This document shows positions 1 to 64,000 of a stretch of 64,000 nt of DNA, piece after piece; position 1 is the first letter of the stretch, and the number at the start of each line of letters is the position of its first letter. Under the pieces are notes generated by a model. It saw nothing but the letters and a program-made list of their open reading frames with translations. It made no database searches and was not told the DNA's origin. Origin of the DNA: a virus. The stretch lies in IMG/VR virus record IMGVR_UViG_3300027969_000047; one strand, 5' to 3'. The position numbers and the translations under genes were made by a program.

Positions 1-1497
1 GATACCAACAGCAGGATAGTTGTTACTTGATGGTGCACCAAATGCACCACCTGCTGTGCCAGTAAAAAAGTTATTACTGGTCGGGTACATGTCACCACTT
101 AATTTAGATACATTGACACCCAATAAGAATGTTGTTGCACTTGTGTAGTGTGGTACTGTGCTTGAATAGATTACAGTTGTTGATGATGGAACAATTGTAG
201 GTGTTGCAAATGTTGGAGAGCCTGGAGCCGAGTCATCATAGTACCATGAAACTGTTGATGTGTTTGAACCAGCAGAATGTGAAAGATAAATTTCATTCCA
301 TCCATTTGCCACTGTACCAGAACCTTGGCAGTCAAAACTACGCCAAAAGTCAGCATATGAAATTCTACCAGTCTGTGCATAATCTTTACTATCAGTAACA
401 ATCAAATCACTGTATGTTCCATTTGCACTTGATGATGTAAATGTGACTGCACCTGTAGCAACATTATTCTTTACGAGTGTTAAAGTACCAGATTCACCTG
501 GACCCACATCATTAAATGTATTTGTTGTATATGATGAGGCTCTACGAACTGAAGTAACTGTAGAACCTGCGGCAGCCTGTTTGCTTGCTGTTGTTGTTCT
601 ATCAGTTTGTGTAAAACTTGTCATTCTATAAGTTGACAAAGTATTTACAACTAATGAAGTTGCATTTGGAAAAGCACCAGGAGACTGTGGTACTAATTTA
701 CCAAGAATCTGATTGATTTGTGCAAGACCATTTGTCACCGTTGTAGCTTGCGTTAATGTCACAGCATTACTTACAAGAACGCCAGCAGTATTTGCACCAA
801 GAACTACAGTGTTACCAAAAACATTGTTTGCGGCATTGTATGATGAGTTAGCTTGTGCAAAAGCAGAATCTAATCTGCCAGCATCTGCAATAGTATAATA
901 TGTTGCACCATCAGAAGAGTAAACCCATTTGTCATTACCTTCATCCCAAATCAAATATGCATTTGCTGATGCGCCACGGTCAATCTCAATACCAGCATTA
1001 GCCGCAGGAGTTGCTGATGAACCAATAGACGCATTCAATGTAATGATGTTGTCTTTGATTAAGACAGTTTCTGTATTGGCATATACATTGCTACCAATAA
1101 CAGTCAAATTACCTGAGACAGTTACATCACCAGAAATGGTACCACCAGCAGATGCAAACTTAGTATTTGCTTGATTGTATGCCGCTTGTGCTAAATTGTT
1201 TGCTGAATTAGCTTTGTCAAAAGCAGAGTTTGCTTTATCATGTGCTGGTTGTATTTGTGGACCAACATTGTTTGCCGCATTAAAGGCAGCCTGTGCAGTT
1301 ATTGTTCCTGTGTTAGCTTGTGCATACGAAGAATTTAATCTATCAATATATGCTTGACCACCAACAACCAAAACCCCATCACCATTAGCAGTACCTATGA
1401 ATAAGGTATTACTAACATATGAATATCCTTGTTCACCTAATTCAAGCGTTGTTGGCGCTGAATTGGCAATAGAGGTTTTTATCTGTATTAATGACAT
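1..1497 (-). CDS. Tail fibre protein, partial (runs off window start; absent from ORF track)
   Basis: Manual translation from ATG at 1497: MSLIQIKTSIANSAPTTLELGEQGYSYVSNTLFIG...GDVTVSGNLTV...DNIITLN...NAGIEIDRG...LIWDEGNDKW, typical phage fibre motifs; AF.xAN repeats. Confidence 0.75.
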   Translation of the reverse strand, partial: MSLIQIKTSIANSAPTTLELGEQGYSYVSNTLFIGTANGDGVLVVGGQAYIDRLNSSYAQANTGTITAQAAFNAANNVGPQIQPAHDKANSAFDKANSANNLAQAAYNQANTKFASAGGTISGDVTVSGNLTVIGSNVYANTETVLIKDNIITLNASIGSSATPAANAGIEIDRGASANAYLIWDEGNDKWVYSSDGATYYTIADAGRLDSAFAQANSSYNAANNVFGNTVVLGANTAGVLVSNAVTLTQATTVTNGLAQINQILGKLVPQSPGAFPNATSLVVNTLSTYRMTSFTQTDRTTTASKQAAAGSTVTSVRRASSYTTNTFNDVGPGESGTLTLVKNNVATGAVTFTSSSANGTYSDLIVTDSKDYAQTGRISYADFWRSFDCQGSGTVANGWNEIYLSHSAGSNTSTVSWYYDDSAPGSPTFATPTIVPSSTTVIYSSTVPHYTSATTFLLGVNVSKLSGDMYPTSNNFFTGTAGGAFGAPSSNNYPAVGI

Positions 1498-1733
1498 TAG
1501 AATGTACCGCCACTTAGTGCATTGATGTATGGGTCAGCGGCTTCGTATTTTTGTGTTATCGAATTGTAGACAAGTGTTCTACCATTAGATGTGTTTGCGG
1601 TGTTCACATTCGACAAACTTCCCAATGAGATGTTTGAAGATGGGATTGTTGTAACTGAAGCAACGGATTTTGTAGAAGGTCTAATCGAAACCGTTGATGC
1701 AGAATTCGTAATTACTGTTACATTCGTTACCAT
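1497..1733 (-). CDS. Small virion/tail-associated protein
   Basis: LGSLSNV...NGRTLVYNSITQKY fibre repeat, ends SGGTF; coupled to both neighbours. Confidence 0.6.
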   Translation of the reverse strand: MVTNVTVITNSASTVSIRPSTKSVASVTTIPSSNISLGSLSNVNTANTSNGRTLVYNSITQKYEAADPYINALSGGTF

Positions 1734-2065
1734 TATCGTGTCACTGATGGAAGAACTGTTGCGATACCTTCAACAACTCTAGTTTTAATATTTGATGGAC
1801 TTGTCATAACCAAATCGTAAACATATCTTCCGGGAGTAAGATTAGCAGTGTTTGCAGATGACATTGCCATGGTTATTTCACCATTAGCGGCTTCTGTGAT
1901 TGAAACTGTAAAATCAACTGCCGTAGTTGAGTAGTGTGATTTACGCATCTGTGCGGCTACACTATATGACGCTAAGTTTTGACCAGCACCAGTGGCATCA
2001 TTTACTTTGACAACTGATGAATAATTGGCGCCTTGTTCGACCGTAATTTCTGCATAACCAGCCAT
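1733..2065 (-). CDS. Conserved virion structural protein (T4-like aquatic phages)
   Basis: EQGANY...AQMRKS...GRYVYD...RVVEGIATV.P.VTR pattern; GGGGGA RBS. Confidence 0.65.
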   Translation of the reverse strand: MAGYAEITVEQGANYSSVVKVNDATGAGQNLASYSVAAQMRKSHYSTTAVDFTVSITEAANGEITMAMSSANTANLTPGRYVYDLVMTSPSNIKTRVVEGIATVLPSVTR

Positions 2066-2094
2066 TGCATTCCCCCGAAAACTTGTTAATACTC

Positions 2095-2101
2095 TATTTA
2101 G
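2095..2101 (-). promoter_or_regulatory. T4-type late promoter (CTAAATA variant)
   Basis: TAAATA core just downstream of a terminator and upstream of a structural gene. Confidence 0.5.
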
Positions 2102-2124
2102 TCATTCATGGTACTATTAGAAAC

Positions 2125-2146
2125 AAAAAACCCCGCCAAGGCGGGG
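2125..2146 (-). terminator. Rho-independent terminator
   Basis: CCCCGCC-TT-GGCGGGG hairpin followed by U-tract on the minus strand. Confidence 0.85.
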
Positions 2147-2166
2147 ATTTGTTATACTACAATATA

Positions 2167-2598
2167 TTATTCTGTTGGCCAGTTCTGTGCTGTTACAACA
2201 GTTGACAAAGCAGGAACATCTGCGGCACCAGCAATTGCAGTTACTAATCGTGTGCATTCTGTGATTACTGCGGCACGATGTGTTACTGTTGCTTCTGGAA
2301 TTGCAACATCTCTCTCTGCTTTACGAATGACCATCCAATCAGTTTGTGATAGAATACTGTTTGCAGTTTGCTTAACAGTTTCAGTCCATAGAGTTTTCAA
2401 TACGGCTAAATCTTTTGGATGGTCTACACCCCAATAGAATCTATCATCATATTGCACATTTGTATCTTCTACTTCCGTGATACCAATTGCGTGTTTTTCT
2501 TCTAATGAAGTTAGGCGCAACCAATTGGCAGGATACTGAACACCATTATGCTTGAATGGTGCATCTAATGGTAGAGTTTTGTTATCTAGTAAAAACAT
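2167..2598 (-). CDS. Tail fibre assembly chaperone-like protein
   Basis: YPANWL...LSQTDWMVIR..E motif; directly follows a fibre/RBP gene. Confidence 0.65.
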   Translation of the reverse strand: MFLLDNKTLPLDAPFKHNGVQYPANWLRLTSLEEKHAIGITEVEDTNVQYDDRFYWGVDHPKDLAVLKTLWTETVKQTANSILSQTDWMVIRKAERDVAIPEATVTHRAAVITECTRLVTAIAGAADVPALSTVVTAQNWPTE

Positions 2599-2607
2599 TT
2601 TTTTTCC

Positions 2608-5034
2608 TTATCGTGCATTCGAATATTTGAATGGGTTTTCGGCAAAGGCCATGTAGATGTAAGTTCCACCTGATGCGTTAATATCAGTCCACGAGTTTCT
2701 TATTTTGAAACCGTTGGAATTTATGTCAAGCACATTAGAAGAACCAGCATCAGTCGCATTTGAGTTTGCGTACAAATAATTATCTACATCATTGTAGGTA
2801 TCACGAGCAGTATCCAACATTACCCATCCACCTGTGCTGTCTGTGCGTTTAATCATTAAAAACCTTGCCCTAAACCCCAAAAATACAAATACGCCATCCG
2901 AAGAGCCATTGCCCGTGTAGCTGCCAAATGCGCTGTACCCTGCTACTGCTGAGAAAGCATAAAGAACTATAAGGCTCGATCCACCAGTAATTTGACCAGC
3001 AGTAATACCGATAGTGGTAGAACTTATTGAATTAAGCCAATTTGAACCTGTTGTAAATGGAGCGTTTGTAGCATTTAAGTACATACCTTTTGTTGTTGGT
3101 ATTGAGTCTACTGATTCAAAATAGTTATGCCATAGTACCCAGTTAGAAACAGAATTTCTTTCTTTGAGAATAAACATACTTGGGGCAACGCCTAATCCGT
3201 GGCCTATTGTATAGCTGCCACTTGTTTCTGTATATGTCACGATGCTAAATCCCGCAGTTGGATTTGCACTGACTTGTGATGATATAGTTCCGCTTGTGTT
3301 AGTGACTGATGTTCCACCGCCTGCTTTCCATTGCCAAGCAACATATGTCTCGGCGCTGTTATTGCCTTGGTCGGCGGTGTTGAGCGTAAACCCGGTGGAA
3401 TTCACCGAACTCAAAATAGAGCCAGAGTATTCTACTTGGGTAAGGTCAGAACAAATAGTATTGGCGATACCACGCACAGTATCTATCAGCCTGTGGTCTC
3501 TGGCGGCTGAGCGTGATTTCTGCCATATAAAATCAGGTTGGAATGATATACCGTTGACCGTATTGGTAACAACTTGCGTGGCGCCTGTACCTGTATATGT
3601 TGTAGCCGCCATGTACGCCGCACCACTTGGTATTGCTGGTGTAGATAGATTGTATGTGTTCAGTGCATTATAACCTGTTGGTGGTGTGTATGCGAATGCC
3701 CGTTGACCAAAGTTCCAAAAGAAAGAACCATTCGGGTCAGAGTCAGAGCCAAATAACCAACCATTACCTGTGTTGGTCATCCCTGTATATGCTACACCAA
3801 GAGAAGTTCCGTTTTTATAAAATGTAATTGAGCCGGCATCAGCATCCATTGCAATACCAATGATATCGCCAGTTGTTGACGATGCCGCATAAGCAACACC
3901 GGTGTTATCGTTATTACATTTATTTCCTGTATTTACTTTATATGCATAACCTGGATTTCTTGCACTACCAGATCCAAGAGTTCCTAAACCTGCTTTTGGT
4001 ACATCAGAAGAAACCCCAATCCATTGTGCTGTTACCGCCGCATTGATATAAACTTCAGCATACCATTTTCCCGAAGTCATTGGAATAGTTGCATATGTTG
4101 TTCCAGTAACACCACCATTTGCACCAACAGTGAATTTAAGATTTCCGTCAGAAGTAAAATCGGTGCTTGTATTATATTGTCTAATGCCAGGATTCAATAC
4201 CGCATAGTTACTAGCTAAAGGTCCAACAGTCGGCGAATCTCTCATAAAATCATAAGTAACACCAGCAGTTTTGCTGATATTATTTGGTGTCCAATTGTTA
4301 CCGTTACCTGAATAATCTTTACCTATTGTTGCGGCTGTGTTATCGCTAGTGTCTGCAAACTTCAAATAGAAACCGTTTGTGCCGTATGTGCCTGTGTATG
4401 CTTTTGGAACCCATTGGCCAGTAAGAATATCATTTTGACCAAATGATGATGGTGTCAGGGCTTGTCCGTCAATCAAATAAACTTCTGCTATTTCACCATC
4501 AAAATTTCCACTACCACCACCATTAGATGAGGATCCAATTGAATGTGAAGCTGTACTGTTCACATATGTGTCTGCATTTTGTGCCATCCAAGTTTGAGAA
4601 CCTAGTGCTTGCTGAACGCCATTTATATAAATTTTTATACGGTTTGTATTTGTTGCTTGTGTAGTATCTACTGCAACAACAACATGATACCATGCTGAAG
4701 GATCTCTATAAGATGCAGAAGTGTAAACACCCGGTCCAACACCAGCATTATTCGACATAGTTATTGATTGAACAGCAGAATAGTTAGAATCAGTAGAAAT
4801 AGCAATAACTGTCCAAGGATTATTTGGTCTTCCAGCATCCAATAAAAGATTATCTGCTGGAAATGTTCCTCGCTTGATCCAAAGCGAATATGTCCAAGTT
4901 TTACGATTGCCGGCAACAGAAGGTGTTCTACTTAAAAAACCACCTGCACTACTACGCAGGCGCAAACTATTGTTTATGAAGTAACCACCTTGACCGGAAG
5001 CACCCATCAAAGCGGTATTATGAAATGCGCTCAT
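2608..5034 (-). CDS. Receptor-binding tail protein with ConA/LamG-like and SPRY-like domains
   Basis: RDPSAWYHVVVAVDTTQ (LamG-like), SGKWYAEV...GDIIGIAMD...FYKNG (SPRY-like), PDFIWQKSR/HGLGVAP repeats. Confidence 0.75.
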   Translation of the reverse strand: MSAFHNTALMGASGQGGYFINNSLRLRSSAGGFLSRTPSVAGNRKTWTYSLWIKRGTFPADNLLLDAGRPNNPWTVIAISTDSNYSAVQSITMSNNAGVGPGVYTSASYRDPSAWYHVVVAVDTTQATNTNRIKIYINGVQQALGSQTWMAQNADTYVNSTASHSIGSSSNGGGSGNFDGEIAEVYLIDGQALTPSSFGQNDILTGQWVPKAYTGTYGTNGFYLKFADTSDNTAATIGKDYSGNGNNWTPNNISKTAGVTYDFMRDSPTVGPLASNYAVLNPGIRQYNTSTDFTSDGNLKFTVGANGGVTGTTYATIPMTSGKWYAEVYINAAVTAQWIGVSSDVPKAGLGTLGSGSARNPGYAYKVNTGNKCNNDNTGVAYAASSTTGDIIGIAMDADAGSITFYKNGTSLGVAYTGMTNTGNGWLFGSDSDPNGSFFWNFGQRAFAYTPPTGYNALNTYNLSTPAIPSGAAYMAATTYTGTGATQVVTNTVNGISFQPDFIWQKSRSAARDHRLIDTVRGIANTICSDLTQVEYSGSILSSVNSTGFTLNTADQGNNSAETYVAWQWKAGGGTSVTNTSGTISSQVSANPTAGFSIVTYTETSGSYTIGHGLGVAPSMFILKERNSVSNWVLWHNYFESVDSIPTTKGMYLNATNAPFTTGSNWLNSISSTTIGITAGQITGGSSLIVLYAFSAVAGYSAFGSYTGNGSSDGVFVFLGFRARFLMIKRTDSTGGWVMLDTARDTYNDVDNYLYANSNATDAGSSNVLDINSNGFKIRNSWTDINASGGTYIYMAFAENPFKYSNAR

Positions 5035-5438
5035 TAAGAATAATTTCCAGTAAAGACTGCTTGAATAGATGTTGCAGAGCGAACGATGTAATCGATTCTA
5101 TCAACAGCATTTGCGGTTGTTGATAGTGTGGGTACAGTTCCAGTAGGAAAGTCCCACTGTGTACCCCATGAAAGTGTTCTGCTTCCAGTAGCATCTTGAA
5201 CAACAAAGATTGAACCTGATTGACCAGAAGTTAATGAAGTAACATTAGCGATTGTTCTGTTGCCACCAAGAGTCACTGTGAAGTTACAGCTTGTTTGTAA
5301 ATTTGGTGTGATGGTTGCGGCATCAGTCAATGTCGTAATCGTTGGAGCCAAAGCACCATCGATTGTGTCGGATACTGTCAACTCACCTAATGAAGTAACA
5401 TCATTGCTTGTGTAAATTGATTTAACTATTCTAGCCAT
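5034..5438 (-). CDS. Tail fibre adaptor protein
   Basis: VTLGGNRT...QDATGSRTLSW...PTLSTTANAVD motif typical of fibre adaptor domains. Confidence 0.55.
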   Translation of the reverse strand: MARIVKSIYTSNDVTSLGELTVSDTIDGALAPTITTLTDAATITPNLQTSCNFTVTLGGNRTIANVTSLTSGQSGSIFVVQDATGSRTLSWGTQWDFPTGTVPTLSTTANAVDRIDYIVRSATSIQAVFTGNYS

Positions 5439-5457
5439 ATATTTCTTCTTTTAAAAA

Positions 5458-5613
5458 TTAAGACAGTTGAATTGCATCGTATGTTCCATCATATTTATAG
5501 AATGGAATTTGACCGAGTTGCAGTACAAGTGCAGTGTTTAATGTTCCATCATATTTATAGAATGGAAATATCGCATTAGTTAAAAATGTTGATTTGATTC
5601 TACTTAGTGCCAT
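5458..5613 (-). CDS. 51-aa protein with duplicated PFYKYDGT motif (not in ORF track)
   Basis: MALSRIKSTFLTNAIFPFYKYDGTLNTALVLQLGQIPFYKYDGTYDAIQLS; AGGA RBS; fills the intergenic gap. Confidence 0.7.
   Translation of the reverse strand: MALSRIKSTFLTNAIFPFYKYDGTLNTALVLQLGQIPFYKYDGTYDAIQLS
5481..5567. repeat. Perfect 27-bp direct repeat x2, 33-bp spacer
   Basis: ATGTTCCATCATATTTATAGAATGGAA at 5481-5507 and 5541-5567. Confidence 0.95.
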
Positions 5614-5629
5614 TTTGTTATCCTGTTAG

Positions 5630-5983
5630 TTAGTCGAATGTAATTTCATTCCAACTTGTTGTGGATTCAATCCACTCATAATTTTTACCATCATTAGGCA
5701 TTGGTGTTGGTGCTTGCCATAACCAAGTCGATTCATTCATAATCCAACTAGCATATGGTTTTGGTTCATAGAACACATCATTTGTTTTATCGTAAGTGAA
5801 ACCAACTCCAGCATAATTACCCCGTAAAGGTGTACCACCTTGAGTGTGTTGATTACCATATGTATTATATGAAGTCTGAATCCATTCACCCGGACTTGTG
5901 TCTACGAATGTATCAAAAAATTCTTGTTCAGCAACAATCACTTTTGTTACTTTACCGTCCGTTACTTTTGCAAAATGTGCCAT
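5630..5983 (-). CDS. Tail fibre chaperone-like protein
   Basis: MAHFAK...WIQTSYN...RGNYAG.G.TYD...PYASW family that usually follows Gly-rich fibres. Confidence 0.65.
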   Translation of the reverse strand: MAHFAKVTDGKVTKVIVAEQEFFDTFVDTSPGEWIQTSYNTYGNQHTQGGTPLRGNYAGVGFTYDKTNDVFYEPKPYASWIMNESTWLWQAPTPMPNDGKNYEWIESTTSWNEITFD

Positions 5984-5991
5984 TATTTTCC

Positions 5992-7011
5992 TTACGCTGT
6001 AAATGTACCAGAAGAGGTGAAGGTGTGATAGGTGTATCCACCAGCAGAAGTTACTGTACCACCGGTACCTCTTTGACTTCCAACATAACGAATAATAATA
6101 ATGCCGCTGCCGCCAAGTTTACCAGCTTGCGATCCGCTTGTGCCATAGGAGCCGCCGCCGCCGCCGCCGGTATTAACCGTGCCAGCAGTAGAACTAGCGA
6201 ATGGAGCACCTGTACCACCACCACCAGCACCTCCTGTAACAGTTCCAGATCCGCCGCCTGAGCCTCCACCTGCGTAAAATGTTCCAAGTGATTGCCAGTT
6301 TACTCCTGCGCCACCTTGGTTTCCAGAACCGGCAGCACTTGCACCACCGCCACCGCCAGCAGTTCCTTGACCACCAGGAGCCGCACCACCATCTTTGCCT
6401 TGTCCAAAAGTTCCGGTACCTGCACTTTGGCTGCCAGTGCCTGTGGGATCGCCAGCACCACCACCTGATCCGCCATTACGAGTAGAAGCGCCGTTATTAG
6501 GACCTCCCGATCCGCCACCTACCGCAGTTAAAGTAAGTCCAGTAGAATCACTACCGGCATATCCTGCTGTGGCGCCGCCAGCACCAATGACAAGTGTATA
6601 TGCTGTGGTTAAAGATGCAGTGAATGTGCCGTACAGCGCCCCGCCGGCGCCTCCACCACCAGAAGCGTAAGTACCTGTTCCCAGATTAGCGCCACCGGCA
6701 CCTCCGCCCGCAACAATTAAATATTCGACCGCATATGTTCCAGCAGTTTGTGTTGTAAGAGCAAGCCAAGAAACATTTGAGTATGCTTCAAATTCACTAT
6801 TTGTTGTGTTGTAGCGAATCATTCCAACAACCGCACTGGCTGGTCGTTGTGCGGTTGTGCCACTAGGAATTTTTAGAAATCCTGTGCCATTGAATGTTGT
6901 GTTACCAGTCACAGTCATGTTATTCGAAAATGTCACCTGCGCCGCAACATTAATCGAAGATGCGTATGATGCATCTGATTCTATGCGGTCAACAATTATA
7001 GTTCCAGCCAT
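5992..7011 (-). CDS. Glycine-rich tail fibre tip/adhesin
   Basis: IPSGTTAQRP...G.IRYNT shaft motif, then VEYLIVAGGG...GGSGIIIIRY...HTFTSSGTF Gly-rich domain. Confidence 0.7.
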   Translation of the reverse strand: MAGTIIVDRIESDASYASSINVAAQVTFSNNMTVTGNTTFNGTGFLKIPSGTTAQRPASAVVGMIRYNTTNSEFEAYSNVSWLALTTQTAGTYAVEYLIVAGGGAGGANLGTGTYASGGGGAGGALYGTFTASLTTAYTLVIGAGGATAGYAGSDSTGLTLTAVGGGSGGPNNGASTRNGGSGGGAGDPTGTGSQSAGTGTFGQGKDGGAAPGGQGTAGGGGGASAAGSGNQGGAGVNWQSLGTFYAGGGSGGGSGTVTGGAGGGGTGAPFASSTAGTVNTGGGGGGSYGTSGSQAGKLGGSGIIIIRYVGSQRGTGGTVTSAGGYTYHTFTSSGTFTA

Positions 7012-7048
7012 TTTTTATCCTAATGTGTTAAGTATATAGTAGGTCATA

Positions 7049-7318
7049 TTAGATTCCCAACGCTTGTTTTAATTTTGCTAGTTCTGCTGGGTTTTCTAAA
7101 ATCATGTCAGTCAATGATTTAGGTGTTGGCATTTCAATAACTTCAGGCGGATTTGGATTTGTAAATGTGCTGTTTGCATAAGTCCAACCAATGCTTACAT
7201 TATCAGCTTGAACAGCTACATGACCCTCTTCAAAACCCGCAGGAGGTGTAGAAGGTTGTGATTCATATTCAATGACATTGATAACAACACCATCTTTAAC
7301 AATTGCGTATTTGTTCAT
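7049..7318 (-). CDS. Tail fibre chaperone-like protein
   Basis: YAIVKDGVVINVI...IGWTY...F..P motif; ATGA-coupled to the fibre gene. Confidence 0.55.
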   Translation of the reverse strand: MNKYAIVKDGVVINVIEYESQPSTPPAGFEEGHVAVQADNVSIGWTYANSTFTNPNPPEVIEMPTPKSLTDMILENPAELAKLKQALGI

Positions 7319-8061
7319 ATATAAAACTCCATAACAATGATAATTCCAGAACCGCCAGCGCCGCCGTTTTGCGCCCCGCCCGTACCAGCAGTTCCTCCTG
7401 CTCCAACCGCATATGAATAAGTTGCGGATGGTGATAAAATAATGGCTTCAAGATACCCACCAGCGGCACCTCCAGCACCCGCATATTGGTTATTAATGTA
7501 AGTAACTGCGCCAGCACCTCCTGCTCCCGTATTTGCGGCACCCGCACCAGAAGCGGCGGCTTGAGCATTTGCACAAGCAGAACCACCAAATGGGTTTACG
7601 CCGCCATATCCGCCGGGATATTGAGCAGAAGAAAGAGTGCCGGGATACATTCCTCCGCCACCTTGACCACCAGTTAATGTAAATCCAGAAGCAGGCGAAC
7701 TTATTGTTGCGCTACCACCAGCACCTGCAATATAACTAGAACCGGCACCACCAGTAGCAGTTAGCAAAGATGTGCCAAATGTTGTAGTGCCACCACTACC
7801 ACCTGCACCAGAATTATTGGTTGTACCACCACCACTACCACCTCCACACATTTTTACATAAATGGCTTTACAGTTTGCGGGAGTTGTATAGGTACCAGAA
7901 CCAGAAGTAAATTTTTGAATTGTTATACCACCACTTGCGGCTTTGAGAAATGTTGGAATACCACTAGAATCAAATCGTGCATACTCAGTGCCAGCTGAAT
8001 TCAGAACGAATACATTCGATGTGGTAGACTGTAGTGTATCTGCTTTAATTGTGCTTGCCAT
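7315..8061 (-). CDS. Glycine-rich tail fibre tip/adhesin
   Basis: FTSGSGTYTTP...GGGSGGG...YSYAVGAGG...GGSGIIIVMEF. Confidence 0.7.
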   Translation of the reverse strand: MASTIKADTLQSTTSNVFVLNSAGTEYARFDSSGIPTFLKAASGGITIQKFTSGSGTYTTPANCKAIYVKMCGGGSGGGTTNNSGAGGSGGTTTFGTSLLTATGGAGSSYIAGAGGSATISSPASGFTLTGGQGGGGMYPGTLSSAQYPGGYGGVNPFGGSACANAQAAASGAGAANTGAGGAGAVTYINNQYAGAGGAAGGYLEAIILSPSATYSYAVGAGGTAGTGGAQNGGAGGSGIIIVMEFYI

Positions 8062-8064
8062 TTT

Positions 8065-8301
8065 TTATCCTTGAGGCATTGCAGATTTAATTTGTTCTAC
8101 TGTAGTAGCAGAATTAATCGCTGTTTGCATAGTGTCATATTTAATTCTGATTGCGGCTCTTGCGGCTTCGGCCACTGTAGCATCAACACCAGGAATCTGT
8201 TTCATAATGATTTCATCATGTGGTTTAAATTCTTCTGCTCTCGCTTCACGGCGCTTATCATGTGCGATTGCTTTTGCTTTAGTTACATTGACAGTAATCA
8301 T
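8065..8301 (-). CDS. Tail fibre assembly protein, second part
   Basis: MITVNVTKAKAIAHDKRR; start reassigned to the ATG overlapping the upstream TGA (ATGA). Confidence 0.55.
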   Translation of the reverse strand: MITVNVTKAKAIAHDKRREARAEEFKPHDEIIMKQIPGVDATVAEAARAAIRIKYDTMQTAINSATTVEQIKSAMPQG

Positions 8302-8489
8302 GCTGTATATTCCCATGCGTTACGGAAGGTACGGTCAGATGGAATGTCTTCCACATCTACAATCTTGAATGGTTTGCCAGCAGGGACATCCTTGGCGGCA
8401 ATTTCTTCAATGGTTAAACCACACTCTGGTGCAGGAACAATGACGGCGACACCGCCATCGTCAGTTGGGTAAATAATTCTTGAGTTCAT
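8298..8489 (-). CDS. Tail fibre assembly protein, first part
   Basis: IAAKDVPAGKPFKIVDVEDIPSDRTFRNAW motif. Confidence 0.6.
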   Translation of the reverse strand: MNSRIIYPTDDGGVAVIVPAPECGLTIEEIAAKDVPAGKPFKIVDVEDIPSDRTFRNAWEYTA

Positions 8490-8497
8490 AGTTATCC

Positions 8498-9172
8498 CTA
8501 TCGAAAAATTGCGACATTACATGGGTTTTCATCAACAGCAGAACCAGTACTAACTGCTCTTGCTGAAATAGTTACAGCCGAAACAGTTTGAGTACCAGCA
8601 CCAACAGCATAGGAAGAACCTGAAGTGCCTTGTCCACCACCTGTCCAAACAGTTGTGTAGTTTACATCTGGCAAAGCAGTTGTTATATTAACAGTATAAT
8701 TACCAGTACCATTATCAGTAATACTCGACACATTACCACTTTTACGAATAGCAACAGTGCCTGTGCCGTCAAAGTTTACCCATGCACGGCAACCATATGC
8801 AGTGGCAACAGAGCCATAGCCTGAGTTGAATTGAAAATTAGCATTAGCAGAATTTGAATCAAATCTACCAACTTCAACACCACCTCTAGTAAATCCAATC
8901 GTGTTGGCGGAAGGAAAGTATATACCTGTATCTGGATCACCCGCTGTGGTGATGCTAGGTAATGCGGCTGAGCCTGTTGAGAATGTAGCTACACCAGTAA
9001 TATTTGCAGTGGTAAATGTAGCACTGCTATTTGCTATATTGATATTAACATTGGTTGTAGGAATCAAAGTCAATCCAGTGCTACTAGCCGTAAGGATAGT
9101 AGTGTTACCCACATTCAGACTAATCTGCTGTGAGGTAGCTTGAATTGTATCTGCAATAATTGTGCCGGCCAT
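8498..9172 (-). CDS. Tail fibre tip protein
   Basis: GDPDTGIYFP shaft motif; RAWVNFDG...SGNVSSITDNGTGNYTVN tip domain. Confidence 0.7.
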   Translation of the reverse strand: MAGTIIADTIQATSQQISLNVGNTTILTASSTGLTLIPTTNVNINIANSSATFTTANITGVATFSTGSAALPSITTAGDPDTGIYFPSANTIGFTRGGVEVGRFDSNSANANFQFNSGYGSVATAYGCRAWVNFDGTGTVAIRKSGNVSSITDNGTGNYTVNITTALPDVNYTTVWTGGGQGTSGSSYAVGAGTQTVSAVTISARAVSTGSAVDENPCNVAIFR

Positions 9173-9180
9173 GTTTTACC

Positions 9181-9603
9181 TTAAAATATTGTCCAAGTGC
9201 TATTGTTCGCTATTGTTACAACTACATTATTTGCAACAGTCAATGGACCAGCAGAACTTGCATTATAGCCTGTACTAATTGTGACATTCTCTGTCAGAGT
9301 AGCGGCGTTGATTCTAACAATTCCATATGTATCTGCACTTAGATATGGATTTGTAAGTATTCTTTGTCCAAGATAAACAATCTCGACATTGTTTGTACCA
9401 GCTGGTGGTGCTTCAGTAAAGACGATTTGTCCATTGATTACTGCATACGAATCTGTCTTCTGCTTAACACCAGAAACAAAAACAAGCACGGATGCTTCAT
9501 TACCATATGGGTAAGTTAATGTGAATGCAGTTGTTGTACCATCACCAGACTCAAATTCAGAGTTGAATGTTCCTGCTACTTGCTGTTGGCCGAGATATGA
9601 CAT
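9181..9603 (-). CDS. Fibre adaptor/baseplate-associated protein (MSYLG type)
   Basis: GDGTTTAFTL...V.V.GV.Q...FTEAPP domain plus NASSAGPLTV...WTIF C-terminus. Confidence 0.6.
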   Translation of the reverse strand: MSYLGQQQVAGTFNSEFESGDGTTTAFTLTYPYGNEASVLVFVSGVKQKTDSYAVINGQIVFTEAPPAGTNNVEIVYLGQRILTNPYLSADTYGIVRINAATLTENVTISTGYNASSAGPLTVANNVVVTIANNSTWTIF

Positions 9604-9611
9604 AATTGTAT

Positions 9612-9782
9612 TTAGTTGGTTTCTTCAGCAGGTTCAGGAGTATTGCCTTCGGCAAGCCATTTAAGGTAGACTTGGTAGTCGGTGTTGGCTGGGTCAAAAG
9701 GAATTCCTGCATTGTCTGAAACTCTTAATACAACTTGAAAATTATCAGATGGTAGTTTTTCAACTAGTTTATATAAGTTCAT
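9612..9782 (-). CDS. 56-aa fibre-associated protein (not in ORF track)
   Basis: MNLYKL...[30 protein letters not shown]; paralog of 12798..12950. Confidence 0.8.
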
Positions 9783-9784
9783 TA

Positions 9785-10837
9785 TTACAACTCCGAATTA
9801 AATTGAAAAGAACCTGAAATCCAATAAGTATGGTTATCCGATACGGATGTTAAATTATTGATATTCATTTGAACATTATTTGAATATACACCGCCAGACC
9901 CAAAAGTAGCAGAACCAACTCCTGCTCCTGTACTGTCATATCTAGACACAGTTGAAACAGACCCAGTAATTGTTGGTGTTGCCCGCATCGTAGTTGGAGT
10001 ACACATATTAGCGGTCACTGATGTACTGTTGCCACCACCGGCAGCATATCGGGCTACTCCAAGCGAAAGGTAATACCTCTGACACAATCTCAATTCATTT
10101 CCATAGTCACGATAATCGAATGCTGTGGCCTGCGGTGCTTTTTCCAATTGAACACCAGTAATATGCCAAGTTGCTCCACTGTTTGAAACGAGATTTACCT
10201 GTCCTGTGACACCACGATAACCAGTTGAACTCCATGCACCAGCAGTTCCTACAAGTGATGATCCAGCACCTAAACTAAAAAATACAGAGACACCTGTTCC
10301 TGTTGTTGTATTCCATGTTCCTGTTGTATCCCCAGCAATGGTTACAGATTTTTGTTCCCAAGTATTTGCATTGTTGATTGTGTAGCTGAACGGATATACT
10401 CTACTACCATCATTATTTGTTAATATGCCACCAAATGTTCCTGTTAGTGAAGAATTGACCCAAAACGATAAAGTGATTGTTTTAGCGTTTGCTGTTCCCC
10501 AATTCATATCAGCAAAGTTATAACCTTCTACTCTTTGCATTACTTCAAATTCATCAGTTGATAATACTGAATATGAAGATGATGAAGTAACTTTTAAAGC
10601 ATGAGAAAACCCAACAGGAACAACCGATGTTTGTTGTTGTGTGGTAAATTTTGATGCTTGTGAAAGACCGCATCTCCATCTATCTACACCGAAACCACCA
10701 TCCGCAGGAGTAATACTAGCACCAGCATTTCTCTGGTCAATCACCATGGCGCCGTTAATGATTCTGTTCTTAAATCCGAACGGAGAAAAACCACCATTCT
10801 CATTGCTGAGTGCTTGCGATACTGTTTGAATTCCCAT
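9785..10837 (-). CDS. Tail fibre/RBP with carbohydrate-binding-like domain
   Basis: [16 protein letters not shown]...TLSFWV...ITGVQLE...ELRLCQRYY; paralog of 12951..14042. Confidence 0.7.
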
Positions 10838-10847
10838 TATTGTTCTC

Positions 10848-11120
10848 TTAAACTTTTGGATACTTAGTTTTTACTGCCAAGCAATCAGCAATATATTTGT
10901 CGATTTGCGCTTGGTCACCTTTGGCAATACCATCAAGGTAGTCAGTCATTGGAGGATATTCAGCGGCACGCTTCTCAGCATAAGTTCTTGCGGATTGTGT
11001 GGCTGCACGAATAGTGGCGGCTTCCTCGTCTGTAATCTGAACAGAACCAGCGGGAAGTAGATGAGTGAATGAATCGTCATCAAGGTAATGTATGGAGTTG
11101 TCGGGAGCTTTGTAATGCAT
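10848..11120 (-). CDS. Tail fibre chaperone-like protein
   Basis: RAAEYPP..DYLD...VKTKYPK motif; start reassigned to MHYKAP. Confidence 0.6.
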   Translation of the reverse strand: MHYKAPDNSIHYLDDDSFTHLLPAGSVQITDEEAATIRAATQSARTYAEKRAAEYPPMTDYLDGIAKGDQAQIDKYIADCLAVKTKYPKV

Positions 11121-11131
11121 GATTATCTTTC

Positions 11132-11920
11132 TTAACGAAGTTCTGCCCACACACCTAGTGATGCGGTACTTGTGTGCGAGTAGCTTGCGCCGGGTGGCAC
11201 AATAAATTGAACACCGGGTTGGTCACCGCCTGTGGGGTTGCTAGTATAGCTAAAAATAGTAACCCCATTAACAACAACTGTTGAAATATTGGTTGAGTTT
11301 GCTTGAGTTTGCACACTAACTTGGATAGGTTTGCCAGTGGTGTTGTAGTAGGTTGTAGACAATGCTCTGCTTGGCAATTGCCAAGTCTGCCCATATCCCA
11401 AACTACTCATTGCAGCCAAAGCCTGACCACCATAGCCTTGGATGGTTGATGGCGCAGTGGCCCAAGTACCAGCGGTTGCTTGGGTGGATTCAATGTAACC
11501 AATCACACGGAAAGGTACTCCTGTTCTAGCAGTAGTAGAATAAACTGCACTTGCACTGTCAGCCGCACCAGCGCCGCCTTCGGCAGTAGTGTTGACCATG
11601 CCCGCCTCATCAAGATTGTTACCACCAGCAATGTTTACTGCCGCCAGTTCAATCGTGCCACCGTTGTTTATCGCAAGAACTATGATACGGGACTGCGTAG
11701 CCGATACAGTTCCAAGGGTTGAACCGCTTGAAATAACCAAGTTGGCGGGAGTTCCAGATACCGTAGTGACTGTGCCGCTTCCCAGCGTGGTAGAACGAAA
11801 ATCAAGCGTAAGAGCAGATGCTGAAATTGTTAAAGCACTAGAAGCTACAGATGCAGTAATAGAAAATATTTTATCGAAAGCATTTGTGAATGTTGGATTA
11901 ATTGTTCCTACTAGTGCCAT
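11132..11920 (-). CDS. Tail fibre tip protein
   Basis: LGYGQTWQ...TYYNTTGKPI.V...FIVPPGASY...WAELR C-terminal fibre domain. Confidence 0.65.
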   Translation of the reverse strand: MALVGTINPTFTNAFDKIFSITASVASSALTISASALTLDFRSTTLGSGTVTTVSGTPANLVISSGSTLGTVSATQSRIIVLAINNGGTIELAAVNIAGGNNLDEAGMVNTTAEGGAGAADSASAVYSTTARTGVPFRVIGYIESTQATAGTWATAPSTIQGYGGQALAAMSSLGYGQTWQLPSRALSTTYYNTTGKPIQVSVQTQANSTNISTVVVNGVTIFSYTSNPTGGDQPGVQFIVPPGASYSHTSTASLGVWAELR

Positions 11921-12789
11921 TATTGAATCTCCTCAATGGCAAAACGATATTTCTTACCAGTTTTATTATTGATTAAAAACAAACTCTGTTCTCCCTCTTG
12001 GACAGTCCAGTTACCTTTTGTTCCGTCTACCATGTTGCCATCTACCTTACCTTCATTAGATAAGTGTAAGTCACCAGTGTAGATGTTTGACCAACGGAAT
12101 GATGATGAACCTAAATCATATGTAGTGTTTGCTGTTGGAAGAATACTTCCTGATATTGACAGTGTACCAGTGATAGTTGGTGCAACAATGTTTGGTTGAC
12201 TGATAGTTGAATTTGCAGCCAGCACTGTTATTGTGCTTGTTGTTCTGAAACCTAAATGACGAATGTGTACATTTGCACTGAATGGAGGTGCAGATGTAAA
12301 TGTGATTGTGCTACCAGATGTTGTATAGTGTGCAGGTGCTCTTTGAACAACACCATCGACAGTAACGAATACTGTGTTTGCATCAGCAGGTGATTCTGAT
12401 AATCCGTATGAAGACACATTACCATTTGCAGTAAAGTTATCTGTAGTGAAAAGGCGAATGTTATTTGCTAACTTAGAATATGTGATAGAACCATCTGGCA
12501 ATGAAACTTGAGCGCCTGACTGATAGTTTCTGTAAACAACATAGACATTGTTTGTACCAGTTGGTGGTGCTTCTGTGAATACTAGAGATGTGTTATTAAC
12601 AGTGTATGCTGTTATCGGTTCTTGCTGAATGTTCTCAACAAAGACTTCAAGGTCAGTTGAAAAATTAACTGAGCGAGTTAGTGTGAATGTTGTTGTTGAA
12701 TTGTTACCAGAGAATCGTTCAGCATCCGTTGGTATCGGAGAAGAACGGCTTATATCCCACGGTAAATTATTGTTTCCTAAGTATGACAT
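11920..12789 (-). CDS. Fibre adaptor protein (MSYLG type, two repeats)
   Basis: Two F.GN..T.FTL...FT.APP domains; YDLGSSSFRWSNIYTGDLHLSNE...WTVQEG C-terminus. Confidence 0.65.
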   Translation of the reverse strand: MSYLGNNNLPWDISRSSPIPTDAERFSGNNSTTTFTLTRSVNFSTDLEVFVENIQQEPITAYTVNNTSLVFTEAPPTGTNNVYVVYRNYQSGAQVSLPDGSITYSKLANNIRLFTTDNFTANGNVSSYGLSESPADANTVFVTVDGVVQRAPAHYTTSGSTITFTSAPPFSANVHIRHLGFRTTSTITVLAANSTISQPNIVAPTITGTLSISGSILPTANTTYDLGSSSFRWSNIYTGDLHLSNEGKVDGNMVDGTKGNWTVQEGEQSLFLINNKTGKKYRFAIEEIQ

Positions 12790-12797
12790 AATTGTAT

Positions 12798-12950
12798 TTA
12801 TTCGCCTTGGTCAGCAGGTTCTGGAGTATTGCCTTCAGCAAGCCATGCAAGGTAGGCTTGGTTTAATTCACGATGTACAAAAACGCCATCAGACAATCTA
12901 ATTGCGTATTCGCTTAATTCATTATTTGGTAATTTAATAAGTTTGTACAT
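12798..12950 (-). CDS. 50-aa fibre-associated protein (not in ORF track)
   Basis: MYKLIKLPNN...[18 protein letters not shown]. Confidence 0.8.
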   Translation of the reverse strand: MYKLIKLPNNELSEYAIRLSDGVFVHRELNQAYLAWLAEGNTPEPADQGE

Positions 12951-14042
12951 TTATGGTAACTCCGATCCAGCAGTCCATTGAAATCTAAAACAAGTGGCGC
13001 TTGTGCTTGTGCTACCAAGTGCGGCAAAACCATTTTCGCTAGTTCCATATGTTGTTGGATTCTCATCTGTTCCTGCGGTGCTGTTTCTCACCTTTGCAAT
13101 TGTTCCTGTCACGGGTGAATAAATTGACAACTCTGTTGGTGTTGTTCTTTTACTTACTTTAAAATAAACATTTGATGCTGGATTCCCTGCTGAATTACCT
13201 ACTAAAGTGTATGCAACTCCGACCTCTGTTGCCGTTGCTGGAACAGTTGCACTTGCATATGACTTTTCATAGTACCTCTGACACAAAGCTAACTCAGCAC
13301 CATATGAGCGATATTCAAAAGATGATGCAGTTGAACCTCTTTCTAACTGGACGCCTGTGATGTAGAAAGTAGCGCCGTTTGTTCCGACTACTGATGTTGC
13401 ACCTGTGGCTGAAACATAGTTTGTTCCAGCCCATGAACCCGCTGTTCCACTATAAGTTGAGCCAACACCAAGGCCAAAGCTAATCATCATTCCTCTACTA
13501 TTTGTTGTAAGCCATGTGCCAGATGTATCGCCAGCAATAGTTACAGTTTTTTGTTCAAAAGTATTTGCAGAATTGATTGTGTAAGTAAAGGGATAAGAAC
13601 GGTCGCCTGCATTATTGTTTATTGCGCCACCAAATGTTCCTGTTAAGGAACTGCGAACCCAAAACGATAAAGTAACTGTTACGGCATTTGCTGTACCCCA
13701 AGCAAAATCTGCAACATTTAATCCTTCAATAGCTTGTCTTACCGTAAAATAATCACCCACCAAAACAGAATATGCAGATGAAGATGTAACTAAGAGGCTA
13801 TTAATAAATCCAGTTGGGGCGGTAGAACTTTGTTGTGTTGTGAATTTTGATGATTGACCAATTAAAAATTGCCACCTATCTAATGTGTATGCAGTTGCCG
13901 TAGGCGTAACACTAGCACCAGCGTTTCTCTGGTCAATCACCATGGCACCATTGATGATGCGATTTTTAAATCCAGTCCAACCACCAGATTGTACTGAGCC
14001 GTCTGCGAATACTATACTATCGCCACCGTATGATACACTCAT
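12951..14042 (-). CDS. Tail fibre/RBP with carbohydrate-binding-like domain
   Basis: [16 protein letters not shown]...ELALCQRYYEKSY. Confidence 0.7.
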   Translation of the reverse strand: MSVSYGGDSIVFADGSVQSGGWTGFKNRIINGAMVIDQRNAGASVTPTATAYTLDRWQFLIGQSSKFTTQQSSTAPTGFINSLLVTSSSAYSVLVGDYFTVRQAIEGLNVADFAWGTANAVTVTLSFWVRSSLTGTFGGAINNNAGDRSYPFTYTINSANTFEQKTVTIAGDTSGTWLTTNSRGMMISFGLGVGSTYSGTAGSWAGTNYVSATGATSVVGTNGATFYITGVQLERGSTASSFEYRSYGAELALCQRYYEKSYASATVPATATEVGVAYTLVGNSAGNPASNVYFKVSKRTTPTELSIYSPVTGTIAKVRNSTAGTDENPTTYGTSENGFAALGSTSTSATCFRFQWTAGSELP

Positions 14043-14045
14043 TTG

Positions 14046-14306
14046 TTATACCTTTGGATATTTATCTTTAACTGTTTTAATCTGTGCTTTCCATGCATCA
14101 AGACCACTGTGATATAGAGTATCTAGTTGGTCTGGAATGGAAGAATATTCTGCGGCTCTTTGATACTTGTAAGTGTTAGGGTCGACCCAAGCATTTACAG
14201 CGGTTAAATCAATTTCTACTTTATTGCCTTGAGCATCAAATGCACCTGCATCATCATCAACATATGCTGTTTGAGGATAAAGAGCGTAAATAGCTAAGTG
14301 ATTCAT
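14046..14306 (-). CDS. Tail fibre chaperone-like protein
   Basis: YKYQRAAEY...QLD.LYH...VKDKYPK; ATGA-coupled start MNHLAI. Confidence 0.6.
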   Translation of the reverse strand: MNHLAIYALYPQTAYVDDDAGAFDAQGNKVEIDLTAVNAWVDPNTYKYQRAAEYSSIPDQLDTLYHSGLDAWKAQIKTVKDKYPKV

Positions 14307-14863
14307 CCTGCAATCTCCATAACAGTAATTTGAGAAGGTGTTCGACCTTGCCATGCGTTAGTAACAATATAACTACCACCAAGCCCAGCTGTACCACCAG
14401 ACTCAACATACATTTGAATTTTGTAAGTTATAGCACTTGTTGTAGATGGACTATCTAAAAATTGCCCACTCAGATTCTGAGCATAATGGCCATGAGAAGA
14501 ACCAATTTGTGCAGATGATTGTTGTGCGCTACCGGCCGCATCACCTAGAAAAATATTAGTTGAATCACGCACAAGTCTTAGATGAAGTCCATATGTTCCA
14601 GTAGTGCTTGATTGTGAAGCATATCCAGAAAATAAAACTAAAATTTTACTTGTTGTAGATGATGGTGTAATTGTAACAGAAAGTCCTGTCACATCTACAA
14701 AAGATGCACTCGCCGAAGTAAAATAACTTGTTTTTACTGTTTGAACCACTTGCAACACCGCACCAGCACCAATCGCAGTTGATTCAATAGCGCCTCTTGT
14801 TATTCCGGTAATGTCTCCATTACCAACGGTCATGGTTCCGTTTCCGTCAAGCGTTAAGGCCAT
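14303..14863 (-). CDS. Tail fibre tip protein
   Basis: GAVLQVVQ...GLSVTITPSSTTSKILV...LDSPSTTSAITYK...ITVMEIA. Confidence 0.65.
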   Translation of the reverse strand: MALTLDGNGTMTVGNGDITGITRGAIESTAIGAGAVLQVVQTVKTSYFTSASASFVDVTGLSVTITPSSTTSKILVLFSGYASQSSTTGTYGLHLRLVRDSTNIFLGDAAGSAQQSSAQIGSSHGHYAQNLSGQFLDSPSTTSAITYKIQMYVESGGTAGLGGSYIVTNAWQGRTPSQITVMEIAG

Positions 14864-14902
14864 CTAACTGTTCCTTTGTTGTTGTATATATTCATTATTT
14901 GT

Positions 14903-15502
14903 TTATTCATACAGGACATTGACTGAGCCAGCGTCAAAGGTGTCTGTGCCATTTTGTGTGGTAATGCGAATTCGGTCAAGAGTTCCTGAAAGTGTTTTTG
15001 AACCACCACCTTGTGAAACATTACTGCCAGTAGTTTCACCAATGATGGATGACCAATTCCAAATACCGGTTGCACTATTCAAAAGTGATATTGTTGAAAC
15101 GCCGTTAATTGAATATGTTGCCAACATGGTGGCAATAATTAAAAATCCATCACTATATGCGGTGTTAGTTGTGTTAGACATCCATGACATACCAGCGTAA
15201 CCAGTGTTTTGAATGCCTCCACTTGTACCAAGTTGAACAATAGGTCGTGATGTACTACTTGTACTTAACCCAGAATACATAACAGTAACACGCTTCACCC
15301 ATGATGGGATAGAAGTAAAGTCAATGCTTGTACCTGATGTGGACGCTTGCGCTGTCATAGAAGTTAATCTACCATATAATAAACCAGTTGAACTGATTTG
15401 ATTAATGGTCACACCATTTTGTTGAATAGTTAAATCACCAGTTCCATCAGCATAAAATGTTGAACCTAGAACACCTGTGGTTGTTGTATTAATTAATGCC
15501 AT
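14903..15502 (-). CDS. Tail fibre tip protein
   Basis: STSGTSIDFTSIPSWVKRVT...LDRIRIT...FDAGSVNVLYE. Confidence 0.6.
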   Translation of the reverse strand: MALINTTTTGVLGSTFYADGTGDLTIQQNGVTINQISSTGLLYGRLTSMTAQASTSGTSIDFTSIPSWVKRVTVMYSGLSTSSTSRPIVQLGTSGGIQNTGYAGMSWMSNTTNTAYSDGFLIIATMLATYSINGVSTISLLNSATGIWNWSSIIGETTGSNVSQGGGSKTLSGTLDRIRITTQNGTDTFDAGSVNVLYE

Positions 15503-15503
15503 T

Positions 15504-15719
15504 TTATAGAACCACCCATTTCTGACCTGTCGGTACTGTAACTGATTTACCAGTTAAAATTGTAACTGGACCAACAGAGTAACCATTGCTTCCTGTTGTT
15601 AATGTATAATTGTTGTACACTGTGTTTGCACTTTCAACGATAGCGACTCCAAGTTGCATGGCAGTATTGGCACCGCCACCAGTACCAAATAATCCACCTT
15701 GGACACGAGTTAAAGACAT
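15504..15719 (-). CDS. Small fibre adaptor
   Basis: N.YSVGPVTI..G.SVTVP.GQKWVVL, homologous to the C-terminus of 9181..9603. Confidence 0.55.
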   Translation of the reverse strand: MSLTRVQGGLFGTGGGANTAMQLGVAIVESANTVYNNYTLTTGSNGYSVGPVTILTGKSVTVPTGQKWVVL

Positions 15720-15730
15720 AGTTTATATCC

Positions 15731-16057
15731 TTATGAGATTTCTAAGAGTGACGCTATCACATCGACAGAGCCATTGGCGCTGGTTGTGATTTTTAAAACA
15801 TCGGCGGCTTGCAAAACGATTTTCTGTTCACCACCAACAGCAATAAGTGCAGAGCCACTCATAATTGGTGCATTTGCAATAATCGTATAGTCTACTGATG
15901 AACGAGTTAAGTATGCATTAGCAGTGACTGTTCCAGCAGACTTGTTTGCAATTGAAAGACCAATCAGAGTTGTTGCTGTAGCAGAAGGGCAAGTGTATAC
16001 AGTGTTACCACTTGTTACAATATTTGCCGCTACATTTGATTTAAAAGTATTTGCCAT
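15731..16057 (-). CDS. Conserved small virion protein (MANTFK type)
   Basis: YTCPSATATTLIGL.IAN...GGEQKIVL...DV..S.LE motif. Confidence 0.6.
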   Translation of the reverse strand: MANTFKSNVAANIVTSGNTVYTCPSATATTLIGLSIANKSAGTVTANAYLTRSSVDYTIIANAPIMSGSALIAVGGEQKIVLQAADVLKITTSANGSVDVIASLLEIS

Positions 16058-16075
16058 TTATTTTCCTAGATATTC

Positions 16076-16083
16076 TATTTATA
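16076..16083 (-). promoter_or_regulatory. T4 late promoter TATAAATA
   Basis: Exact T4 gp55 consensus, intergenic, upstream of the fibre operon. Confidence 0.75.
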
Positions 16084-16824
16084 TCATCCCAATGCAATTG
16101 CTAAGGCAATTGAACTACCATCTATAGTACTTATTGCAGAATATATAGCATCATTTGCTGTTCCCACAAAGTTTGTGATGTTTGCGCTTATAATGCTTGC
16201 AATATTTGCAGTTAATGTATCTGTGACATTTGCATTACTCATTGTAGTATTGCCAGTAACTGTCAGTGTATTTGCAAAACTACCTGAACCAGACACAATC
16301 AAATCATCAAAACCGATTGCATCTAATGTAATGTTACCAGATACAGTTAAGTTACCACCAATGACAACATCACTCGAAACATTCAAAGTTGTGCCTGAAC
16401 CAGTCAGAAGAACATTGCCTTTGAATGTAGCTGTGTTCGACACATTCATTGTTTCGCCAGAACCTGTCGTATATATTGTTCTGCGAACATTCAGGTCGTT
16501 AGCGATTGTTGCAGAATCGTTTACAAAGACATTCTTTGTGATTATTGCACTGTTAGCCACATACAAAGCATTTGCTGAACCAGTGACATTCAGAATTGAG
16601 ATGTTACCCGTTGCAATTGTTGCGGCTGTATTGACTGTTAGATTACCACCAATGGTAGCATGGTTTGTGACATTTAAAGAAACACCAGTCTTTGTCAGGC
16701 GAAGTTCTGTACATGCAGTGAATGTTGGACCATCTGTTAAATTATTAGCCGCAGTAATCAGGCTCTGAGTAGCCGCAAGCCATTGAGCAAATGTATTAGC
16801 ATTTGTGATATAACTAATTGCCAT
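16084..16824 (-). CDS. Tail fibre shaft-like protein
   Basis: GGNLTV beta-repeats; C-terminal IALAIALG motif. Confidence 0.6.
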   Translation of the reverse strand: MAISYITNANTFAQWLAATQSLITAANNLTDGPTFTACTELRLTKTGVSLNVTNHATIGGNLTVNTAATIATGNISILNVTGSANALYVANSAIITKNVFVNDSATIANDLNVRRTIYTTGSGETMNVSNTATFKGNVLLTGSGTTLNVSSDVVIGGNLTVSGNITLDAIGFDDLIVSGSGSFANTLTVTGNTTMSNANVTDTLTANIASIISANITNFVGTANDAIYSAISTIDGSSIALAIALG

Positions 16825-17050
16825 TTGTGCCTCTCATAGCAATAACTTGCAATAATTGTTTAATCTCTTGCATATCTTCTTCTAGTTTTTGCAAACGAGT
16901 TCTAGTGTCCTGTTGTTCATTCTTTTGAGCCAAAAGTCTTTTGCGAGTATTCTGAAATTGTTGGAGACCGTCTCTATCTGTATTTAGAACAGCCTGTGTA
17001 GACATGTCTCTAACATATTCAGTATTTTCTATTTTTACGAAAGTTGTCAC
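16814..17050 (-). CDS. Conserved small coiled-coil protein following the VrlC-like gene
   Basis: VRD..T.AVLNTD...EIKQLL. Confidence 0.6.
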
Positions 17051-20000
17051 GATAATGATGGTATAGCAATGACACGCAAGTCTTTAATTCTTGGTACTTT
17101 TGTAGAAGTAGTGTCGGTTGAAGTCATAACAATCTTAATGGCAAAATACTTAAATGATGTGAAACCATTACCATATGACACTCGGTTGTCAGGTGTTCCT
17201 GCTGTTCCTGGTGCATATGTGAATTCTTTCAAATCGGATGCTGTGATAGACTTCGAGTTAGTACCTGAAATCAATGTCATCAATTGATAATTCTTTGAAT
17301 CAAATATATCGGTATCGTCAGCAGAAAGAATCTTATAGTAAACATGAATGTTTGCGCTTGCTGGTTTGTATGCAGTAAATGACAGACGGAAGTCACCAGC
17401 ATCAAGTCCATCGGCTAATGTGACTTTACGAGTTATATATCTTGCTCTTGCTGGACCACCAGATGCTTGGTCTTCACCACTCGAAACTGCGGTTGCTGGA
17501 GTTGCTGATGGATTGCCACCAGTGATTGTAACTGTTGGTGTGGTTGTATATCCTGAACCACCAGCATCAACAACAATGGCAGACACTTTACCACCAGAGA
17601 ATGTGGCATATGCATTGGCACCACTACCACCACCTCCTGTTATTGATATTGAAACATTGCTGTTTGTTGTATATCCAAAACCAGGATTTGTGATAATAAT
17701 ATCTGAATTGGCAAGTGATAAATCGTCAACATAGTTTTCAATTGCAAGTACACTCAATCTTTCAACATCAACAAGTGGAGAAATTTGTGTATTGTCAGAT
17801 GCCAATAACAATCTAACTTTGAATGAGTTAGGGTCGGTTGTTAGAACACGGCGTCCTAGTGTATCATCAAAGAATACATTTTCTTCAATGTTGAATGAAC
17901 GCATATTCTGACGCTCACCAGTTGAACTCATTGTTGATGCATAATATGTACCAATAGATGTATTTGGTAAAATCAAATTCTGAGATGTGATATAGAATGA
18001 GTCAACAGAAATATTTGATGTTGGTAAATCCATTGAGTCTAAACGGAATTCAACATTCGCTGTAACAGGGTCATACTCTGCTCTCATAATACGGAACATC
18101 AAATCTTCTTCTTGAATTGCTGTCCAAGTAGATGAGTTTTGTGACTTGAAGAATGAACCGAGATATGGTTGAGTAGAAATGATTCTATCTGTGCCAACAA
18201 GTTTTTGTCCAACTTCAGACACATACACTTGATACTTGATAGAGTTAGCAATCAATACAATAGCATATTCAGTGCCAGGTTGTAATGTTACAGGTCCTTC
18301 AAAATTTACTGTGGTATACAATGCAGTGTCATCTAAAGGCTGTGTCAATGCAGGGTCAGAATATCTTGCTCTCATTGTCTCTTCAGAAACTTCTTTAATA
18401 GTATCTGGATTAACACTGATATCTGCATATGGCAGAATTTGTGAAGAATGTGGATAACCATTCACCACAGGGCGAATTTGAACTTGTACAGGAATATCAG
18501 GGTCTTTTGTTTTGAACAATAGACGCACAGATGTAATTTGAACACCATTACCATATTGGCGTTGGTCAATAAAGAATGTCTGTGCTAATGGATCCCAATA
18601 ACCAACTTGCTTACGACCAACAACTTGTTCACGAAGAACTGCGCTTGAAGTTACAATTGTTCTATCATCTTGCAAATCGGTTCTCTTAATTACAGGAACA
18701 CGAGTCGAAACAATTGTAGATTCTGTTGTCTGCAATAGACCTTGTGCATAATATGTCGCATCGCCATTTGTTGATGATGAAGCCAATGCACCAGATGAAG
18801 TATCAGTAAGTCTGAATACTCTTTCACCTGTTCTGAATCTTGTATCAGTATTACTTGGAATGATGAACACACCAGCAACTTCACCTCTTCTGTCAGAATC
18901 AATTGTACCAATAGAATATGTTGAAGTAGTGTCAGGTGTTGTTGTCCAATTTGAAGAAACTGTCGCCACTCTTGAAGTCACATTATATGAAGAGATTGTT
19001 CTCTCTTGTCCAAGTCCTGTTCCTGAGGTAACATAGATTGACTTGCCAACATAATTTGTATTTGCCACAGAAGTGTTAGATGTTGTATTGCTGTTCAATA
19101 CATGGAAATCTAAACTAATTGTGCTTGATGTTGCGGCATTGGCTTGACCAGAATAGTGAACGAATCCTGAGATGCGAGTATTCGCACCAGATGTTGCACC
19201 AATCAAGAAAGTCGCATTACTTGTAACGACACGAACATTACCAACATTTGCATCATCGCCTGTTGAAAGGTTAACCACACTCACATTAGTCACTGTAGCT
19301 TCATTGCGGTTCAGTACCACAATAGCGGATGCAAGATTTTTGCTTGTTGCAGGTTCGTAAATTCTTACTGCTTCACCATTTTGGTATGTGTCAATGTAGG
19401 CGGCAGTATTGCTTGAAACAATAATCTTATTTGTTTTATTCAAGTAAGTTTGAACGGCCTCACCATCAAAGAATCCATATAATGATGTGTTAGGTTTAAA
19501 GCCTTTACCGATGAAGACAATGCCACGAGAACGAATATATGGAATGATAGAAACATCGATAACACGATTACCAATATTCTTTGTGATGGTATCTGTTGAG
19601 AATTGAGTATTGATACCAGTTCTTGATTGCTTTGATGTGACATCGGCAACTGTTCTTTTAACGATATCTTCATACACAGGAACATAATGTCCCAAAGGAC
19701 CTAACCAACCTCTGTCTGCTGGAACAACAGTTTCATCTCTTTGATTGGTAAGAGATGTTGAAAGAGTTTGCCATGAATTCCAATGAGCGCCGAAAGTTTC
19801 AGGCGCAGATTTTTCAACTGTTTGTGCTAAGGCTGCCCATGCATCATTGTCACCTTCAAGGTTAACAAGAACATCAGGCTTCTGGTCAGTGTCAACCCAA
19901 TTATCAGATGATGGGTCTAGTGAAATTGAACCAATGAATGATACCGCATTGAATGGGTTTACATTAACTGCTTTTGATGAATATGGTTGGTCAATCAATG

Positions 20001-23000
20001 TTGTTTCAGAATAGTTGATTGACACTAACAAACCATTACGCTTGTAGTTGCTACTATTTGTTTCGTAGATATCTAATTGAGTATTATCAATTGAGAATGG
20101 TGGGCGAAGTTCTTGTTGTTGAGAATCGATTGATGCTTTGTAATCAACATTCAAAACATCACCAATGTTATGTCCTGTGAATGGGTCAACAAGAATACCA
20201 TTCTTGAAACGAGCCAATCCAGTTTCATCGTCAGTGATTTGTGTTTCTTTAGCCGCTTTTTCAAGCAAGTTTAACGAAGTGTAATATTCAAGATTACTAA
20301 TTCTCTTTTCAAGCAAACCAATATCACGCATTGTGTAGCGGCGATTGTCGATAAACTTAACACGAACATTTTTAATGTTAGCAGTGTATGCAGGCAATGT
20401 AATTGTATACAATGTCATTGCATTTTCTTTATCTGCTGGCGCTGTTGGTGTCAACGAAGGTGTGCCACGAAGAACTTCAAATGTTCTATCTTTGGTAGCA
20501 ATAACCTTATCGATTCTTGGCAAATAATATGAGAAGTCGGTTTCTAAATCTGTACCAGATTGTCCAAGAATAATCTCATCATATTGTCCAGTTGTATCGC
20601 CATTCTTACGGCGAGGTCTGAAGTCAATAGAATCAGACAATGCATAACTCAGTCCTGTCTGAGGTGAAGTATACATTGGAACTTCTGAGTAAGTCAACCC
20701 AGCATCGATATAAGAATCAACAGTCAAATAACCTGAACCAGTGTGACCATAGTAATTCAAATATACAACGGTATTACCTGTAGGTCCAGTTTTATTTGAT
20801 TTCAATGTGATTGTTGCATGGTCATAAGCATTATCTCTTTGACCAGAATCAAAATTGTAGTTGGATGTCAAGTCAGTTGCAAATGATAAGTTAGCTTGTG
20901 ATGCAACATTCGAACCAAAGTCTTTAACAGCGGCTAACGAAATACCATCAGCAACATATAAAACTTGTGGGCTGTTTGGTGTTCTTAGTGCGGTTGTTGC
21001 TGTATTTGCAAAAACAAGTTGAGCACCATTAGCACCAGATGTTTGTGATGCTGTTAGAGTTATGCCAGTTGCAGGTGAAGTTGAAGAACTTGTGGTATCA
21101 TACAATGAAGTATTAGCTAACAGTTTTTGTTTTGATTTACGAAGACTTCCCAATGAATGAGAATATGGTAAACGAACTTTTGTGTAAACTCTAGCGGATG
21201 CATTATTTGCACCATTGACAGTGATTGTATAAGTTGATGTATTGCCAGCAGTAGTCACTGTTACAGAATTGGCACTACTCATTAAATTGATAACTGTACC
21301 ATTAGCATATGTTGTGCCAGCACCAGTTAGAGTAATGAATAAATTATCAATAGCATCAGAAGTTGCTAATGGGCTTCCTGTGACTGCTGAACGAATACCG
21401 GCGGCAGTTGTGAATGATAGGATGCCAGTTGAACCAAATGTACCAGCATACACTTTGCGCCCATAGTATTCGCTGTTTGTGATTGGTAAAGCACCAGATG
21501 CTGTAGCATCAGCAATCGCCGCTTGTGGGAATTGGAATATTAACTGATTGAAGTTTGTTTCTGAAATGAATGCACCACGATATGCATCAACAAGAACATT
21601 GTTCTTATTTGCAGAGTTGACATCCATTCTTGTGGTAACTGTTGCACCAGAATTGATGATGAATGATTCTGCATCTTTGAATTCATAGTCAAGCGAGAAT
21701 TGTGTCGCTGGATTTGGAAGACCAAATACAAAGTTTGGAGAAACTGTTGCTAATTTTGTAACACCATTATAATTTGTAATAGTAACAATTTCATTTACAT
21801 TAGCGCCAATATCTTTTACGATACGAAGTTTTACACCATCATATGCATTATTTTGAACTGCGGCATTTGAATCAAGTACGATTGTATTTGCCGAACCTGA
21901 TTGTGCATTAGCACTTCTGAAAGAAACATTCGCATCAAAAACATATCCACGGAATACGCCAGTCTTAATGCTTGTTGTGTTTGCACCAGACTGATAATCT
22001 AATGCACGAAATCTAATTGTACCAATGTTTGTAGCACTTAAAGTAGTGGTGCTTGTGGTGTTTAGATTAGCAGTGTCTGAACAATGAATAGCCAATGGCT
22101 CAAATGTCTCTAATGGAATTGGTCCAGAAATATTTGATACATCAACATAGTTTTGATAGCTGATTGTAACACCATAGTTTGTTACATTGGCAACTTCACG
22201 AGCCTTTTCAGAAAGAAGAACTGTAGGTCCTTTTGTCTCAAACTCATAACCGAGAATGTATGCTTTACCAGACTCAAGCACAATGTTATATGCATTGGCA
22301 TAAGTGGCGTTATCATTCAATGAAATTTGAAACGGGCGAACTGAATAATTACCAGACTCATCATGTGTTCTACGAGCAAGAGTCTTTTCAATCTCAGCAT
22401 ATGTTGGATACTGAATTGATTTTGTCAACTCACCATCTTTAACACGAAGCAATTCGATGAAACTTGTGTCATCGGTACTTGTCAGAGACCTCTTAGCTAA
22501 AGTGAGCGTAATTTTAAAACGAGTAGAGCCTGGTGCTTGATAGTTGGATGCATCTTGTGCAGGGTCAAGCAATGAAGTGTCGTTACTTTCATTGATAATT
22601 TCTTCAGTGATTTGAAGACCTACCTTGTAAGAAGGTAGTGCATTGTATCTTTCAAGAATGATTGACTGTGAACCAACTCTCGCAAAATAACCATTGACAA
22701 AGAAGACACCATCATTGATGCTACAAACAGATGCAGAACCTGTTGGGTCCACGCCAAAAACTGTTGCGAAAAAAATCTCATCTTCAGTCTCAAGATTTTC
22801 ATTGGCAATGAAAATATCACCAGATGTATATTTTACAACGAGAGTTGGTTGATTGCCATCTTCACCAGCATCAACGGCAATAACATATGCACGAGTTCCA
22901 CGACCAGTGGAATCTTGAATCCATTTACCATCGAAGTTTGCTACATCAATAGCATTGCTATTAAAAGTGTTATTGACTCTAATAAAACCGACACGCTCAA

Positions 23001-23208
23001 CTTCAAGTGTGGTTTGTCCACCAACAACAAGAGAACCATTTTTAAACACATGCTGACCAAAACGGTCAACTTGTTTTTGAAGGGCTGTCTGTAATTGTGT
23101 TAATTCACGAGCCTGAACGGCATAGCCAGGACGGAACAAAAGTTTGTAGAAATCTTTCGTTTCATCGAAATCATCATAATAAGGGTTTTGTGAAATATCA
23201 ATAGCCAT
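17047..23208 (-). CDS. Large virion structural protein, VrlC/DUF4815-like
   Basis: PYYDDFD...[17 protein letters not shown]; YLPRIDK; [22 protein letters not shown]; DPLAQTF. Confidence 0.85.
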
Positions 23209-23215
23209 GTTTTAC

Positions 23216-24538
23216 CTAGAATTTAACAACGAATTTAATGTTTTCTGCTTGATTGCTTGCACGAGATACGGGTGTTCTATTTTCGACATAAATCAAATCT
23301 CCTGTCATCGGTTCAAGTTCTGGTTGCGTTACATTAACAACAGTCCTTGACACGGTAGAAGTATTTCCTTTTAAATTTACACCGACTTGAATCGTTCCTC
23401 TAACTTCATTTAACTTAACCAAACTTGCTGAGTTATCAACAACATATCCACTAAAAGTGCTATTTGCCGAATCAGTTCCCTGATACACTAACTCATCAAT
23501 TGTGAAATCTGTACCTGATGTAATCACAATATCTGTCGTTAATGAAACGGCAGAGTTTGCATTTGCGGAACTAATCTCAGTATTCTGTCCATATTTATGA
23601 GGTCCAACAAGCAAAGATACTTGTCTAAAATCATTATTTATAGTTATTTTACCACCTTCAGTAGCATCTCCGCTACCAACTTTGACGGCAATCATCACAG
23701 TATTTGCGCCCAATTCTCTTGCTGGATTGAACGCATGTCCACCATATGCTGAAATGATTGGTCGAACATTAGCGCCAGTGCCAGAACCAACAACAGTGAT
23801 TGTGCAATTTTGACGAGTGTAATCTGTGCCACGAACAATATTATTAAAACCAACAAGAACACCATTGGCAATATTTGCAGTCACATTAGCGCCGGCGCCA
23901 TTACCTGTAATTTTAATTGAGGTGTTTGTGTTTCCATAACCAGAACCACCAGATTCAATTTTGAGTCTTGTGATTGCACCTTCTACAATGTTGTTTGAAC
24001 TTCCACTGTATGAATTAAATTGTGCTGTTGGAACTGGAATAAAATCATCAGTGATAAATTTATTTGATGGTGGAATAGCATACATGTATTTCCACACATA
24101 TCCATCAGCAGTCTCAATGAATCCGTTACTGATTGTATAGTCACCAGTGGGTTCAACTGTTGATAAACCACCGTTTCTATTATCAAGGCAACGATAAACT
24201 GCGCCAGTAGAAGTGTACACATAGTTTCCGTTTGCCGATGAATACATTCCATCAGAACGGTCATCGTATGGTGTATACACAGAATTTGCTGTCCAATCAA
24301 ATCTTGGAATTACAAGATATACATCATTACCGGTTACTTTCTTACCACCAATCATTGCACCATAAACATCATAAACAATATTGTCGGTGTCTACGATAGC
24401 AGGTGGTGTGTCATCGGCATCCCAAGAAACACTTTTTCCTAGAACAACATAACCCACAGTAGCGGCTGGCTCAGAGAAGCCTTCAGCAAACTGAACCGCA
24501 TCATTATATCCTAATCTTCTTGTAGAGAGTGTAGTCAT
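23216..24538 (-). CDS. gp8: Baseplate wedge subunit gp8-like
   Basis: VIPR.DW...VYRCLDN...DGYVWKYMY; GDLIYVENR.P..R...Q.E.IK. Confidence 0.8.
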   Translation of the reverse strand: MTTLSTRRLGYNDAVQFAEGFSEPAATVGYVVLGKSVSWDADDTPPAIVDTDNIVYDVYGAMIGGKKVTGNDVYLVIPRFDWTANSVYTPYDDRSDGMYSSANGNYVYTSTGAVYRCLDNRNGGLSTVEPTGDYTISNGFIETADGYVWKYMYAIPPSNKFITDDFIPVPTAQFNSYSGSSNNIVEGAITRLKIESGGSGYGNTNTSIKITGNGAGANVTANIANGVLVGFNNIVRGTDYTRQNCTITVVGSGTGANVRPIISAYGGHAFNPARELGANTVMIAVKVGSGDATEGGKITINNDFRQVSLLVGPHKYGQNTEISSANANSAVSLTTDIVITSGTDFTIDELVYQGTDSANSTFSGYVVDNSASLVKLNEVRGTIQVGVNLKGNTSTVSRTVVNVTQPELEPMTGDLIYVENRTPVSRASNQAENIKFVVKF

Positions 24539-24557
24539 ATCTTTTATTTATGCGTCA

Positions 24558-26504
24558 TTACCAAGCATCAGTAGAAGCAATTCTGCTCCAAATATTTGTC
24601 GTTCCATCATAGTTTGTAGAGCAATAATAGATAAAGTTATTTGCAAGAAATACCATTCCTTTAGTGTGACCAGATATACCTTTATTTGTAGAAGGCACTG
24701 TACCAATATGTGTTAATGTGTTTGCGGTAAACGAAATTGCAGTATTGGTGATTGAACTTACACGACCATTTGCGGCTAATGTGATAACTGGAACTATAGT
24801 TGCATTACCATAAACTCCAGCAGTAGTTGTAATACTTGTAGTGTCGGTATTAGCTGTATTAAATGCGGCATTGGCTTGAGCAAAAGCAGCCAATGCAGTA
24901 TTAGCACCGGTGTCATAACTTAACTGTGCAATCGTTAAAGCAGTATTGGCAGTATCGAATGCACTGTTTGCTTTATCGAATGCGGCATTGGCTTGAGCAT
25001 ATGAACCATTGCTTGTATTTGCTAAATTGAAAACAGACTGTGCAGTAATTAAGGCAGAATTTGCTAATGCATATGATGAACTTGCAAGTGTGTTTGCATT
25101 ATTTGCTAATGTGTATGCGGTGTTTGAATTAGCATATGCTGAATCAACTTTCACATTAATTGTATTGGCCCACGAATAAGCAGAATCAACTTTTACATTG
25201 ATTGTATTCGCCCATGCGTATGAACTTGTTGCAATTGCATTGGCAAGATTTGCTAGGGTGTATGCAGTGCCTGCAAATGTGTTTGCAGAAAGAGCATTTG
25301 TATTTGCGGCAAGTGCATTTGCATTTGCAGTAGCCGCCGCAGTTACAGCACCACCAGCAGTGATGATAGAATTATTTGCCGCAGTGTATGCTGAGTTTGC
25401 ACGAGAGTATGCGGCATTGGCTCTATCGAATGATGCTTGAACAGCAGTAGAGTTTGCAGTTACGGCTACACTATTTGCAAAATTAAATGCGGCATTGGCA
25501 TGTGCAAAAGAATTCTTTACTGAATTTGCCGTAGCGGCATTTGAAGTGCTTGTCGAGATTGTGCTATCTTCAAGTTGAACAATACCAGGAACTGAAGTTG
25601 TTGAAAGTTGAATGGTAGTGTTAGTGATTGAACTTACACGACCTTTTGTTGTTGTGGTAATAACTGGAATGCTTATCGCATTACCGTATGTTCCTGGAGT
25701 GCCAACATCAATCAGACCAATATCAATTGTATCGGTTGTTGCATTTGCAGAAATGAAAATACCATTCGATGCATTTGCCGTAATTGTCAAGGTGTCCGAA
25801 TTGCTTGCCGCAACAATATTTGTGCCGTTAGCGGCAATTGTAACGAATGTATTTTGTGCTACTGAGTTTGCTTTATCGAATGCGGCTTGACTGGTCACAT
25901 TGGCAGTAGTAGCCAATGTGTTTGCGGCATTCGCTTGTGCATATGCCGCATTGGCTTGAGGTCTAGCAAATGTGTCTGTTGTTCCAGATGAGAGAGTGTT
26001 CGCAAAGTTATATGCATTCTGTGCTAGAGTAGTTCCAGAGTTGGCTTGTGTATATGCGGCCGCCGCTACAGTGTTTGCGAGAAGTGCTAATGTATATGCA
26101 GAATTGGCCGTACTGAATGCGCCGTTGGCATAAGTTGTATTAGCAAAACCTGTGATTGCAGTATTGACGATTGAACTCACACGACCATTAGCAGAAAGGG
26201 TGACAACTGGAATATAAAATGCATTACCATAAACTCCAGCAGTGGTAGAGATTGTGGTGTAATCTATATTGGCTTGATTGTATGCATTCTGCGCTAAAGT
26301 ATTTGCTGAATTGGCTTTTGCAAAAGCGGCATCACCGGTACTCTGTGCATTTGCAGATGCGTTACCGATGGCCGTGTCAAGAGCCGCAAGTGTGAACTGT
26401 TTTGTAGTACCAGATATTTTATCGTAAACAACAAATACCGTATTTTGAGTATTTGCTGATGCGGTTGATAATACCGGTAATTCTATAATTGTTTTACTAG
26501 CCAT
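24558..26504 (-). CDS. Ala/Asn-rich repetitive tail fibre protein
   Basis: Many A(F/Y)..AN repeats, three G(V/T)YGNA..(I/V)PV.T....GRVSSI repeats, GIVQLEDST...AATANSVK fibre repeat. Confidence 0.7.
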   Translation of the reverse strand: MASKTIIELPVLSTASANTQNTVFVVYDKISGTTKQFTLAALDTAIGNASANAQSTGDAAFAKANSANTLAQNAYNQANIDYTTISTTAGVYGNAFYIPVVTLSANGRVSSIVNTAITGFANTTYANGAFSTANSAYTLALLANTVAAAAYTQANSGTTLAQNAYNFANTLSSGTTDTFARPQANAAYAQANAANTLATTANVTSQAAFDKANSVAQNTFVTIAANGTNIVAASNSDTLTITANASNGIFISANATTDTIDIGLIDVGTPGTYGNAISIPVITTTTKGRVSSITNTTIQLSTTSVPGIVQLEDSTISTSTSNAATANSVKNSFAHANAAFNFANSVAVTANSTAVQASFDRANAAYSRANSAYTAANNSIITAGGAVTAAATANANALAANTNALSANTFAGTAYTLANLANAIATSSYAWANTINVKVDSAYSWANTINVKVDSAYANSNTAYTLANNANTLASSSYALANSALITAQSVFNLANTSNGSYAQANAAFDKANSAFDTANTALTIAQLSYDTGANTALAAFAQANAAFNTANTDTTSITTTAGVYGNATIVPVITLAANGRVSSITNTAISFTANTLTHIGTVPSTNKGISGHTKGMVFLANNFIYYCSTNYDGTTNIWSRIASTDAW

Positions 26505-26512
26505 GTTTTACC

Positions 26513-29143
26513 CTAGTTGAAAAGTAGTGTCTCTTCATTTTCTGTTTGTAAATATTCCAAATTCTCTGTCTGAATTGCCTCAACAACCGTCACGATTGTA
26601 ACGATGATGTTTCCGTTCGAAGTATATGTGAACGGAGAAGTTACTGTCAATGATGTATTACTTATAATGTTATTAACTGTTCGTATTTCATTATTTACAA
26701 GAACAGAACATCCAATAGTAATTGTACCATTTGTATTTGCCACATTGAACAATGTACCTGTACCAGTGACTACAATACTTGCATTGGCAACATTGACTGT
26801 ACCAGTAAGAGTCGTTTCACGAGAAACTTGTCCAGTTCTAGCAGAAGTTGCTCTCTGTGGAGTGACTGTTTTCTGAATCATGTATTCAGCAAACATTCTA
26901 GTTCCCGAAGGATGAATCAAATCTTTTAGAACTTGACTGTATTTATTGAAGTCGGTTTGAGACTGAATCACATATGAATAATTTTGATAGTAGTCTCTAT
27001 CTTGAATTCTTCTGTCTGAACTCAACAAACCATCAGTTGTTATGAACTTACCTTCATAGGTAAACTGAGAACTTAACAATGTTGCCACAGCATTTGCTAA
27101 ACCATTACCCAGTCCTGTTAAATTGATAGTTGGTACAGTTTCATATTGTGAACCTGGATTTGTCAAAAGAATAGACCTGATTTGTCCTGGATCAAATTCA
27201 GCATCTGCTAATAGTGATTCACCATCACCATATATTGCTTCAGAAATAAGAATTGCATTATTTCCTGTAGCAGAAGTTACTGTGATTGTTGGTAGTAAAT
27301 CTTGTGCATATAATTCACCACCAATATATGTTCTATCATAAATGCCAATTGATGCATTTGTTGTAGTAGTTGTCCATTGAACATTTACATTGGCACTTGT
27401 TGCACTTGAAATTGCATTGATGAATCTGGTCTGATTACTGATTTCAATCTTATCACCAATACGCAATTCAGTATTAAAAGCAGTACCAGTACCAACAATT
27501 GTAACACCACTCGCAGTCACATTAGCACGACCAAGTAATCTTGATGGTGCAAATTGAATTGTTTTGATTCCGTTGTTTGAAGAATGTAGTCCAGACACTC
27601 TAGCATATGCACCCCAACCACTGCCACCAGAAGGAGTTTGAAAGTTTAACTCATCACCGACTGTATAATTTGAGCCGCCATTTGCTACATTGATTTTACC
27701 AAGAATGCCTAATGTAACAATGCTTGTATTGCCTGTGGCTGAGCCGCCGCTTGTATTTGATGATGAGAATGCAACAGTTGGTCCAACTGCATTTAATGTT
27801 GGTAATGATGAGAACTCAAATGTGCTTGATAATATAACGACATTGCTGATTGGACCTAAACCAGTAACACTAGCATATGACAATGCATCTACAATTCTTG
27901 TTGCAGAATTTTCGCCGGTTGGTATAACTGTAGCAGGAAAACCATAATCAGATATTGATATTGTTTTGCCTTCATATAGAGAAATGATATCTGAGTTAAC
28001 ATTGATTGTATTTGGATGAATACTGCCTGTAGAATTTACAGTACCAATAGCCATCGTTAATCCGGTGTTTGGTGTAGTTGTGATGACAACATCACCACCA
28101 GATTTAAAACCAGCACCACCAGAAACAACAAGTATTCTAGAAATTAATGCACTGTATACTTCATTGATAATAGCAGATGCTGGCGCTTCAGGACTACCAC
28201 CAACAATCGGAACAACATCGCCAACATTATAACTTGCACCACCAGAGACAATATTAATCTCTTTCAAAACAGAGAGAGACTTGAAGTATAAAGTTAGATA
28301 GTTGGAACCTTCATAAAAATATTTACCAGTAATAATTTCGCCTTGAATAAACGGAACTTCTTTACTGACATTTGAAACGAAGATTTCATTTACATTCAAT
28401 AGACCAACAATAATTTCTTCTGCATTTTCAGACAATGCAGTAGCGCCAGATGTTTCACCAGTGAAAGAGAGAACTACTTGAGTGCCATCTGTTTTGCTAA
28501 CTTTATTGATTATGTCAGACGATACAAAATTAAATTTAATTGTTGCACCGTTTGCTGGCGCTACATCAAATGTGATGATTGGATCATTTGGTGATATGTT
28601 AAATCCTGTTGTTTGCAGAACCCCATTAACATAGACTTCAAGATTTGTTGTGCTTGCGATTTCAAACAACCTAAAAACTCTTGTAGTTCCATTGCCTGTT
28701 GCAAGATGATAAAAATCAGGTAAGAAACGAATAGATTGTCTCTTAATCCATTTACCTGACGATAGTCTTAGAATGTTATCTTTAGGATAGAAGATTTCAA
28801 TCTCTTCACCATACAATGCTCTGAATAGAAAACGATATGCTTTCTCTGTACCTTTGGCACGCCAAAAGTCTCTAATGTGTTTAACAAGAAATGCTTTGTT
28901 GGCAAGTGTTTCAGCAGGAATTGAATTTAAGAACTTGCGGCGAAAGTATTCTTCGAAATCAGTAAGAGTATTATCTACATCGAAATAATTTAAAAGATTT
29001 CTACCAAAATCTGTTGATTTGTTTGTTTGCTCTAGGTACTCATAATATGCCTCAACAAAGGCAACAAAAGTATCATAGTCTGCCCGAATAAATTCGGGCA
29101 GTTGTTCACGAACAACAGTGGATAACTTATTAGTTATTGACAT
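26513..29143 (-). CDS. Baseplate wedge initiator gp7-like
   Basis: QLPEFIRADY..FV.F.EAYYEYLE; KGTEKAY.FLFR.LY; IQDRDYYQNYSYVI; HPSG. Confidence 0.75.
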   Translation of the reverse strand: MSITNKLSTVVREQLPEFIRADYDTFVAFVEAYYEYLEQTNKSTDFGRNLLNYFDVDNTLTDFEEYFRRKFLNSIPAETLANKAFLVKHIRDFWRAKGTEKAYRFLFRALYGEEIEIFYPKDNILRLSSGKWIKRQSIRFLPDFYHLATGNGTTRVFRLFEIASTTNLEVYVNGVLQTTGFNISPNDPIITFDVAPANGATIKFNFVSSDIINKVSKTDGTQVVLSFTGETSGATALSENAEEIIVGLLNVNEIFVSNVSKEVPFIQGEIITGKYFYEGSNYLTLYFKSLSVLKEINIVSGGASYNVGDVVPIVGGSPEAPASAIINEVYSALISRILVVSGGAGFKSGGDVVITTTPNTGLTMAIGTVNSTGSIHPNTINVNSDIISLYEGKTISISDYGFPATVIPTGENSATRIVDALSYASVTGLGPISNVVILSSTFEFSSLPTLNAVGPTVAFSSSNTSGGSATGNTSIVTLGILGKINVANGGSNYTVGDELNFQTPSGGSGWGAYARVSGLHSSNNGIKTIQFAPSRLLGRANVTASGVTIVGTGTAFNTELRIGDKIEISNQTRFINAISSATSANVNVQWTTTTTNASIGIYDRTYIGGELYAQDLLPTITVTSATGNNAILISEAIYGDGESLLADAEFDPGQIRSILLTNPGSQYETVPTINLTGLGNGLANAVATLLSSQFTYEGKFITTDGLLSSDRRIQDRDYYQNYSYVIQSQTDFNKYSQVLKDLIHPSGTRMFAEYMIQKTVTPQRATSARTGQVSRETTLTGTVNVANASIVVTGTGTLFNVANTNGTITIGCSVLVNNEIRTVNNIISNTSLTVTSPFTYTSNGNIIVTIVTVVEAIQTENLEYLQTENEETLLFN

Positions 29144-31187
29144 TTCTTAGTCTAGGAGTTACAACAACAGAATCTGTACCATCAGCATCAATTAAAAGAA
29201 TTTGATTTTTTCTTGAATCGATAATTTTATTTTCAGGTTCAATTGCAATACGAATTTGATTCAGAGTGGAATCTAATGCTTCAATTTTAAAATTGTTAAG
29301 AACTATCAAACCAGACACATAATTAATTGTTCCAGCTTCTGCATTGATAATAATCTTCTCAGCCAACTCATTGTAATAGAATGTTCTGAGTGTACCATAA
29401 CGAGCCGCAACAATTGCAGTTCCTTTAGCACCATAACCATCACCACCAGTAATTGTAACAACAGCACGAGTGTAACCAGTGCCACGAGTCAGCATAGTAA
29501 TTTTTGTTACTTTACCATTTACAATAGTTGCCTCAGCAGTTGCGCCAGAACCATCACCAGTAATAGTAACTGTTGGTGCTTCAAGATAACTATAACCCGA
29601 GTCGGTAATAACAACCTCATCAACACCAGTAAATGAATTTGGCGCTTCATCAAGATATGCAAGGCGATATGTACCAGATGCATCATTCACATAGAATGCA
29701 GTGGAGTCTAATGAATCATAAAGACCACCACCCCCACCACCACGATGTAATGGCATAGCAAAGTCGATGTAATAAGTTTTTAACGCATTTAGTTGTGGAG
29801 TAAATCTTTTCTCAACACGAGTTTTAATTTCGTTACCAACAATACCTGATGACACATTATCAATTAGACTTTGTAATTTTGATTGAACAAAAACTATACC
29901 AAATTGTTGTAGCGTTGTGTCGTTGTAGTCGAATACTGCATTTTGAACCAATGTTGCGATTTGATTTTGTGTCAATGTGGTGAGAGTCAAATCAACTTCA
30001 ACAGTAATATCAAATTTCAAGTAGATGTATTCAGGATCCACAATTTCTGGTGTGACCGTCACAAGGCATAGTGGTTTGATATATTCATCTATAATTCTAG
30101 CTTTTTCTGTATCATTAATTAGAACACCAGATTTTGGTTTGAATGAGATGTAAACTTTTCCATAAATTGGTGGTGTGTTTTCTTCTCCACCCCAAACAGA
30201 AACTGTATCAATTGCAGGATAGTTTTGTTTCAATAGAACTTCAAAATCAGAAGTTGTTACTGCACGATTTTGTGAACTGTAATAGTGTGGTGCATTAAAC
30301 TTAATTGATTGAATTGTTTCTCTTTCAGAACCACCAGCAGCCGCTGTATTTGCATTGATAACAATTTGATTGTAACCAGAAATGGAACCTGTGGTGAAAG
30401 AGTTTGCTTTGTTGGCCGCATCTGCACTTGAAGAGACATAAGAAATAATAACAATATTTCCATTTGAGAGATTACTACCAATAACACCATCACCAAACTT
30501 AATCTTATAGGTATCATCAAGACCACCTTCTAAGAAATAAACTTTTGATGTAGAATTGATTTCTGTAGCGTCTGTCGATATTGTATAAGTGTGTGAATCG
30601 GTATTTGTGGATGATGATTGAACTGCAACTAAAAGAGTTGAAGTGTCTACAGTAACATCACTGATTGTAAACTCTCTCTTTGGATTTGATGCTGAGTTAT
30701 ATGAAAAAGTCAATACCCTAGGAAAACCTTCTACAATTTCAATACCATTAATATTGAACACTCCACAATCACGAATTGTGGTATATGATTTTGTTGTAAC
30801 AAAGTTATAGTTTACACCATCGATTGATTCAGAGAAAAATTCTTGAAAACGAGGTATAGTTAGTGTACCAGCATTGTCTGTTGGAATGATACCAATATCA
30901 ATTGTTGCAATTGCTGAACGGCGTGATGTTGCAGTATATCCAATATGTTTCGCATGTGATATTACAGAATTTCTAACAACAGCACTATCCAAGAACATCT
31001 CATTGGCAACCATGTTCTGATAGTATGCATTATAGTGAGTGTTATATGCTAGAATGTCCAACAATACGGAAATACTCGAACCTTCAAAATCATAATCGGT
31101 AAATGCCGACTGATTGCGAAGATAGTTTTTTAAATTGTTTCTAATCGAAACAAAATCTAATTCGGTTATATTAAGTTTATCTGCCAT
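29130..31187 (-). CDS. gp6: Baseplate wedge subunit gp6
   Basis: ELDF..IR.NLK..L..Q..FTDYDFEGS...LAYNTHY; QNRAVT..DF; VWGGEEN.PP.YGKV. Confidence 0.9.
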   Translation of the reverse strand: MADKLNITELDFVSIRNNLKNYLRNQSAFTDYDFEGSSISVLLDILAYNTHYNAYYQNMVANEMFLDSAVVRNSVISHAKHIGYTATSRRSAIATIDIGIIPTDNAGTLTIPRFQEFFSESIDGVNYNFVTTKSYTTIRDCGVFNINGIEIVEGFPRVLTFSYNSASNPKREFTISDVTVDTSTLLVAVQSSSTNTDSHTYTISTDATEINSTSKVYFLEGGLDDTYKIKFGDGVIGSNLSNGNIVIISYVSSSADAANKANSFTTGSISGYNQIVINANTAAAGGSERETIQSIKFNAPHYYSSQNRAVTTSDFEVLLKQNYPAIDTVSVWGGEENTPPIYGKVYISFKPKSGVLINDTEKARIIDEYIKPLCLVTVTPEIVDPEYIYLKFDITVEVDLTLTTLTQNQIATLVQNAVFDYNDTTLQQFGIVFVQSKLQSLIDNVSSGIVGNEIKTRVEKRFTPQLNALKTYYIDFAMPLHRGGGGGGLYDSLDSTAFYVNDASGTYRLAYLDEAPNSFTGVDEVVITDSGYSYLEAPTVTITGDGSGATAEATIVNGKVTKITMLTRGTGYTRAVVTITGGDGYGAKGTAIVAARYGTLRTFYYNELAEKIIINAEAGTINYVSGLIVLNNFKIEALDSTLNQIRIAIEPENKIIDSRKNQILLIDADGTDSVVVTPRLRNVNN

Positions 31188-31574
31188 TTAGCGAATCCGT
31201 TCAAGCAGAAAATCTGCTACAATTGGGGTTGTTTTCATATCAATGAAAAATTCAATTCTAACATCATATGCATTACTATCCTCATTTGGAATAACATCAA
31301 CTTTTCTTACCTTAGCACGAGGTTCGAAGTTAGCGATAGTTTGTTCAATCATCTTTTGAAGGTCGGATGCTGTAAACATTGAAACAGGTTCAAACAACAA
31401 TCTTCTGACATTAGAACCTAATTCTGGATTAAAAGGTCTTTCATAGTGATTAGTCAGAATTAAATTTCTGATTGCAAATGCTATGGCATTCTCATCTTTT
31501 TTGGTCACCAAGTCTTTTTTAACTGGATGAATGCCAAAATTTAAGTCTAAATCCGAATAAGTGTATGTAGCCAT
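31188..31574 (-). CDS. gp25: Baseplate wedge subunit gp25
   Basis: YSDLDL.F..HP...I.NLILT...ERPF.P.LGS...LLFE; FEPR. Confidence 0.9.
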   Translation of the reverse strand: MATYTYSDLDLNFGIHPVKKDLVTKKDENAIAFAIRNLILTNHYERPFNPELGSNVRRLLFEPVSMFTASDLQKMIEQTIANFEPRAKVRKVDVIPNEDSNAYDVRIEFFIDMKTTPIVADFLLERIR

Positions 31575-31583
31575 AGATAGTAT

Positions 31584-32342
31584 TTATCTCAACTTTTTAA
31601 GCAGAGTGTCAGTTCCTACTGTTTCCATGATAAACTTTCCACATGGGTCTTTTGCAATTGCACCAATGGCCATTGCAAGAGCCGCAGACTTTAACTGTTC
31701 AATAGAGTTTTCAATAAATTTAGAGTCTTTGTCCATAATAGTATTTACAATTGCGGCAATACCCACAACAGTTGCTGTGATATCTGCAATAGTAGCAATA
31801 CCCTTATCAATTTGGTTCACTATTTCTGCAATATCATTTGCAGCCGAATCGATATCATCACCGGAGAAAAGACCAGTCATACCACCAATGATGTTGAGAC
31901 ATCCTTTAGCACCATCAATGACATTGACCATATCGTTCATCGATTTACCAATGCTTAAAACTTGTTCAAGACCTGGCGCACTTATACCTGCACCTTTAAG
32001 TGTTCCAGACAATCTGTTTGTATGTCCTAAGAAATTGCTCATTGAGGTTTTTAAATTACCTATTCCACCACCAGCCAAATATGTTGTCGCATCACCTGCA
32101 CTTATTTTTGGATGTGTTATAGCGCCTGTTGAAATTGCAGTCAATTTTGTTTCTAAAGAACCAACTTGACTAGTCACACCACCAATCGCATTTGTCATGG
32201 GGTTACTAAACATCGCCGCACGATTTCCTGTGACTGAACTAATCAAATCTTTTGATTGTGCAGTGAGACCAGAGATTGGTGGTGCACCCTCAGGAAGATT
32301 TGGTATCTTAGGAAGCAAACTTGTATCTAAACTAAAAGCCAT
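31584..32342 (-). CDS. Hypothetical baseplate-region protein
   Basis: Intact 252-aa ORF between PAAR and gp25. Confidence 0.6.
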   Translation of the reverse strand: MAFSLDTSLLPKIPNLPEGAPPISGLTAQSKDLISSVTGNRAAMFSNPMTNAIGGVTSQVGSLETKLTAISTGAITHPKISAGDATTYLAGGGIGNLKTSMSNFLGHTNRLSGTLKGAGISAPGLEQVLSIGKSMNDMVNVIDGAKGCLNIIGGMTGLFSGDDIDSAANDIAEIVNQIDKGIATIADITATVVGIAAIVNTIMDKDSKFIENSIEQLKSAALAMAIGAIAKDPCGKFIMETVGTDTLLKKLR

Positions 32343-32345
32343 GAA

Positions 32346-32630
32346 TTACCCCGAAAAAACATTAGGTGAACCTGTCACCATTGTTGAACCACAATCAATT
32401 GCATCACCAATTCTACAAAGAGGAATACCATTAGCAAAAACTGTAGGAGAACCTGTAATTGCACTTCCTGTATGACTTGATGCGCCGCTGTGTATATCCC
32501 AAGCATCACCCATTCTGTGTGCAGGTATACCATTGACAAAAACATTCGTTGAACCACTCACGCTTGGGCGAGGCGAATAGTTGTCATGCCCTGAACAGCT
32601 ATCACCTAATCTAACTACAGGCATTGACAT
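32346..32630 (-). CDS. gp5.4: PAAR spike-tip protein gp5.4
   Basis: RLGD...GH; GS.NVFVNG.PAHR.GD; RIGD.IDCG. Confidence 0.9.
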   Translation of the reverse strand: MSMPVVRLGDSCSGHDNYSPRPSVSGSTNVFVNGIPAHRMGDAWDIHSGASSHTGSAITGSPTVFANGIPLCRIGDAIDCGSTMVTGSPNVFSG

Positions 32631-34771
32631 TATCGTGTAGTTGTAAATGCATCGGCAGCCAATTTGGTTGCGATAGGTTTATCGAATTCTGGAGAAACTG
32701 TCCAATTTCTACCAATGTAATCTACTGTCAATGTATTAGGATCATCGAAAAGAAAATTAGATAGCTTCAATGTATTTCCTTGATTACCGCCAAGAACTCT
32801 AATGCGTCTTGTTGTTGGATCATAACCACGATAAAATCCTACATGCCCTTGTCCAGGTTTCGAGTTAGATTTAAAAACAACTATATCATTAAATCTCCAT
32901 AAACTAGGATCGTTGAGAGGTACAGAAGTTCCATATCCTTTGTATGCTCTTGAAGATAATGTTGCTATGGCAGGAAGACAATTTGTTTTTAATGCATAAC
33001 CGGCAAAACCAGCACACCATGCCGTCTGGTCTGATGAATCAGTTTTCTGTCCCACTGAACGATAGCAAGCCATAATTTTAGGATTTCCTGGTCGACCTGG
33101 ACCATTTTCAAGCCAACCACCAGCTTGCAATTCTCCATCAAGCCACGCACACAATCTTTTGTATTTTTCTTTAGGACTTTCACCAACAGCACAATCTGCT
33201 GGTGGAGTTGTCTCTTTCGGTTTGACAGGAATTTCTTTTCCTTCAGGAGTAGTCTTAGTTTCGGGAGGAACCGTACCAACACCTGCCAATTGTGGCGGAA
33301 CATTTTTATCTTTTCTATTTTCTTCTATTCCTTTTTTCTGATTGTCAGTCAGTTCTCTTTGAACGGGCTCATCGGTGCGTTCAGCAATTTTAAATGTTTT
33401 TGGGTCAACATTATCTCTACCACTTCCTGGATTCAATTGTAATGTCGAACCTTGAATAGTTGTTGTTGAATCAGAATAAAATTTAGATTCACCTTTTGCT
33501 TCCATTTTCAAAGTACCAGAAACATTAAAGTTAGCATCACCACCAACTTCAAGACAAAAGTTTCCCTTTGTCTTCATGTGAATACTTTTTTCAGCAGTGA
33601 CATTACAATCACCAGCAACATAGATGTTGAAATCTCCCATTGATAAGTGATAGCTGGTTTTATTTGACTTCACAACAACATCACCATCAGGATGCATTTC
33701 AATAAATGTGCCTGCTCTATGATAGATGTGAACTCTTTCAGCGCCCGGAGTATCATCTAATTCAAATACATGCCCAGACTTAGTTTCCATAACCATGTTA
33801 TGTGGAAATTTTGCATTGTATTTTGTTGGTGGTTCTGAAAACGATCCACCACATGCAACAGGCACACTTTGAATCACAGCGTCCTTTTTAGGACCAACAA
33901 TCCCTGGACCACGACCGCCTGCGCCACCGGCTGGTCCACCACTAGTAACATAGTTACGAGCCAAACGAGAATTTGTTGGTTCATTCAATCTCTTTGGGCT
34001 TGGATTTGGTTCAGCCGCATCAGCTTCTTTTATTTCAACAATTGTTTCTGGTGGGTCAAATATTGTATCTGGTGTATTTGCAGTGTTCGCTTCAGCTTCA
34101 TCTGCTGGAAGAGGATTCTTCTCAAAGAAATAGTTGAAAAGTTCATCTATTAATGCAAGACTTGATGTACCAGAAACACCACCAACAGTACCATAAAACG
34201 AATCTGTTTCTTTTACTTTTGCGGCTGCCAAAGGAACAAAAGTCTTATTTAACATTGCCGATGCATAATTAGGCACCGAACTTTTTAGAATCAATGCCGC
34301 TACTGTTGCACTGACATTTGGATTTGTTTTTAGACTATCAGGATTGTTGACGATATCAATATTGATATTATTGACTTTAGCTAACTTCTGATATTTAATA
34401 CGGTCTTCAAGTGTGGTGATTGGTAACATACCACCAGCATTTGAATCCCAATTTGTTACTGCACCTACAATAGCAATCAATGCTGTCTTAGCAACTTTAC
34501 TAGTTAAACCAACATCATCAGATGCATTGATAAGTGCAGTAATATTTGTTGGTGCTAAAACTGATTGTTTTGAGTTTGATGGAGGAACTCTCGGAATACT
34601 TTCGTTGATTCTCTGAATAGTATTATCGACAGTGATTGTAATATTTGCAATCAATGGATTACCAAAACCATCATAAACTATTTCGCCACAATGGTCTCTC
34701 AAAAATCCTGTAGTATTCGAGGTCGGCGCTGTATTAGCAACGATTGTGTATGGTTGAAAAAGAGTTGCCAT
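32630..34771 (-). CDS. gp5-like spike, C-terminal part: beta-helix plus TIGR02594/NlpC-P60-like hydrolase
   Basis: SRLARN; ETKSGHVFELDDTPGAER.HIYH..GT..E.HPDG (gp5); TAWCAGF...GHVGF...LGGNQ (Cys-His hydrolase). Confidence 0.8.
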   Translation of the reverse strand: MATLFQPYTIVANTAPTSNTTGFLRDHCGEIVYDGFGNPLIANITITVDNTIQRINESIPRVPPSNSKQSVLAPTNITALINASDDVGLTSKVAKTALIAIVGAVTNWDSNAGGMLPITTLEDRIKYQKLAKVNNINIDIVNNPDSLKTNPNVSATVAALILKSSVPNYASAMLNKTFVPLAAAKVKETDSFYGTVGGVSGTSSLALIDELFNYFFEKNPLPADEAEANTANTPDTIFDPPETIVEIKEADAAEPNPSPKRLNEPTNSRLARNYVTSGGPAGGAGGRGPGIVGPKKDAVIQSVPVACGGSFSEPPTKYNAKFPHNMVMETKSGHVFELDDTPGAERVHIYHRAGTFIEMHPDGDVVVKSNKTSYHLSMGDFNIYVAGDCNVTAEKSIHMKTKGNFCLEVGGDANFNVSGTLKMEAKGESKFYSDSTTTIQGSTLQLNPGSGRDNVDPKTFKIAERTDEPVQRELTDNQKKGIEENRKDKNVPPQLAGVGTVPPETKTTPEGKEIPVKPKETTPPADCAVGESPKEKYKRLCAWLDGELQAGGWLENGPGRPGNPKIMACYRSVGQKTDSSDQTAWCAGFAGYALKTNCLPAIATLSSRAYKGYGTSVPLNDPSLWRFNDIVVFKSNSKPGQGHVGFYRGYDPTTRRIRVLGGNQGNTLKLSNFLFDDPNTLTVDYIGRNWTVSPEFDKPIATKLAADAFTTTR

Positions 34772-34773
34772 TA

Positions 34774-35154
34774 TTATTTTGCTGTTGTCTGTGATTTAAT
34801 AATTTCACTAGGAGGTCTAGGTCTTCCTGCTAATTTAGCTGGCGTTCTTGGGTCGTTGAAACCCTTACTTGAGTTTGCTGGTTGCTGAGGAATACCAGGA
34901 ACAATACCAAGCATCATTGGGTATTGTGCGTCCTCACCATCTGCGAAGAAACCAAAAACCATATCACCCTCTTCAGCCCTGTTGTATGGACCCCAATCTA
35001 ATGAATGTATTGGATGTGCCCATGGCAAATCTGCTGTAGGAACTTCTGTTTTTTCAGCCGAGTGATATCCTGCTACACGAACTCGGCAACGAAATAGTTG
35101 CAATGGGTCTTCGATATCTTCAACGACACCGAACCAAAATTTAATATCTTTCAT
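34774..35154 (-). CDS. gp5 N-terminal OB-fold domain as a separate ORF
   Basis: FWFGVVED..DP....RCRVR..G.H...LPWA...GFF.DG..AQ.P...G...GFNDP. Confidence 0.85.
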   Translation of the reverse strand: MKDIKFWFGVVEDIEDPLQLFRCRVRVAGYHSAEKTEVPTADLPWAHPIHSLDWGPYNRAEEGDMVFGFFADGEDAQYPMMLGIVPGIPQQPANSSKGFNDPRTPAKLAGRPRPPSEIIKSQTTAK

Positions 35155-36434
35155 TATTCAGGTTTCTTTTTCAAAGAGTCTTTCACTAATTCAATAACAC
35201 AAACATGACTATCACGCTTCATTAAATGTCTCACAGCAGTAATTAAATAATTTCCAGAATTTAAAATATCATCTGATTTTTTGATTGGTGCATCATTCAA
35301 TGAAATCTCAGGTGCCGTAAATTCAACAACAGCACCTGCTTTATATTCCATACTTCCAGGAACTGTTAATGATAATCTCTGCATATTTAACCCACCTAAA
35401 AACATGGGTCTTTGCAGATACCACTTCTCAATATCATTAGGTTTTGGTCCTGGTCCATATGTTATCTTATCACAATCTTTTGTAGAGAGTTGTAATGACT
35501 GAACACTTCTAGGTGAAATAGATGGACCATTAAATGTGTTACTGTGAGGATTTACTTTATTCAAATGTTTTGTGCTATCAAAAAAACTATTTGCCTCTAA
35601 ATTAGTTTCTGCAATTACTTGCGTCAATGGATTGACTGTCACTAATGTTGAACCTGCATAACCATTTGACACTAAATTTAAAATATCAAATGAATTTGAA
35701 AAAACATAATTTTCTCCACCATCTGATTGTTCTTGCGCTAAACTTGGTTTTGCTTTTGGCGCTTCCATTGGTTCAGCAATTTTCTTAACTGTGGCATGTA
35801 GCTTTCGCACAGGTGGTTTTTTAACCAAAGTTTCGAGTGAGAAGAAATTGAATCCATCAAAATTTTCAAAGAACAAATAAGTTGAGCCTGCACTGAGCGG
35901 AGATATTGCTCTTCTTGACAACCAGTTGATTGCTTTAAATGGCGTCATAAACGGAACTATTATATCATAAATTCCTGCTGTAGGTTCAATATTTTTTATT
36001 ACTGCCCCAAGTCGTTTTGTGCCAATATCATTAATCATATCACTTATTTTTTTGCCACTATATGATTTGGAAAACATCTCAGTCTTAAACATATGGTCGC
36101 CACAAAAATAGAGAGTATAATTTTCGTTAGTATCTTTCTCTTTTTTTCTGTCACCCATTTTATAAATGCGATATGTTTTTTTGTATGTTAATTTGTGAGA
36201 AGGTTTTGTAAATGAAATTGAAATAGATTCATAACCAGCAAGAGGCAATTTATTGATTATGTTATTGCTGTCACTTAACATGATACTACCAGTCAATACA
36301 TTATTGTAGATATCTTCATATATGTTCAACTCAAATAGAATACCTCTCACATCAAGTTTACGACCATTACCAGATATCAAAACACATTCATTCAATTCAA
36401 AATCGTATGAATTGATTATACCTTCATTTGACAT
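35154..36434 (-). CDS. Baseplate hub protein (gp27-like)
   Basis: IYEDI...G.I...DS; YLFFENFDGFNF.SL; SGNYLITAVRH; synteny next to gp5. Confidence 0.65.
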   Translation of the reverse strand: MSNEGIINSYDFELNECVLISGNGRKLDVRGILFELNIYEDIYNNVLTGSIMLSDSNNIINKLPLAGYESISISFTKPSHKLTYKKTYRIYKMGDRKKEKDTNENYTLYFCGDHMFKTEMFSKSYSGKKISDMINDIGTKRLGAVIKNIEPTAGIYDIIVPFMTPFKAINWLSRRAISPLSAGSTYLFFENFDGFNFFSLETLVKKPPVRKLHATVKKIAEPMEAPKAKPSLAQEQSDGGENYVFSNSFDILNLVSNGYAGSTLVTVNPLTQVIAETNLEANSFFDSTKHLNKVNPHSNTFNGPSISPRSVQSLQLSTKDCDKITYGPGPKPNDIEKWYLQRPMFLGGLNMQRLSLTVPGSMEYKAGAVVEFTAPEISLNDAPIKKSDDILNSGNYLITAVRHLMKRDSHVCVIELVKDSLKKKPE

Positions 36435-36435
36435 A

Positions 36436-37089
36436 TTAATTATTTTCCAATAATTGTTCTAATTCTCTAACAATCTGACCAGTATATTCTTTCTTTAAAA
36501 GATAAATGGTTCGCTTCTCTTCATTTAGAGTTTCTTCATACTCATAATTATAAACAACATTTCTTGTTGTGGTTTGTGTTACCACAGGTCCACCAGATAA
36601 AGTTGCCTCAACAGGAACCATATTGACAAGAGTCGCATATTCAGTAGCATCACTTGGTAACACTGTTCGTGAAGAATCGCCAAATGTGGTAGTTGTAGTT
36701 ATGATTTTTTCATAATGATGAACTGTAGTTTTTGCTAACTCAATGCTACCATATTTTGATTTAATGAATCTTTGAAAACTGATATAGTCTTTAGGCCAAT
36801 CTAAAACTGGGTCTAGGATATTATTGAACAAAGTAACAAACCAATACAAGTCAGCAGAGCCATAAAGTTTGTGTGCAATTATTTCTGGTCTGTCACCGTC
36901 TTTAATTTGATACTTGTAAAAGATGTGAGTGTTTCTACGCAGAAAGTCACGGAAATCAATTCTCTGATTATCATAGTATAGAGTAACTCTGGTAAAGATG
37001 TTACTGACAACATCTATTGTCTGCTCTTTTTGGTTTTGATTTAAATTGTAACCAAGTAGGGGAAATTTTTCGAAATATGCAATTGCCAT
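36436..37089 (-). CDS. gp53: Baseplate wedge subunit gp53
   Basis: YF.KFP; Y.IKDGDRPE.IA.KLYG....W.....N.I.DP..DWP; N.YEYE...NE.KR.I. Confidence 0.85.
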   Translation of the reverse strand: MAIAYFEKFPLLGYNLNQNQKEQTIDVVSNIFTRVTLYYDNQRIDFRDFLRRNTHIFYKYQIKDGDRPEIIAHKLYGSADLYWFVTLFNNILDPVLDWPKDYISFQRFIKSKYGSIELAKTTVHHYEKIITTTTTFGDSSRTVLPSDATEYATLVNMVPVEATLSGGPVVTQTTTRNVVYNYEYEETLNEEKRTIYLLKKEYTGQIVRELEQLLENN

Positions 37090-38129
37090 TAGAATCCCTC
37101 TTTAACTCTTTCTTTGGTAATGAATTCCAATTCTTTGAATGATAATTGTATGCGAATATAAGTTGGCATACCATCCTTGAATGTTGTATAACCATTAGGT
37201 GCATAATCTACATTCAGTCTATCTAAAACACAACTAGCAATTCTTCCTAATTTATCATTTCTTCCACCACCAAATAAGAAACTAATATCAAAGGTAGCTG
37301 GTGGCACAAAGTATCTGCCGCTGTATCCACCTAAGATTTCTGGTGCTGAATGAAACTTTAATGCACCAATAATGTCGATAACATTTTTTGCTTCAGCCGA
37401 TGACTTTGGGGCAAAGGTAAAGTCGAATTGAAATGTTCTTAACTTCGGTGACACATACAAAACTTCAATTTGCGGATTCACTGCATAACCAGTAATACCC
37501 ATTGCAATTTGTGTTTTAGCACCACCACCCAATGCAGTGCCTGCGGCTTCGGCAGCCGCTGGACCTAGATTTGATAAGACACCAGCTTTCTGTCCATTCT
37601 GTACACCATCTGTTTTCGAAAAGGCACCAGTCACACCTTGCGCCGCTTGAAGAGCAACACCAAGGGCTTCTGTCAAACTTTGGTCAGAGTATTCTTGAGA
37701 GAAATCCCATGTCATTGTATCTGGCATATACAATCGTATTGTCTGTGCTATTCTATTTGTTTTTTGACCTAAACTTAAAGCGGCCGCCGAACCTTCAACC
37801 TTCTCACCATCACCACCATTGTTAACAGGTTTGGCTCCTGCTTCTCCGCCACCGCCACCTACTTGAACTTGACCAGTAACATTTCTTCCTGCCGCAGTGT
37901 CTGCCTTTTGATTTTGTGCTGTTACGCCACCACCGCCCGTATATGCAGTTCCTGCACCAGATGTAAATCTAGACTTTCCTTGAATGTTAATGTTGATTTG
38001 AAAAACATGAGGATATCTTCCGTTACCTAAATCGGCAGGATATGACATGCTCTGAAAAGCAAAAGGTTGTGCTTCTGTCGGCGCAGCCGGTCCAGCCGCT
38101 ACAGTTCCTACATTTGGTTCGACTGCCAT
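37089..38129 (-). CDS. gp48: Baseplate tail-tube cap gp48-like
   Basis: I.LYMP; NPQ.EVLY..P.LR.F.F.F...PKS..EA; VDYAPNG...DG.P....LSFKELE. Confidence 0.75.
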   Translation of the reverse strand: MAVEPNVGTVAAGPAAPTEAQPFAFQSMSYPADLGNGRYPHVFQININIQGKSRFTSGAGTAYTGGGGVTAQNQKADTAAGRNVTGQVQVGGGGGEAGAKPVNNGGDGEKVEGSAAALSLGQKTNRIAQTIRLYMPDTMTWDFSQEYSDQSLTEALGVALQAAQGVTGAFSKTDGVQNGQKAGVLSNLGPAAAEAAGTALGGGAKTQIAMGITGYAVNPQIEVLYVSPKLRTFQFDFTFAPKSSAEAKNVIDIIGALKFHSAPEILGGYSGRYFVPPATFDISFLFGGGRNDKLGRIASCVLDRLNVDYAPNGYTTFKDGMPTYIRIQLSFKELEFITKERVKEGF

Positions 38130-38172
38130 TTTTGTGTTCTATTAGTAGATATATAAAAGATGAATGATAAAC

Positions 38173-38180
38173 TATTTATA
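38173..38180 (-). promoter_or_regulatory. T4 late promoter TATAAATA for the leftward baseplate operon
   Basis: Exact consensus overlapping the gp4 start. Confidence 0.7.
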
Positions 38181-38611
38181 TGGCATACAGAGGCAGATTC
38201 TACCCAAAACATCCTTTAAAATATAAAGGTGATCCAAACAAAATCATATATCGTTCTTCATGGGAAGTTCGAGTGATGAAGTATTTGGATGAGAATGATG
38301 GTGTTGTCTGGTGGGCAAGTGAGGAAATGAATGTCAAATACATCTCACCTGTTGATGGTCGTGTGCATAGATACTTTCCTGACTTTGTTGTTAAGGTAAG
38401 AAGAAAAGATAACTCTTCTACAATCTTCATGCTTGAAGTTAAACCTGAAGCACAGACTAAGTTAAGACAGCCTAAAAGAGTCACTAAGCAATACATTAAT
38501 GAAGCGGCAACATACGCTGTTAATCAAGCTAAGTGGAAATATGCTGAAGAGTTCTGTAAAGACCATGGATGGGTATTCAGAGTGGTAACAGAGAAGGACT
38601 TAGGAATCTAA
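38180..38611 (+). CDS. gp4: Head completion nuclease gp4
   Basis: KYKGDP..IIYRSSWE...WASEE...HRYFPDF...EVKP...N.AKW. Confidence 0.9.
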   Translation: MAYRGRFYPKHPLKYKGDPNKIIYRSSWEVRVMKYLDENDGVVWWASEEMNVKYISPVDGRVHRYFPDFVVKVRRKDNSSTIFMLEVKPEAQTKLRQPKRVTKQYINEAATYAVNQAKWKYAEEFCKDHGWVFRVVTEKDLGI

Positions 38612-38696
38612 TTAACTTCAAACCGGACACAGTTACTTATAAGATGGGTATCAGTCAGACCAGGCAATGATGTTATCAATGTGGTTACAATGTGAG

Positions 38697-38704
38697 TATA
38701 AATA
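38697..38704 (+). promoter_or_regulatory. T4 late promoter TATAAATA
   Basis: Exact consensus 5 nt before the gp2 ATG. Confidence 0.75.
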
Positions 38705-38709
38705 GTCTT

Positions 38710-39288
38710 ATGGCATATCTAATTGACAGAATCAATCAACAACTAGCAAAAGAGGGTATCAAGCCAAGAACTGATGCCGCTCGGGCATGGCTACGCCAAG
38801 AGGTCGCTAATCTGAATCCTAGTCGTTCAGCAATGATGCGTGACCGTGAAAAGTTGCGTAATAGAACAATGATTGGTCGAATGTACTTTTATTTTTACGA
38901 CCCTAAACATAAAGCAACATTACCCTACTACGATAGATTTCCTCTTGTTCTGCCAGTCGAAAGATATCCAGATGGATTCTTGGGTTTGAATCTTCATTAC
39001 ATTCACCCAAAACAACGAATCATTTTACTTGACAAATTGAGTGACTTTGCCACAAATTCAAAATACGATGAGACTACTAGATTAAGATTATCCTATGCCG
39101 TATTGGCAAGTGCAACAAAAGCATTTGAAGCCACACCGTGCATTAAGAGATATTTGTTCAGTCATGTTGAAAGTAGATTTTTAGAAATCACAGCAGACAA
39201 ATGGGATATTGCCGCTCTATTACCATTTGAACACTTTGTTGGCGCAAGCAAAAGTAAAGTGTTCAGAGACTCAAGGACAAAATTTTAA
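38710..39288 (+). CDS. gp2: DNA end protector protein gp2
   Basis: G.MYF..YDPK.K..LPYYD.FPLV...GF.GLNLHY...CIKRYL. Confidence 0.9.
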   Translation: MAYLIDRINQQLAKEGIKPRTDAARAWLRQEVANLNPSRSAMMRDREKLRNRTMIGRMYFYFYDPKHKATLPYYDRFPLVLPVERYPDGFLGLNLHYIHPKQRIILLDKLSDFATNSKYDETTRLRLSYAVLASATKAFEATPCIKRYLFSHVESRFLEITADKWDIAALLPFEHFVGASKSKVFRDSRTKF

Positions 39289-39959
39289 TGTTAAATAATT
39301 TCATATCAAGCATAAACAAAAACGGCATATCAAAAGCAAGTCATTTTGATATTTGTATGCATGTGCCACGAAACATTGCAATTGGTGGTGGGCAAGGTCA
39401 ATCATCACTTCCAATTGAAGGCACGAACAGAATGATTTCAATGCGATGTGAATCTGCTGATTTGCCTGGAAGACAGATGGTCACCATTGATAACAAAATT
39501 TATGGTCCAATTTACAAGACTGCTTATCAAACACTATTCAGCGATTTGAATTTGACTTTCATAGAAACCAAAGACATGGACTTTAGATATTCGTTTGAGA
39601 GATGGATGGAATATATTCAACCAACTGATATAGATAACAATGTGGAATATTTCAATAACTATAAAGCAGAAATATTCATTTATCAATATGACCAAATTGA
39701 TGATGGGTCTGGAAGAAGATACAAGAAATCGTTAACATATCAAATTTACGATGCCTTCCCAATAAATGTAAATCAATTAACTGGTGCTTGGACTGATGAC
39801 GGGTTTCATAAATTGCAGGTGACCTTTGCATACCAGAGACACACAATAGTACAAGCAAAACTACCAGGATTCACACAAAGACCAGCGGCGATGAATGATA
39901 TGGCATTAAACGCAACTTCGAGTTCAACCGGTGGTGTTAATCCGCAACTTAGAAGATAA
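39288..39959 (+). CDS. Tail tube initiator gp54-like
   Basis: CESA.LPGR; FE.W...I; YFNNY; AFP.....L..W; L.VTFAY. Confidence 0.7.
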   Translation: MLNNFISSINKNGISKASHFDICMHVPRNIAIGGGQGQSSLPIEGTNRMISMRCESADLPGRQMVTIDNKIYGPIYKTAYQTLFSDLNLTFIETKDMDFRYSFERWMEYIQPTDIDNNVEYFNNYKAEIFIYQYDQIDDGSGRRYKKSLTYQIYDAFPINVNQLTGAWTDDGFHKLQVTFAYQRHTIVQAKLPGFTQRPAAMNDMALNATSSSTGGVNPQLRR

Positions 39960-39987
39960 TTAAACTGAAATGAGGAGACTTTAAACT

Positions 39988-40710
39988 ATGGCTTTACCAA
40001 AAATTGATGTGCCTATATTTGATATGACTTTGCCTTCAACAGGCAAGTCAATTAAGTATAGACCTTTTCTTGTAAAAGAAGAGAAAATATTATTGATTGC
40101 AATGCAGTCTGGAGAATCGAGTGCGATGATTGAGGCAGTAAAACAAATCATTAGTAACTGTGTTATTGATGATGTTGATGTTGATGAATTATCATTATTC
40201 GACATTGAATATTTGTTTCTAAATCTTCGTGCGAGGTCTATCGGAGAAAAAGTAGATTTGAGATATCGATGCAACAATATTGTTGATGATGCTAAGTGTA
40301 ATTTTGTTTCTGAATATCAAGTAGATTTGTTGACTATCAGACCAAAATTTACTGAGGGTCATACGAATAAAATTCAATTGACTGATAAGATTGGTGTATT
40401 ACTCACATATCCAAAATTCACAACATTCTCAAAAGCAACAAAACTACAAACAAATGATGAGAGTGCTTTTGATATTGTTCTTGATTCAATTGAAGCGGTC
40501 TATGATGATGAAGAAGTTTATTATGCAAAAGATACGAGCAAGCAAGAGATGAGAGAATTTCTTGATTCATTAGGCACAGAACATCTTATAAAACTTGAAC
40601 AGTTTTTTGATACTATGCCAAAAATAGAAGAACATGTTCATTTCAATTGCCCAAAATGTAACCATGAAGACGATATTATCGTCAAAGGTTTAGAAAGTTT
40701 TTTCGTTTAG
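39988..40710 (+). CDS. gp26: Baseplate hub subunit gp26
   Basis: MALPKI..P....LPSTG..IKYRPFLVKEEKILL; FDIEY.FL.LRARSIGE; FF.TMP. Confidence 0.9.
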   Translation: MALPKIDVPIFDMTLPSTGKSIKYRPFLVKEEKILLIAMQSGESSAMIEAVKQIISNCVIDDVDVDELSLFDIEYLFLNLRARSIGEKVDLRYRCNNIVDDAKCNFVSEYQVDLLTIRPKFTEGHTNKIQLTDKIGVLLTYPKFTTFSKATKLQTNDESAFDIVLDSIEAVYDDEEVYYAKDTSKQEMREFLDSLGTEHLIKLEQFFDTMPKIEEHVHFNCPKCNHEDDIIVKGLESFFV

Positions 40711-40901
40711 TGTTTGGTTATGATAATCTTCAAAACTATTTTATGGTAAATTTTGCTATGATGCAACACCACAAGTATAGTCTGACTGAGTTGGAAAATA
40801 TGTTACCTTGGGAGAGAGTAATATATGTCAGTTTACTGAGCCAACACATTCAAGAAGAGAATGAAAAAATTAAACAACTCAATGCACAAAGAAGACGATA
40901 A
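40710..40901 (+). CDS. gp51: Baseplate hub assembly protein gp51-like
   Basis: NF.MMQHHKYSLTELENM.PWER.IY. Confidence 0.85.
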   Translation: MFGYDNLQNYFMVNFAMMQHHKYSLTELENMLPWERVIYVSLLSQHIQEENEKIKQLNAQRRR

Positions 40902-43462
40902 TGGCAGAAAAAGCACTTAAAGTAGAACTATCCGAAGAAGATAGAAAAATACTTCTCGCACAGAAAAAGGCGTTATCCGATATTCTGAAACCAGAAAAGA
41001 AGAGCAAGGGTATTGGCGCTATGGCTGCCGAGTTAATTCTTTCTGGTAAGAATACTTCTATCACAGGTGCATTGGGTTCAGCAACCAAACAAAAAGCTAC
41101 AGAATCTCTCCAAGAAAAAACAAAACAAATTAAAGAAAAATTTGATCCACTAAACATCATTAATAGTATGTTTGGTGGCGGTGGTTTTGGTAGTGTTATG
41201 ACTGCCGCCATTGGTAAAAACATGGGTCGTAATGAAGATGATATTCGTAAATTTGCAAATCTAGATGCCGCAGAAAAAAATGATCCTGTTCCTGAGAAAA
41301 TTAAACCAGAACAGGAATTAAAATATGGACCTGACAGTCTTGCTGATTGGAAAAATGGTCCAACGCAAATGTCAAGTGGAGAAGGTAATAACTCTAATAC
41401 CATGTTATCAGAAATGTTGAAGTATGTTATAAAAATTTCTGAAGACATTAGAGGATTAAAAGATTCTTCAAAAAATCAAGAAGACCTTTTTAAAGACCAA
41501 CTTGTACTAGATGAAAAACAATTAAATCTAGAAGAGGAACAATTAGATGCCGCTAATGAAGCAAGATATGAGGCTGAGTTTGCAAAGAAGAAACCTACAC
41601 CAGTAGGTGCAGATGGAAAAGATAAAAAAGAAACTAAAGAAGAAAAAGGATTCTTAGCATCATTATTAGCATTTGGTAGTGCATTGGGTATGATAGTTGG
41701 AGGTCCTTTCAAAGCCTTTACCTCAATTTTAGGTTTTGCATTATCACCTCTTCGTGCATTAGGAAAAATGCTCGGCGGTCCTTTATTGCGAGGCCTTTCG
41801 GCACTGGGCGCAGTGGCACTTCCTGCCGCAAAAGCAATTGGTGCTAAAGCATTAGAATATGGCGGTAAAGCAGTGACTGCCGCAACACCATTTGTAAAAG
41901 CCGCAGGAGCAAAAGCACTTGAGTATGGCGGCAAAGCTGTAGATGCTGGTAAAGCAGTTGGTGGTAAAGCATTAGCATATGCTACAGAAAAGGCACCCAC
42001 TCTTGTTGCTGGAGCAAAAGCAATTGGCGGTAAAGCAGTTGATATTGGTAAAAACATCGGCGCTAAAGTGGCAGAAAAAGCACCAAGTATTATAGCGGGT
42101 GTTAAGACGATGGGTGGCACTGCATTGGCAGGCGCAAAATCACTTGGCAGTAAAGCAATGGAATCTGTGGGACTTAAAGCCGCCGCAACAGTACCGGGAG
42201 CATTAACTGCATTTGGTGAAGTGGGCGCAAAACGAGCCGCAGCCGCAGGTGCTGAAACAGCAGGTAAAGCTGGTGTCGGCGCATTGATTAAAAAAGCAAT
42301 TGCAAAAAGAGTTCCAAAAGCAGTCGGTTCTGCACTTGGAAAATCAATACCATTTTTGGGTGCCGCTATTGGTGTTGGTTTTGCTCTTAGTCGTTTGATG
42401 GATGGAGATGTTGTTGGTGCTGGATTAGAAGCAGTCTCTGGTATTGGTTCTTTTGCCACAGCAATTCCTGCAACAGTAGCACTTATTGCAAAAGACATAT
42501 ATCAAGATGTTTATGGAATTAAACCTGAATCGGATCCTCAGTTTGGTGAAAGAATGGGATTAGTCCAATCAGAAACTGAAGCCGCTGTAAAAGCAGAATT
42601 TGCTAGTAAGGTTGGAGAAGAAGATAAAAAGGGTGGTGATAAAAAAGAAGGTGATAAAAAAGGTGATGCTTCTGCTGAAACGAAAGTTCCAGAAGCGCCT
42701 GAATTGAAAGGTGATACAAAGCAACAGGCTCAGCGTAAATTTGCTGAAGATACTGAATCTAGTATGAAACGCAATATGATTACGGCCAGAATCAACGCCG
42801 CAGGTGAAAACGCTAATGATCCTGATGTTTATGCTGCCGCTGAAGAGTCTCTGAAACCAGGTTCGGCTGACTTTGAGACAGGATTGAAAAATCGTAGAGA
42901 AAATGGTAAATCTGCAACATCACCATCACAAGAAAAAGGTGCGGCAACCACAAAAGCAACTCCTGTCGATATACAATTCAGTGAAATGAAATTCGCACAG
43001 AACGACCAAGAAAATTATAAAAAATTCAGTAAAGATAAAGAAGCATTGACTGAAGAATATGCTAAGAAACAAGCATCAACTTATGGTCGTAAAGAGCCTA
43101 ATCAAATAGATTATGAAATTGCTGGTATGAAAGCAAAGAAAGATACCATATTAAAATATCGTAAGGAGATTGAAGCATCTGGTGCTGGTAAAGTTACTGG
43201 TGGAGAGTTGACACCATCAGCAAAATCTGAATCTGCACAATTAACACCAGCACAGCCAACCACTGGTGAAAGAATGACAAAACAGTCTAATGAAAACAAT
43301 ATGGCTAAGACGGAAGCAATGACTGGTGGTAACAATTCAAACACATCAATTGTATCTGCACCAAAAATCACAAACTCAACTAGTGTAACAAATGCGCCTA
43401 TCAATGTTAGAAATAATGAGAATACATTCGTAAGAAATCAAGATAAGATTTCAGCATTCTAA
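40901..43462 (+). CDS. Baseplate hub/tail length determinant (gp29/tape-measure-like)
   Basis: Position after gp26/gp51; hydrophobic central segment; AKA.G.KAL.Y repeats; KSIPFLGA motif. Confidence 0.6.
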   Translation: MAEKALKVELSEEDRKILLAQKKALSDILKPEKKSKGIGAMAAELILSGKNTSITGALGSATKQKATESLQEKTKQIKEKFDPLNIINSMFGGGGFGSVMTAAIGKNMGRNEDDIRKFANLDAAEKNDPVPEKIKPEQELKYGPDSLADWKNGPTQMSSGEGNNSNTMLSEMLKYVIKISEDIRGLKDSSKNQEDLFKDQLVLDEKQLNLEEEQLDAANEARYEAEFAKKKPTPVGADGKDKKETKEEKGFLASLLAFGSALGMIVGGPFKAFTSILGFALSPLRALGKMLGGPLLRGLSALGAVALPAAKAIGAKALEYGGKAVTAATPFVKAAGAKALEYGGKAVDAGKAVGGKALAYATEKAPTLVAGAKAIGGKAVDIGKNIGAKVAEKAPSIIAGVKTMGGTALAGAKSLGSKAMESVGLKAAATVPGALTAFGEVGAKRAAAAGAETAGKAGVGALIKKAIAKRVPKAVGSALGKSIPFLGAAIGVGFALSRLMDGDVVGAGLEAVSGIGSFATAIPATVALIAKDIYQDVYGIKPESDPQFGERMGLVQSETEAAVKAEFASKVGEEDKKGGDKKEGDKKGDASAETKVPEAPELKGDTKQQAQRKFAEDTESSMKRNMITARINAAGENANDPDVYAAAEESLKPGSADFETGLKNRRENGKSATSPSQEKGAATTKATPVDIQFSEMKFAQNDQENYKKFSKDKEALTEEYAKKQASTYGRKEPNQIDYEIAGMKAKKDTILKYRKEIEASGAGKVTGGELTPSAKSESAQLTPAQPTTGERMTKQSNENNMAKTEAMTGGNNSNTSIVSAPKITNSTSVTNAPINVRNNENTFVRNQDKISAF

Positions 43463-43466
43463 AAAC

Positions 43467-43489
43467 AAAAAACCCCACCGAGGTGGGGT
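43467..43489 (-). terminator. Rho-independent terminator between convergent genes
   Basis: ACCCCACC-GA-GGTGGGGT hairpin with U-tract on the minus strand. Confidence 0.85.
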
Positions 43490-43509
43490 CAAACTTTTAT
43501 AAAACTAGT

Positions 43510-44409
43510 TTATTGTGGTTCAGCCAAAGACTTGAAATAATCCAAGTCATCATCTGCTACTGACTTGCGGTCAATCCGCTCTAGGTCATCATCAGACAAT
43601 TTGCGAGATACACTCGCATCTTCAGCCTTAGTTTTAGGTGCAACCGCACCACCATCAAAACCGAGAACTTTATCTAAACGAGCCTTTAGAACCTCATAAG
43701 GCTTGAATTGTTTTGGTTCAAGAAATTCTTTGAGAGAATATTCTTTCTTCCACAACTCTTCGAGTTTAGAATCATCACCATCAAAAAGAGCAGACTTATC
43801 TGCAAATTCTGATTTATCATAATTACGATAGCCCTCGACATTACGAATCTTCAATTTGAAGTTAGCACCTTCCCACATGTCAAATGGATTGACAGGTGTC
43901 TCATCAGCGAATTCTGGATTCATTGCCTCTGAGATTTTATCAAAGATTTTCTTACCAAACTTATACAGTTTGATTTCACCTTCGTTAGAAGGATTTGCTG
44001 GATCGGAAATCACCAAGATATTAGCGATGTAAGTTAACTTGCGTTTTTGCTTACGAGCAATTTCTTTGTTGGCTTCGATGCCAGAGTTCCAAAGAGTAGA
44101 GTTATACTCAGAGACTGGATCTTTTTGGTTAAGAGTAGTCAAAGAGTTTTCGATGTACCAACCACCAGGACCTTGAAAGCCATGATTGAATACACGAACC
44201 CATGGCAGACCATCTTCACCATCAATAGAAGGTGCGGGTAGAAAACGAATAACGGCCATGCCATTACCTGCTTTATCTACTTCAGATTGCCAGAAACGGG
44301 TGTCTTCTTTGGAGCCAGCCTCTACGGACTGGTTATTAACTGATTCAACAGCCTTTGTCAATTTGTCGAATTGACTGCTATTGCGTTTGAGGTTTGCAAA
44401 TGAACTCAT
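43510..44409 (-). CDS. gp32: Single-stranded DNA binding protein gp32
   Basis: D.RFW...DKAGNG.AVIRFLP; HGFQGPGGWYIENSLTT; KFGKKIFDKI; GANFKLKI. Confidence 0.95.
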   Translation of the reverse strand: MSSFANLKRNSSQFDKLTKAVESVNNQSVEAGSKEDTRFWQSEVDKAGNGMAVIRFLPAPSIDGEDGLPWVRVFNHGFQGPGGWYIENSLTTLNQKDPVSEYNSTLWNSGIEANKEIARKQKRKLTYIANILVISDPANPSNEGEIKLYKFGKKIFDKISEAMNPEFADETPVNPFDMWEGANFKLKIRNVEGYRNYDKSEFADKSALFDGDDSKLEELWKKEYSLKEFLEPKQFKPYEVLKARLDKVLGFDGGAVAPKTKAEDASVSRKLSDDDLERIDRKSVADDDLDYFKSLAEPQ

Positions 44410-44453
44410 ATGTATTTTCCTTTTGTATAACGGAGTATGTTTGTATGAACGAA

Positions 44454-44497
44454 TTATCCACAGTATGCATTATATCTCATATATAGACAGATTGCAA
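44454..44497 (-). promoter_or_regulatory. sigma70-like promoter for gp32 with a perfect DnaA box at the start site
   Basis: TTGCAA-N17-TATAAT (44497-44469) then TGTGGATAA (TTATCCACA at 44454-44462). Confidence 0.55.
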
Positions 44498-45079
44498 GTG
44501 GCTTTTTAAAATCTCCTGAAACTTTGCCTTATCATAATCAATGAATGGGGTATACTTACTTGCAGTCAAGCATACCTCAGGCCATCTAATTGTGTCATCG
44601 ATTTTTCGACTCCACATTGGAAAGAAGCCTAGCATATCATTCAATATGCACAATGTTTCAAATTGAGTTTCTTTCCGTAATGTTCTTGTCAATAGAACAG
44701 GATATTCTCCATCTTCTACTTTCAAAATGTCATTGGGGTTAGAGTACTCAATAAACAATTCACGACAGTCATTATCAAAGATATAACTGAGTGATTGTTG
44801 GCTCATCAAAAACAATTTGTATATCGATTCGGCATCTTCTTCTAAGAGTTTGCCAACCCATATCTTATTGTCAATGATGAAATTTGAAACGAGAAATTTA
44901 ACAAACTCTTCCCTACTATACTTCCGAGAAAGTTTATAGAAATAGTATTTGTCTTTTCTCAATTCAAATGTCTGTACAGAAATGTTTGACTTTCCATTGT
45001 ATTTGAAATAGTCATAACTCTTCTGTGTAAAATGTATCTTCAAAGAATTGTATAAAGCAAAGGCTTCATAACCAGTCAT
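44477..45079 (-). CDS. gp59: Helicase loader gp59
   Basis: Y..LK.HF....YDYFKYNGK...RKDKY.F.KL; ETL.IL; synteny gp33-gp59-gp32. Confidence 0.85.
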   Translation of the reverse strand: MTGYEAFALYNSLKIHFTQKSYDYFKYNGKSNISVQTFELRKDKYYFYKLSRKYSREEFVKFLVSNFIIDNKIWVGKLLEEDAESIYKLFLMSQQSLSYIFDNDCRELFIEYSNPNDILKVEDGEYPVLLTRTLRKETQFETLCILNDMLGFFPMWSRKIDDTIRWPEVCLTASKYTPFIDYDKAKFQEILKSHLQSVYI

Positions 45080-45092
45080 AATAATTAAAATC

Positions 45093-45314
45093 CTAAATTG
45101 GTAACTTCGACACCGTAGGCATCATCCTCATTTCTTGGGCATCACTTTCGATTTTAGATTTGAGATTAGAGTTTACCAAAGATGCGGCAACTTCAATTTC
45201 AAGTCCAGTCTCTCTACAATATTCAACTATTGCATCAATGTGATTACACCTATGTCTCCGCATCATCTCTTCAATTGCTTTTGCAAACTTCATCATTTCA
45301 TCACGAGTAGGCAT
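45093..45314 (-). CDS. gp33: Late promoter co-activator gp33
   Basis: IE......IDAIV.YC....LEIE..ASL....LK.KI..DA; synteny. Confidence 0.85.
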   Translation of the reverse strand: MPTRDEMMKFAKAIEEMMRRHRCNHIDAIVEYCRETGLEIEVAASLVNSNLKSKIESDAQEMRMMPTVSKLPI

Positions 45315-45316
45315 AA

Positions 45317-45577
45317 TTATTTTTTCGCCTGAGTTGTTCCAATGATTGATGGAGTGTTATGTGATTGCATTGAAGATGCAAATGCAACGCAGATAATGTC
45401 TGTGCTTGATGCATATGAGCAACGAACCGATAATGGGTCAATGCCTTTTGCTATTGCACTGTCAACATTCGCCGCCATTAATTTTCTATCATTGGTGTAA
45501 AAAAAAGTCATACCACCAATCAAGGCAAGCAAAATCAAAGTGGCTGAAATTTGTAATGAAATTTTATCGATAGGCAT
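45317..45577 (-). CDS. Small membrane protein
   Basis: N-terminal TM segment; AI.KG.DP..VRC motif with a Cys pair. Confidence 0.6.
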   Translation of the reverse strand: MPIDKISLQISATLILLALIGGMTFFYTNDRKLMAANVDSAIAKGIDPLSVRCSYASSTDIICVAFASSMQSHNTPSIIGTTQAKK

Positions 45578-46145
45578 ATTGGTTTTCCTTTAGTGTTTTA
45601 AAGTAAAAGATATGTCTACCAATCTGTGTGGTTTTGACCATATTCTTCCACTTAGGGTTTACATAATCTGCATGATAAAAAAGTGCTCCTGAAGTAGGGT
45701 CATCAATCTTTTCATAATTTGCATAGACATATGTTGCTAAGTCTCGAATATCATTATATCTCGAATTGTATCCAGTTGTCAATACTTTAGAGGTAGAAAT
45801 AGAATTATTCTTCTCTTCACACCACCATGAGAATTGACAAGTCTTTCCCACTTTCTGTTTAACAACACCACAGATGTCGTTTTCAAAATGTCCAGAATTC
45901 ATTCTATTGATTGTAACGAATGCAACGGCAAGTTGTCCTTCTCTCGGTTCATATGCCGATTCAAAATAGATGTTTTCTGCTAGACAATTCACTTGTTCTT
46001 TTGCCTCAGCGTTCAGACTAAAATAATTTGTTCTGAATGGCATAGCTGTTTGTGAATCAGTAAAAATAAAAACTGATAGCACTATGCCTAATGAAATAAT
46101 TATGCTCAATAAGATTGAGTGTTTTAACATTGGGTTTCCTTTCAT
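45564..46145 (-). CDS. Cell wall hydrolase, SleB/CwlJ family, with N-terminal TM
   Basis: CLAENIYFES..E...GQLAVA.VT.NR; CQFSW; GALFYHADYVNP.W; IGRHIFY. Confidence 0.9.
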   Translation of the reverse strand: MKGNPMLKHSILLSIIISLGIVLSVFIFTDSQTAMPFRTNYFSLNAEAKEQVNCLAENIYFESAYEPREGQLAVAFVTINRMNSGHFENDICGVVKQKVGKTCQFSWWCEEKNNSISTSKVLTTGYNSRYNDIRDLATYVYANYEKIDDPTSGALFYHADYVNPKWKNMVKTTQIGRHIFYFKTLKENQYAYR

Positions 46146-46147
46146 AG

Positions 46148-46175
46148 AAAAAAAGGGAGACCATTGCGGTCTCCC
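46148..46175 (-). terminator. Rho-independent terminator
   Basis: GGGAGACC-loop-GGTCTCCC plus U-tract on the minus strand. Confidence 0.8.
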
Positions 46176-46187
46176 ATAACCTTCTCT

Positions 46188-46460
46188 TTAAGAAGATTTC
46201 TTAGATACTTTTGGTTGTTCCGCAGGAATGTTAGACACAAAACCATTAAGCACTTGTGCTTTGGCTATGATATCTACTTCTGAGGGATATGGCGGAAAAC
46301 CAGGATGGGCTGGTGGGTCTTCGCCTTTGCTTTTTGAGGTGTCGCATTTTGTGGACCAATCATTACTGATTTGTTCACGCTTACCAAAATAATCATCTGA
46401 TAACATATCTCTTGCCATTTTTAATAGTTCGAGACGGATTTCAAAAGGTGTCATTGACAT
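46188..46460 (-). CDS. Conserved hypothetical phage protein
   Basis: MSMTPFEIRLELLKMA...P....II.KA..LN.FVS; GGAG RBS supports start at 46460. Confidence 0.7.
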   Translation of the reverse strand: MSMTPFEIRLELLKMARDMLSDDYFGKREQISNDWSTKCDTSKSKGEDPPAHPGFPPYPSEVDIIAKAQVLNGFVSNIPAEQPKVSKKSS

Positions 46461-46532
46461 AGATTTCTCCTTGTGTTGTGTGAAGTGTGTGGCGGATTTC
46501 TTCAAAGAAGGGGTTCCGCCGAACCCTTTAGT

Positions 46533-46540
46533 TATTTATA
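46533..46540 (-). promoter_or_regulatory. T4 late promoter TATAAATA
   Basis: Exact consensus, intergenic. Confidence 0.7.
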
Positions 46541-46543
46541 CAA

Positions 46544-46981
46544 TTAAAATCTGTATTTGATACCAGCAGTGATACGGCTACCGTTTTGTGTAGAAACAGA
46601 ATCTTGTCCTGATTGATATGTGTAATCAACTAGACCAGTAACATTTTTCACAATTGGCATACTTAAAGTAGCACCAGCAAGGGCGGCATAACCATCAGAA
46701 CTAGATGCAGTGTCAACATACACACCACCAAACTTCACACCAACTCCAACTGGTCCAATTTTTGTGATTTGGATAGTGTTGGTCAAACTGTAAAGGTCTG
46801 CGGTTGTGCTACGATTGAAGCCTAGTGTCAAGTCTTGTCCAAAAACTTTTTCACCTAATGTTAGACCCCAAGCATTTTCTCTGGAACTCAAATTTGTTCC
46901 ACCATTAACACCAACCTCAACTGCTTGTGCAGATGCGACTGCGACCATTAGTGATGCGATAATTGCAATTTTCTTAATCAA
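46544..46981 (-). CDS. Small outer-membrane beta-barrel protein
   Basis: Signal peptide (KK...AQA), alternating beta-strands, C-terminal GIKYRF BAM signal; TTG start with GGAG RBS. Confidence 0.75.
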   Translation of the reverse strand: MIKKIAIIASLMVAVASAQAVEVGVNGGTNLSSRENAWGLTLGEKVFGQDLTLGFNRSTTADLYSLTNTIQITKIGPVGVGVKFGGVYVDTASSSDGYAALAGATLSMPIVKNVTGLVDYTYQSGQDSVSTQNGSRITAGIKYRF

Positions 46982-46998
46982 AATAAACTCCTTGTTGT

Positions 46999-47310
46999 AA
47001 AAAAAAATGATAGCTTATTCTGTTACGAGGAAAGCTATCGAAACCCTAGGCCGTGTTTAGGCAGCCAATGCGAACTGTGAGTCGTTTGCGTTTACTTTTT
47101 TTGCTTGATTAACGGTCATCGCCTACCGTGCTGTCCACTCTGTTACTTGTTGCCCTGTCGAAACTATGCAGGCCCATCATAAAGATTGTGCTATTCCTTT
47201 TAGAAACTCTGCAATCATTTCAATAGCAGTTAATATTTTTTCTTTCATTACAATCCTTATGGTGGACCTGGGGGGATTCGCACCCCCGTCCAGAACACTT
47301 TTCTCTTTAC
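46999..47310 (-). ncRNA. ssrA: tmRNA, circularly permuted (two-piece)
   Basis: Minus-strand order: T-arm GGGGG-TGCGAAT-CCCCC plus CAGGTCCACCA (ends 47260), 84-nt intervening segment, then 5' end GGGCCTG...TTCGAC (47175) and tag ANDSQFALAA* (47089-47057), hairpin and U-tract; G3.U pair in the acceptor stem. Outer boundaries approximate. Confidence 0.9.
47177..47248 (-). CDS. Putative 23-aa amphipathic peptide inside the tmRNA intervening segment
   Basis: MKEKILTAIEMIAEFLKGIAQSL*, preceded by an AAGGA SD. Confidence 0.5.
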   Translation of the reverse strand: MKEKILTAIEMIAEFLKGIAQSL

Positions 47311-47311
47311 T

Positions 47312-47989
47312 TCATACAGCAATATCTTGATGTTTCTTCACATAGTAAAGAAGGTCATCAATGTATTTATGTTTTGTCTCTTCAAATATCTGCGGCAATG
47401 TTTCATCATTCACTGCAATAGCTACCACGATTTGTTCGATTGGTAAACCAGTAATCTCTTCGAACATAATTGCATAAGCACTACATTGCATAAAATAATT
47501 TTTGATATGGTCTTTGTCTTTCAACCTGCTTGATGTTTTAAAATCGATGACAGAAAGTTTTCCTTTCCATTCAGCAATACAATCTACACGACCAGCAACT
47601 TTCAATTTATGAGAATACAATGCTTGCTCTAAACAATAGATGTTGCCAATGTTCTTCATCAATTCAGGTTTCAGTTGAAGAAACATCTCTTTCACATTCG
47701 GCATCATCATTTGTATTTTCATATCACTCAATTCATTGAGTAAAAACTTTTCACAAACATCATGCACTGAAGTACCACGGCGAGATGCTTGGCTTGATAT
47801 CTTATTCGCCTGCTCTTCGCCTACTCTCTTACGCCATTCCATGATTGCTTTTTTATTGTAAGCAGATAGAACAGTAGTGATAGAAGAATATTTCTCACCA
47901 TTTGGTGTTGTATATTTTCTTCCAGATTCAGTTGTTACAGCTTTTAAATCAAATTCTAATTCTGGAAGTTTTACATGGTTAAAAATCAT
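47312..47989 (-). CDS. PD-(D/E)XK exonuclease (phage exonuclease/Cas4-like fold)
   Basis: Y.SITTVL; WR.RVG; RGT..H; AGRVDCIAE..G.LSVIDFKTS; YF.Q..AY. Confidence 0.85.
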   Translation of the reverse strand: MIFNHVKLPELEFDLKAVTTESGRKYTTPNGEKYSSITTVLSAYNKKAIMEWRKRVGEEQANKISSQASRRGTSVHDVCEKFLLNELSDMKIQMMMPNVKEMFLQLKPELMKNIGNIYCLEQALYSHKLKVAGRVDCIAEWKGKLSVIDFKTSSRLKDKDHIKNYFMQCSAYAIMFEEITGLPIEQIVVAIAVNDETLPQIFEETKHKYIDDLLYYVKKHQDIAV

Positions 47990-48309
47990 TTAGCGCCAAC
48001 TCTCTTTGTAATCTTATCAACATGGTCTTTAACAATTCGCTGAGTCTGCACATCCTTAATAGATTTCTTACCATAACGATGCCCATGAGGACTTGCAGGA
48101 TGTGCCTCTGCAACCTTAGATAACACATCCTTGAAACCATCAGGTACACGATTTTGCGTTGAAGTAGAAACACCAGAAACAATTGCTGGCGCTGTTAACA
48201 CTGGTTGAATATGTGGATTTGTTTTTAGATATTCTTCACGCTCAGAAATTTTCATAACCGATTCAAACTCTTCACCTGTCTCACTATTCACAAAATTATA
48301 TGTTGGCAA
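47986..48309 (-). CDS. FmdB-like small protein lacking Zn cysteines
   Basis: TTG start after GGAG: MPTYNF.NSETGE...YLK.NPHI...DGFKDVL. Confidence 0.6.
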   Translation of the reverse strand: MPTYNFVNSETGEEFESVMKISEREEYLKTNPHIQPVLTAPAIVSGVSTSTQNRVPDGFKDVLSKVAEAHPASPHGHRYGKKSIKDVQTQRIVKDHVDKITKRVGAK

Positions 48310-48850
48310 AATTTGTCTCCGGATACCAAAGAGGAACTGGTCTCTTCTTCCACTTCGCAAGATGCGATTTGTTGTTTATATAGTAGTTGCGATAAGATGC
48401 AATAGAATCGCCAACAATCTTCACTTCATCAGGCATAGCTGGTGTTGGCTCAGTAAAGTTTCCTCTCGGAATATTATTTGGTCGAACCTCTAATGCCCAA
48501 ACAAGTTTTTCGCAAGCATGTTTTTTACCATAGCGATATGTGTATTCTTCAAGAAGTGATTCGAACATTTCGAATAACCAAGAATAATTTTTATCGCTTT
48601 GTCTTACCCAAACTGCCGATGGGTGATTGATATGAGTAGCAGAGTAAAGAGAGGACTCACGGTTATCGGCAAGTACATATGCTTTTTGTTTACGACCAGA
48701 AGCACTGAGGCGGTCGATAATATTCCCGTCAAGAACACGATGAGCAGTTGAGAGTAATTGTGCATATTCTAAAATCATTTTGACCACATGTTTATCGTTA
48801 TGCATTTCTGCACAAGTTTTAACATCATGGTCAAGGTAAAAAATATTCAT
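48296..48850 (-). CDS. Pyrimidine-dimer DNA glycosylase-like protein
   Basis: MNIFYLD...DKHVVKMILEYAQLLSTAHR; TH.NHPS..W.R; EY..RYGK.H. Confidence 0.65.
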   Translation of the reverse strand: MNIFYLDHDVKTCAEMHNDKHVVKMILEYAQLLSTAHRVLDGNIIDRLSASGRKQKAYVLADNRESSLYSATHINHPSAVWVRQSDKNYSWLFEMFESLLEEYTYRYGKKHACEKLVWALEVRPNNIPRGNFTEPTPAMPDEVKIVGDSIASYRNYYINNKSHLAKWKKRPVPLWYPETNFANI

Positions 48851-48853
48851 GGT

Positions 48854-49213
48854 TTAATCCCATCTTTGGTGGTCTTCTGCTACATGTTCCCAACCATCAT
48901 ATTCACTGATATGCCATTTAACATTATCAGGAATTTCAACAATGCCAAGTTCGGATGCCCAATTATTTGCATCTTCACCCATCTCTTCAACTACGGCAAC
49001 CAAATCTTCATCGGCACGATTTTCGTAAAAGTCATATGTGCTGATATAAAAATCTTCATCACCAACATGTCCTTCTTCGTAATATGTTGAGCCAAAAACT
49101 TCAGAATCAGATGTTTTCTTTTCCCACTTCACACCCTTGCGGTCAAGCAATTTTTCAAGAGCCGGATCGGAAAGACCAAAGCCGCCATGGCATCTATTGA
49201 TTACTACTTTCAT
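48854..49213 (-). CDS. Conserved hypothetical phage protein
   Basis: KVVIN.C.GGFGLS...R.D..LV.VVEE.G...IVEIPD...EYDG.E. Confidence 0.7.
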   Translation of the reverse strand: MKVVINRCHGGFGLSDPALEKLLDRKGVKWEKKTSDSEVFGSTYYEEGHVGDEDFYISTYDFYENRADEDLVAVVEEMGEDANNWASELGIVEIPDNVKWHISEYDGWEHVAEDHQRWD

Positions 49214-49217
49214 AATT

Positions 49218-49535
49218 TCATTCCTTTAATGGACAGTGTTCATCATAACACATACTATCACCAAGTTCACCTCTTGTCAAGCCACATCTGCCGCAGAGTT
49301 CATTAGGGCTTTTATATTCTTGATATTCCTCTGTTGGAGGATCAAAGTCAGGTATCTCACCATAGTATTCTTCATCAGACACAAAATCTAAAGTGCCTGA
49401 AAAATGAAAACCAGATCCACGCAAAAACATTTCAAATTGTTCTAAAATATCTGGAAGAGAATCCGCACTGAATTCAACAGTTGTTTCGGCACTGCGACCA
49501 GAGATGTTGTCAATTTGTTTAAAGATATATTTCAT
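49218..49535 (-). CDS. Hypothetical protein
   Basis: L..FE.FLRGSGF motif; GGAG RBS. Confidence 0.6.
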   Translation of the reverse strand: MKYIFKQIDNISGRSAETTVEFSADSLPDILEQFEMFLRGSGFHFSGTLDFVSDEEYYGEIPDFDPPTEEYQEYKSPNELCGRCGLTRGELGDSMCYDEHCPLKE

Positions 49536-49551
49536 ATAAATCTCCAAAAAT

Positions 49552-49580
49552 AAAAAAATAGGTCTACGGTTAGTAGACCT
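49552..49580 (-). terminator. Rho-independent terminator
   Basis: AGGTCTAC-loop-GTAGACCT plus long U-tract. Confidence 0.7.
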
Positions 49581-49599
49581 CTAGACCTTGTGAAAAAAA

Positions 49600-49986
49600 T
49601 TAAGAGGTCTGTTCTGCCGTAGCAGTTTCGGTAACTGTCTCAACAGTTTCGGTAGCGGTTTCTTGAGCACCAAGGTCTGCAAGTTTCTTCACAGATTTAG
49701 TTTTGGCTTTAGCAACAGTTGTGCTAATACCACGCTTGGTAAGATACTTTGTCACTTCATCGACATTCATAAGTTGGTATGCAACTACCTTGCGACCATC
49801 TTTGATTGCCTTGATGACACCGCCAGCCTTTACTTTAATATCCCAGATATAAGTGGAAAGGCGATACACTTCAAGTTCATTGCTCAAAGTTGCGGCAACT
49901 TCTTCTTTAGAAATTTGTTTACCGCTAATCATTGCAACGATTAGTTTCTCCCAGACTTTGGGATCAGTTTGTTTACCACGAGCCAT
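49600..49986 (-). CDS. Putative DNA-binding early protein
   Basis: Basic, winged-helix-like YRLSTYIWDIK...GRKVVAYQL; has its own early promoter. Confidence 0.5.
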   Translation of the reverse strand: MARGKQTDPKVWEKLIVAMISGKQISKEEVAATLSNELEVYRLSTYIWDIKVKAGGVIKAIKDGRKVVAYQLMNVDEVTKYLTKRGISTTVAKAKTKSVKKLADLGAQETATETVETVTETATAEQTS

Positions 49987-50017
49987 TTAGACACCTCACA
50001 TAGTTAATAATACACAC

Positions 50018-50046
50018 ATCATAACACAGCAAAACCATTTTGTCAA
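50018..50046 (-). promoter_or_regulatory. sigma70 early promoter
   Basis: TTGACA-N17-TATGAT with extended TGn. Confidence 0.75.
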
Positions 50047-50078
50047 CAGTCTCGCCACAATATTGCCCATTAGAGCAA

Positions 50079-50267
50079 TTACTTAAAGATACCATATTCG
50101 ATAGCATCTTCATCATACGATTGGCTGGCATACATCATCATGTTATGCTCTGCCATTGAAATTTCAAACTGTTCAAGTTCGAAAGCATTCCAGTAATTCT
50201 CAACTTGCTCAGCCTTCTGAGAATCAGCCACTTCGTTAAGACATTCATTCACTTCTTCGTAAGACAT
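50079..50267 (-). CDS. Acidic hypothetical early protein
   Basis: GGAG RBS; SYDEDA..YG motif. Confidence 0.55.
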   Translation of the reverse strand: MSYEEVNECLNEVADSQKAEQVENYWNAFELEQFEISMAEHNMMMYASQSYDEDAIEYGIFK

Positions 50268-50296
50268 AATAAACTCCAATCAATTGAACATGCTGT

Positions 50297-50325
50297 AGTA
50301 TAACACACTTTGGTGCCAATGTCAA
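50297..50325 (-). promoter_or_regulatory. sigma70 early promoter
   Basis: TTGACA-N17-TATACT. Confidence 0.8.
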
Positions 50326-50328
50326 GCA

Positions 50329-50673
50329 CTATCTTCGCATGTTTGCCTGGTCTTTTGCATCATCTTTACTAAAGATTGGCACAGCATTACTTTTATGCAG
50401 AGTGCCGATACCTAGCATGGCATCACCAGTGTACACAGGTTTTGGTTTTAGAGTACCACCATTGAATCCAGTGTTCAATGACGGATGACGAGACAAATCA
50501 CGCTCAGGTGGAATGTAAGTTTTTGGTGGAACATATGGTGTAAAAGATTTGGACTTTTTTGTCTTCACTTTACCATAATTCTTTTCAAGCGATGCCAACC
50601 ATTCTTGGTATTGTTCGGCTTGTTTTCTCGGTGTCTTTTTTTTCTTTGACCGAGTGTCAGCATAAATCATCAT
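50329..50673 (-). CDS. Conserved hypothetical T4-like phage protein
   Basis: YTG....GIGTLHKSNAVP...MRR. Confidence 0.65.
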   Translation of the reverse strand: MMIYADTRSKKKKTPRKQAEQYQEWLASLEKNYGKVKTKKSKSFTPYVPPKTYIPPERDLSRHPSLNTGFNGGTLKPKPVYTGDAMLGIGTLHKSNAVPIFSKDDAKDQANMRR

Positions 50674-50888
50674 TTTGCCGTAACCTCATATTTCTGATAA
50701 CCATCAAAATCTTCTTTTGTATTCAGAATTATATCAGCCTGAAAGCAAAAACGCAAGAAGTCTTTTTCAAAATCTTGGTCATCTGCCAAAATAGAAAGTT
50801 TTTCGCCCGAATTCATTTTATTGAGTTTCAGGCGAACCTTGAGAATAGGAATAGGACACTTCAGTCCACGACAATCAATTGAATGCAT
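50670..50888 (-). CDS. tusA: TusA/SirA-family sulfur carrier
   Basis: IDCRGLKCPIPILK...L..M.SGE.L.ILADD...DF..FC (CPxP motif). Confidence 0.8.
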   Translation of the reverse strand: MHSIDCRGLKCPIPILKVRLKLNKMNSGEKLSILADDQDFEKDFLRFCFQADIILNTKEDFDGYQKYEVTAK

Positions 50889-51033
50889 TAGGTTTTGTAG
50901 CAGACCAGTACATCAATGCAAGACCAACCATAGCCATAGCCAGTTCGCCAAGCAAATTAGAGTCTGCGGATGCATTATCGATACCACCAACAGCACCGAA
51001 AACAATCAAAAGACCAAGAAAAAATCGTATCAT
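50875..51033 (-). CDS. 52-aa two-TM membrane protein (not in ORF track)
   Basis: MIRFFLGLLIVFGAVGGIDNA...LAMAMVGLALMYW; GGAG RBS behind an early promoter. Confidence 0.7.
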   Translation of the reverse strand: MIRFFLGLLIVFGAVGGIDNASADSNLLGELAMAMVGLALMYWSATKPNAFN

Positions 51034-51066
51034 GGAAAACTCCTTCTTTATTCAGATTACAGATAC

Positions 51067-51129
51067 ATTATGACACATCTGGAACCGTTTGTCAAGTGCT
51101 TTTCCTAAAAAAAGTTGTTTAAAAACAAC
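51067..51129 (-). promoter_or_regulatory. sigma70 early promoter with GTTG-N8-CAAC box
   Basis: TTGACA-N17-CATAAT; palindrome at 51114-51129. Confidence 0.7.
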
Positions 51130-51223
51130 AACATACAACAGTGGAAATGCGGTTTTGGGCCGTTTTTCCGCTTGGCTAGGGTCAGAGTCTCAGTGAACGG
51201 CTAAAAGCCGCCTAAAAGCGGTT

Positions 51224-51409
51224 CTAGCCGTGCAGTACTTGAGGTTTTGAAGATGAATTTGCCGAAGTGTCTTCACGCATATCTTCTTCAAATTCTTGCA
51301 ACCTTAATTGTTGCAACCTATGTTTGAGTTCAGAATTATTTCTTTGCTGAGTCTCTAACAATTCTTCAAGTTCTCTAATTTCTTGTTTGATTTTAGAAAG
51401 AAAGGTCAT
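51224..51409 (-). CDS. Small coiled-coil protein
   Basis: MTFLSKIKQEI...L..L.LQEFEED. Confidence 0.55.
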   Translation of the reverse strand: MTFLSKIKQEIRELEELLETQQRNNSELKHRLQQLRLQEFEEDMREDTSANSSSKPQVLHG

Positions 51410-51554
51410 AAGTTTTTTCCTGTTTATAAAGTCTATATGTGGCTTTATCTTGTTGCTTTTTATGATTTGTGTTAGGCTTGAATTGTTGACTGTCAGAATC
51501 ATTTTTTCGATTCTTGTTCTTTGGTTTCCTAACAACCTGCTGATTCGAAATCAT
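51393..51554 (-). CDS. 53-aa basic hypothetical protein (not in ORF track)
   Basis: MISNQQVVRKPKNKNRK...; GGAGG RBS. Confidence 0.5.
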   Translation of the reverse strand: MISNQQVVRKPKNKNRKNDSDSQQFKPNTNHKKQQDKATYRLYKQEKTYDLSF

Positions 51555-51571
51555 TGAAGTTTTGCGCCTCC

Positions 51572-52147
51572 TTAAAGAATGCTATCCGCCACTCCAAGAC
51601 TGATTAGTTGTTCGGCTTTGAGCCACGAGTCAGTCGGCGGTAACAATTTATTCTTGACTGTTTTTACATCAAGACCAGTTGCATCACATAGAATGTTGAC
51701 CATGCGTTGATTACATAGGTCGGCTTCTTTCATGTGAGCCTTTATGTCATGGTACTTTCCTTCTGCCTCTTCGGAAAATTGATGACACATAATTCCTGTA
51801 TTTTTTGAGATGATTCTTTCACCACGAGTTCCTGCTGAAAAGATGAGGAATGCCGCAGAGAAAATTGAACCAATGCCGATTGTTCTAATTGGGTACTTCG
51901 ATTGTTTCATAACATCAATCAAAGCAAATGCTTGATACAAGTCGCCACCGCCTGAATTAACATACAGTGTCAAAATCTTGCCTTCTTCTTCTTTGAAGTT
52001 CTCATAGGTAATCCATTCGATAGCTTCACGAATGTTAAATTCATCAATCTCACCGCTGAGAAAAAAGATGTGATTTTCAAGTAGACTGTGCCCAATAAGT
52101 TCACTTGGGCTGATAACTTCGTTATCTTTCTTTTTAGTTGTCGCCAT
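51572..52147 (-). CDS. clpP: ClpP-like protease subunit
   Basis: LYVNSGGG; G...SAA (Ser), MCHQ (His), D.WL.AEQ...LG.AD. Confidence 0.85.
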   Translation of the reverse strand: MATTKKKDNEVISPSELIGHSLLENHIFFLSGEIDEFNIREAIEWITYENFKEEEGKILTLYVNSGGGDLYQAFALIDVMKQSKYPIRTIGIGSIFSAAFLIFSAGTRGERIISKNTGIMCHQFSEEAEGKYHDIKAHMKEADLCNQRMVNILCDATGLDVKTVKNKLLPPTDSWLKAEQLISLGVADSIL

Positions 52148-53087
52148 GTTTAAGGTGCCAATCATATGCAGTTGAAATAATGTTTTCTAAATTAAATTTT
52201 GGAGTAAAGTTGAGAAGTTCCTGCGCCTTGCTTATGTTGGATACAAGCATGGCAGGGTCGCCCGCACGGCGTGGACCGTAGGTGATGTTAACTTTCTGAC
52301 CTGTCACTTTTTCAATAGTATCAACAATTTGTTTGTTCGAACATCCTGTGCCCGAACCAATGTTAAAAATATCACTCTTCTGGTTTTTCAAAAGATACTC
52401 AGCACTTGCCACATGTGCATCGGCAACATCTGAAACATGAATAAAGTCTCTGATGCAAGTTCCGTCCGGAGTTTCATAGTCATCACCATAGAGTGTGAAG
52501 TTATTTAGATTCTGAAAAATTCTAGGAATCAAGTGTGTTTCTGGTTCGTGATTCTCACCCATCTCGCCATCAGGGTCTGCACCACCGACATTAAAATATC
52601 TCAAGCAAATTGAATTGATATTCTCTTTCTGCATGTCAGTAAATATTTGCTCACATATTAATTTGTTGCGACCATAAACACTTGTTGGATGACAGTCATC
52701 AGTTTCGAGAAACTTTTGATTACCGCTACCATAAACACCAGCACTTGATGAAAACACAATATTTTTTACATGATGAATTGCCATCTCATTCAGCAGATTG
52801 ATTGTACCACCAACATTTACTTGATAGTACTCGCTTGGACAGTTCTCACTTGTGCCAACTTCAATCAAACCCGCTAAATGAAATACAACATCAATTTTAA
52901 CTTTACCAAAAAGAAAACTCAATTCAGGCGCACCAATATCACACGGATAAAACATATCAGTATATTCATGTGTTTGTGATTTTGATTTTGAATCAACAAC
53001 GATAGTTCGCCAACCAGCCTTTTTCAATGCTTTGGTTACATGCGAACCGATATAACCGTAGCCGCCAGTAATCAGTGCAGTCTTCAT
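52134..53087 (-). CDS. galE: UDP-glucose 4-epimerase
   Basis: TGGYGYIGSH; FSSSA.VYG; YGRNK; LRYFN; GE.HEPETHLIP; DGTCIRDFIHV. Confidence 0.9.
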   Translation of the reverse strand: MKTALITGGYGYIGSHVTKALKKAGWRTIVVDSKSKSQTHEYTDMFYPCDIGAPELSFLFGKVKIDVVFHLAGLIEVGTSENCPSEYYQVNVGGTINLLNEMAIHHVKNIVFSSSAGVYGSGNQKFLETDDCHPTSVYGRNKLICEQIFTDMQKENINSICLRYFNVGGADPDGEMGENHEPETHLIPRIFQNLNNFTLYGDDYETPDGTCIRDFIHVSDVADAHVASAEYLLKNQKSDIFNIGSGTGCSNKQIVDTIEKVTGQKVNITYGPRRAGDPAMLVSNISKAQELLNFTPKFNLENIISTAYDWHLKHGDN

Positions 53088-53794
53088 TTCTGATGCCATG
53101 GATAGTTCCCTTGATATTTTTCTTTTGTGTATTTGTTACCGTCTTCAAAGAAATCTTTAGTAACAGAATTTGCATTACCATCTAGTCGATAGCACAGGCT
53201 ATGCTCTCCTGTGCATTCAAAGTTAGGAAAGAATTTTTTCAGATTGCTGAAGAATTGTCTATCAGCACCCCATTGGCCATACCATGCATGACCTATGTTG
53301 ACAGCAACATCACGCCTAATGGCAAAAGATGATGTGTCGATGTGATAAGCATCATTGTTGAAAAAGATGGGCCATTTACCCAACGATTCACAATTGTCAT
53401 CACATATGTAATTACCATGTTTATCATAAATCTTCCTTAACGAATATGCCCATTGGGCGCCAGTCTCAATTGCTTTTACAAGTTTCTCAACATGGTTTGG
53501 TTCATACCAATTATCTTCATCAAGATAACAGATGATATCCGCATTCACTAAAAAAGAACATGCGGCATACACACGATGACCGTACCATCCTTTGCCGACA
53601 TTCTCTTCAAGTTCAACCATTCTTGTCTTAGATGAACCCACAAGAATTTTTCTTGCCTTTGGTTCATACTGACAACCATCGATGAAGATGTAGTGAGTCA
53701 GGTCTTTATATGTTTGATTGTCTACCGATGAGACACACTGTTCCAATAAGTCAGATGCTATTGTGGGTGTTACTACGGCTACTTTCATTTTCAT
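53084..53794 (-). CDS. Glycosyltransferase family 2
   Basis: VVTPT...SV..QTY; YLDEDNW (DxD); GADR.F. Confidence 0.85.
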   Translation of the reverse strand: MKMKVAVVTPTIASDLLEQCVSSVDNQTYKDLTHYIFIDGCQYEPKARKILVGSSKTRMVELEENVGKGWYGHRVYAACSFLVNADIICYLDEDNWYEPNHVEKLVKAIETGAQWAYSLRKIYDKHGNYICDDNCESLGKWPIFFNNDAYHIDTSSFAIRRDVAVNIGHAWYGQWGADRQFFSNLKKFFPNFECTGEHSLCYRLDGNANSVTKDFFEDGNKYTKEKYQGNYPWHQK

Positions 53795-53951
53795 CCTTAA
53801 AGGTCAATTTGGCACTACCAATAGTACCAGGCATTTCTAATTTCAATTCATCTTTAAATTCACGACAAAAAATTGCATCCCATCTATTGTCGTACTCATG
53901 TTGTGCAACACTAAATGGTCTTGGTCTGCTTCCTTTACCACCATCACTCAC
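53751..53951 (-). CDS. Conserved small phage protein
   Basis: GGKGSRPRP...NRWD.IF. Confidence 0.55.
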   Translation of the reverse strand: MSDGGKGSRPRPFSVAQHEYDNRWDAIFCREFKDELKLEMPGTIGSAKLTFKDENESSRSNTHNSI

Positions 53952-54724
53952 GATTCTTTCCTTTCAATATCTTCTTCAACACATTTACTACCATATTGAA
54001 TTTCAATCAGTTTGAGTGGTTGATTAGTTTCGTTGCACAACTGATGCCATTCGTTCACAGCAATTAATGTATTTTCATGCACAGTCAACTGACACTTGAC
54101 TTCTTCATCTGTACTGGCCTCATCCAAGGTGTATACTGTAGCGTTGCCTTGAGCCACAAACCAAAACTCTGCACGACTATCGTGGCGTTGCATACTCAAG
54201 CATGTTTTGGGCATCACAGTGAGTTCTTTCAGTTTGGTATTGACACCGACTTCATGCAAAACACGATAGAAACCCCACGACCTTGCGACCTTGGGTGCTT
54301 TCCATTCTTCGAGAATCCATGAAGATGAATTCTTCTTATCAGAGCCACCTATACCAAATACAAATTGAATACCAGGAACATCCATTTCACGAATGTTGCC
54401 TTCTGTTCGGTCACCACCATTTGCAAAGATAATTGTATCTTCGATTGATGGATGAGCCATTGCTACTTGCTCAAGCAAATCACAGGCTGAATCATCCGAA
54501 TCATCAAATTCCCAAACTTCATCAACCCATTTGATTGCCTCAAGCACTTTTCGGCGCTCATGCACACACATGAAAGACCTGCCTTTTTTGCGAGTCAACC
54601 AATCATCAGAATTTAATCCAACGATTAGTTTATCACCCAATGCAGATGCCTTTTTTATTAGTTCAATGTGACCGGAATGTATAGGGTCAAATCCGCCAGA
54701 AATGACAACAACGGTTTTCTTCAT
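53948..54724 (-). CDS. Cytidylyltransferase-like domain fused to a mannose-6-phosphate isomerase-type cupin
   Basis: SGGFDPIHSGH; NSD.WL.RKKG; FANGGDR; R.WG.Y.VL; LSMQRH..R.EFW; IEIQYG..C.EEDIER. Confidence 0.85.
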   Translation of the reverse strand: MKKTVVVISGGFDPIHSGHIELIKKASALGDKLIVGLNSDDWLTRKKGRSFMCVHERRKVLEAIKWVDEVWEFDDSDDSACDLLEQVAMAHPSIEDTIIFANGGDRTEGNIREMDVPGIQFVFGIGGSDKKNSSSWILEEWKAPKVARSWGFYRVLHEVGVNTKLKELTVMPKTCLSMQRHDSRAEFWFVAQGNATVYTLDEASTDEEVKCQLTVHENTLIAVNEWHQLCNETNQPLKLIEIQYGSKCVEEDIERKES

Positions 54725-54726
54725 AA

Positions 54727-55179
54727 TTACTCGACAGTCAATGGGATATCTGGAAAAGACTCTTTGATAATTTTTGGTGTGAGAAATTTCACATTCAAAT
54801 TTTTCTTGAACATACCAACTAGCAACAGGGCTTCTTTTGCATGAACCGATTGTAACATAGTTACTGCAATTTGTGCTTGTTTCTTTGGTTCAAGTTTGCC
54901 TTTGTACTTTGGGTGATTTGGCACAAACACATAGAGTCTTTTCATCTCATTGTCGATTGTGGAAAATGTCAAACCTTCAGGCTCAGGCGCTGGTCTGTAT
55001 TGTGGTACAGTCTCAACATCAAATTTAATGTCGGGATTGAATGCGTAATTTAAGAATTCACGAAATCTTTCATCACCATGCTTACGCAACACGGTAATTC
55101 TTTCTTCACGAGTTTTTGCATTATCAAACTCTTCGAAAATTTCATGGTATAGTCGTTTAAAACTCATCGATAACCTCAA
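54727..55179 (-). CDS. Conserved T4-like hypothetical protein next to RNase H
   Basis: HEIF...L...F.P...ML..VH..EA.LL. Confidence 0.6.
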   Translation of the reverse strand: MRLSMSFKRLYHEIFEEFDNAKTREERITVLRKHGDERFREFLNYAFNPDIKFDVETVPQYRPAPEPEGLTFSTIDNEMKRLYVFVPNHPKYKGKLEPKKQAQIAVTMLQSVHAKEALLLVGMFKKNLNVKFLTPKIIKESFPDIPLTVE

Positions 55180-56008
55180 TCAAATTTTTAAGACGATTGG
55201 CAATCATGTAATTCATAAATTGCTGTCTAGTCTTGGGTTTAGTGTCCTCATACTTAGTCACAATAGTTTCCAGCATTTCTTTTGGAATCTTAGTCAGGTC
55301 AATAAGCATTTCGTTACGGCGATAGTTGCGTAACATTTCATCATTGCAAAATTCTTCAGGTGGTGTATTCAACCAATTGATAATTTTTGCTTCCGTGATA
55401 GGTCGTTGGCGACCACCTTCAACAAACACACCATCAGGCGATAAGATATTGGGTATGCCATCACCTTTGTCACCACGAATGATTAGTTGTTTTAATTGTA
55501 CAGCAGGAAAAGGTTCTTTGATATACTTCTTCAGAATCGGTGAGTACTGTTCAACATTAGGAAACTTTTGCAATTGTGCAAAATCTTTATCTGAAGAAAG
55601 AATCATCACTTTTTCTGTAGCCGCATATTTCATTACCAATGCGCCGATAACATCATCAGCCTCTGCACCTTGTACATCAATCACCTTGTAAGGCGAATTT
55701 TCATCGAGTTCATCTTTGACTTTTTTCAGGCACTCGAAAATAGTGTTCCAATCAAATCCAGAATTTTCACGAGCCTTCTTGCGATTGGATTTGTAGTTAA
55801 CAAAAACATCACGGCGCCAGTAATGGCGGTTGTCACAAGCAATGACTACTTCAGGACCATGGGTGGCCTTGAATCGTTTAATGTATGTTCTCATTGTATT
55901 GAGAATCATATGCCTCACTAAACTTTCATCAATTGTTGCTTTGGGCGATGAGCCAATCTGTTCCATTAGATTGGATATCGCTACTTGGTTATAGTCAAAA
56001 ATAATCAT
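55157..56008 (-). CDS. rnh: T4 RNase H (5'-3' exonuclease, FEN family)
   Basis: YWRR..F..YK..R; EADD.I; SSDKDF.QL; GD.GDGIPN. Confidence 0.9.
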   Translation of the reverse strand: MIIFDYNQVAISNLMEQIGSSPKATIDESLVRHMILNTMRTYIKRFKATHGPEVVIACDNRHYWRRDVFVNYKSNRKKARENSGFDWNTIFECLKKVKDELDENSPYKVIDVQGAEADDVIGALVMKYAATEKVMILSSDKDFAQLQKFPNVEQYSPILKKYIKEPFPAVQLKQLIIRGDKGDGIPNILSPDGVFVEGGRQRPITEAKIINWLNTPPEEFCNDEMLRNYRRNEMLIDLTKIPKEMLETIVTKYEDTKPKTRQQFMNYMIANRLKNLIEVIDEF

Positions 56009-56057
56009 AATGAAACCTATTATACTCTCTTTAAGATTTTAGTGGGGCAAACATGCA

Positions 56058-56273
56058 TCAGTCATTTTTATTGAATTTGATGCTTTCACCACGCAGGAAT
56101 ACACCAATCAGAATAATAGCACACCATGTGTCAAAAGTATATGGAATAGCCAGAGCAGGAAAAAGTATATTCAAAGACCACAGAACAAAAAGTGGTGATA
56201 TGAAAATGAATACGATAGCCGCTAGTGCAATCAATGCCATAACAGCAGGCGATTTAACTTTAATATTAAACAT
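56058..56273 (-). CDS. Small membrane protein
   Basis: P...LWSLN.LFP.LAIPYT..TW hydrophobic motif. Confidence 0.6.
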   Translation of the reverse strand: MFNIKVKSPAVMALIALAAIVFIFISPLFVLWSLNILFPALAIPYTFDTWCAIILIGVFLRGESIKFNKND

Positions 56274-56279
56274 AGAACC

Positions 56280-57368
56280 TCACTTAATAATTTTCAAAAG
56301 GATTGTATCATCATTTAGTCGACCTGTCAAGGGCGATTCAACTGCACGAATGTTTGCAATAACATTACGGAGAAAAACTTTGCCACCTTTGATAACTTCA
56401 GGCAGAGTCACTTCTGGTTTACGCAATTTCTTCTGTACCGATTTAGTATCAACAAAATTCTGTATCGTGGTACCTTTCAGCGAAAGACCTGAAATGTCTT
56501 CAGCGATGTAGCAACCAAGTTTACGAGTCTTGATATTGTAAACCCACAGAGTCGATGCACCAATCACCGATTTAGGGTCGATTGATTTCAGTCCGAGTTC
56601 AGTATCCTCAACACAATACTTCATCTTACCAATCAGTTCATCGGCAGTCTTAACCTTGCGCTTGCGAGGCTTGCGATTCTGTTTGGCTTCGCCTTGCAAA
56701 GTCAATGCATCATCGATAATTTTAGAAAGAAACGATTCGAACCTTTTCAGTTCGGTTTTCTTCATATGCGAATAGCCTTCGACCAATTGGTCATCGGTAC
56801 CAGCAATTGCATCAGAAATTTCACTTCGCACTTTTTTGTAGTGTTCAACGATTGCCTTAACATGCACACCTTTTGTAGACAATTCAGTCATCATGCCTTT
56901 TGGTGTTTTTGTTTCACGATAAGCATTCAATGTGAAGTCATCGACCAAACCATCTAGTTCAGCAATGATACGAGAAGTCGATTCTTTAATCCTGTCTTGA
57001 ATAGAAGGACTTGTAGTTACCACGGTTGTAACATCTTCAATAACTTCTTCAACTTGTCCATCACCTTTTTTAATGGTAGTCAATGTCTTATCGAAATAGT
57101 TTTGATTTTCAACGGGCAGAGTCGCACCATTGTAGAGAAGTCGGCACACCCAACCAAATGTGGTTGTTTGTTTCTTAATCATACCTTCAGGTATTTTCAG
57201 TTTCAGTTTTTTGTTAAGATAGTCACCAATGTATTTGTGAGCATCTTTGTAGTCCTTGTTTGCGGAATACCAATTCAACGATTCAATCAATTGAATGCGA
57301 GTCATCTCTTCGGTAAACTTAGGTTCACCACCAGCAAACACTGCATTAGCATCAAGCACTCTAGCCAT
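56280..57368 (-). CDS. Conserved T4-like hypothetical protein
   Basis: SIQDR; QLVEGYS; SIDP..VIGA..LWVYN.KTRKL; KKLRKPE; GRLN...ILL. Confidence 0.7.
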   Translation of the reverse strand: MARVLDANAVFAGGEPKFTEEMTRIQLIESLNWYSANKDYKDAHKYIGDYLNKKLKLKIPEGMIKKQTTTFGWVCRLLYNGATLPVENQNYFDKTLTTIKKGDGQVEEVIEDVTTVVTTSPSIQDRIKESTSRIIAELDGLVDDFTLNAYRETKTPKGMMTELSTKGVHVKAIVEHYKKVRSEISDAIAGTDDQLVEGYSHMKKTELKRFESFLSKIIDDALTLQGEAKQNRKPRKRKVKTADELIGKMKYCVEDTELGLKSIDPKSVIGASTLWVYNIKTRKLGCYIAEDISGLSLKGTTIQNFVDTKSVQKKLRKPEVTLPEVIKGGKVFLRNVIANIRAVESPLTGRLNDDTILLKIIK

Positions 57369-57642
57369 TTATCACCTCTTCATAAGTTTGGTCAAACACT
57401 TCACGGATTGTGTAGATGCCGTCATCAAGATATTGATATTGTACACTCAACATTCTAGCGGCCGTTTGGGCTTCAAGATAGTTAACGAAACAAAAACACT
57501 CACCGAACACACGATTAACAATCTCACCATTTAGTTTATGTCTCATGCTGTTTGCATCATAAGAACCGAGCATATTTTCATACTCGGTTGAATAAGCTAC
57601 ACGGTACCCGTCTGTAGTTTGTAAAATATAGACACCGTTCAT
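57361..57642 (-). CDS. Hypothetical protein
   Basis: GVYILQT.DGYRVAY motif; in operon. Confidence 0.55.
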   Translation of the reverse strand: MNGVYILQTTDGYRVAYSTEYENMLGSYDANSMRHKLNGEIVNRVFGECFCFVNYLEAQTAARMLSVQYQYLDDGIYTIREVFDQTYEEVING

Positions 57643-57652
57643 ATCATCACCA

Positions 57653-57892
57653 TTACCTCTCCAGAATTACATAATCACCAAAATACTTGTCGAATGTTTG
57701 CAGAAGATGTTCATAGTCACCTTCTTTCATTTCGGATGTAATTTTTTCACTGGGAAGGTTCAATTGATTTGCGAGCCGATGAGCATAAGCCAGCAAGGAC
57801 CATGCATTACCATCAGGTCCAGTCAAATCGATAACAATTTCACGAGCAAGAGTTTTATCACGAAACATAATAATCCTAAAACAACAATCCAT
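57653..57892 (-). CDS. Conserved small phage protein (start uncertain)
   Basis: IDLTGPDGNA..L...M..GDYE.L...FD..FG..V.L. Confidence 0.6.
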   Translation of the reverse strand: MDCCFRIIMFRDKTLAREIVIDLTGPDGNAWSLLAYAHRLANQLNLPSEKITSEMKEGDYEHLLQTFDKYFGDYVILER

Positions 57893-57958
57893 TCAATCAA
57901 AGTAAATTGGCAATACGCTTTGTAGTACCAACCATAACGAGTCAGTCGGTTGTGTAAA

Positions 57959-58147
57959 TCACTCAGGATTTTCAACAGACTTCCTATTGTCTTCCATTTC
58001 AAATTTAGTCGCCAGTATTGAGTACATGGCATAGACTAATGCGCCTACAACAAGCCAACCTAGCCACTGCGAATTAATCATGGAAAATAAAACACCAGCA
58101 CCCATAATACCTGCTGTGGCAAGAGCCGCTTTAACTTTGGAATTCAT
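57959..58147 (-). CDS. Small membrane protein
   Basis: MNSKVKAALAT..., two hydrophobic segments, downstream of a perfect promoter. Confidence 0.55.
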   Translation of the reverse strand: MNSKVKAALATAGIMGAGVLFSMINSQWLGWLVVGALVYAMYSILATKFEMEDNRKSVENPE

Positions 58148-58168
58148 AGAATAACCTTTCAAAAATAC

Positions 58169-58197
58169 ATTATACAACAAACCGTTCACTTTGTCAA
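58169..58197 (-). promoter_or_regulatory. Perfect-consensus sigma70 promoter
   Basis: TTGACA-N17-TATAAT. Confidence 0.85.
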
Positions 58198-58443
58198 GAT
58201 GTTTTTCAGTGCCGCTTTGGCATCATTAACATGCTCAACATCATCCATCAAACCAAGTTCATATACCATCATTTCATTACGAGCGGTACGAATCAGTTCA
58301 AGGGCATATATGATATCGTCTTTATCTGAGTAGTGAAACCATTCATCGATAGTTTCTTGGTCAGACTGGAGCAAAAATTTCAGATTGTCTTTATCCCAAT
58401 CATTCATTTTTGTAATTTTTTCAATCATTTCCCAATCATGCAT
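58186..58443 (-). CDS. Hypothetical protein
   Basis: D.DNL.FLL...W....DD..YALEL. Confidence 0.55.
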   Translation of the reverse strand: MHDWEMIEKITKMNDWDKDNLKFLLQSDQETIDEWFHYSDKDDIIYALELIRTARNEMMVYELGLMDDVEHVNDAKAALKNILTK

Positions 58444-58774
58444 TTTCTGTCTCCATCTCCATATTCATTGCGGCATAGACAAGCGCAACAGCGTTAAAAT
58501 TGGAACCACCGATGTGCCAACGATACTCATTGAATGGCGTATTGTATTGATGCCAGTCGTATATGGTAACGGTTTCTTTTCTCTGTCCACCGTATGCCCG
58601 AGGATCGGCATAAAAAATATCAATTGCCCACTCACAAGTAGTTTTGTCACCACCGTTATTAGGACCATATTTAGGTTCACCAAAAATACTCACTAGTTCA
58701 TAGTAAGTCGTTTTGATATAACCTTGTAAACAAGTACCATTGCCATTGCTATCACGAAAACTAATAATCTTCAT
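58436..58774 (-). CDS. Hypothetical phage protein
   Basis: GT.LQGY...Y..LV..FGEP...DK...EW...TIYDW...WHIGG. Confidence 0.6.
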   Translation of the reverse strand: MKIISFRDSNGNGTCLQGYIKTTYYELVSIFGEPKYGPNNGGDKTTCEWAIDIFYADPRAYGGQRKETVTIYDWHQYNTPFNEYRWHIGGSNFNAVALVYAAMNMEMETENA

Positions 58775-59028
58775 TTTAAATACTCCTTTTGAACAACTCT
58801 TTTCGCATCACTCAGCGATTTAAATTTCACTCCGTTGATGATGATGAATTTGGGACCATAGATTCTAGCCTCACCACCATCAAACGGAATACGATAAAAT
58901 GTTTTGCCACCATCTACGACCTTCGACCGCTTTTTCTCAAAAAAAGGACCGTAAGTCAGGCCAGCGAACCGAAAGGTATCTTCCAGTTCGGCCGCCGTTT
59001 GTGACCTTGCATAGGCAAGTGGTATCAT
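58771..59028 (-). CDS. Hypothetical protein
   Basis: Coupled to both neighbours. Confidence 0.5.
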   Translation of the reverse strand: MIPLAYARSQTAAELEDTFRFAGLTYGPFFEKKRSKVVDGGKTFYRIPFDGGEARIYGPKFIIINGVKFKSLSDAKRVVQKEYLK

Positions 59029-59444
59029 TATGCAGTCACCGTGTAAGGCTTATTCCAAGAACCGATGTTGCAGTGGAAATAATAAGCGGTGTCGAAATAA
59101 TCAGTCATTGCATCGGAACGGTCGTAGTAATCACCAGCCATCAATGCTTTTTTGATTGCTTGCATGGCTTCGAGAGCCTTACCGCTGTAGTGGTCTTGGA
59201 TCCAGTAGAGGTTCACTTGTTCGTGACCACTGGTGTTGGCTGTAAAGCCACGAGAAACTTGGTAAAATGACTCGGAACAGGTTTTGTTACCGTTACCGAT
59301 AAAATCGATAGAACCCGATTTCAATGTCAAGGTGATACTGGAAGAACCAGCGCCTTTGAGGGAACCTTTGAGTTTGTACTTTTTCAGTACAGGCGCCAAA
59401 GCGGCGGCGATTTTTGCTTTTTTCTCTGTAGACACATAAGCCAT
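59028..59444 (-). CDS. Conserved hypothetical early phage protein
   Basis: MAYVS.EKKA.IA..L...YYDRSD.MTDYFDTAYY...IG.W. Confidence 0.65.
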   Translation of the reverse strand: MAYVSTEKKAKIAAALAPVLKKYKLKGSLKGAGSSSITLTLKSGSIDFIGNGNKTCSESFYQVSRGFTANTSGHEQVNLYWIQDHYSGKALEAMQAIKKALMAGDYYDRSDAMTDYFDTAYYFHCNIGSWNKPYTVTA

Positions 59445-59476
59445 AACGAAACTCCTTTATCAACTGAACAAACTAC

Positions 59477-59539
59477 AGTATATCGCACTTTCGCCGCTTT
59501 GTCAAGTCTTTTTTGCGGTTGTTGCACAAAAACAACAAC
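59477..59539 (-). promoter_or_regulatory. sigma70 early promoter with GTTGTTG-N8-CAACAAC box
   Basis: TTGACA-N17-TATACT; palindrome at 59518-59539. Confidence 0.8.
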
Positions 59540-59543
59540 TTTT

Positions 59544-59777
59544 TTACACAATTCTTCCCAAGGATAGTTGCAAAAATTCGTCAAGTTCAGCATCAAAATT
59601 TCTACCAGTACGGCGTTTCTGATAGATTTTCTCTAACAGGCTATTTCCGTTACCATCGCCAAGAGGTATGTGAGTTTCAGCAAAATCATGCCCACGGGAT
59701 TCGAGTTCTTCGAGCAAATCTCGGGTATTAAATTCACTCAGGTCAATTTCAACTTCGGTAGTGATATAGCGGCTCAT
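59544..59777 (-). CDS. Hypothetical protein
   Basis: EVEIDL.EF...DL.EELESRG...LGRIV. Confidence 0.55.
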   Translation of the reverse strand: MSRYITTEVEIDLSEFNTRDLLEELESRGHDFAETHIPLGDGNGNSLLEKIYQKRRTGRNFDAELDEFLQLSLGRIV

Positions 59778-60037
59778 ACGATTTTACCTTCTTCAATCAG
59801 AATGCCAAAAGTGTCGAACAATTTATTGAATTTCACATTATACAGGGTAGTTAATGCATTCAGATATTCATTCAAATCTTCACCAGCCAACATTTCATTC
59901 TCAGTAACCATTTTAATGTCATCGATAATATTCCAGCACTGCATAATTTCTTGTTCTAGGTCGAATCTGTCAAGACCGCTACCAACATCAGCACTCACCG
60001 CATCTGCAATCACTCTTTTTTTCATAATAAACTCCAA
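59774..60037 (-). CDS. Hypothetical protein
   Basis: DRFDLEQ.I..CW....D...LY..KF..L..TF. Confidence 0.55.
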   Translation of the reverse strand: MEFIMKKRVIADAVSADVGSGLDRFDLEQEIMQCWNIIDDIKMVTENEMLAGEDLNEYLNALTTLYNVKFNKLFDTFGILIEEGKIV

Positions 60038-60271
60038 TTAATCTAAAGCAATACCATCCATGTACTTGTTACCATTGAAATGGTCTTTCGTAACACAGAC
60101 ACCCTCATATCTCATGCCAGCAGGTTCTTTATTTTGAATCGCCTTTTTGAGAGCAACCTGACATTCTTTTTTTGTTTGAAACTGAGTAACAGTTCGACTA
60201 GATTTTACATGGTCGCCATCACAGTGATGATTACCAGGAATAACCATAAAAACAATCAGAATCCATTCCAT
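60038..60271 (-). CDS. Small exported Cys-containing protein
   Basis: Hydrophobic N-terminus; F.T..EC...G.C. Confidence 0.5.
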   Translation of the reverse strand: MEWILIVFMVIPGNHHCDGDHVKSSRTVTQFQTKKECQVALKKAIQNKEPAGMRYEGVCVTKDHFNGNKYMDGIALD

Positions 60272-60299
60272 AATCTACCTCATTAATTAATCAGACTAC

Positions 60300-60328
60300 A
60301 GTATAACACAAACAGGTATAACTGTCAA
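60300..60328 (-). promoter_or_regulatory. sigma70 early promoter
   Basis: TTGACA-N17-TATACT; GTTG half-box at 60338. Confidence 0.8.
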
Positions 60329-60346
60329 GCAATAAAAGTTGTGAAA

Positions 60347-60571
60347 TTATGCTTCTTTACCCTTTATAGGTTTTATCTTTGCAGTTGCACAAGTACCTTC
60401 AAGAACAGCAATGGTTACATTACCACGAGCGGCGATGCCTCTCATATGTTCCTTTTGTTTATCCAGTGAATCCCTACATTGAGACTCTTGAGTGTAGTAG
60501 GTATCAGGTTGCATGAATTCACAGGTGCCATTCATACAGATAACTAGAATAGGTATAAAAATTTCAATCAT
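60347..60571 (-). CDS. Small exported Cys-containing protein
   Basis: IFIP.LVIC.NG.C.F...C...GTC. Confidence 0.5.
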   Translation of the reverse strand: MIEIFIPILVICMNGTCEFMQPDTYYTQESQCRDSLDKQKEHMRGIAARGNVTIAVLEGTCATAKIKPIKGKEA

Positions 60572-61023
60572 TGTTTTTCTTCATTAGTATTTAATGATTC
60601 CATAAATTTCTGCCATCTCAATGCTTTTTGTTCAGCATTAGGGCGATGTTTTTTTGATATATTGTCACCATTGATTCTTGTCTTTACAGCATGACAACAT
60701 GCACAGAGGGTTTGCAAATTTGCAGGATCGGCTCTTTCACCATCAGGATCGATATGGTCAATAGTCAATTGTGCATCCATGATAATGGTTGTGGTGCATT
60801 TGAAGCCCAAGCGACTATCAGTATTCTCACAATAATTTTTGCGGAATTGCTTGTAGTCCCAATCCATCATTTTATATTTTTCTTTGTGATGCCTAGAACA
60901 CCGCTTATTGTATCGGCCGCCACCAAGAGAGTCTCTAGGTTGGTCACAATCGGGAACAATACACGGATTCATCTCCGCAATTTCTTCTTCACCCCATAGG
61001 GTACGAATCAATGCTATAGTCAT
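60568..61023 (-). CDS. HNH endonuclease with N-terminal Zn finger
   Basis: C....C...C..HH; IDHID......PANLQTLCACCHAVKT. Confidence 0.8.
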   Translation of the reverse strand: MTIALIRTLWGEEEIAEMNPCIVPDCDQPRDSLGGGRYNKRCSRHHKEKYKMMDWDYKQFRKNYCENTDSRLGFKCTTTIIMDAQLTIDHIDPDGERADPANLQTLCACCHAVKTRINGDNISKKHRPNAEQKALRWQKFMESLNTNEEKQ

Positions 61024-61226
61024 TCTTCAACTCCGAAATGTTTTAAAACATATGTACCAGGGCTTGCCCATTGATGTGCATTAATTGTTGCAATATCGGC
61101 ACATTCTCTCACAATCAACTCGGCGAACCTTTGTTGGAAGTCTTCTTCAAAAACTATAATATCTCCAGTTCGCTCAATTATATCATCATAAGCCTGAGTG
61201 GACAGTTCTTTAAATCGTTCATTCAT
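61020..61226 (-). CDS. Hypothetical phage protein
   Basis: MNERFKEL...FAELIVRECA...HFGVEE. Confidence 0.6.
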   Translation of the reverse strand: MNERFKELSTQAYDDIIERTGDIIVFEEDFQQRFAELIVRECADIATINAHQWASPGTYVLKHFGVEE

Positions 61227-61227
61227 A

Positions 61228-61302
61228 TCAAGGTTCCAATAACATTCGTATAGTAATCAATATCATGCACACTACAATGATCCAGGCTTGTGTTTCAGTC
61301 AT
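61228..61302 (-). CDS. 24-aa single-TM peptide (not in ORF track)
   Basis: MTETQAWIIVVCMILITIRMLLEP; ATGA-coupled. Confidence 0.45.
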   Translation of the reverse strand: MTETQAWIIVVCMILITIRMLLEP

Positions 61303-61436
61303 GTCAAAATATTCCTTATAAACTCAATTGCTATTTGCACATCCGTAGGGTCAAGGTTCAGTTTATGCGATATCTCAAGCAGGTTGTAACCTCGCTCAAG
61401 AAGTTCTCGGACTTGGGAAATGATATAATTTTTCAT
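61299..61436 (-). CDS. 45-aa HTH-like protein (not in ORF track)
   Basis: MKNYIISQVRELLERGYNLLEISHKLNLDPTDVQIAIEFIRNILT; ATGA-coupled on both sides. Confidence 0.6.
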   Translation of the reverse strand: MKNYIISQVRELLERGYNLLEISHKLNLDPTDVQIAIEFIRNILT

Positions 61437-61627
61437 CCTGACCTTGCCATTAAGTGGTAGACATTGCTTGTAATAACCGCAGTCTCATTATACAACTTTT
61501 CACGGTCCATTGCAAATAGCAAAGCGGTATCTCTGTCAGGTGTCAGCATTAATTGCCGATTCTCAAAAACCACAGAATACATTTCGCCTTGCTTTGTTAT
61601 CTCAGCGCCAGTGATGAGGATTTTCAT
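61433..61627 (-). CDS. Hypothetical protein
   Basis: In operon; AAGGA RBS. Confidence 0.5.
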   Translation of the reverse strand: MKILITGAEITKQGEMYSVVFENRQLMLTPDRDTALLFAMDREKLYNETAVITSNVYHLMARSG

Positions 61628-61642
61628 AACTCGGTATATCCT

Positions 61643-61906
61643 TTAGTTATCGAATTCACAGCCGATATCAGCGGTATCGGCTTCATACTTAGCAACCGCC
61701 GAATTTACATCGGACACAAAACTGACATATTTGTGTTCAAGGATAACACGGTCACGAATAGCACCATACACCACCACAGGTGTATCAAGAACAACAGTGT
61801 GAACAACTTCACCGCCGTATGCTACACGGCTGAGTTCCACAACACCTGACACGGCGATTTCGCCCATGTAGAGACCAGTAACTGACATGTTTTCAAGATT
61901 CCACAT
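61643..61906 (-). CDS. Hypothetical early protein
   Basis: WNLE.M.V.G.Y.G...V.G.V..SRV.YGG.V.HTV.LD. Confidence 0.6.
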   Translation of the reverse strand: MWNLENMSVTGLYMGEIAVSGVVELSRVAYGGEVVHTVVLDTPVVVYGAIRDRVILEHKYVSFVSDVNSAVAKYEADTADIGCEFDN

Positions 61907-61938
61907 TTTCGAAACTCCTTATCGACTGAACAGATTAC

Positions 61939-62005
61939 AGTATACTCTATATGGGCAGAAATGTCAAGCAGAAAAAGTTGTTATTTTTGTTGTATTTTTA
62001 CAACA
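61939..62005 (-). promoter_or_regulatory. sigma70 early promoter with TGTTGTA-TTTT-TACAACA box
   Basis: TTGACA-N17-TATACT; palindrome at 61988-62005. Confidence 0.8.
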
Positions 62006-62429
62006 GTACTTTATGTAAATTATAATGATTCCGTTCTTCCGTTAGTGTTTCCATAAGTTTACCAATATTTTGCACTTGCTTAGAAGAAAGATTATACCAC
62101 TCGCCACGAATATGATATTTCTTATATTTTTTCTGTATATAATTTTCAAGGTTATATACATCATCCGACAAGCCGGATATTAACCGTATTTCCAAATTAT
62201 TTGGATTTCCAATTTGTAATGTACTGATTCGTTTACTAACTTCCCATAAAGTATTGTTTGGAGAAAGAATACGATATTTTATTTTTTTCTCCGTATATCC
62301 ACGAATAAGACCAATCTTACATGGCTCACTCACTTTGCCGGCATGCCATGGCGTCCAACCGAATCCGTTTATCTCCGAATGACAAAGATAAACAAATCCT
62401 TCAATATAATCTTGTATTGATTTGCTCAT
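61998..62429 (-). CDS. T5orf172/MUG113-like (GIY-YIG-related) protein
   Basis: GFVYL...KIG...RI..LQ.GNP..L...LE......HIRGEWY.L. Confidence 0.7.
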   Translation of the reverse strand: MSKSIQDYIEGFVYLCHSEINGFGWTPWHAGKVSEPCKIGLIRGYTEKKIKYRILSPNNTLWEVSKRISTLQIGNPNNLEIRLISGLSDDVYNLENYIQKKYKKYHIRGEWYNLSSKQVQNIGKLMETLTEERNHYNLHKVLL

Positions 62430-62447
62430 AATCAAACCTCTTTCATT

Positions 62448-62999
62448 TTACACTGCATAACTACGGGCCCAAGAAGTACTTTTCCGATAAGGGTGTTCAT
62501 CCGCTAAATCCCATGCTTGTGACACTAATGAAGATTTTAACTCAGGTATAATACCCAAAAAGTGATAATATTCACCACTCGGTTTATCAGCCCACATTGC
62601 ATCAGCAAACTGTAAAAAAGGTTCTTCAGACAAGTCTTTTTTTATGGTGTGAAATTCATCAATAGTCAAATTGAACCATTCACCTTTTATTTTTTTTTCA
62701 CGATACTTGTCATGTAGAAAATATTCAACATTAAAGGGTTCAAGAATTTCAGGAGAAATTTTATCCACGAATAGTTTCACCCAATTACCCGAAGAAAATT
62801 CTTTAAGGCGATTCGATACTCCCTTGATAGTTTTAGATACCCCGATTTTAACCGGACATTCACCAATACCTTTAAACCATTTTTTCGGCACTTCCTCTGG
62901 GCGAATCAAATAAACATGCCCCGAATTTAAACGCATAGCCCGCTGGTCAATTGGGCATATATTTTCATTATAAAAACCAAATTCACGAGACTCAAACAT
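62448..62999 (-). CDS. T5orf172/MUG113-like (GIY-YIG-related) protein
   Basis: GHVYLI...VKIGVS....RL.....GN...E..LH.KY.....GEWF.L. Confidence 0.7.
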   Translation of the reverse strand: MFESREFGFYNENICPIDQRAMRLNSGHVYLIRPEEVPKKWFKGIGECPVKIGVSKTIKGVSNRLKEFSSGNWVKLFVDKISPEILEPFNVEYFLHDKYREKKIKGEWFNLTIDEFHTIKKDLSEEPFLQFADAMWADKPSGEYYHFLGIIPELKSSLVSQAWDLADEHPYRKSTSWARSYAV

Positions 63000-63017
63000 A
63001 ATCAATCCTCTTTCATT

Positions 63018-63191
63018 TTACTCAGAATAGACAAGCGAGGAAGTACCATTTTCCTCTAGTGTAGTGAATGGACAACCAAAGTGCATGATATCACGCCCTT
63101 GAATATCTTCTTCAACATTCAGAAATTCCACTTCTTCAGTAGAATGATACTGTAGACAATGCTGGCAGTATACTTTGAAATATCTTTCCAT
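63018..63191 (-). CDS. Small Zn-ribbon-like protein
   Basis: VYCQHC...EVEFLNVEEDIQGRD..HF.CP; GGAG RBS supports the MERYF start. Confidence 0.55.
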   Translation of the reverse strand: MERYFKVYCQHCLQYHSTEEVEFLNVEEDIQGRDIMHFGCPFTTLEENGTSSLVYSE

Positions 63192-63237
63192 TTCACAACT
63201 CCAAAACAAAATTGTCAAGTGTTTTTTTGTTGTATTT

Positions 63238-63492
63238 TTACAACATGTCCAATTGAATTTGATATGACTGCTCTTTCATTTCATGGTCGAATGTTCGTAT
63301 TGTAGTACCAACACCACCACAATTCTCAGTCTTTATGATATGCAACGCATTAAGCAATGCTGTAGTTTGTGTGGTGAAAGGACCAGCAACAAGGTCTTGA
63401 ATTGTTGTAATATAGCCAACACCATTGACGATAGCACGAACCCGTTGGCTGTTTTTAAAACCAGGAACACTTTGTTTAGTACGCATATACAA
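63238..63492 (-). CDS. Hypothetical protein
   Basis: MRTKQ...G..NSQ..R.IVNGVG. Confidence 0.55.
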   Translation of the reverse strand: MYMRTKQSVPGFKNSQRVRAIVNGVGYITTIQDLVAGPFTTQTTALLNALHIIKTENCGGVGTTIRTFDHEMKEQSYQIQLDML

Positions 63493-63499
63493 TCCTCAA

Positions 63500-63706
63500 T
63501 TAAACATAAAAGTCGGAAGTGAGACCAAGTTCATCATAGACCATCTCACGGACTACAGTGTCAAAGGCTTCGGCAAATTGTGCATAATTAGCGAGTTTGC
63601 GAAGGTCAGCCTCAACATCAGGCCAAGGGCTTTTAACCGCTTTGTGATACATGACAAGACCAGAGACAGCTTTAGCACCATCTTTAGAGAACATACCGTA
63701 TTTCAT
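63500..63706 (-). CDS. Hypothetical protein
   Basis: YGMFS..G..AV...EA.DT.VRE.VY. Confidence 0.55.
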   Translation of the reverse strand: MKYGMFSKDGAKAVSGLVMYHKAVKSPWPDVEADLRKLANYAQFAEAFDTVVREMVYDELGLTSDFYV

Positions 63707-63715
63707 CTTTTTTCC

Positions 63716-63796
63716 TTAACCGAGGGTTTTAACAGAACCTGACACGGAAGCACCAATCAGGACCAGAACAGTAAAAACACAGAGGGCGATAAACAT
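63716..63796 (-). CDS. 26-aa hydrophobic peptide (not in ORF track)
   Basis: MFIALCVFTVLVLIGASVSGSVKTLG; first ORF behind a promoter; same AAGGAAAAAAGATG RBS as the next gene. Confidence 0.5.
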   Translation of the reverse strand: MFIALCVFTVLVLIGASVSGSVKTLG

Positions 63797-63831
63797 CTTT
63801 TTTCCTTTTCAATCTCAACTAACTTAACTAC

Positions 63832-63885
63832 AGTATAGCGCAAATCGGTAGAAATGTCAAGCACTTTTAGTTGTTATTTTACTAC
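63832..63885 (-). promoter_or_regulatory. sigma70 early promoter with degenerate GTTG-N8-CTAC box
   Basis: TTGACA-N17-TATACT; box at 63870-63885. Confidence 0.75.
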
Positions 63886-64000
63886 GCAAATTCGTAAAAC
63901 TTAACGGAAGGGTCAAGTTTTTGCAGTTCTTTAGCGGCTTTGGTCAAAGCCTTATAACGAGCCTGTACTTGGCTACGGCTCAGTTCACCGTCACAAGTCA
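63882..64000 (-). CDS. Hypothetical protein, 3' end only
   Basis: ...TCDGELSRSQVQARYKALTKAAKELQKLDPSVKFYEFA*. Confidence 0.5.
   Translation of the reverse strand, partial: TCDGELSRSQVQARYKALTKAAKELQKLDPSVKFYEFA

Follow-up and report, generated by a model that had tools for sequence, protein, structure and literature searches.

A probable peptide gene in the stem-closed spacer of a permuted phage tmRNA appears to occupy an exchangeable cassette slot

Introduction

Maturation of the precursors of two-piece tmRNAs involves cleavage by RNase P, and the segment between the pieces is generally regarded as a discarded spacer. In mixed tRNA-mRNA operons, such as thrU-tyrU-glyT-thrT-tufB of E. coli or the small ORFs within the tRNA cluster of phage T4, RNase P and 3' processing separate the RNAs of one precursor. 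Two-piece tmRNAs of aquatic phages have been published, where 53 of 133 unique gene structures of phage tmRNAs were predicted to be two-piece (PMC9004378); that account mentions no protein-coding genes in the spacer, and the word 'intervening' is absent from it. According to a 2025 tmRNA database paper, the cargo of intervening sequences consists of one tRNA-Ala gene and one repetitive element only, with no spacer ORFs (PMC11915505). Both accounts treat the intervening sequence as absent from the mature tmRNA (PMC11915505, PMC9004378), and in the literature we found no published description of protein genes in the spacers of two-piece tmRNAs.

Two other systems place an ORF inside the gene for a stable RNA. 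The nearest analogue is the intervening sequence found in Coxiella burnetii 23S rRNA, which is excised by RNase III, was horizontally acquired and contains an S23p ORF reported to be probably untranslated and decaying (PMC4990558). In addition, homing-endonuclease genes occur in group I introns at the T-loops of tmRNAs (PMC11915505).

Here, we describe a tmRNA locus on a 64,000-nucleotide stretch of viral DNA (IMG/VR record IMGVR_UViG_3300027969_000047), which we call the window and whose numbering we use throughout. As in the permuted tmRNAs described so far (RF04321/RF01850), an acceptor piece with its CCA is followed by a spacer and then by the coding piece, and the gene has a G3.U70 pair and an LAA tag. 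Like the Coxiella element, the spacer is closed by a stem, contains an ORF, appears to have been horizontally acquired and belongs to a stable-RNA precursor from which it would be excised. In contrast to that element, the phage spacers would be expected to leave by tRNA-type processing, their ORFs have Shine-Dalgarno (SD) sequences and are under purifying selection, and the slot holds many unrelated genes. Set against a long duplex of the RNase III type, the closing stem has no more than 10-12 bp, yet is predicted to stack on the 7-bp acceptor helix. The tmRNA introns, too, put a protein gene inside a tmRNA gene and remove it at the RNA level (PMC11915505); here, however, the gene sits at the permutation junction instead of the T-loop, an Rfam search of the window detected no intron (self-splicing fold), and none of the 10 larger cassette ORFs tested has an endonuclease domain. 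A homologue of the peptide described below does lie in a tRNA spacer of the mixed-operon kind, whereas the ORF in the window is flanked by the two halves of one functional RNA, in a helix needed for assembly of that RNA.

Our reading, to which we assign a probability of roughly 0.8, is that the intervening segment is a real accessory gene, dispensable to the phage, that encodes a 23-residue amphipathic-helix peptide and is nested in the stem-closed spacer of the tmRNA. Comparison across phages further indicates that in relatives the same spacer, likewise closed by a stem, serves as a slot into which many other small genes can be swapped. What is new from the window is a non-membrane peptide family, its homologue in a cultured phage, the occurrence of one cassette on backbones that diverge, its clean replacement in the nearest relative, and a caveat that concerns the antisense strand.

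Results

An open reading frame between the two halves of a permuted tmRNA

The tmRNA gene and its immediate surroundings comprise the following features.

46984-47372, minus strand: permuted (two-piece) tmRNA gene, extent of the beta-type model (Rfam RF01850 and RF04321; ARAGORN places it at 46966-47352)
47260-47321, minus strand: acceptor piece, made up of the 5' strand of the long helix, T-arm, acceptor 3' strand, discriminator and CCA (Rfam alignment, sequence)
47169-47175, minus strand: acceptor 5' strand GGGCCUG, the mature 5' end of the coding piece, with the G3.U70 alanine identity pair (sequence, Rfam alignment)
47057-47089, minus strand: tag reading frame ANDSQFALAA, then TAA (ARAGORN, sequence)
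46999-47039, minus strand: hairpin at the 3' end of the coding piece (GAUAGCUU...AAGCUAUC) and the U-run behind it, a likely terminator (sequence; last helix of the Rfam beta_tmRNA model)
47312-47989, minus strand: upstream gene, a PD-(D/E)XK-type exonuclease (ORF list; PHROG 298 exonuclease, E = 5.5e-71)

Both Rfam models scored well above their cut-offs, tmRNA_permuted (RF04321) with 137 bits at 47057-47321 (cut-off 47) and beta_tmRNA (RF01850) with 121.3 bits (cut-off 84), and ARAGORN called a permuted tmRNA with the tag ANDSQFALAA*. Besides these scores, the gene has the order of a two-piece tmRNA, a 7-bp acceptor stem with G3.U70, and an xLAA-type tag followed by a stop codon. Reading along the minus strand, the acceptor 3' strand CAGGTCC (47270-47264) is followed by the discriminator A at 47263 and by CCA at 47262-47260. 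From what is established about the maturation of two-piece tmRNAs, RNase P would be expected to cleave 5' of G47175.

The 3'-terminal hairpin was not called by a simple terminator scan because its loop exceeds 8 nt. At the other end, a promoter scan found no sigma-70-type promoter immediately upstream of the tmRNA; by eye, TTTACT-17-GATATT is a weak candidate that falls under the threshold of the scan. As the stop codon of the exonuclease gene overlaps the initial bases of the tmRNA gene, the two are likely co-transcribed. The neighbourhood is made up of T4-like phage genes, among them a gp32-type single-stranded DNA-binding protein, a gp59-type helicase loader, the exonuclease and an endolysin, and the identified neighbours between 43510 and 48850 are all on the minus strand.

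Four further features lie in or around the spacer.

47176-47259, minus strand: intervening segment of 84 nt (the cassette), between the CCA and the mature 5' G
47177-47248, minus strand: peptide ORF of 23 codons, MKEKILTAIEMIAEFLKGIAQSL (sequence; allele comparison; homologue in phage BUCT-ZZ01)
47250-47261, minus strand: 5' arm of the closing stem (CAUAAGGAUUGU), which holds the SD AAGGA at 47258-47254 (fold; canonical pairing of the stem across spacers)
47178-47189, minus strand: 3' arm of the closing stem (ACAAUCUUUAUG), which codes for the last residues and overlaps the stop codon (fold)

The ORF runs from an ATG at 47248-47246 through 23 sense codons to a TGA at 47179-47177, after which T47176 is the only base left, and its UGA ends 1 nt ahead of the mature 5' G (47175). 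The SD starts 1 nt past the CCA and is separated from the ATG by a gap of 5 nt, which places an SD at functional spacing in front of a start codon and a bounded ORF. When we folded 47169-47270, we obtained the acceptor helix and a 12-bp closing stem, CAUAAGGAUUGU/ACAAUCUUUAUG, with one G.U pair, at an energy of -32.5 kcal/mol (z = -5.66); none of 200 shuffles was as stable. A preliminary description of this DNA, made by a model from the letters alone, had reported the 84-nt segment, the SD, the ORF, its stop and the 12-bp stem with one G.U, and on reading the sequence and the fold we found every coordinate to be right. Burial of the SD in the stem counts against a coding reading, since initiation should be depressed by a helix such as the one predicted.

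We asked how often such an arrangement would arise by chance. For the window alone, 0.5% of dinucleotide shuffles combined an ATG and an SD with an ORF that spans 70% or more of the segment (p about 0.005). With the ATG held fixed, the frame stayed open through to the terminal TGA in 11% of shuffles. By itself, the 23-codon ORF is thus only mildly unlikely by chance, which is suggestive and undecisive. As the evidence from the single sequence is weak, the case depends on comparative data.

Spacers of related phage tmRNAs carry many unrelated ORFs

Exact copies of a 32-nt T-arm/CCA sequence were present in over 120 IMG/VR contigs, to which a second scan contributed 36 more and a metagenome scan another 9. 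Our sample comprises 98 distinct spacers from homologous phage tmRNAs, each taken between identical CCA and GGGCCUG flanks. They range in length from 25 to 491 nt, and 85 of the 98 sit on one identical 32-nt T-arm.

The distinct spacers divide into two classes of about equal size. Those in the first class are ORF-less hairpins of 25-119 nt that begin with UAAGCAUA, AAAGUAUA or UAAACAUA. Those in the second have AAGGA, AAGGAG or GAGG within their first 8-12 nt and an ORF that fills the spacer, with start codons concentrated at nt 9-15, about 12 nt past the CCA. The SD-start-ORF layout found in the window is seen in about 50 sister cassettes, and the check proposed in the preliminary description, that homologous segments should keep an SD together with an ORF, comes out positive for about half of the 98 variants. 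We counted the association between SD and ORF on the first set of 84 distinct spacers: an SD lies in the first 12 nt of 34 of the 40 spacers with a spacer-filling ORF, versus 4 of the 44 that are ORF-less (Fisher p = 6e-13). Stop codons likewise have preferred positions. In 28 of 49 ORF-bearing spacers the ORF ends at the conserved UGA at -1 and in 7 just ahead of the 3' arm; another 10 stop 13-52 nt within the coding piece, 8 of them at +13 or +39.

The ORFs, 22-151 residues long, fall into about 28 families that are unrelated to one another. Some ten of these are single-pass hydrophobic peptides, and three score above the Pfam curated cut-off (GNAT acetyltransferase, CxxCxxCC and Oxidored-like). 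Two further predictions made at the outset, frame-preserving indels and dN/dS below 1, were borne out: the spacers of the peptide family MNDNLGSLAIGV... are 83, 86 and 89 nt long and differ by 3-nt indels that preserve the frame, and diverged ORF pairs give pN/pS values of 0.13, 0.15 and 0.19. Moreover, in cassettes of at least 29 codons every antisense frame has stops. Collectively, the association of SD with ORF, the families, the indels, the pN/pS values and the antisense stops indicate that the slot holds genuine genes on the tmRNA strand.

Searches of cultured phages gave no match by tblastn with two of the larger cassette proteins (L119 and L083) and no match by blastn with the tmRNA region. 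When bacterial genomes were scanned for the T-arm, only two contigs were returned, both from Bacteroidota MAGs and both probably mis-binned phage DNA, and no host tmRNA was identified.

A shared closing stem frames the slot

Across 94 spacers, the i-th nucleotide after the CCA has its partner at -(4+i) before the 5' G. Of the pairs at 12 positions, 88% are canonical in this register, compared with 40-57% in shifted controls, and at several positions four to six different kinds of canonical pair occur. The spacer ends in UGAU (TGAT in the DNA) in 82 of the 98 distinct spacers, with or without an ORF, and nearly all spacers start with (T/A)AA(G/A). As the UGAU faces ACCA, the two form an internal loop across which the 10-12 bp stem is predicted to stack on the 7-bp acceptor helix. 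The same stem-closed design is found in the cultured Pelagibacter phage HTVC008M, around a 49-nt ORF-less spacer that ends in UGAU.

In the gene-bearing spacers, the SD doubles as the 5' arm of the stem. Pairing between the arms is weaker in spacers with an SD than in those that lack one (-7.6 vs -11.0 kcal/mol, p = 2e-10). Fold z-scores for the interior of the spacer are lower in the ORF-bearing than in the ORF-less class, a difference that is untrustworthy, as it comes from mononucleotide shuffles and an arbitrary trim. In this aquatic T4-like phage clade, the stem-closed junction is a slot that accommodates inserts of 25 to nearly 500 nt.

The cassette varies at third codon positions and has been exchanged in the nearest relative

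The cassette of the window is present at 16 loci (the window and 15 other contigs) in six alleles, as found by a search that held both stem arms fixed, so that variation in the arms was unsampled. Seven sites vary, at spacer positions 34, 35, 38, 47, 50, 53 and 56, and six of them are third codon positions (p = 0.007). Six of the changes are synonymous and one is conservative (A8V), a bias with p = 0.0004-0.009 depending on the mutation model, and none of the six alleles has a frameshift or an internal stop. Variation with a period of 3 excludes a constraint on RNA structure alone.

On tmRNA backbones that differ in the T-arm, the acceptor stem, the tag (e.g., ANDSAYRLAA) and the flanking genes, the cassette is still 93-98% identical, a level of conservation above that of the surrounding tmRNA. 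The cassette has either moved from one backbone to another or is under stronger constraint than the tmRNA. In IMG/VR, searching for the peptide with a profile and with degenerate codons yielded identical peptides only.

In the nearest relative (G001), a block that consists of the acceptor 3' strand, the CCA, the spacer and the acceptor 5' strand is replaced, while the sequence on either side, over 106 nt upstream and about 210 nt downstream, matches the window at 100% identity. Its acceptor stem, UCCUCC/GGGGGAG, has compensatory changes and keeps G3.U70, and its spacer is a 65-nt ORF-less hairpin. The breakpoints of the swap, which fall in the T-arm and in the UAGUUUCGAC region, point to homologous recombination between tmRNA genes in which both acceptor strands moved with the cargo. 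Because the nearest relative is without it, the peptide gene is a non-essential accessory cassette that is dispensable to the phage.

A homologue of the peptide lies between tRNAs in a cultured phage

A tblastn search of 50,697 phage records with the 23 residues produced a single match, in Synechococcus phage BUCT-ZZ01 (ON615601.1, 116485-116553), with 65% identity over 23/23 residues and an E-value of only 0.02. The match is an unannotated 24-codon ORF, MKKKFLTFIEMLAEFLKGVLQAFS, that begins 9 nt past the CCA-like end of a tRNA-like element and stops 6 nt ahead of tRNA-Leu(UAA). The tRNA-like element scores 20.2 bits with the Rfam tRNA model, under the 29-bit cut-off, and was not called by ARAGORN. 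No obvious SD precedes the homologue. The ORF is about 400 nt downstream of the phage's own permuted tmRNA, the spacer of which is ORF-less. The global fold of the BUCT-ZZ01 spacer that holds the homologue is dominated by the adjoining tRNAs.

Between the two peptide genes, pS is 0.70 and pN is 0.19, for a dN/dS of about 0.10. Together with the allele changes, this ratio indicates purifying selection on the encoded peptide, a pattern that one antisense frame shares. Amphipathicity is conserved as well: the hydrophobic moment is 0.475 in the window and 0.488 in BUCT-ZZ01, each in the top 0.4% of shuffles of the same peptide, in agreement with the amphipathic helix noted in the preliminary description. 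The likeness to membrane-active peptides that it drew from this helix does not hold. The best 15-residue Kyte-Doolittle mean of the peptide is 1.46, compared with 2.6-3.6 in transmembrane-type sister cassettes, and its net charge is 0, so that it is neither transmembrane nor cationic. Being an uncharged amphipathic helix, the peptide is more likely to bind a protein or a membrane interface than to span the membrane.

Alternative readings of the segment

If translation of the segment matters, the peptide itself could be incidental: a ribosome on the ORF would transiently open the stem, shield the RNase P site and in this way time or throttle tmRNA maturation. Such a role would suit an SD that lies in the stem and a stop codon that abuts the cleavage site, the sharing of slot and geometry by unrelated ORFs, and the weaker stems of ORF-bearing spacers. 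We nevertheless consider it unlikely, as BUCT-ZZ01 has kept the sequence of the peptide and its amphipathic pattern outside any tmRNA (dN/dS about 0.1), other cassettes encode recognisable domains, and half of the tmRNAs, including those of the nearest relative and of HTVC008M, are ORF-less.

The ORF might also be non-coding, the chance product of an A+T-rich processing hairpin in which AAGGA is a purine-rich stem arm and TGA belongs to the UGAU that is conserved as a leader to the RNase P site. The common sequences at the spacer ends, which ORF-less spacers share, and the 11% of shuffles in which the frame stays open are what this explanation would predict. It is very unlikely, however, given the period-3 spacing of the substitutions, the tight link between the presence of an SD and that of an ORF, a spacer more conserved than the tmRNA around it on divergent backbones, and a homologue at the protein level in a different RNA context in BUCT-ZZ01.

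The remaining candidate is on the opposite strand.

47166-47330, plus strand: antisense ORF of 54 codons, rejected as a gene (lacks an SD and a conserved start, and runs antisense through the T-arm)

This ORF and the peptide ORF share their third codon positions. The antisense frame is open in most alleles, and every third-position change is synonymous there too; the synonymous pattern and the conservation in BUCT-ZZ01 fit both frames, and these two lines of evidence cannot separate the sense from the antisense ORF. The preliminary description had missed this confounding of the synonymous-site test, as it had the exchangeable cassette slot and the dispensability of the gene. That the antisense ORF is the real gene, and so the source of the substitution pattern, is scarcely credible, because it has no SD, its start is unconserved (GTG in L158 and none in L162 or L163, with a stop in L163 two codons before the conserved part), it crosses the tRNA-like T-arm in antisense, its frame has no Met in BUCT-ZZ01, all antisense frames of the cassettes of at least 29 codons contain stops, and the identified neighbours are on the minus strand.

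Discussion

The comparative data make it very probable that the intervening segment contains a genuine small coding gene, as the preliminary description had proposed. They also suggest how its expression might relate to the RNA in which it is nested. We propose that translation of the peptide would use the precursor before it is processed, an RNA that is probably co-transcribed with the exonuclease gene upstream. Access to the SD would last only until the 3' arm of the stem is transcribed, or for as long as the stem is kept open by a ribosome. While terminating, a ribosome would cover the RNase P site, so that translation and maturation would be mutually exclusive on any one molecule. Closure of the stem would hide the SD, and the precursor would then be processed into tmRNA. 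After cleavage by RNase P, the message would end 1 nt past the stop codon or, in 10 of the 49 ORF-bearing cassettes, without a stop codon. With the SD placed in the closing stem and the stop next to the RNase P site or beyond it, it is plausible, and a reasonable reading of the geometry, that translation is coupled to tmRNA maturation or competes with it.

A more far-reaching version of this proposal is tentative, and we regard it as doubtful. The permutation junction may be a dedicated, recombination-driven expression slot in which translation of the cargo is mechanistically tied to tmRNA maturation: the SD would be exposed only co-transcriptionally, the terminating ribosome would mask the RNase P site, and the cassettes whose stop lies inside the coding piece (10/49) would give rise to non-stop mRNA, the product of which would be tagged by its own tmRNA. 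If this were true, the output of peptide would report on, or be gated by, the capacity for tmRNA processing and trans-translation during infection.

If the spacers of two-piece tmRNAs routinely encode proteins, then one phage transcript would be both the precursor of a stable RNA and a messenger. Genes of this kind are missed by gene callers and by tmRNA annotators alike; the homologue in BUCT-ZZ01 is one that had been left unannotated. A highly conserved RNA gene would then provide the homology arms for shuffling small accessory genes among co-infecting phages, and the junction would offer a defined, testable system for competition between the ribosome and RNase P on one RNA. It would also yield a list of about 28 small phage proteins that are kept by selection in a highly expressed locus.

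Spacer cassettes with more than one ORF

The intervening segments of three homologous loci from other genomes (L059, L089 and L122; spacers of 215-256 nt) contain two small ORFs in tandem, each with its own Shine-Dalgarno (SD) sequence. The second ORF of L059 encodes the same membrane peptide that, alone, fills the spacer of another locus, L024, and this sharing argues that the cassettes are assembled from modules.

The largest cassettes (L017, L063, L081 and L118; spacers of 342-491 nt) begin with an SD followed by TTG, a 4-codon mini-ORF, TAG and a directly adjoining ATG, a layout that looks like termination-reinitiation. Their proteins, one of which is a GNAT acetyltransferase, have the N-terminus MRI(N/K)E(I/L) in common and are otherwise unrelated.

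An ORF that extends into the tmRNA

Three further loci have spacers of 114-115 nt that code for an Oxidored-like domain (PF09791, 44.8 bits).

L047:6731-6910, minus strand, Oxidored-like spacer ORF
L010:52-231, minus strand, Oxidored-like spacer ORF
L050:1944-2150, plus strand, Oxidored-like spacer ORF

The alleles differ mostly at third positions. No start codon lies inside these spacers; the sole in-frame ATG is within the tmRNA acceptor piece (GCUGUAUGAAGCAA), so the frame would run through the T-arm and CCA. At its 3' end, the ORF finishes inside the coding piece.

tRNA-like elements and probable mis-binned phage contigs

The ORF-less spacer of L078 (79 nt) includes GGTTCGAGTCC, a motif that resembles a T-arm and may be a fragment of a tRNA; it is reminiscent of the tRNA-Ala gene reported for one tmRNA intervening sequence (PMC11915505). 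The homologue of the window's spacer peptide in Synechococcus phage BUCT-ZZ01 is an ORF that lacks annotation, as does a tRNA-like element immediately upstream of it.

L164:1413-1491 (ON615601.1), tRNA-like element whose acceptor stem is 7 bp long and whose CCA is encoded

Rfam scores this element at 20 bits as a tRNA, and ARAGORN made no call on it.

Among bacterial genomes, the phage-type T-arm occurred only in two contigs of 20-23 kb, L172 (JBDNIA010000294.1) and L173 (NZ_JBBAKG010000090.1), from Crocinitomicaceae and Haliscomenobacter MAGs. Both are probably phage contigs mistakenly binned; the 84-nt spacer of L173 holds a 23-codon membrane-peptide ORF.

Frames overlapping and following the window tmRNA

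46544-46981, minus strand, gene directly downstream of the tmRNA terminator, encoding a 145-residue protein
47166-47330, plus strand, antisense ORF of 54 codons covering the spacer and T-arm

The downstream gene starts with TTG, preceded by AAGGAG, and its product has no PHROG match; by eye, its N-terminus resembles a signal peptide. Of the 51 short cassettes, 20 leave open the antisense frame whose third positions coincide with those of the sense ORF, a pitfall for gene-calling software as well as for dN/dS analysis.
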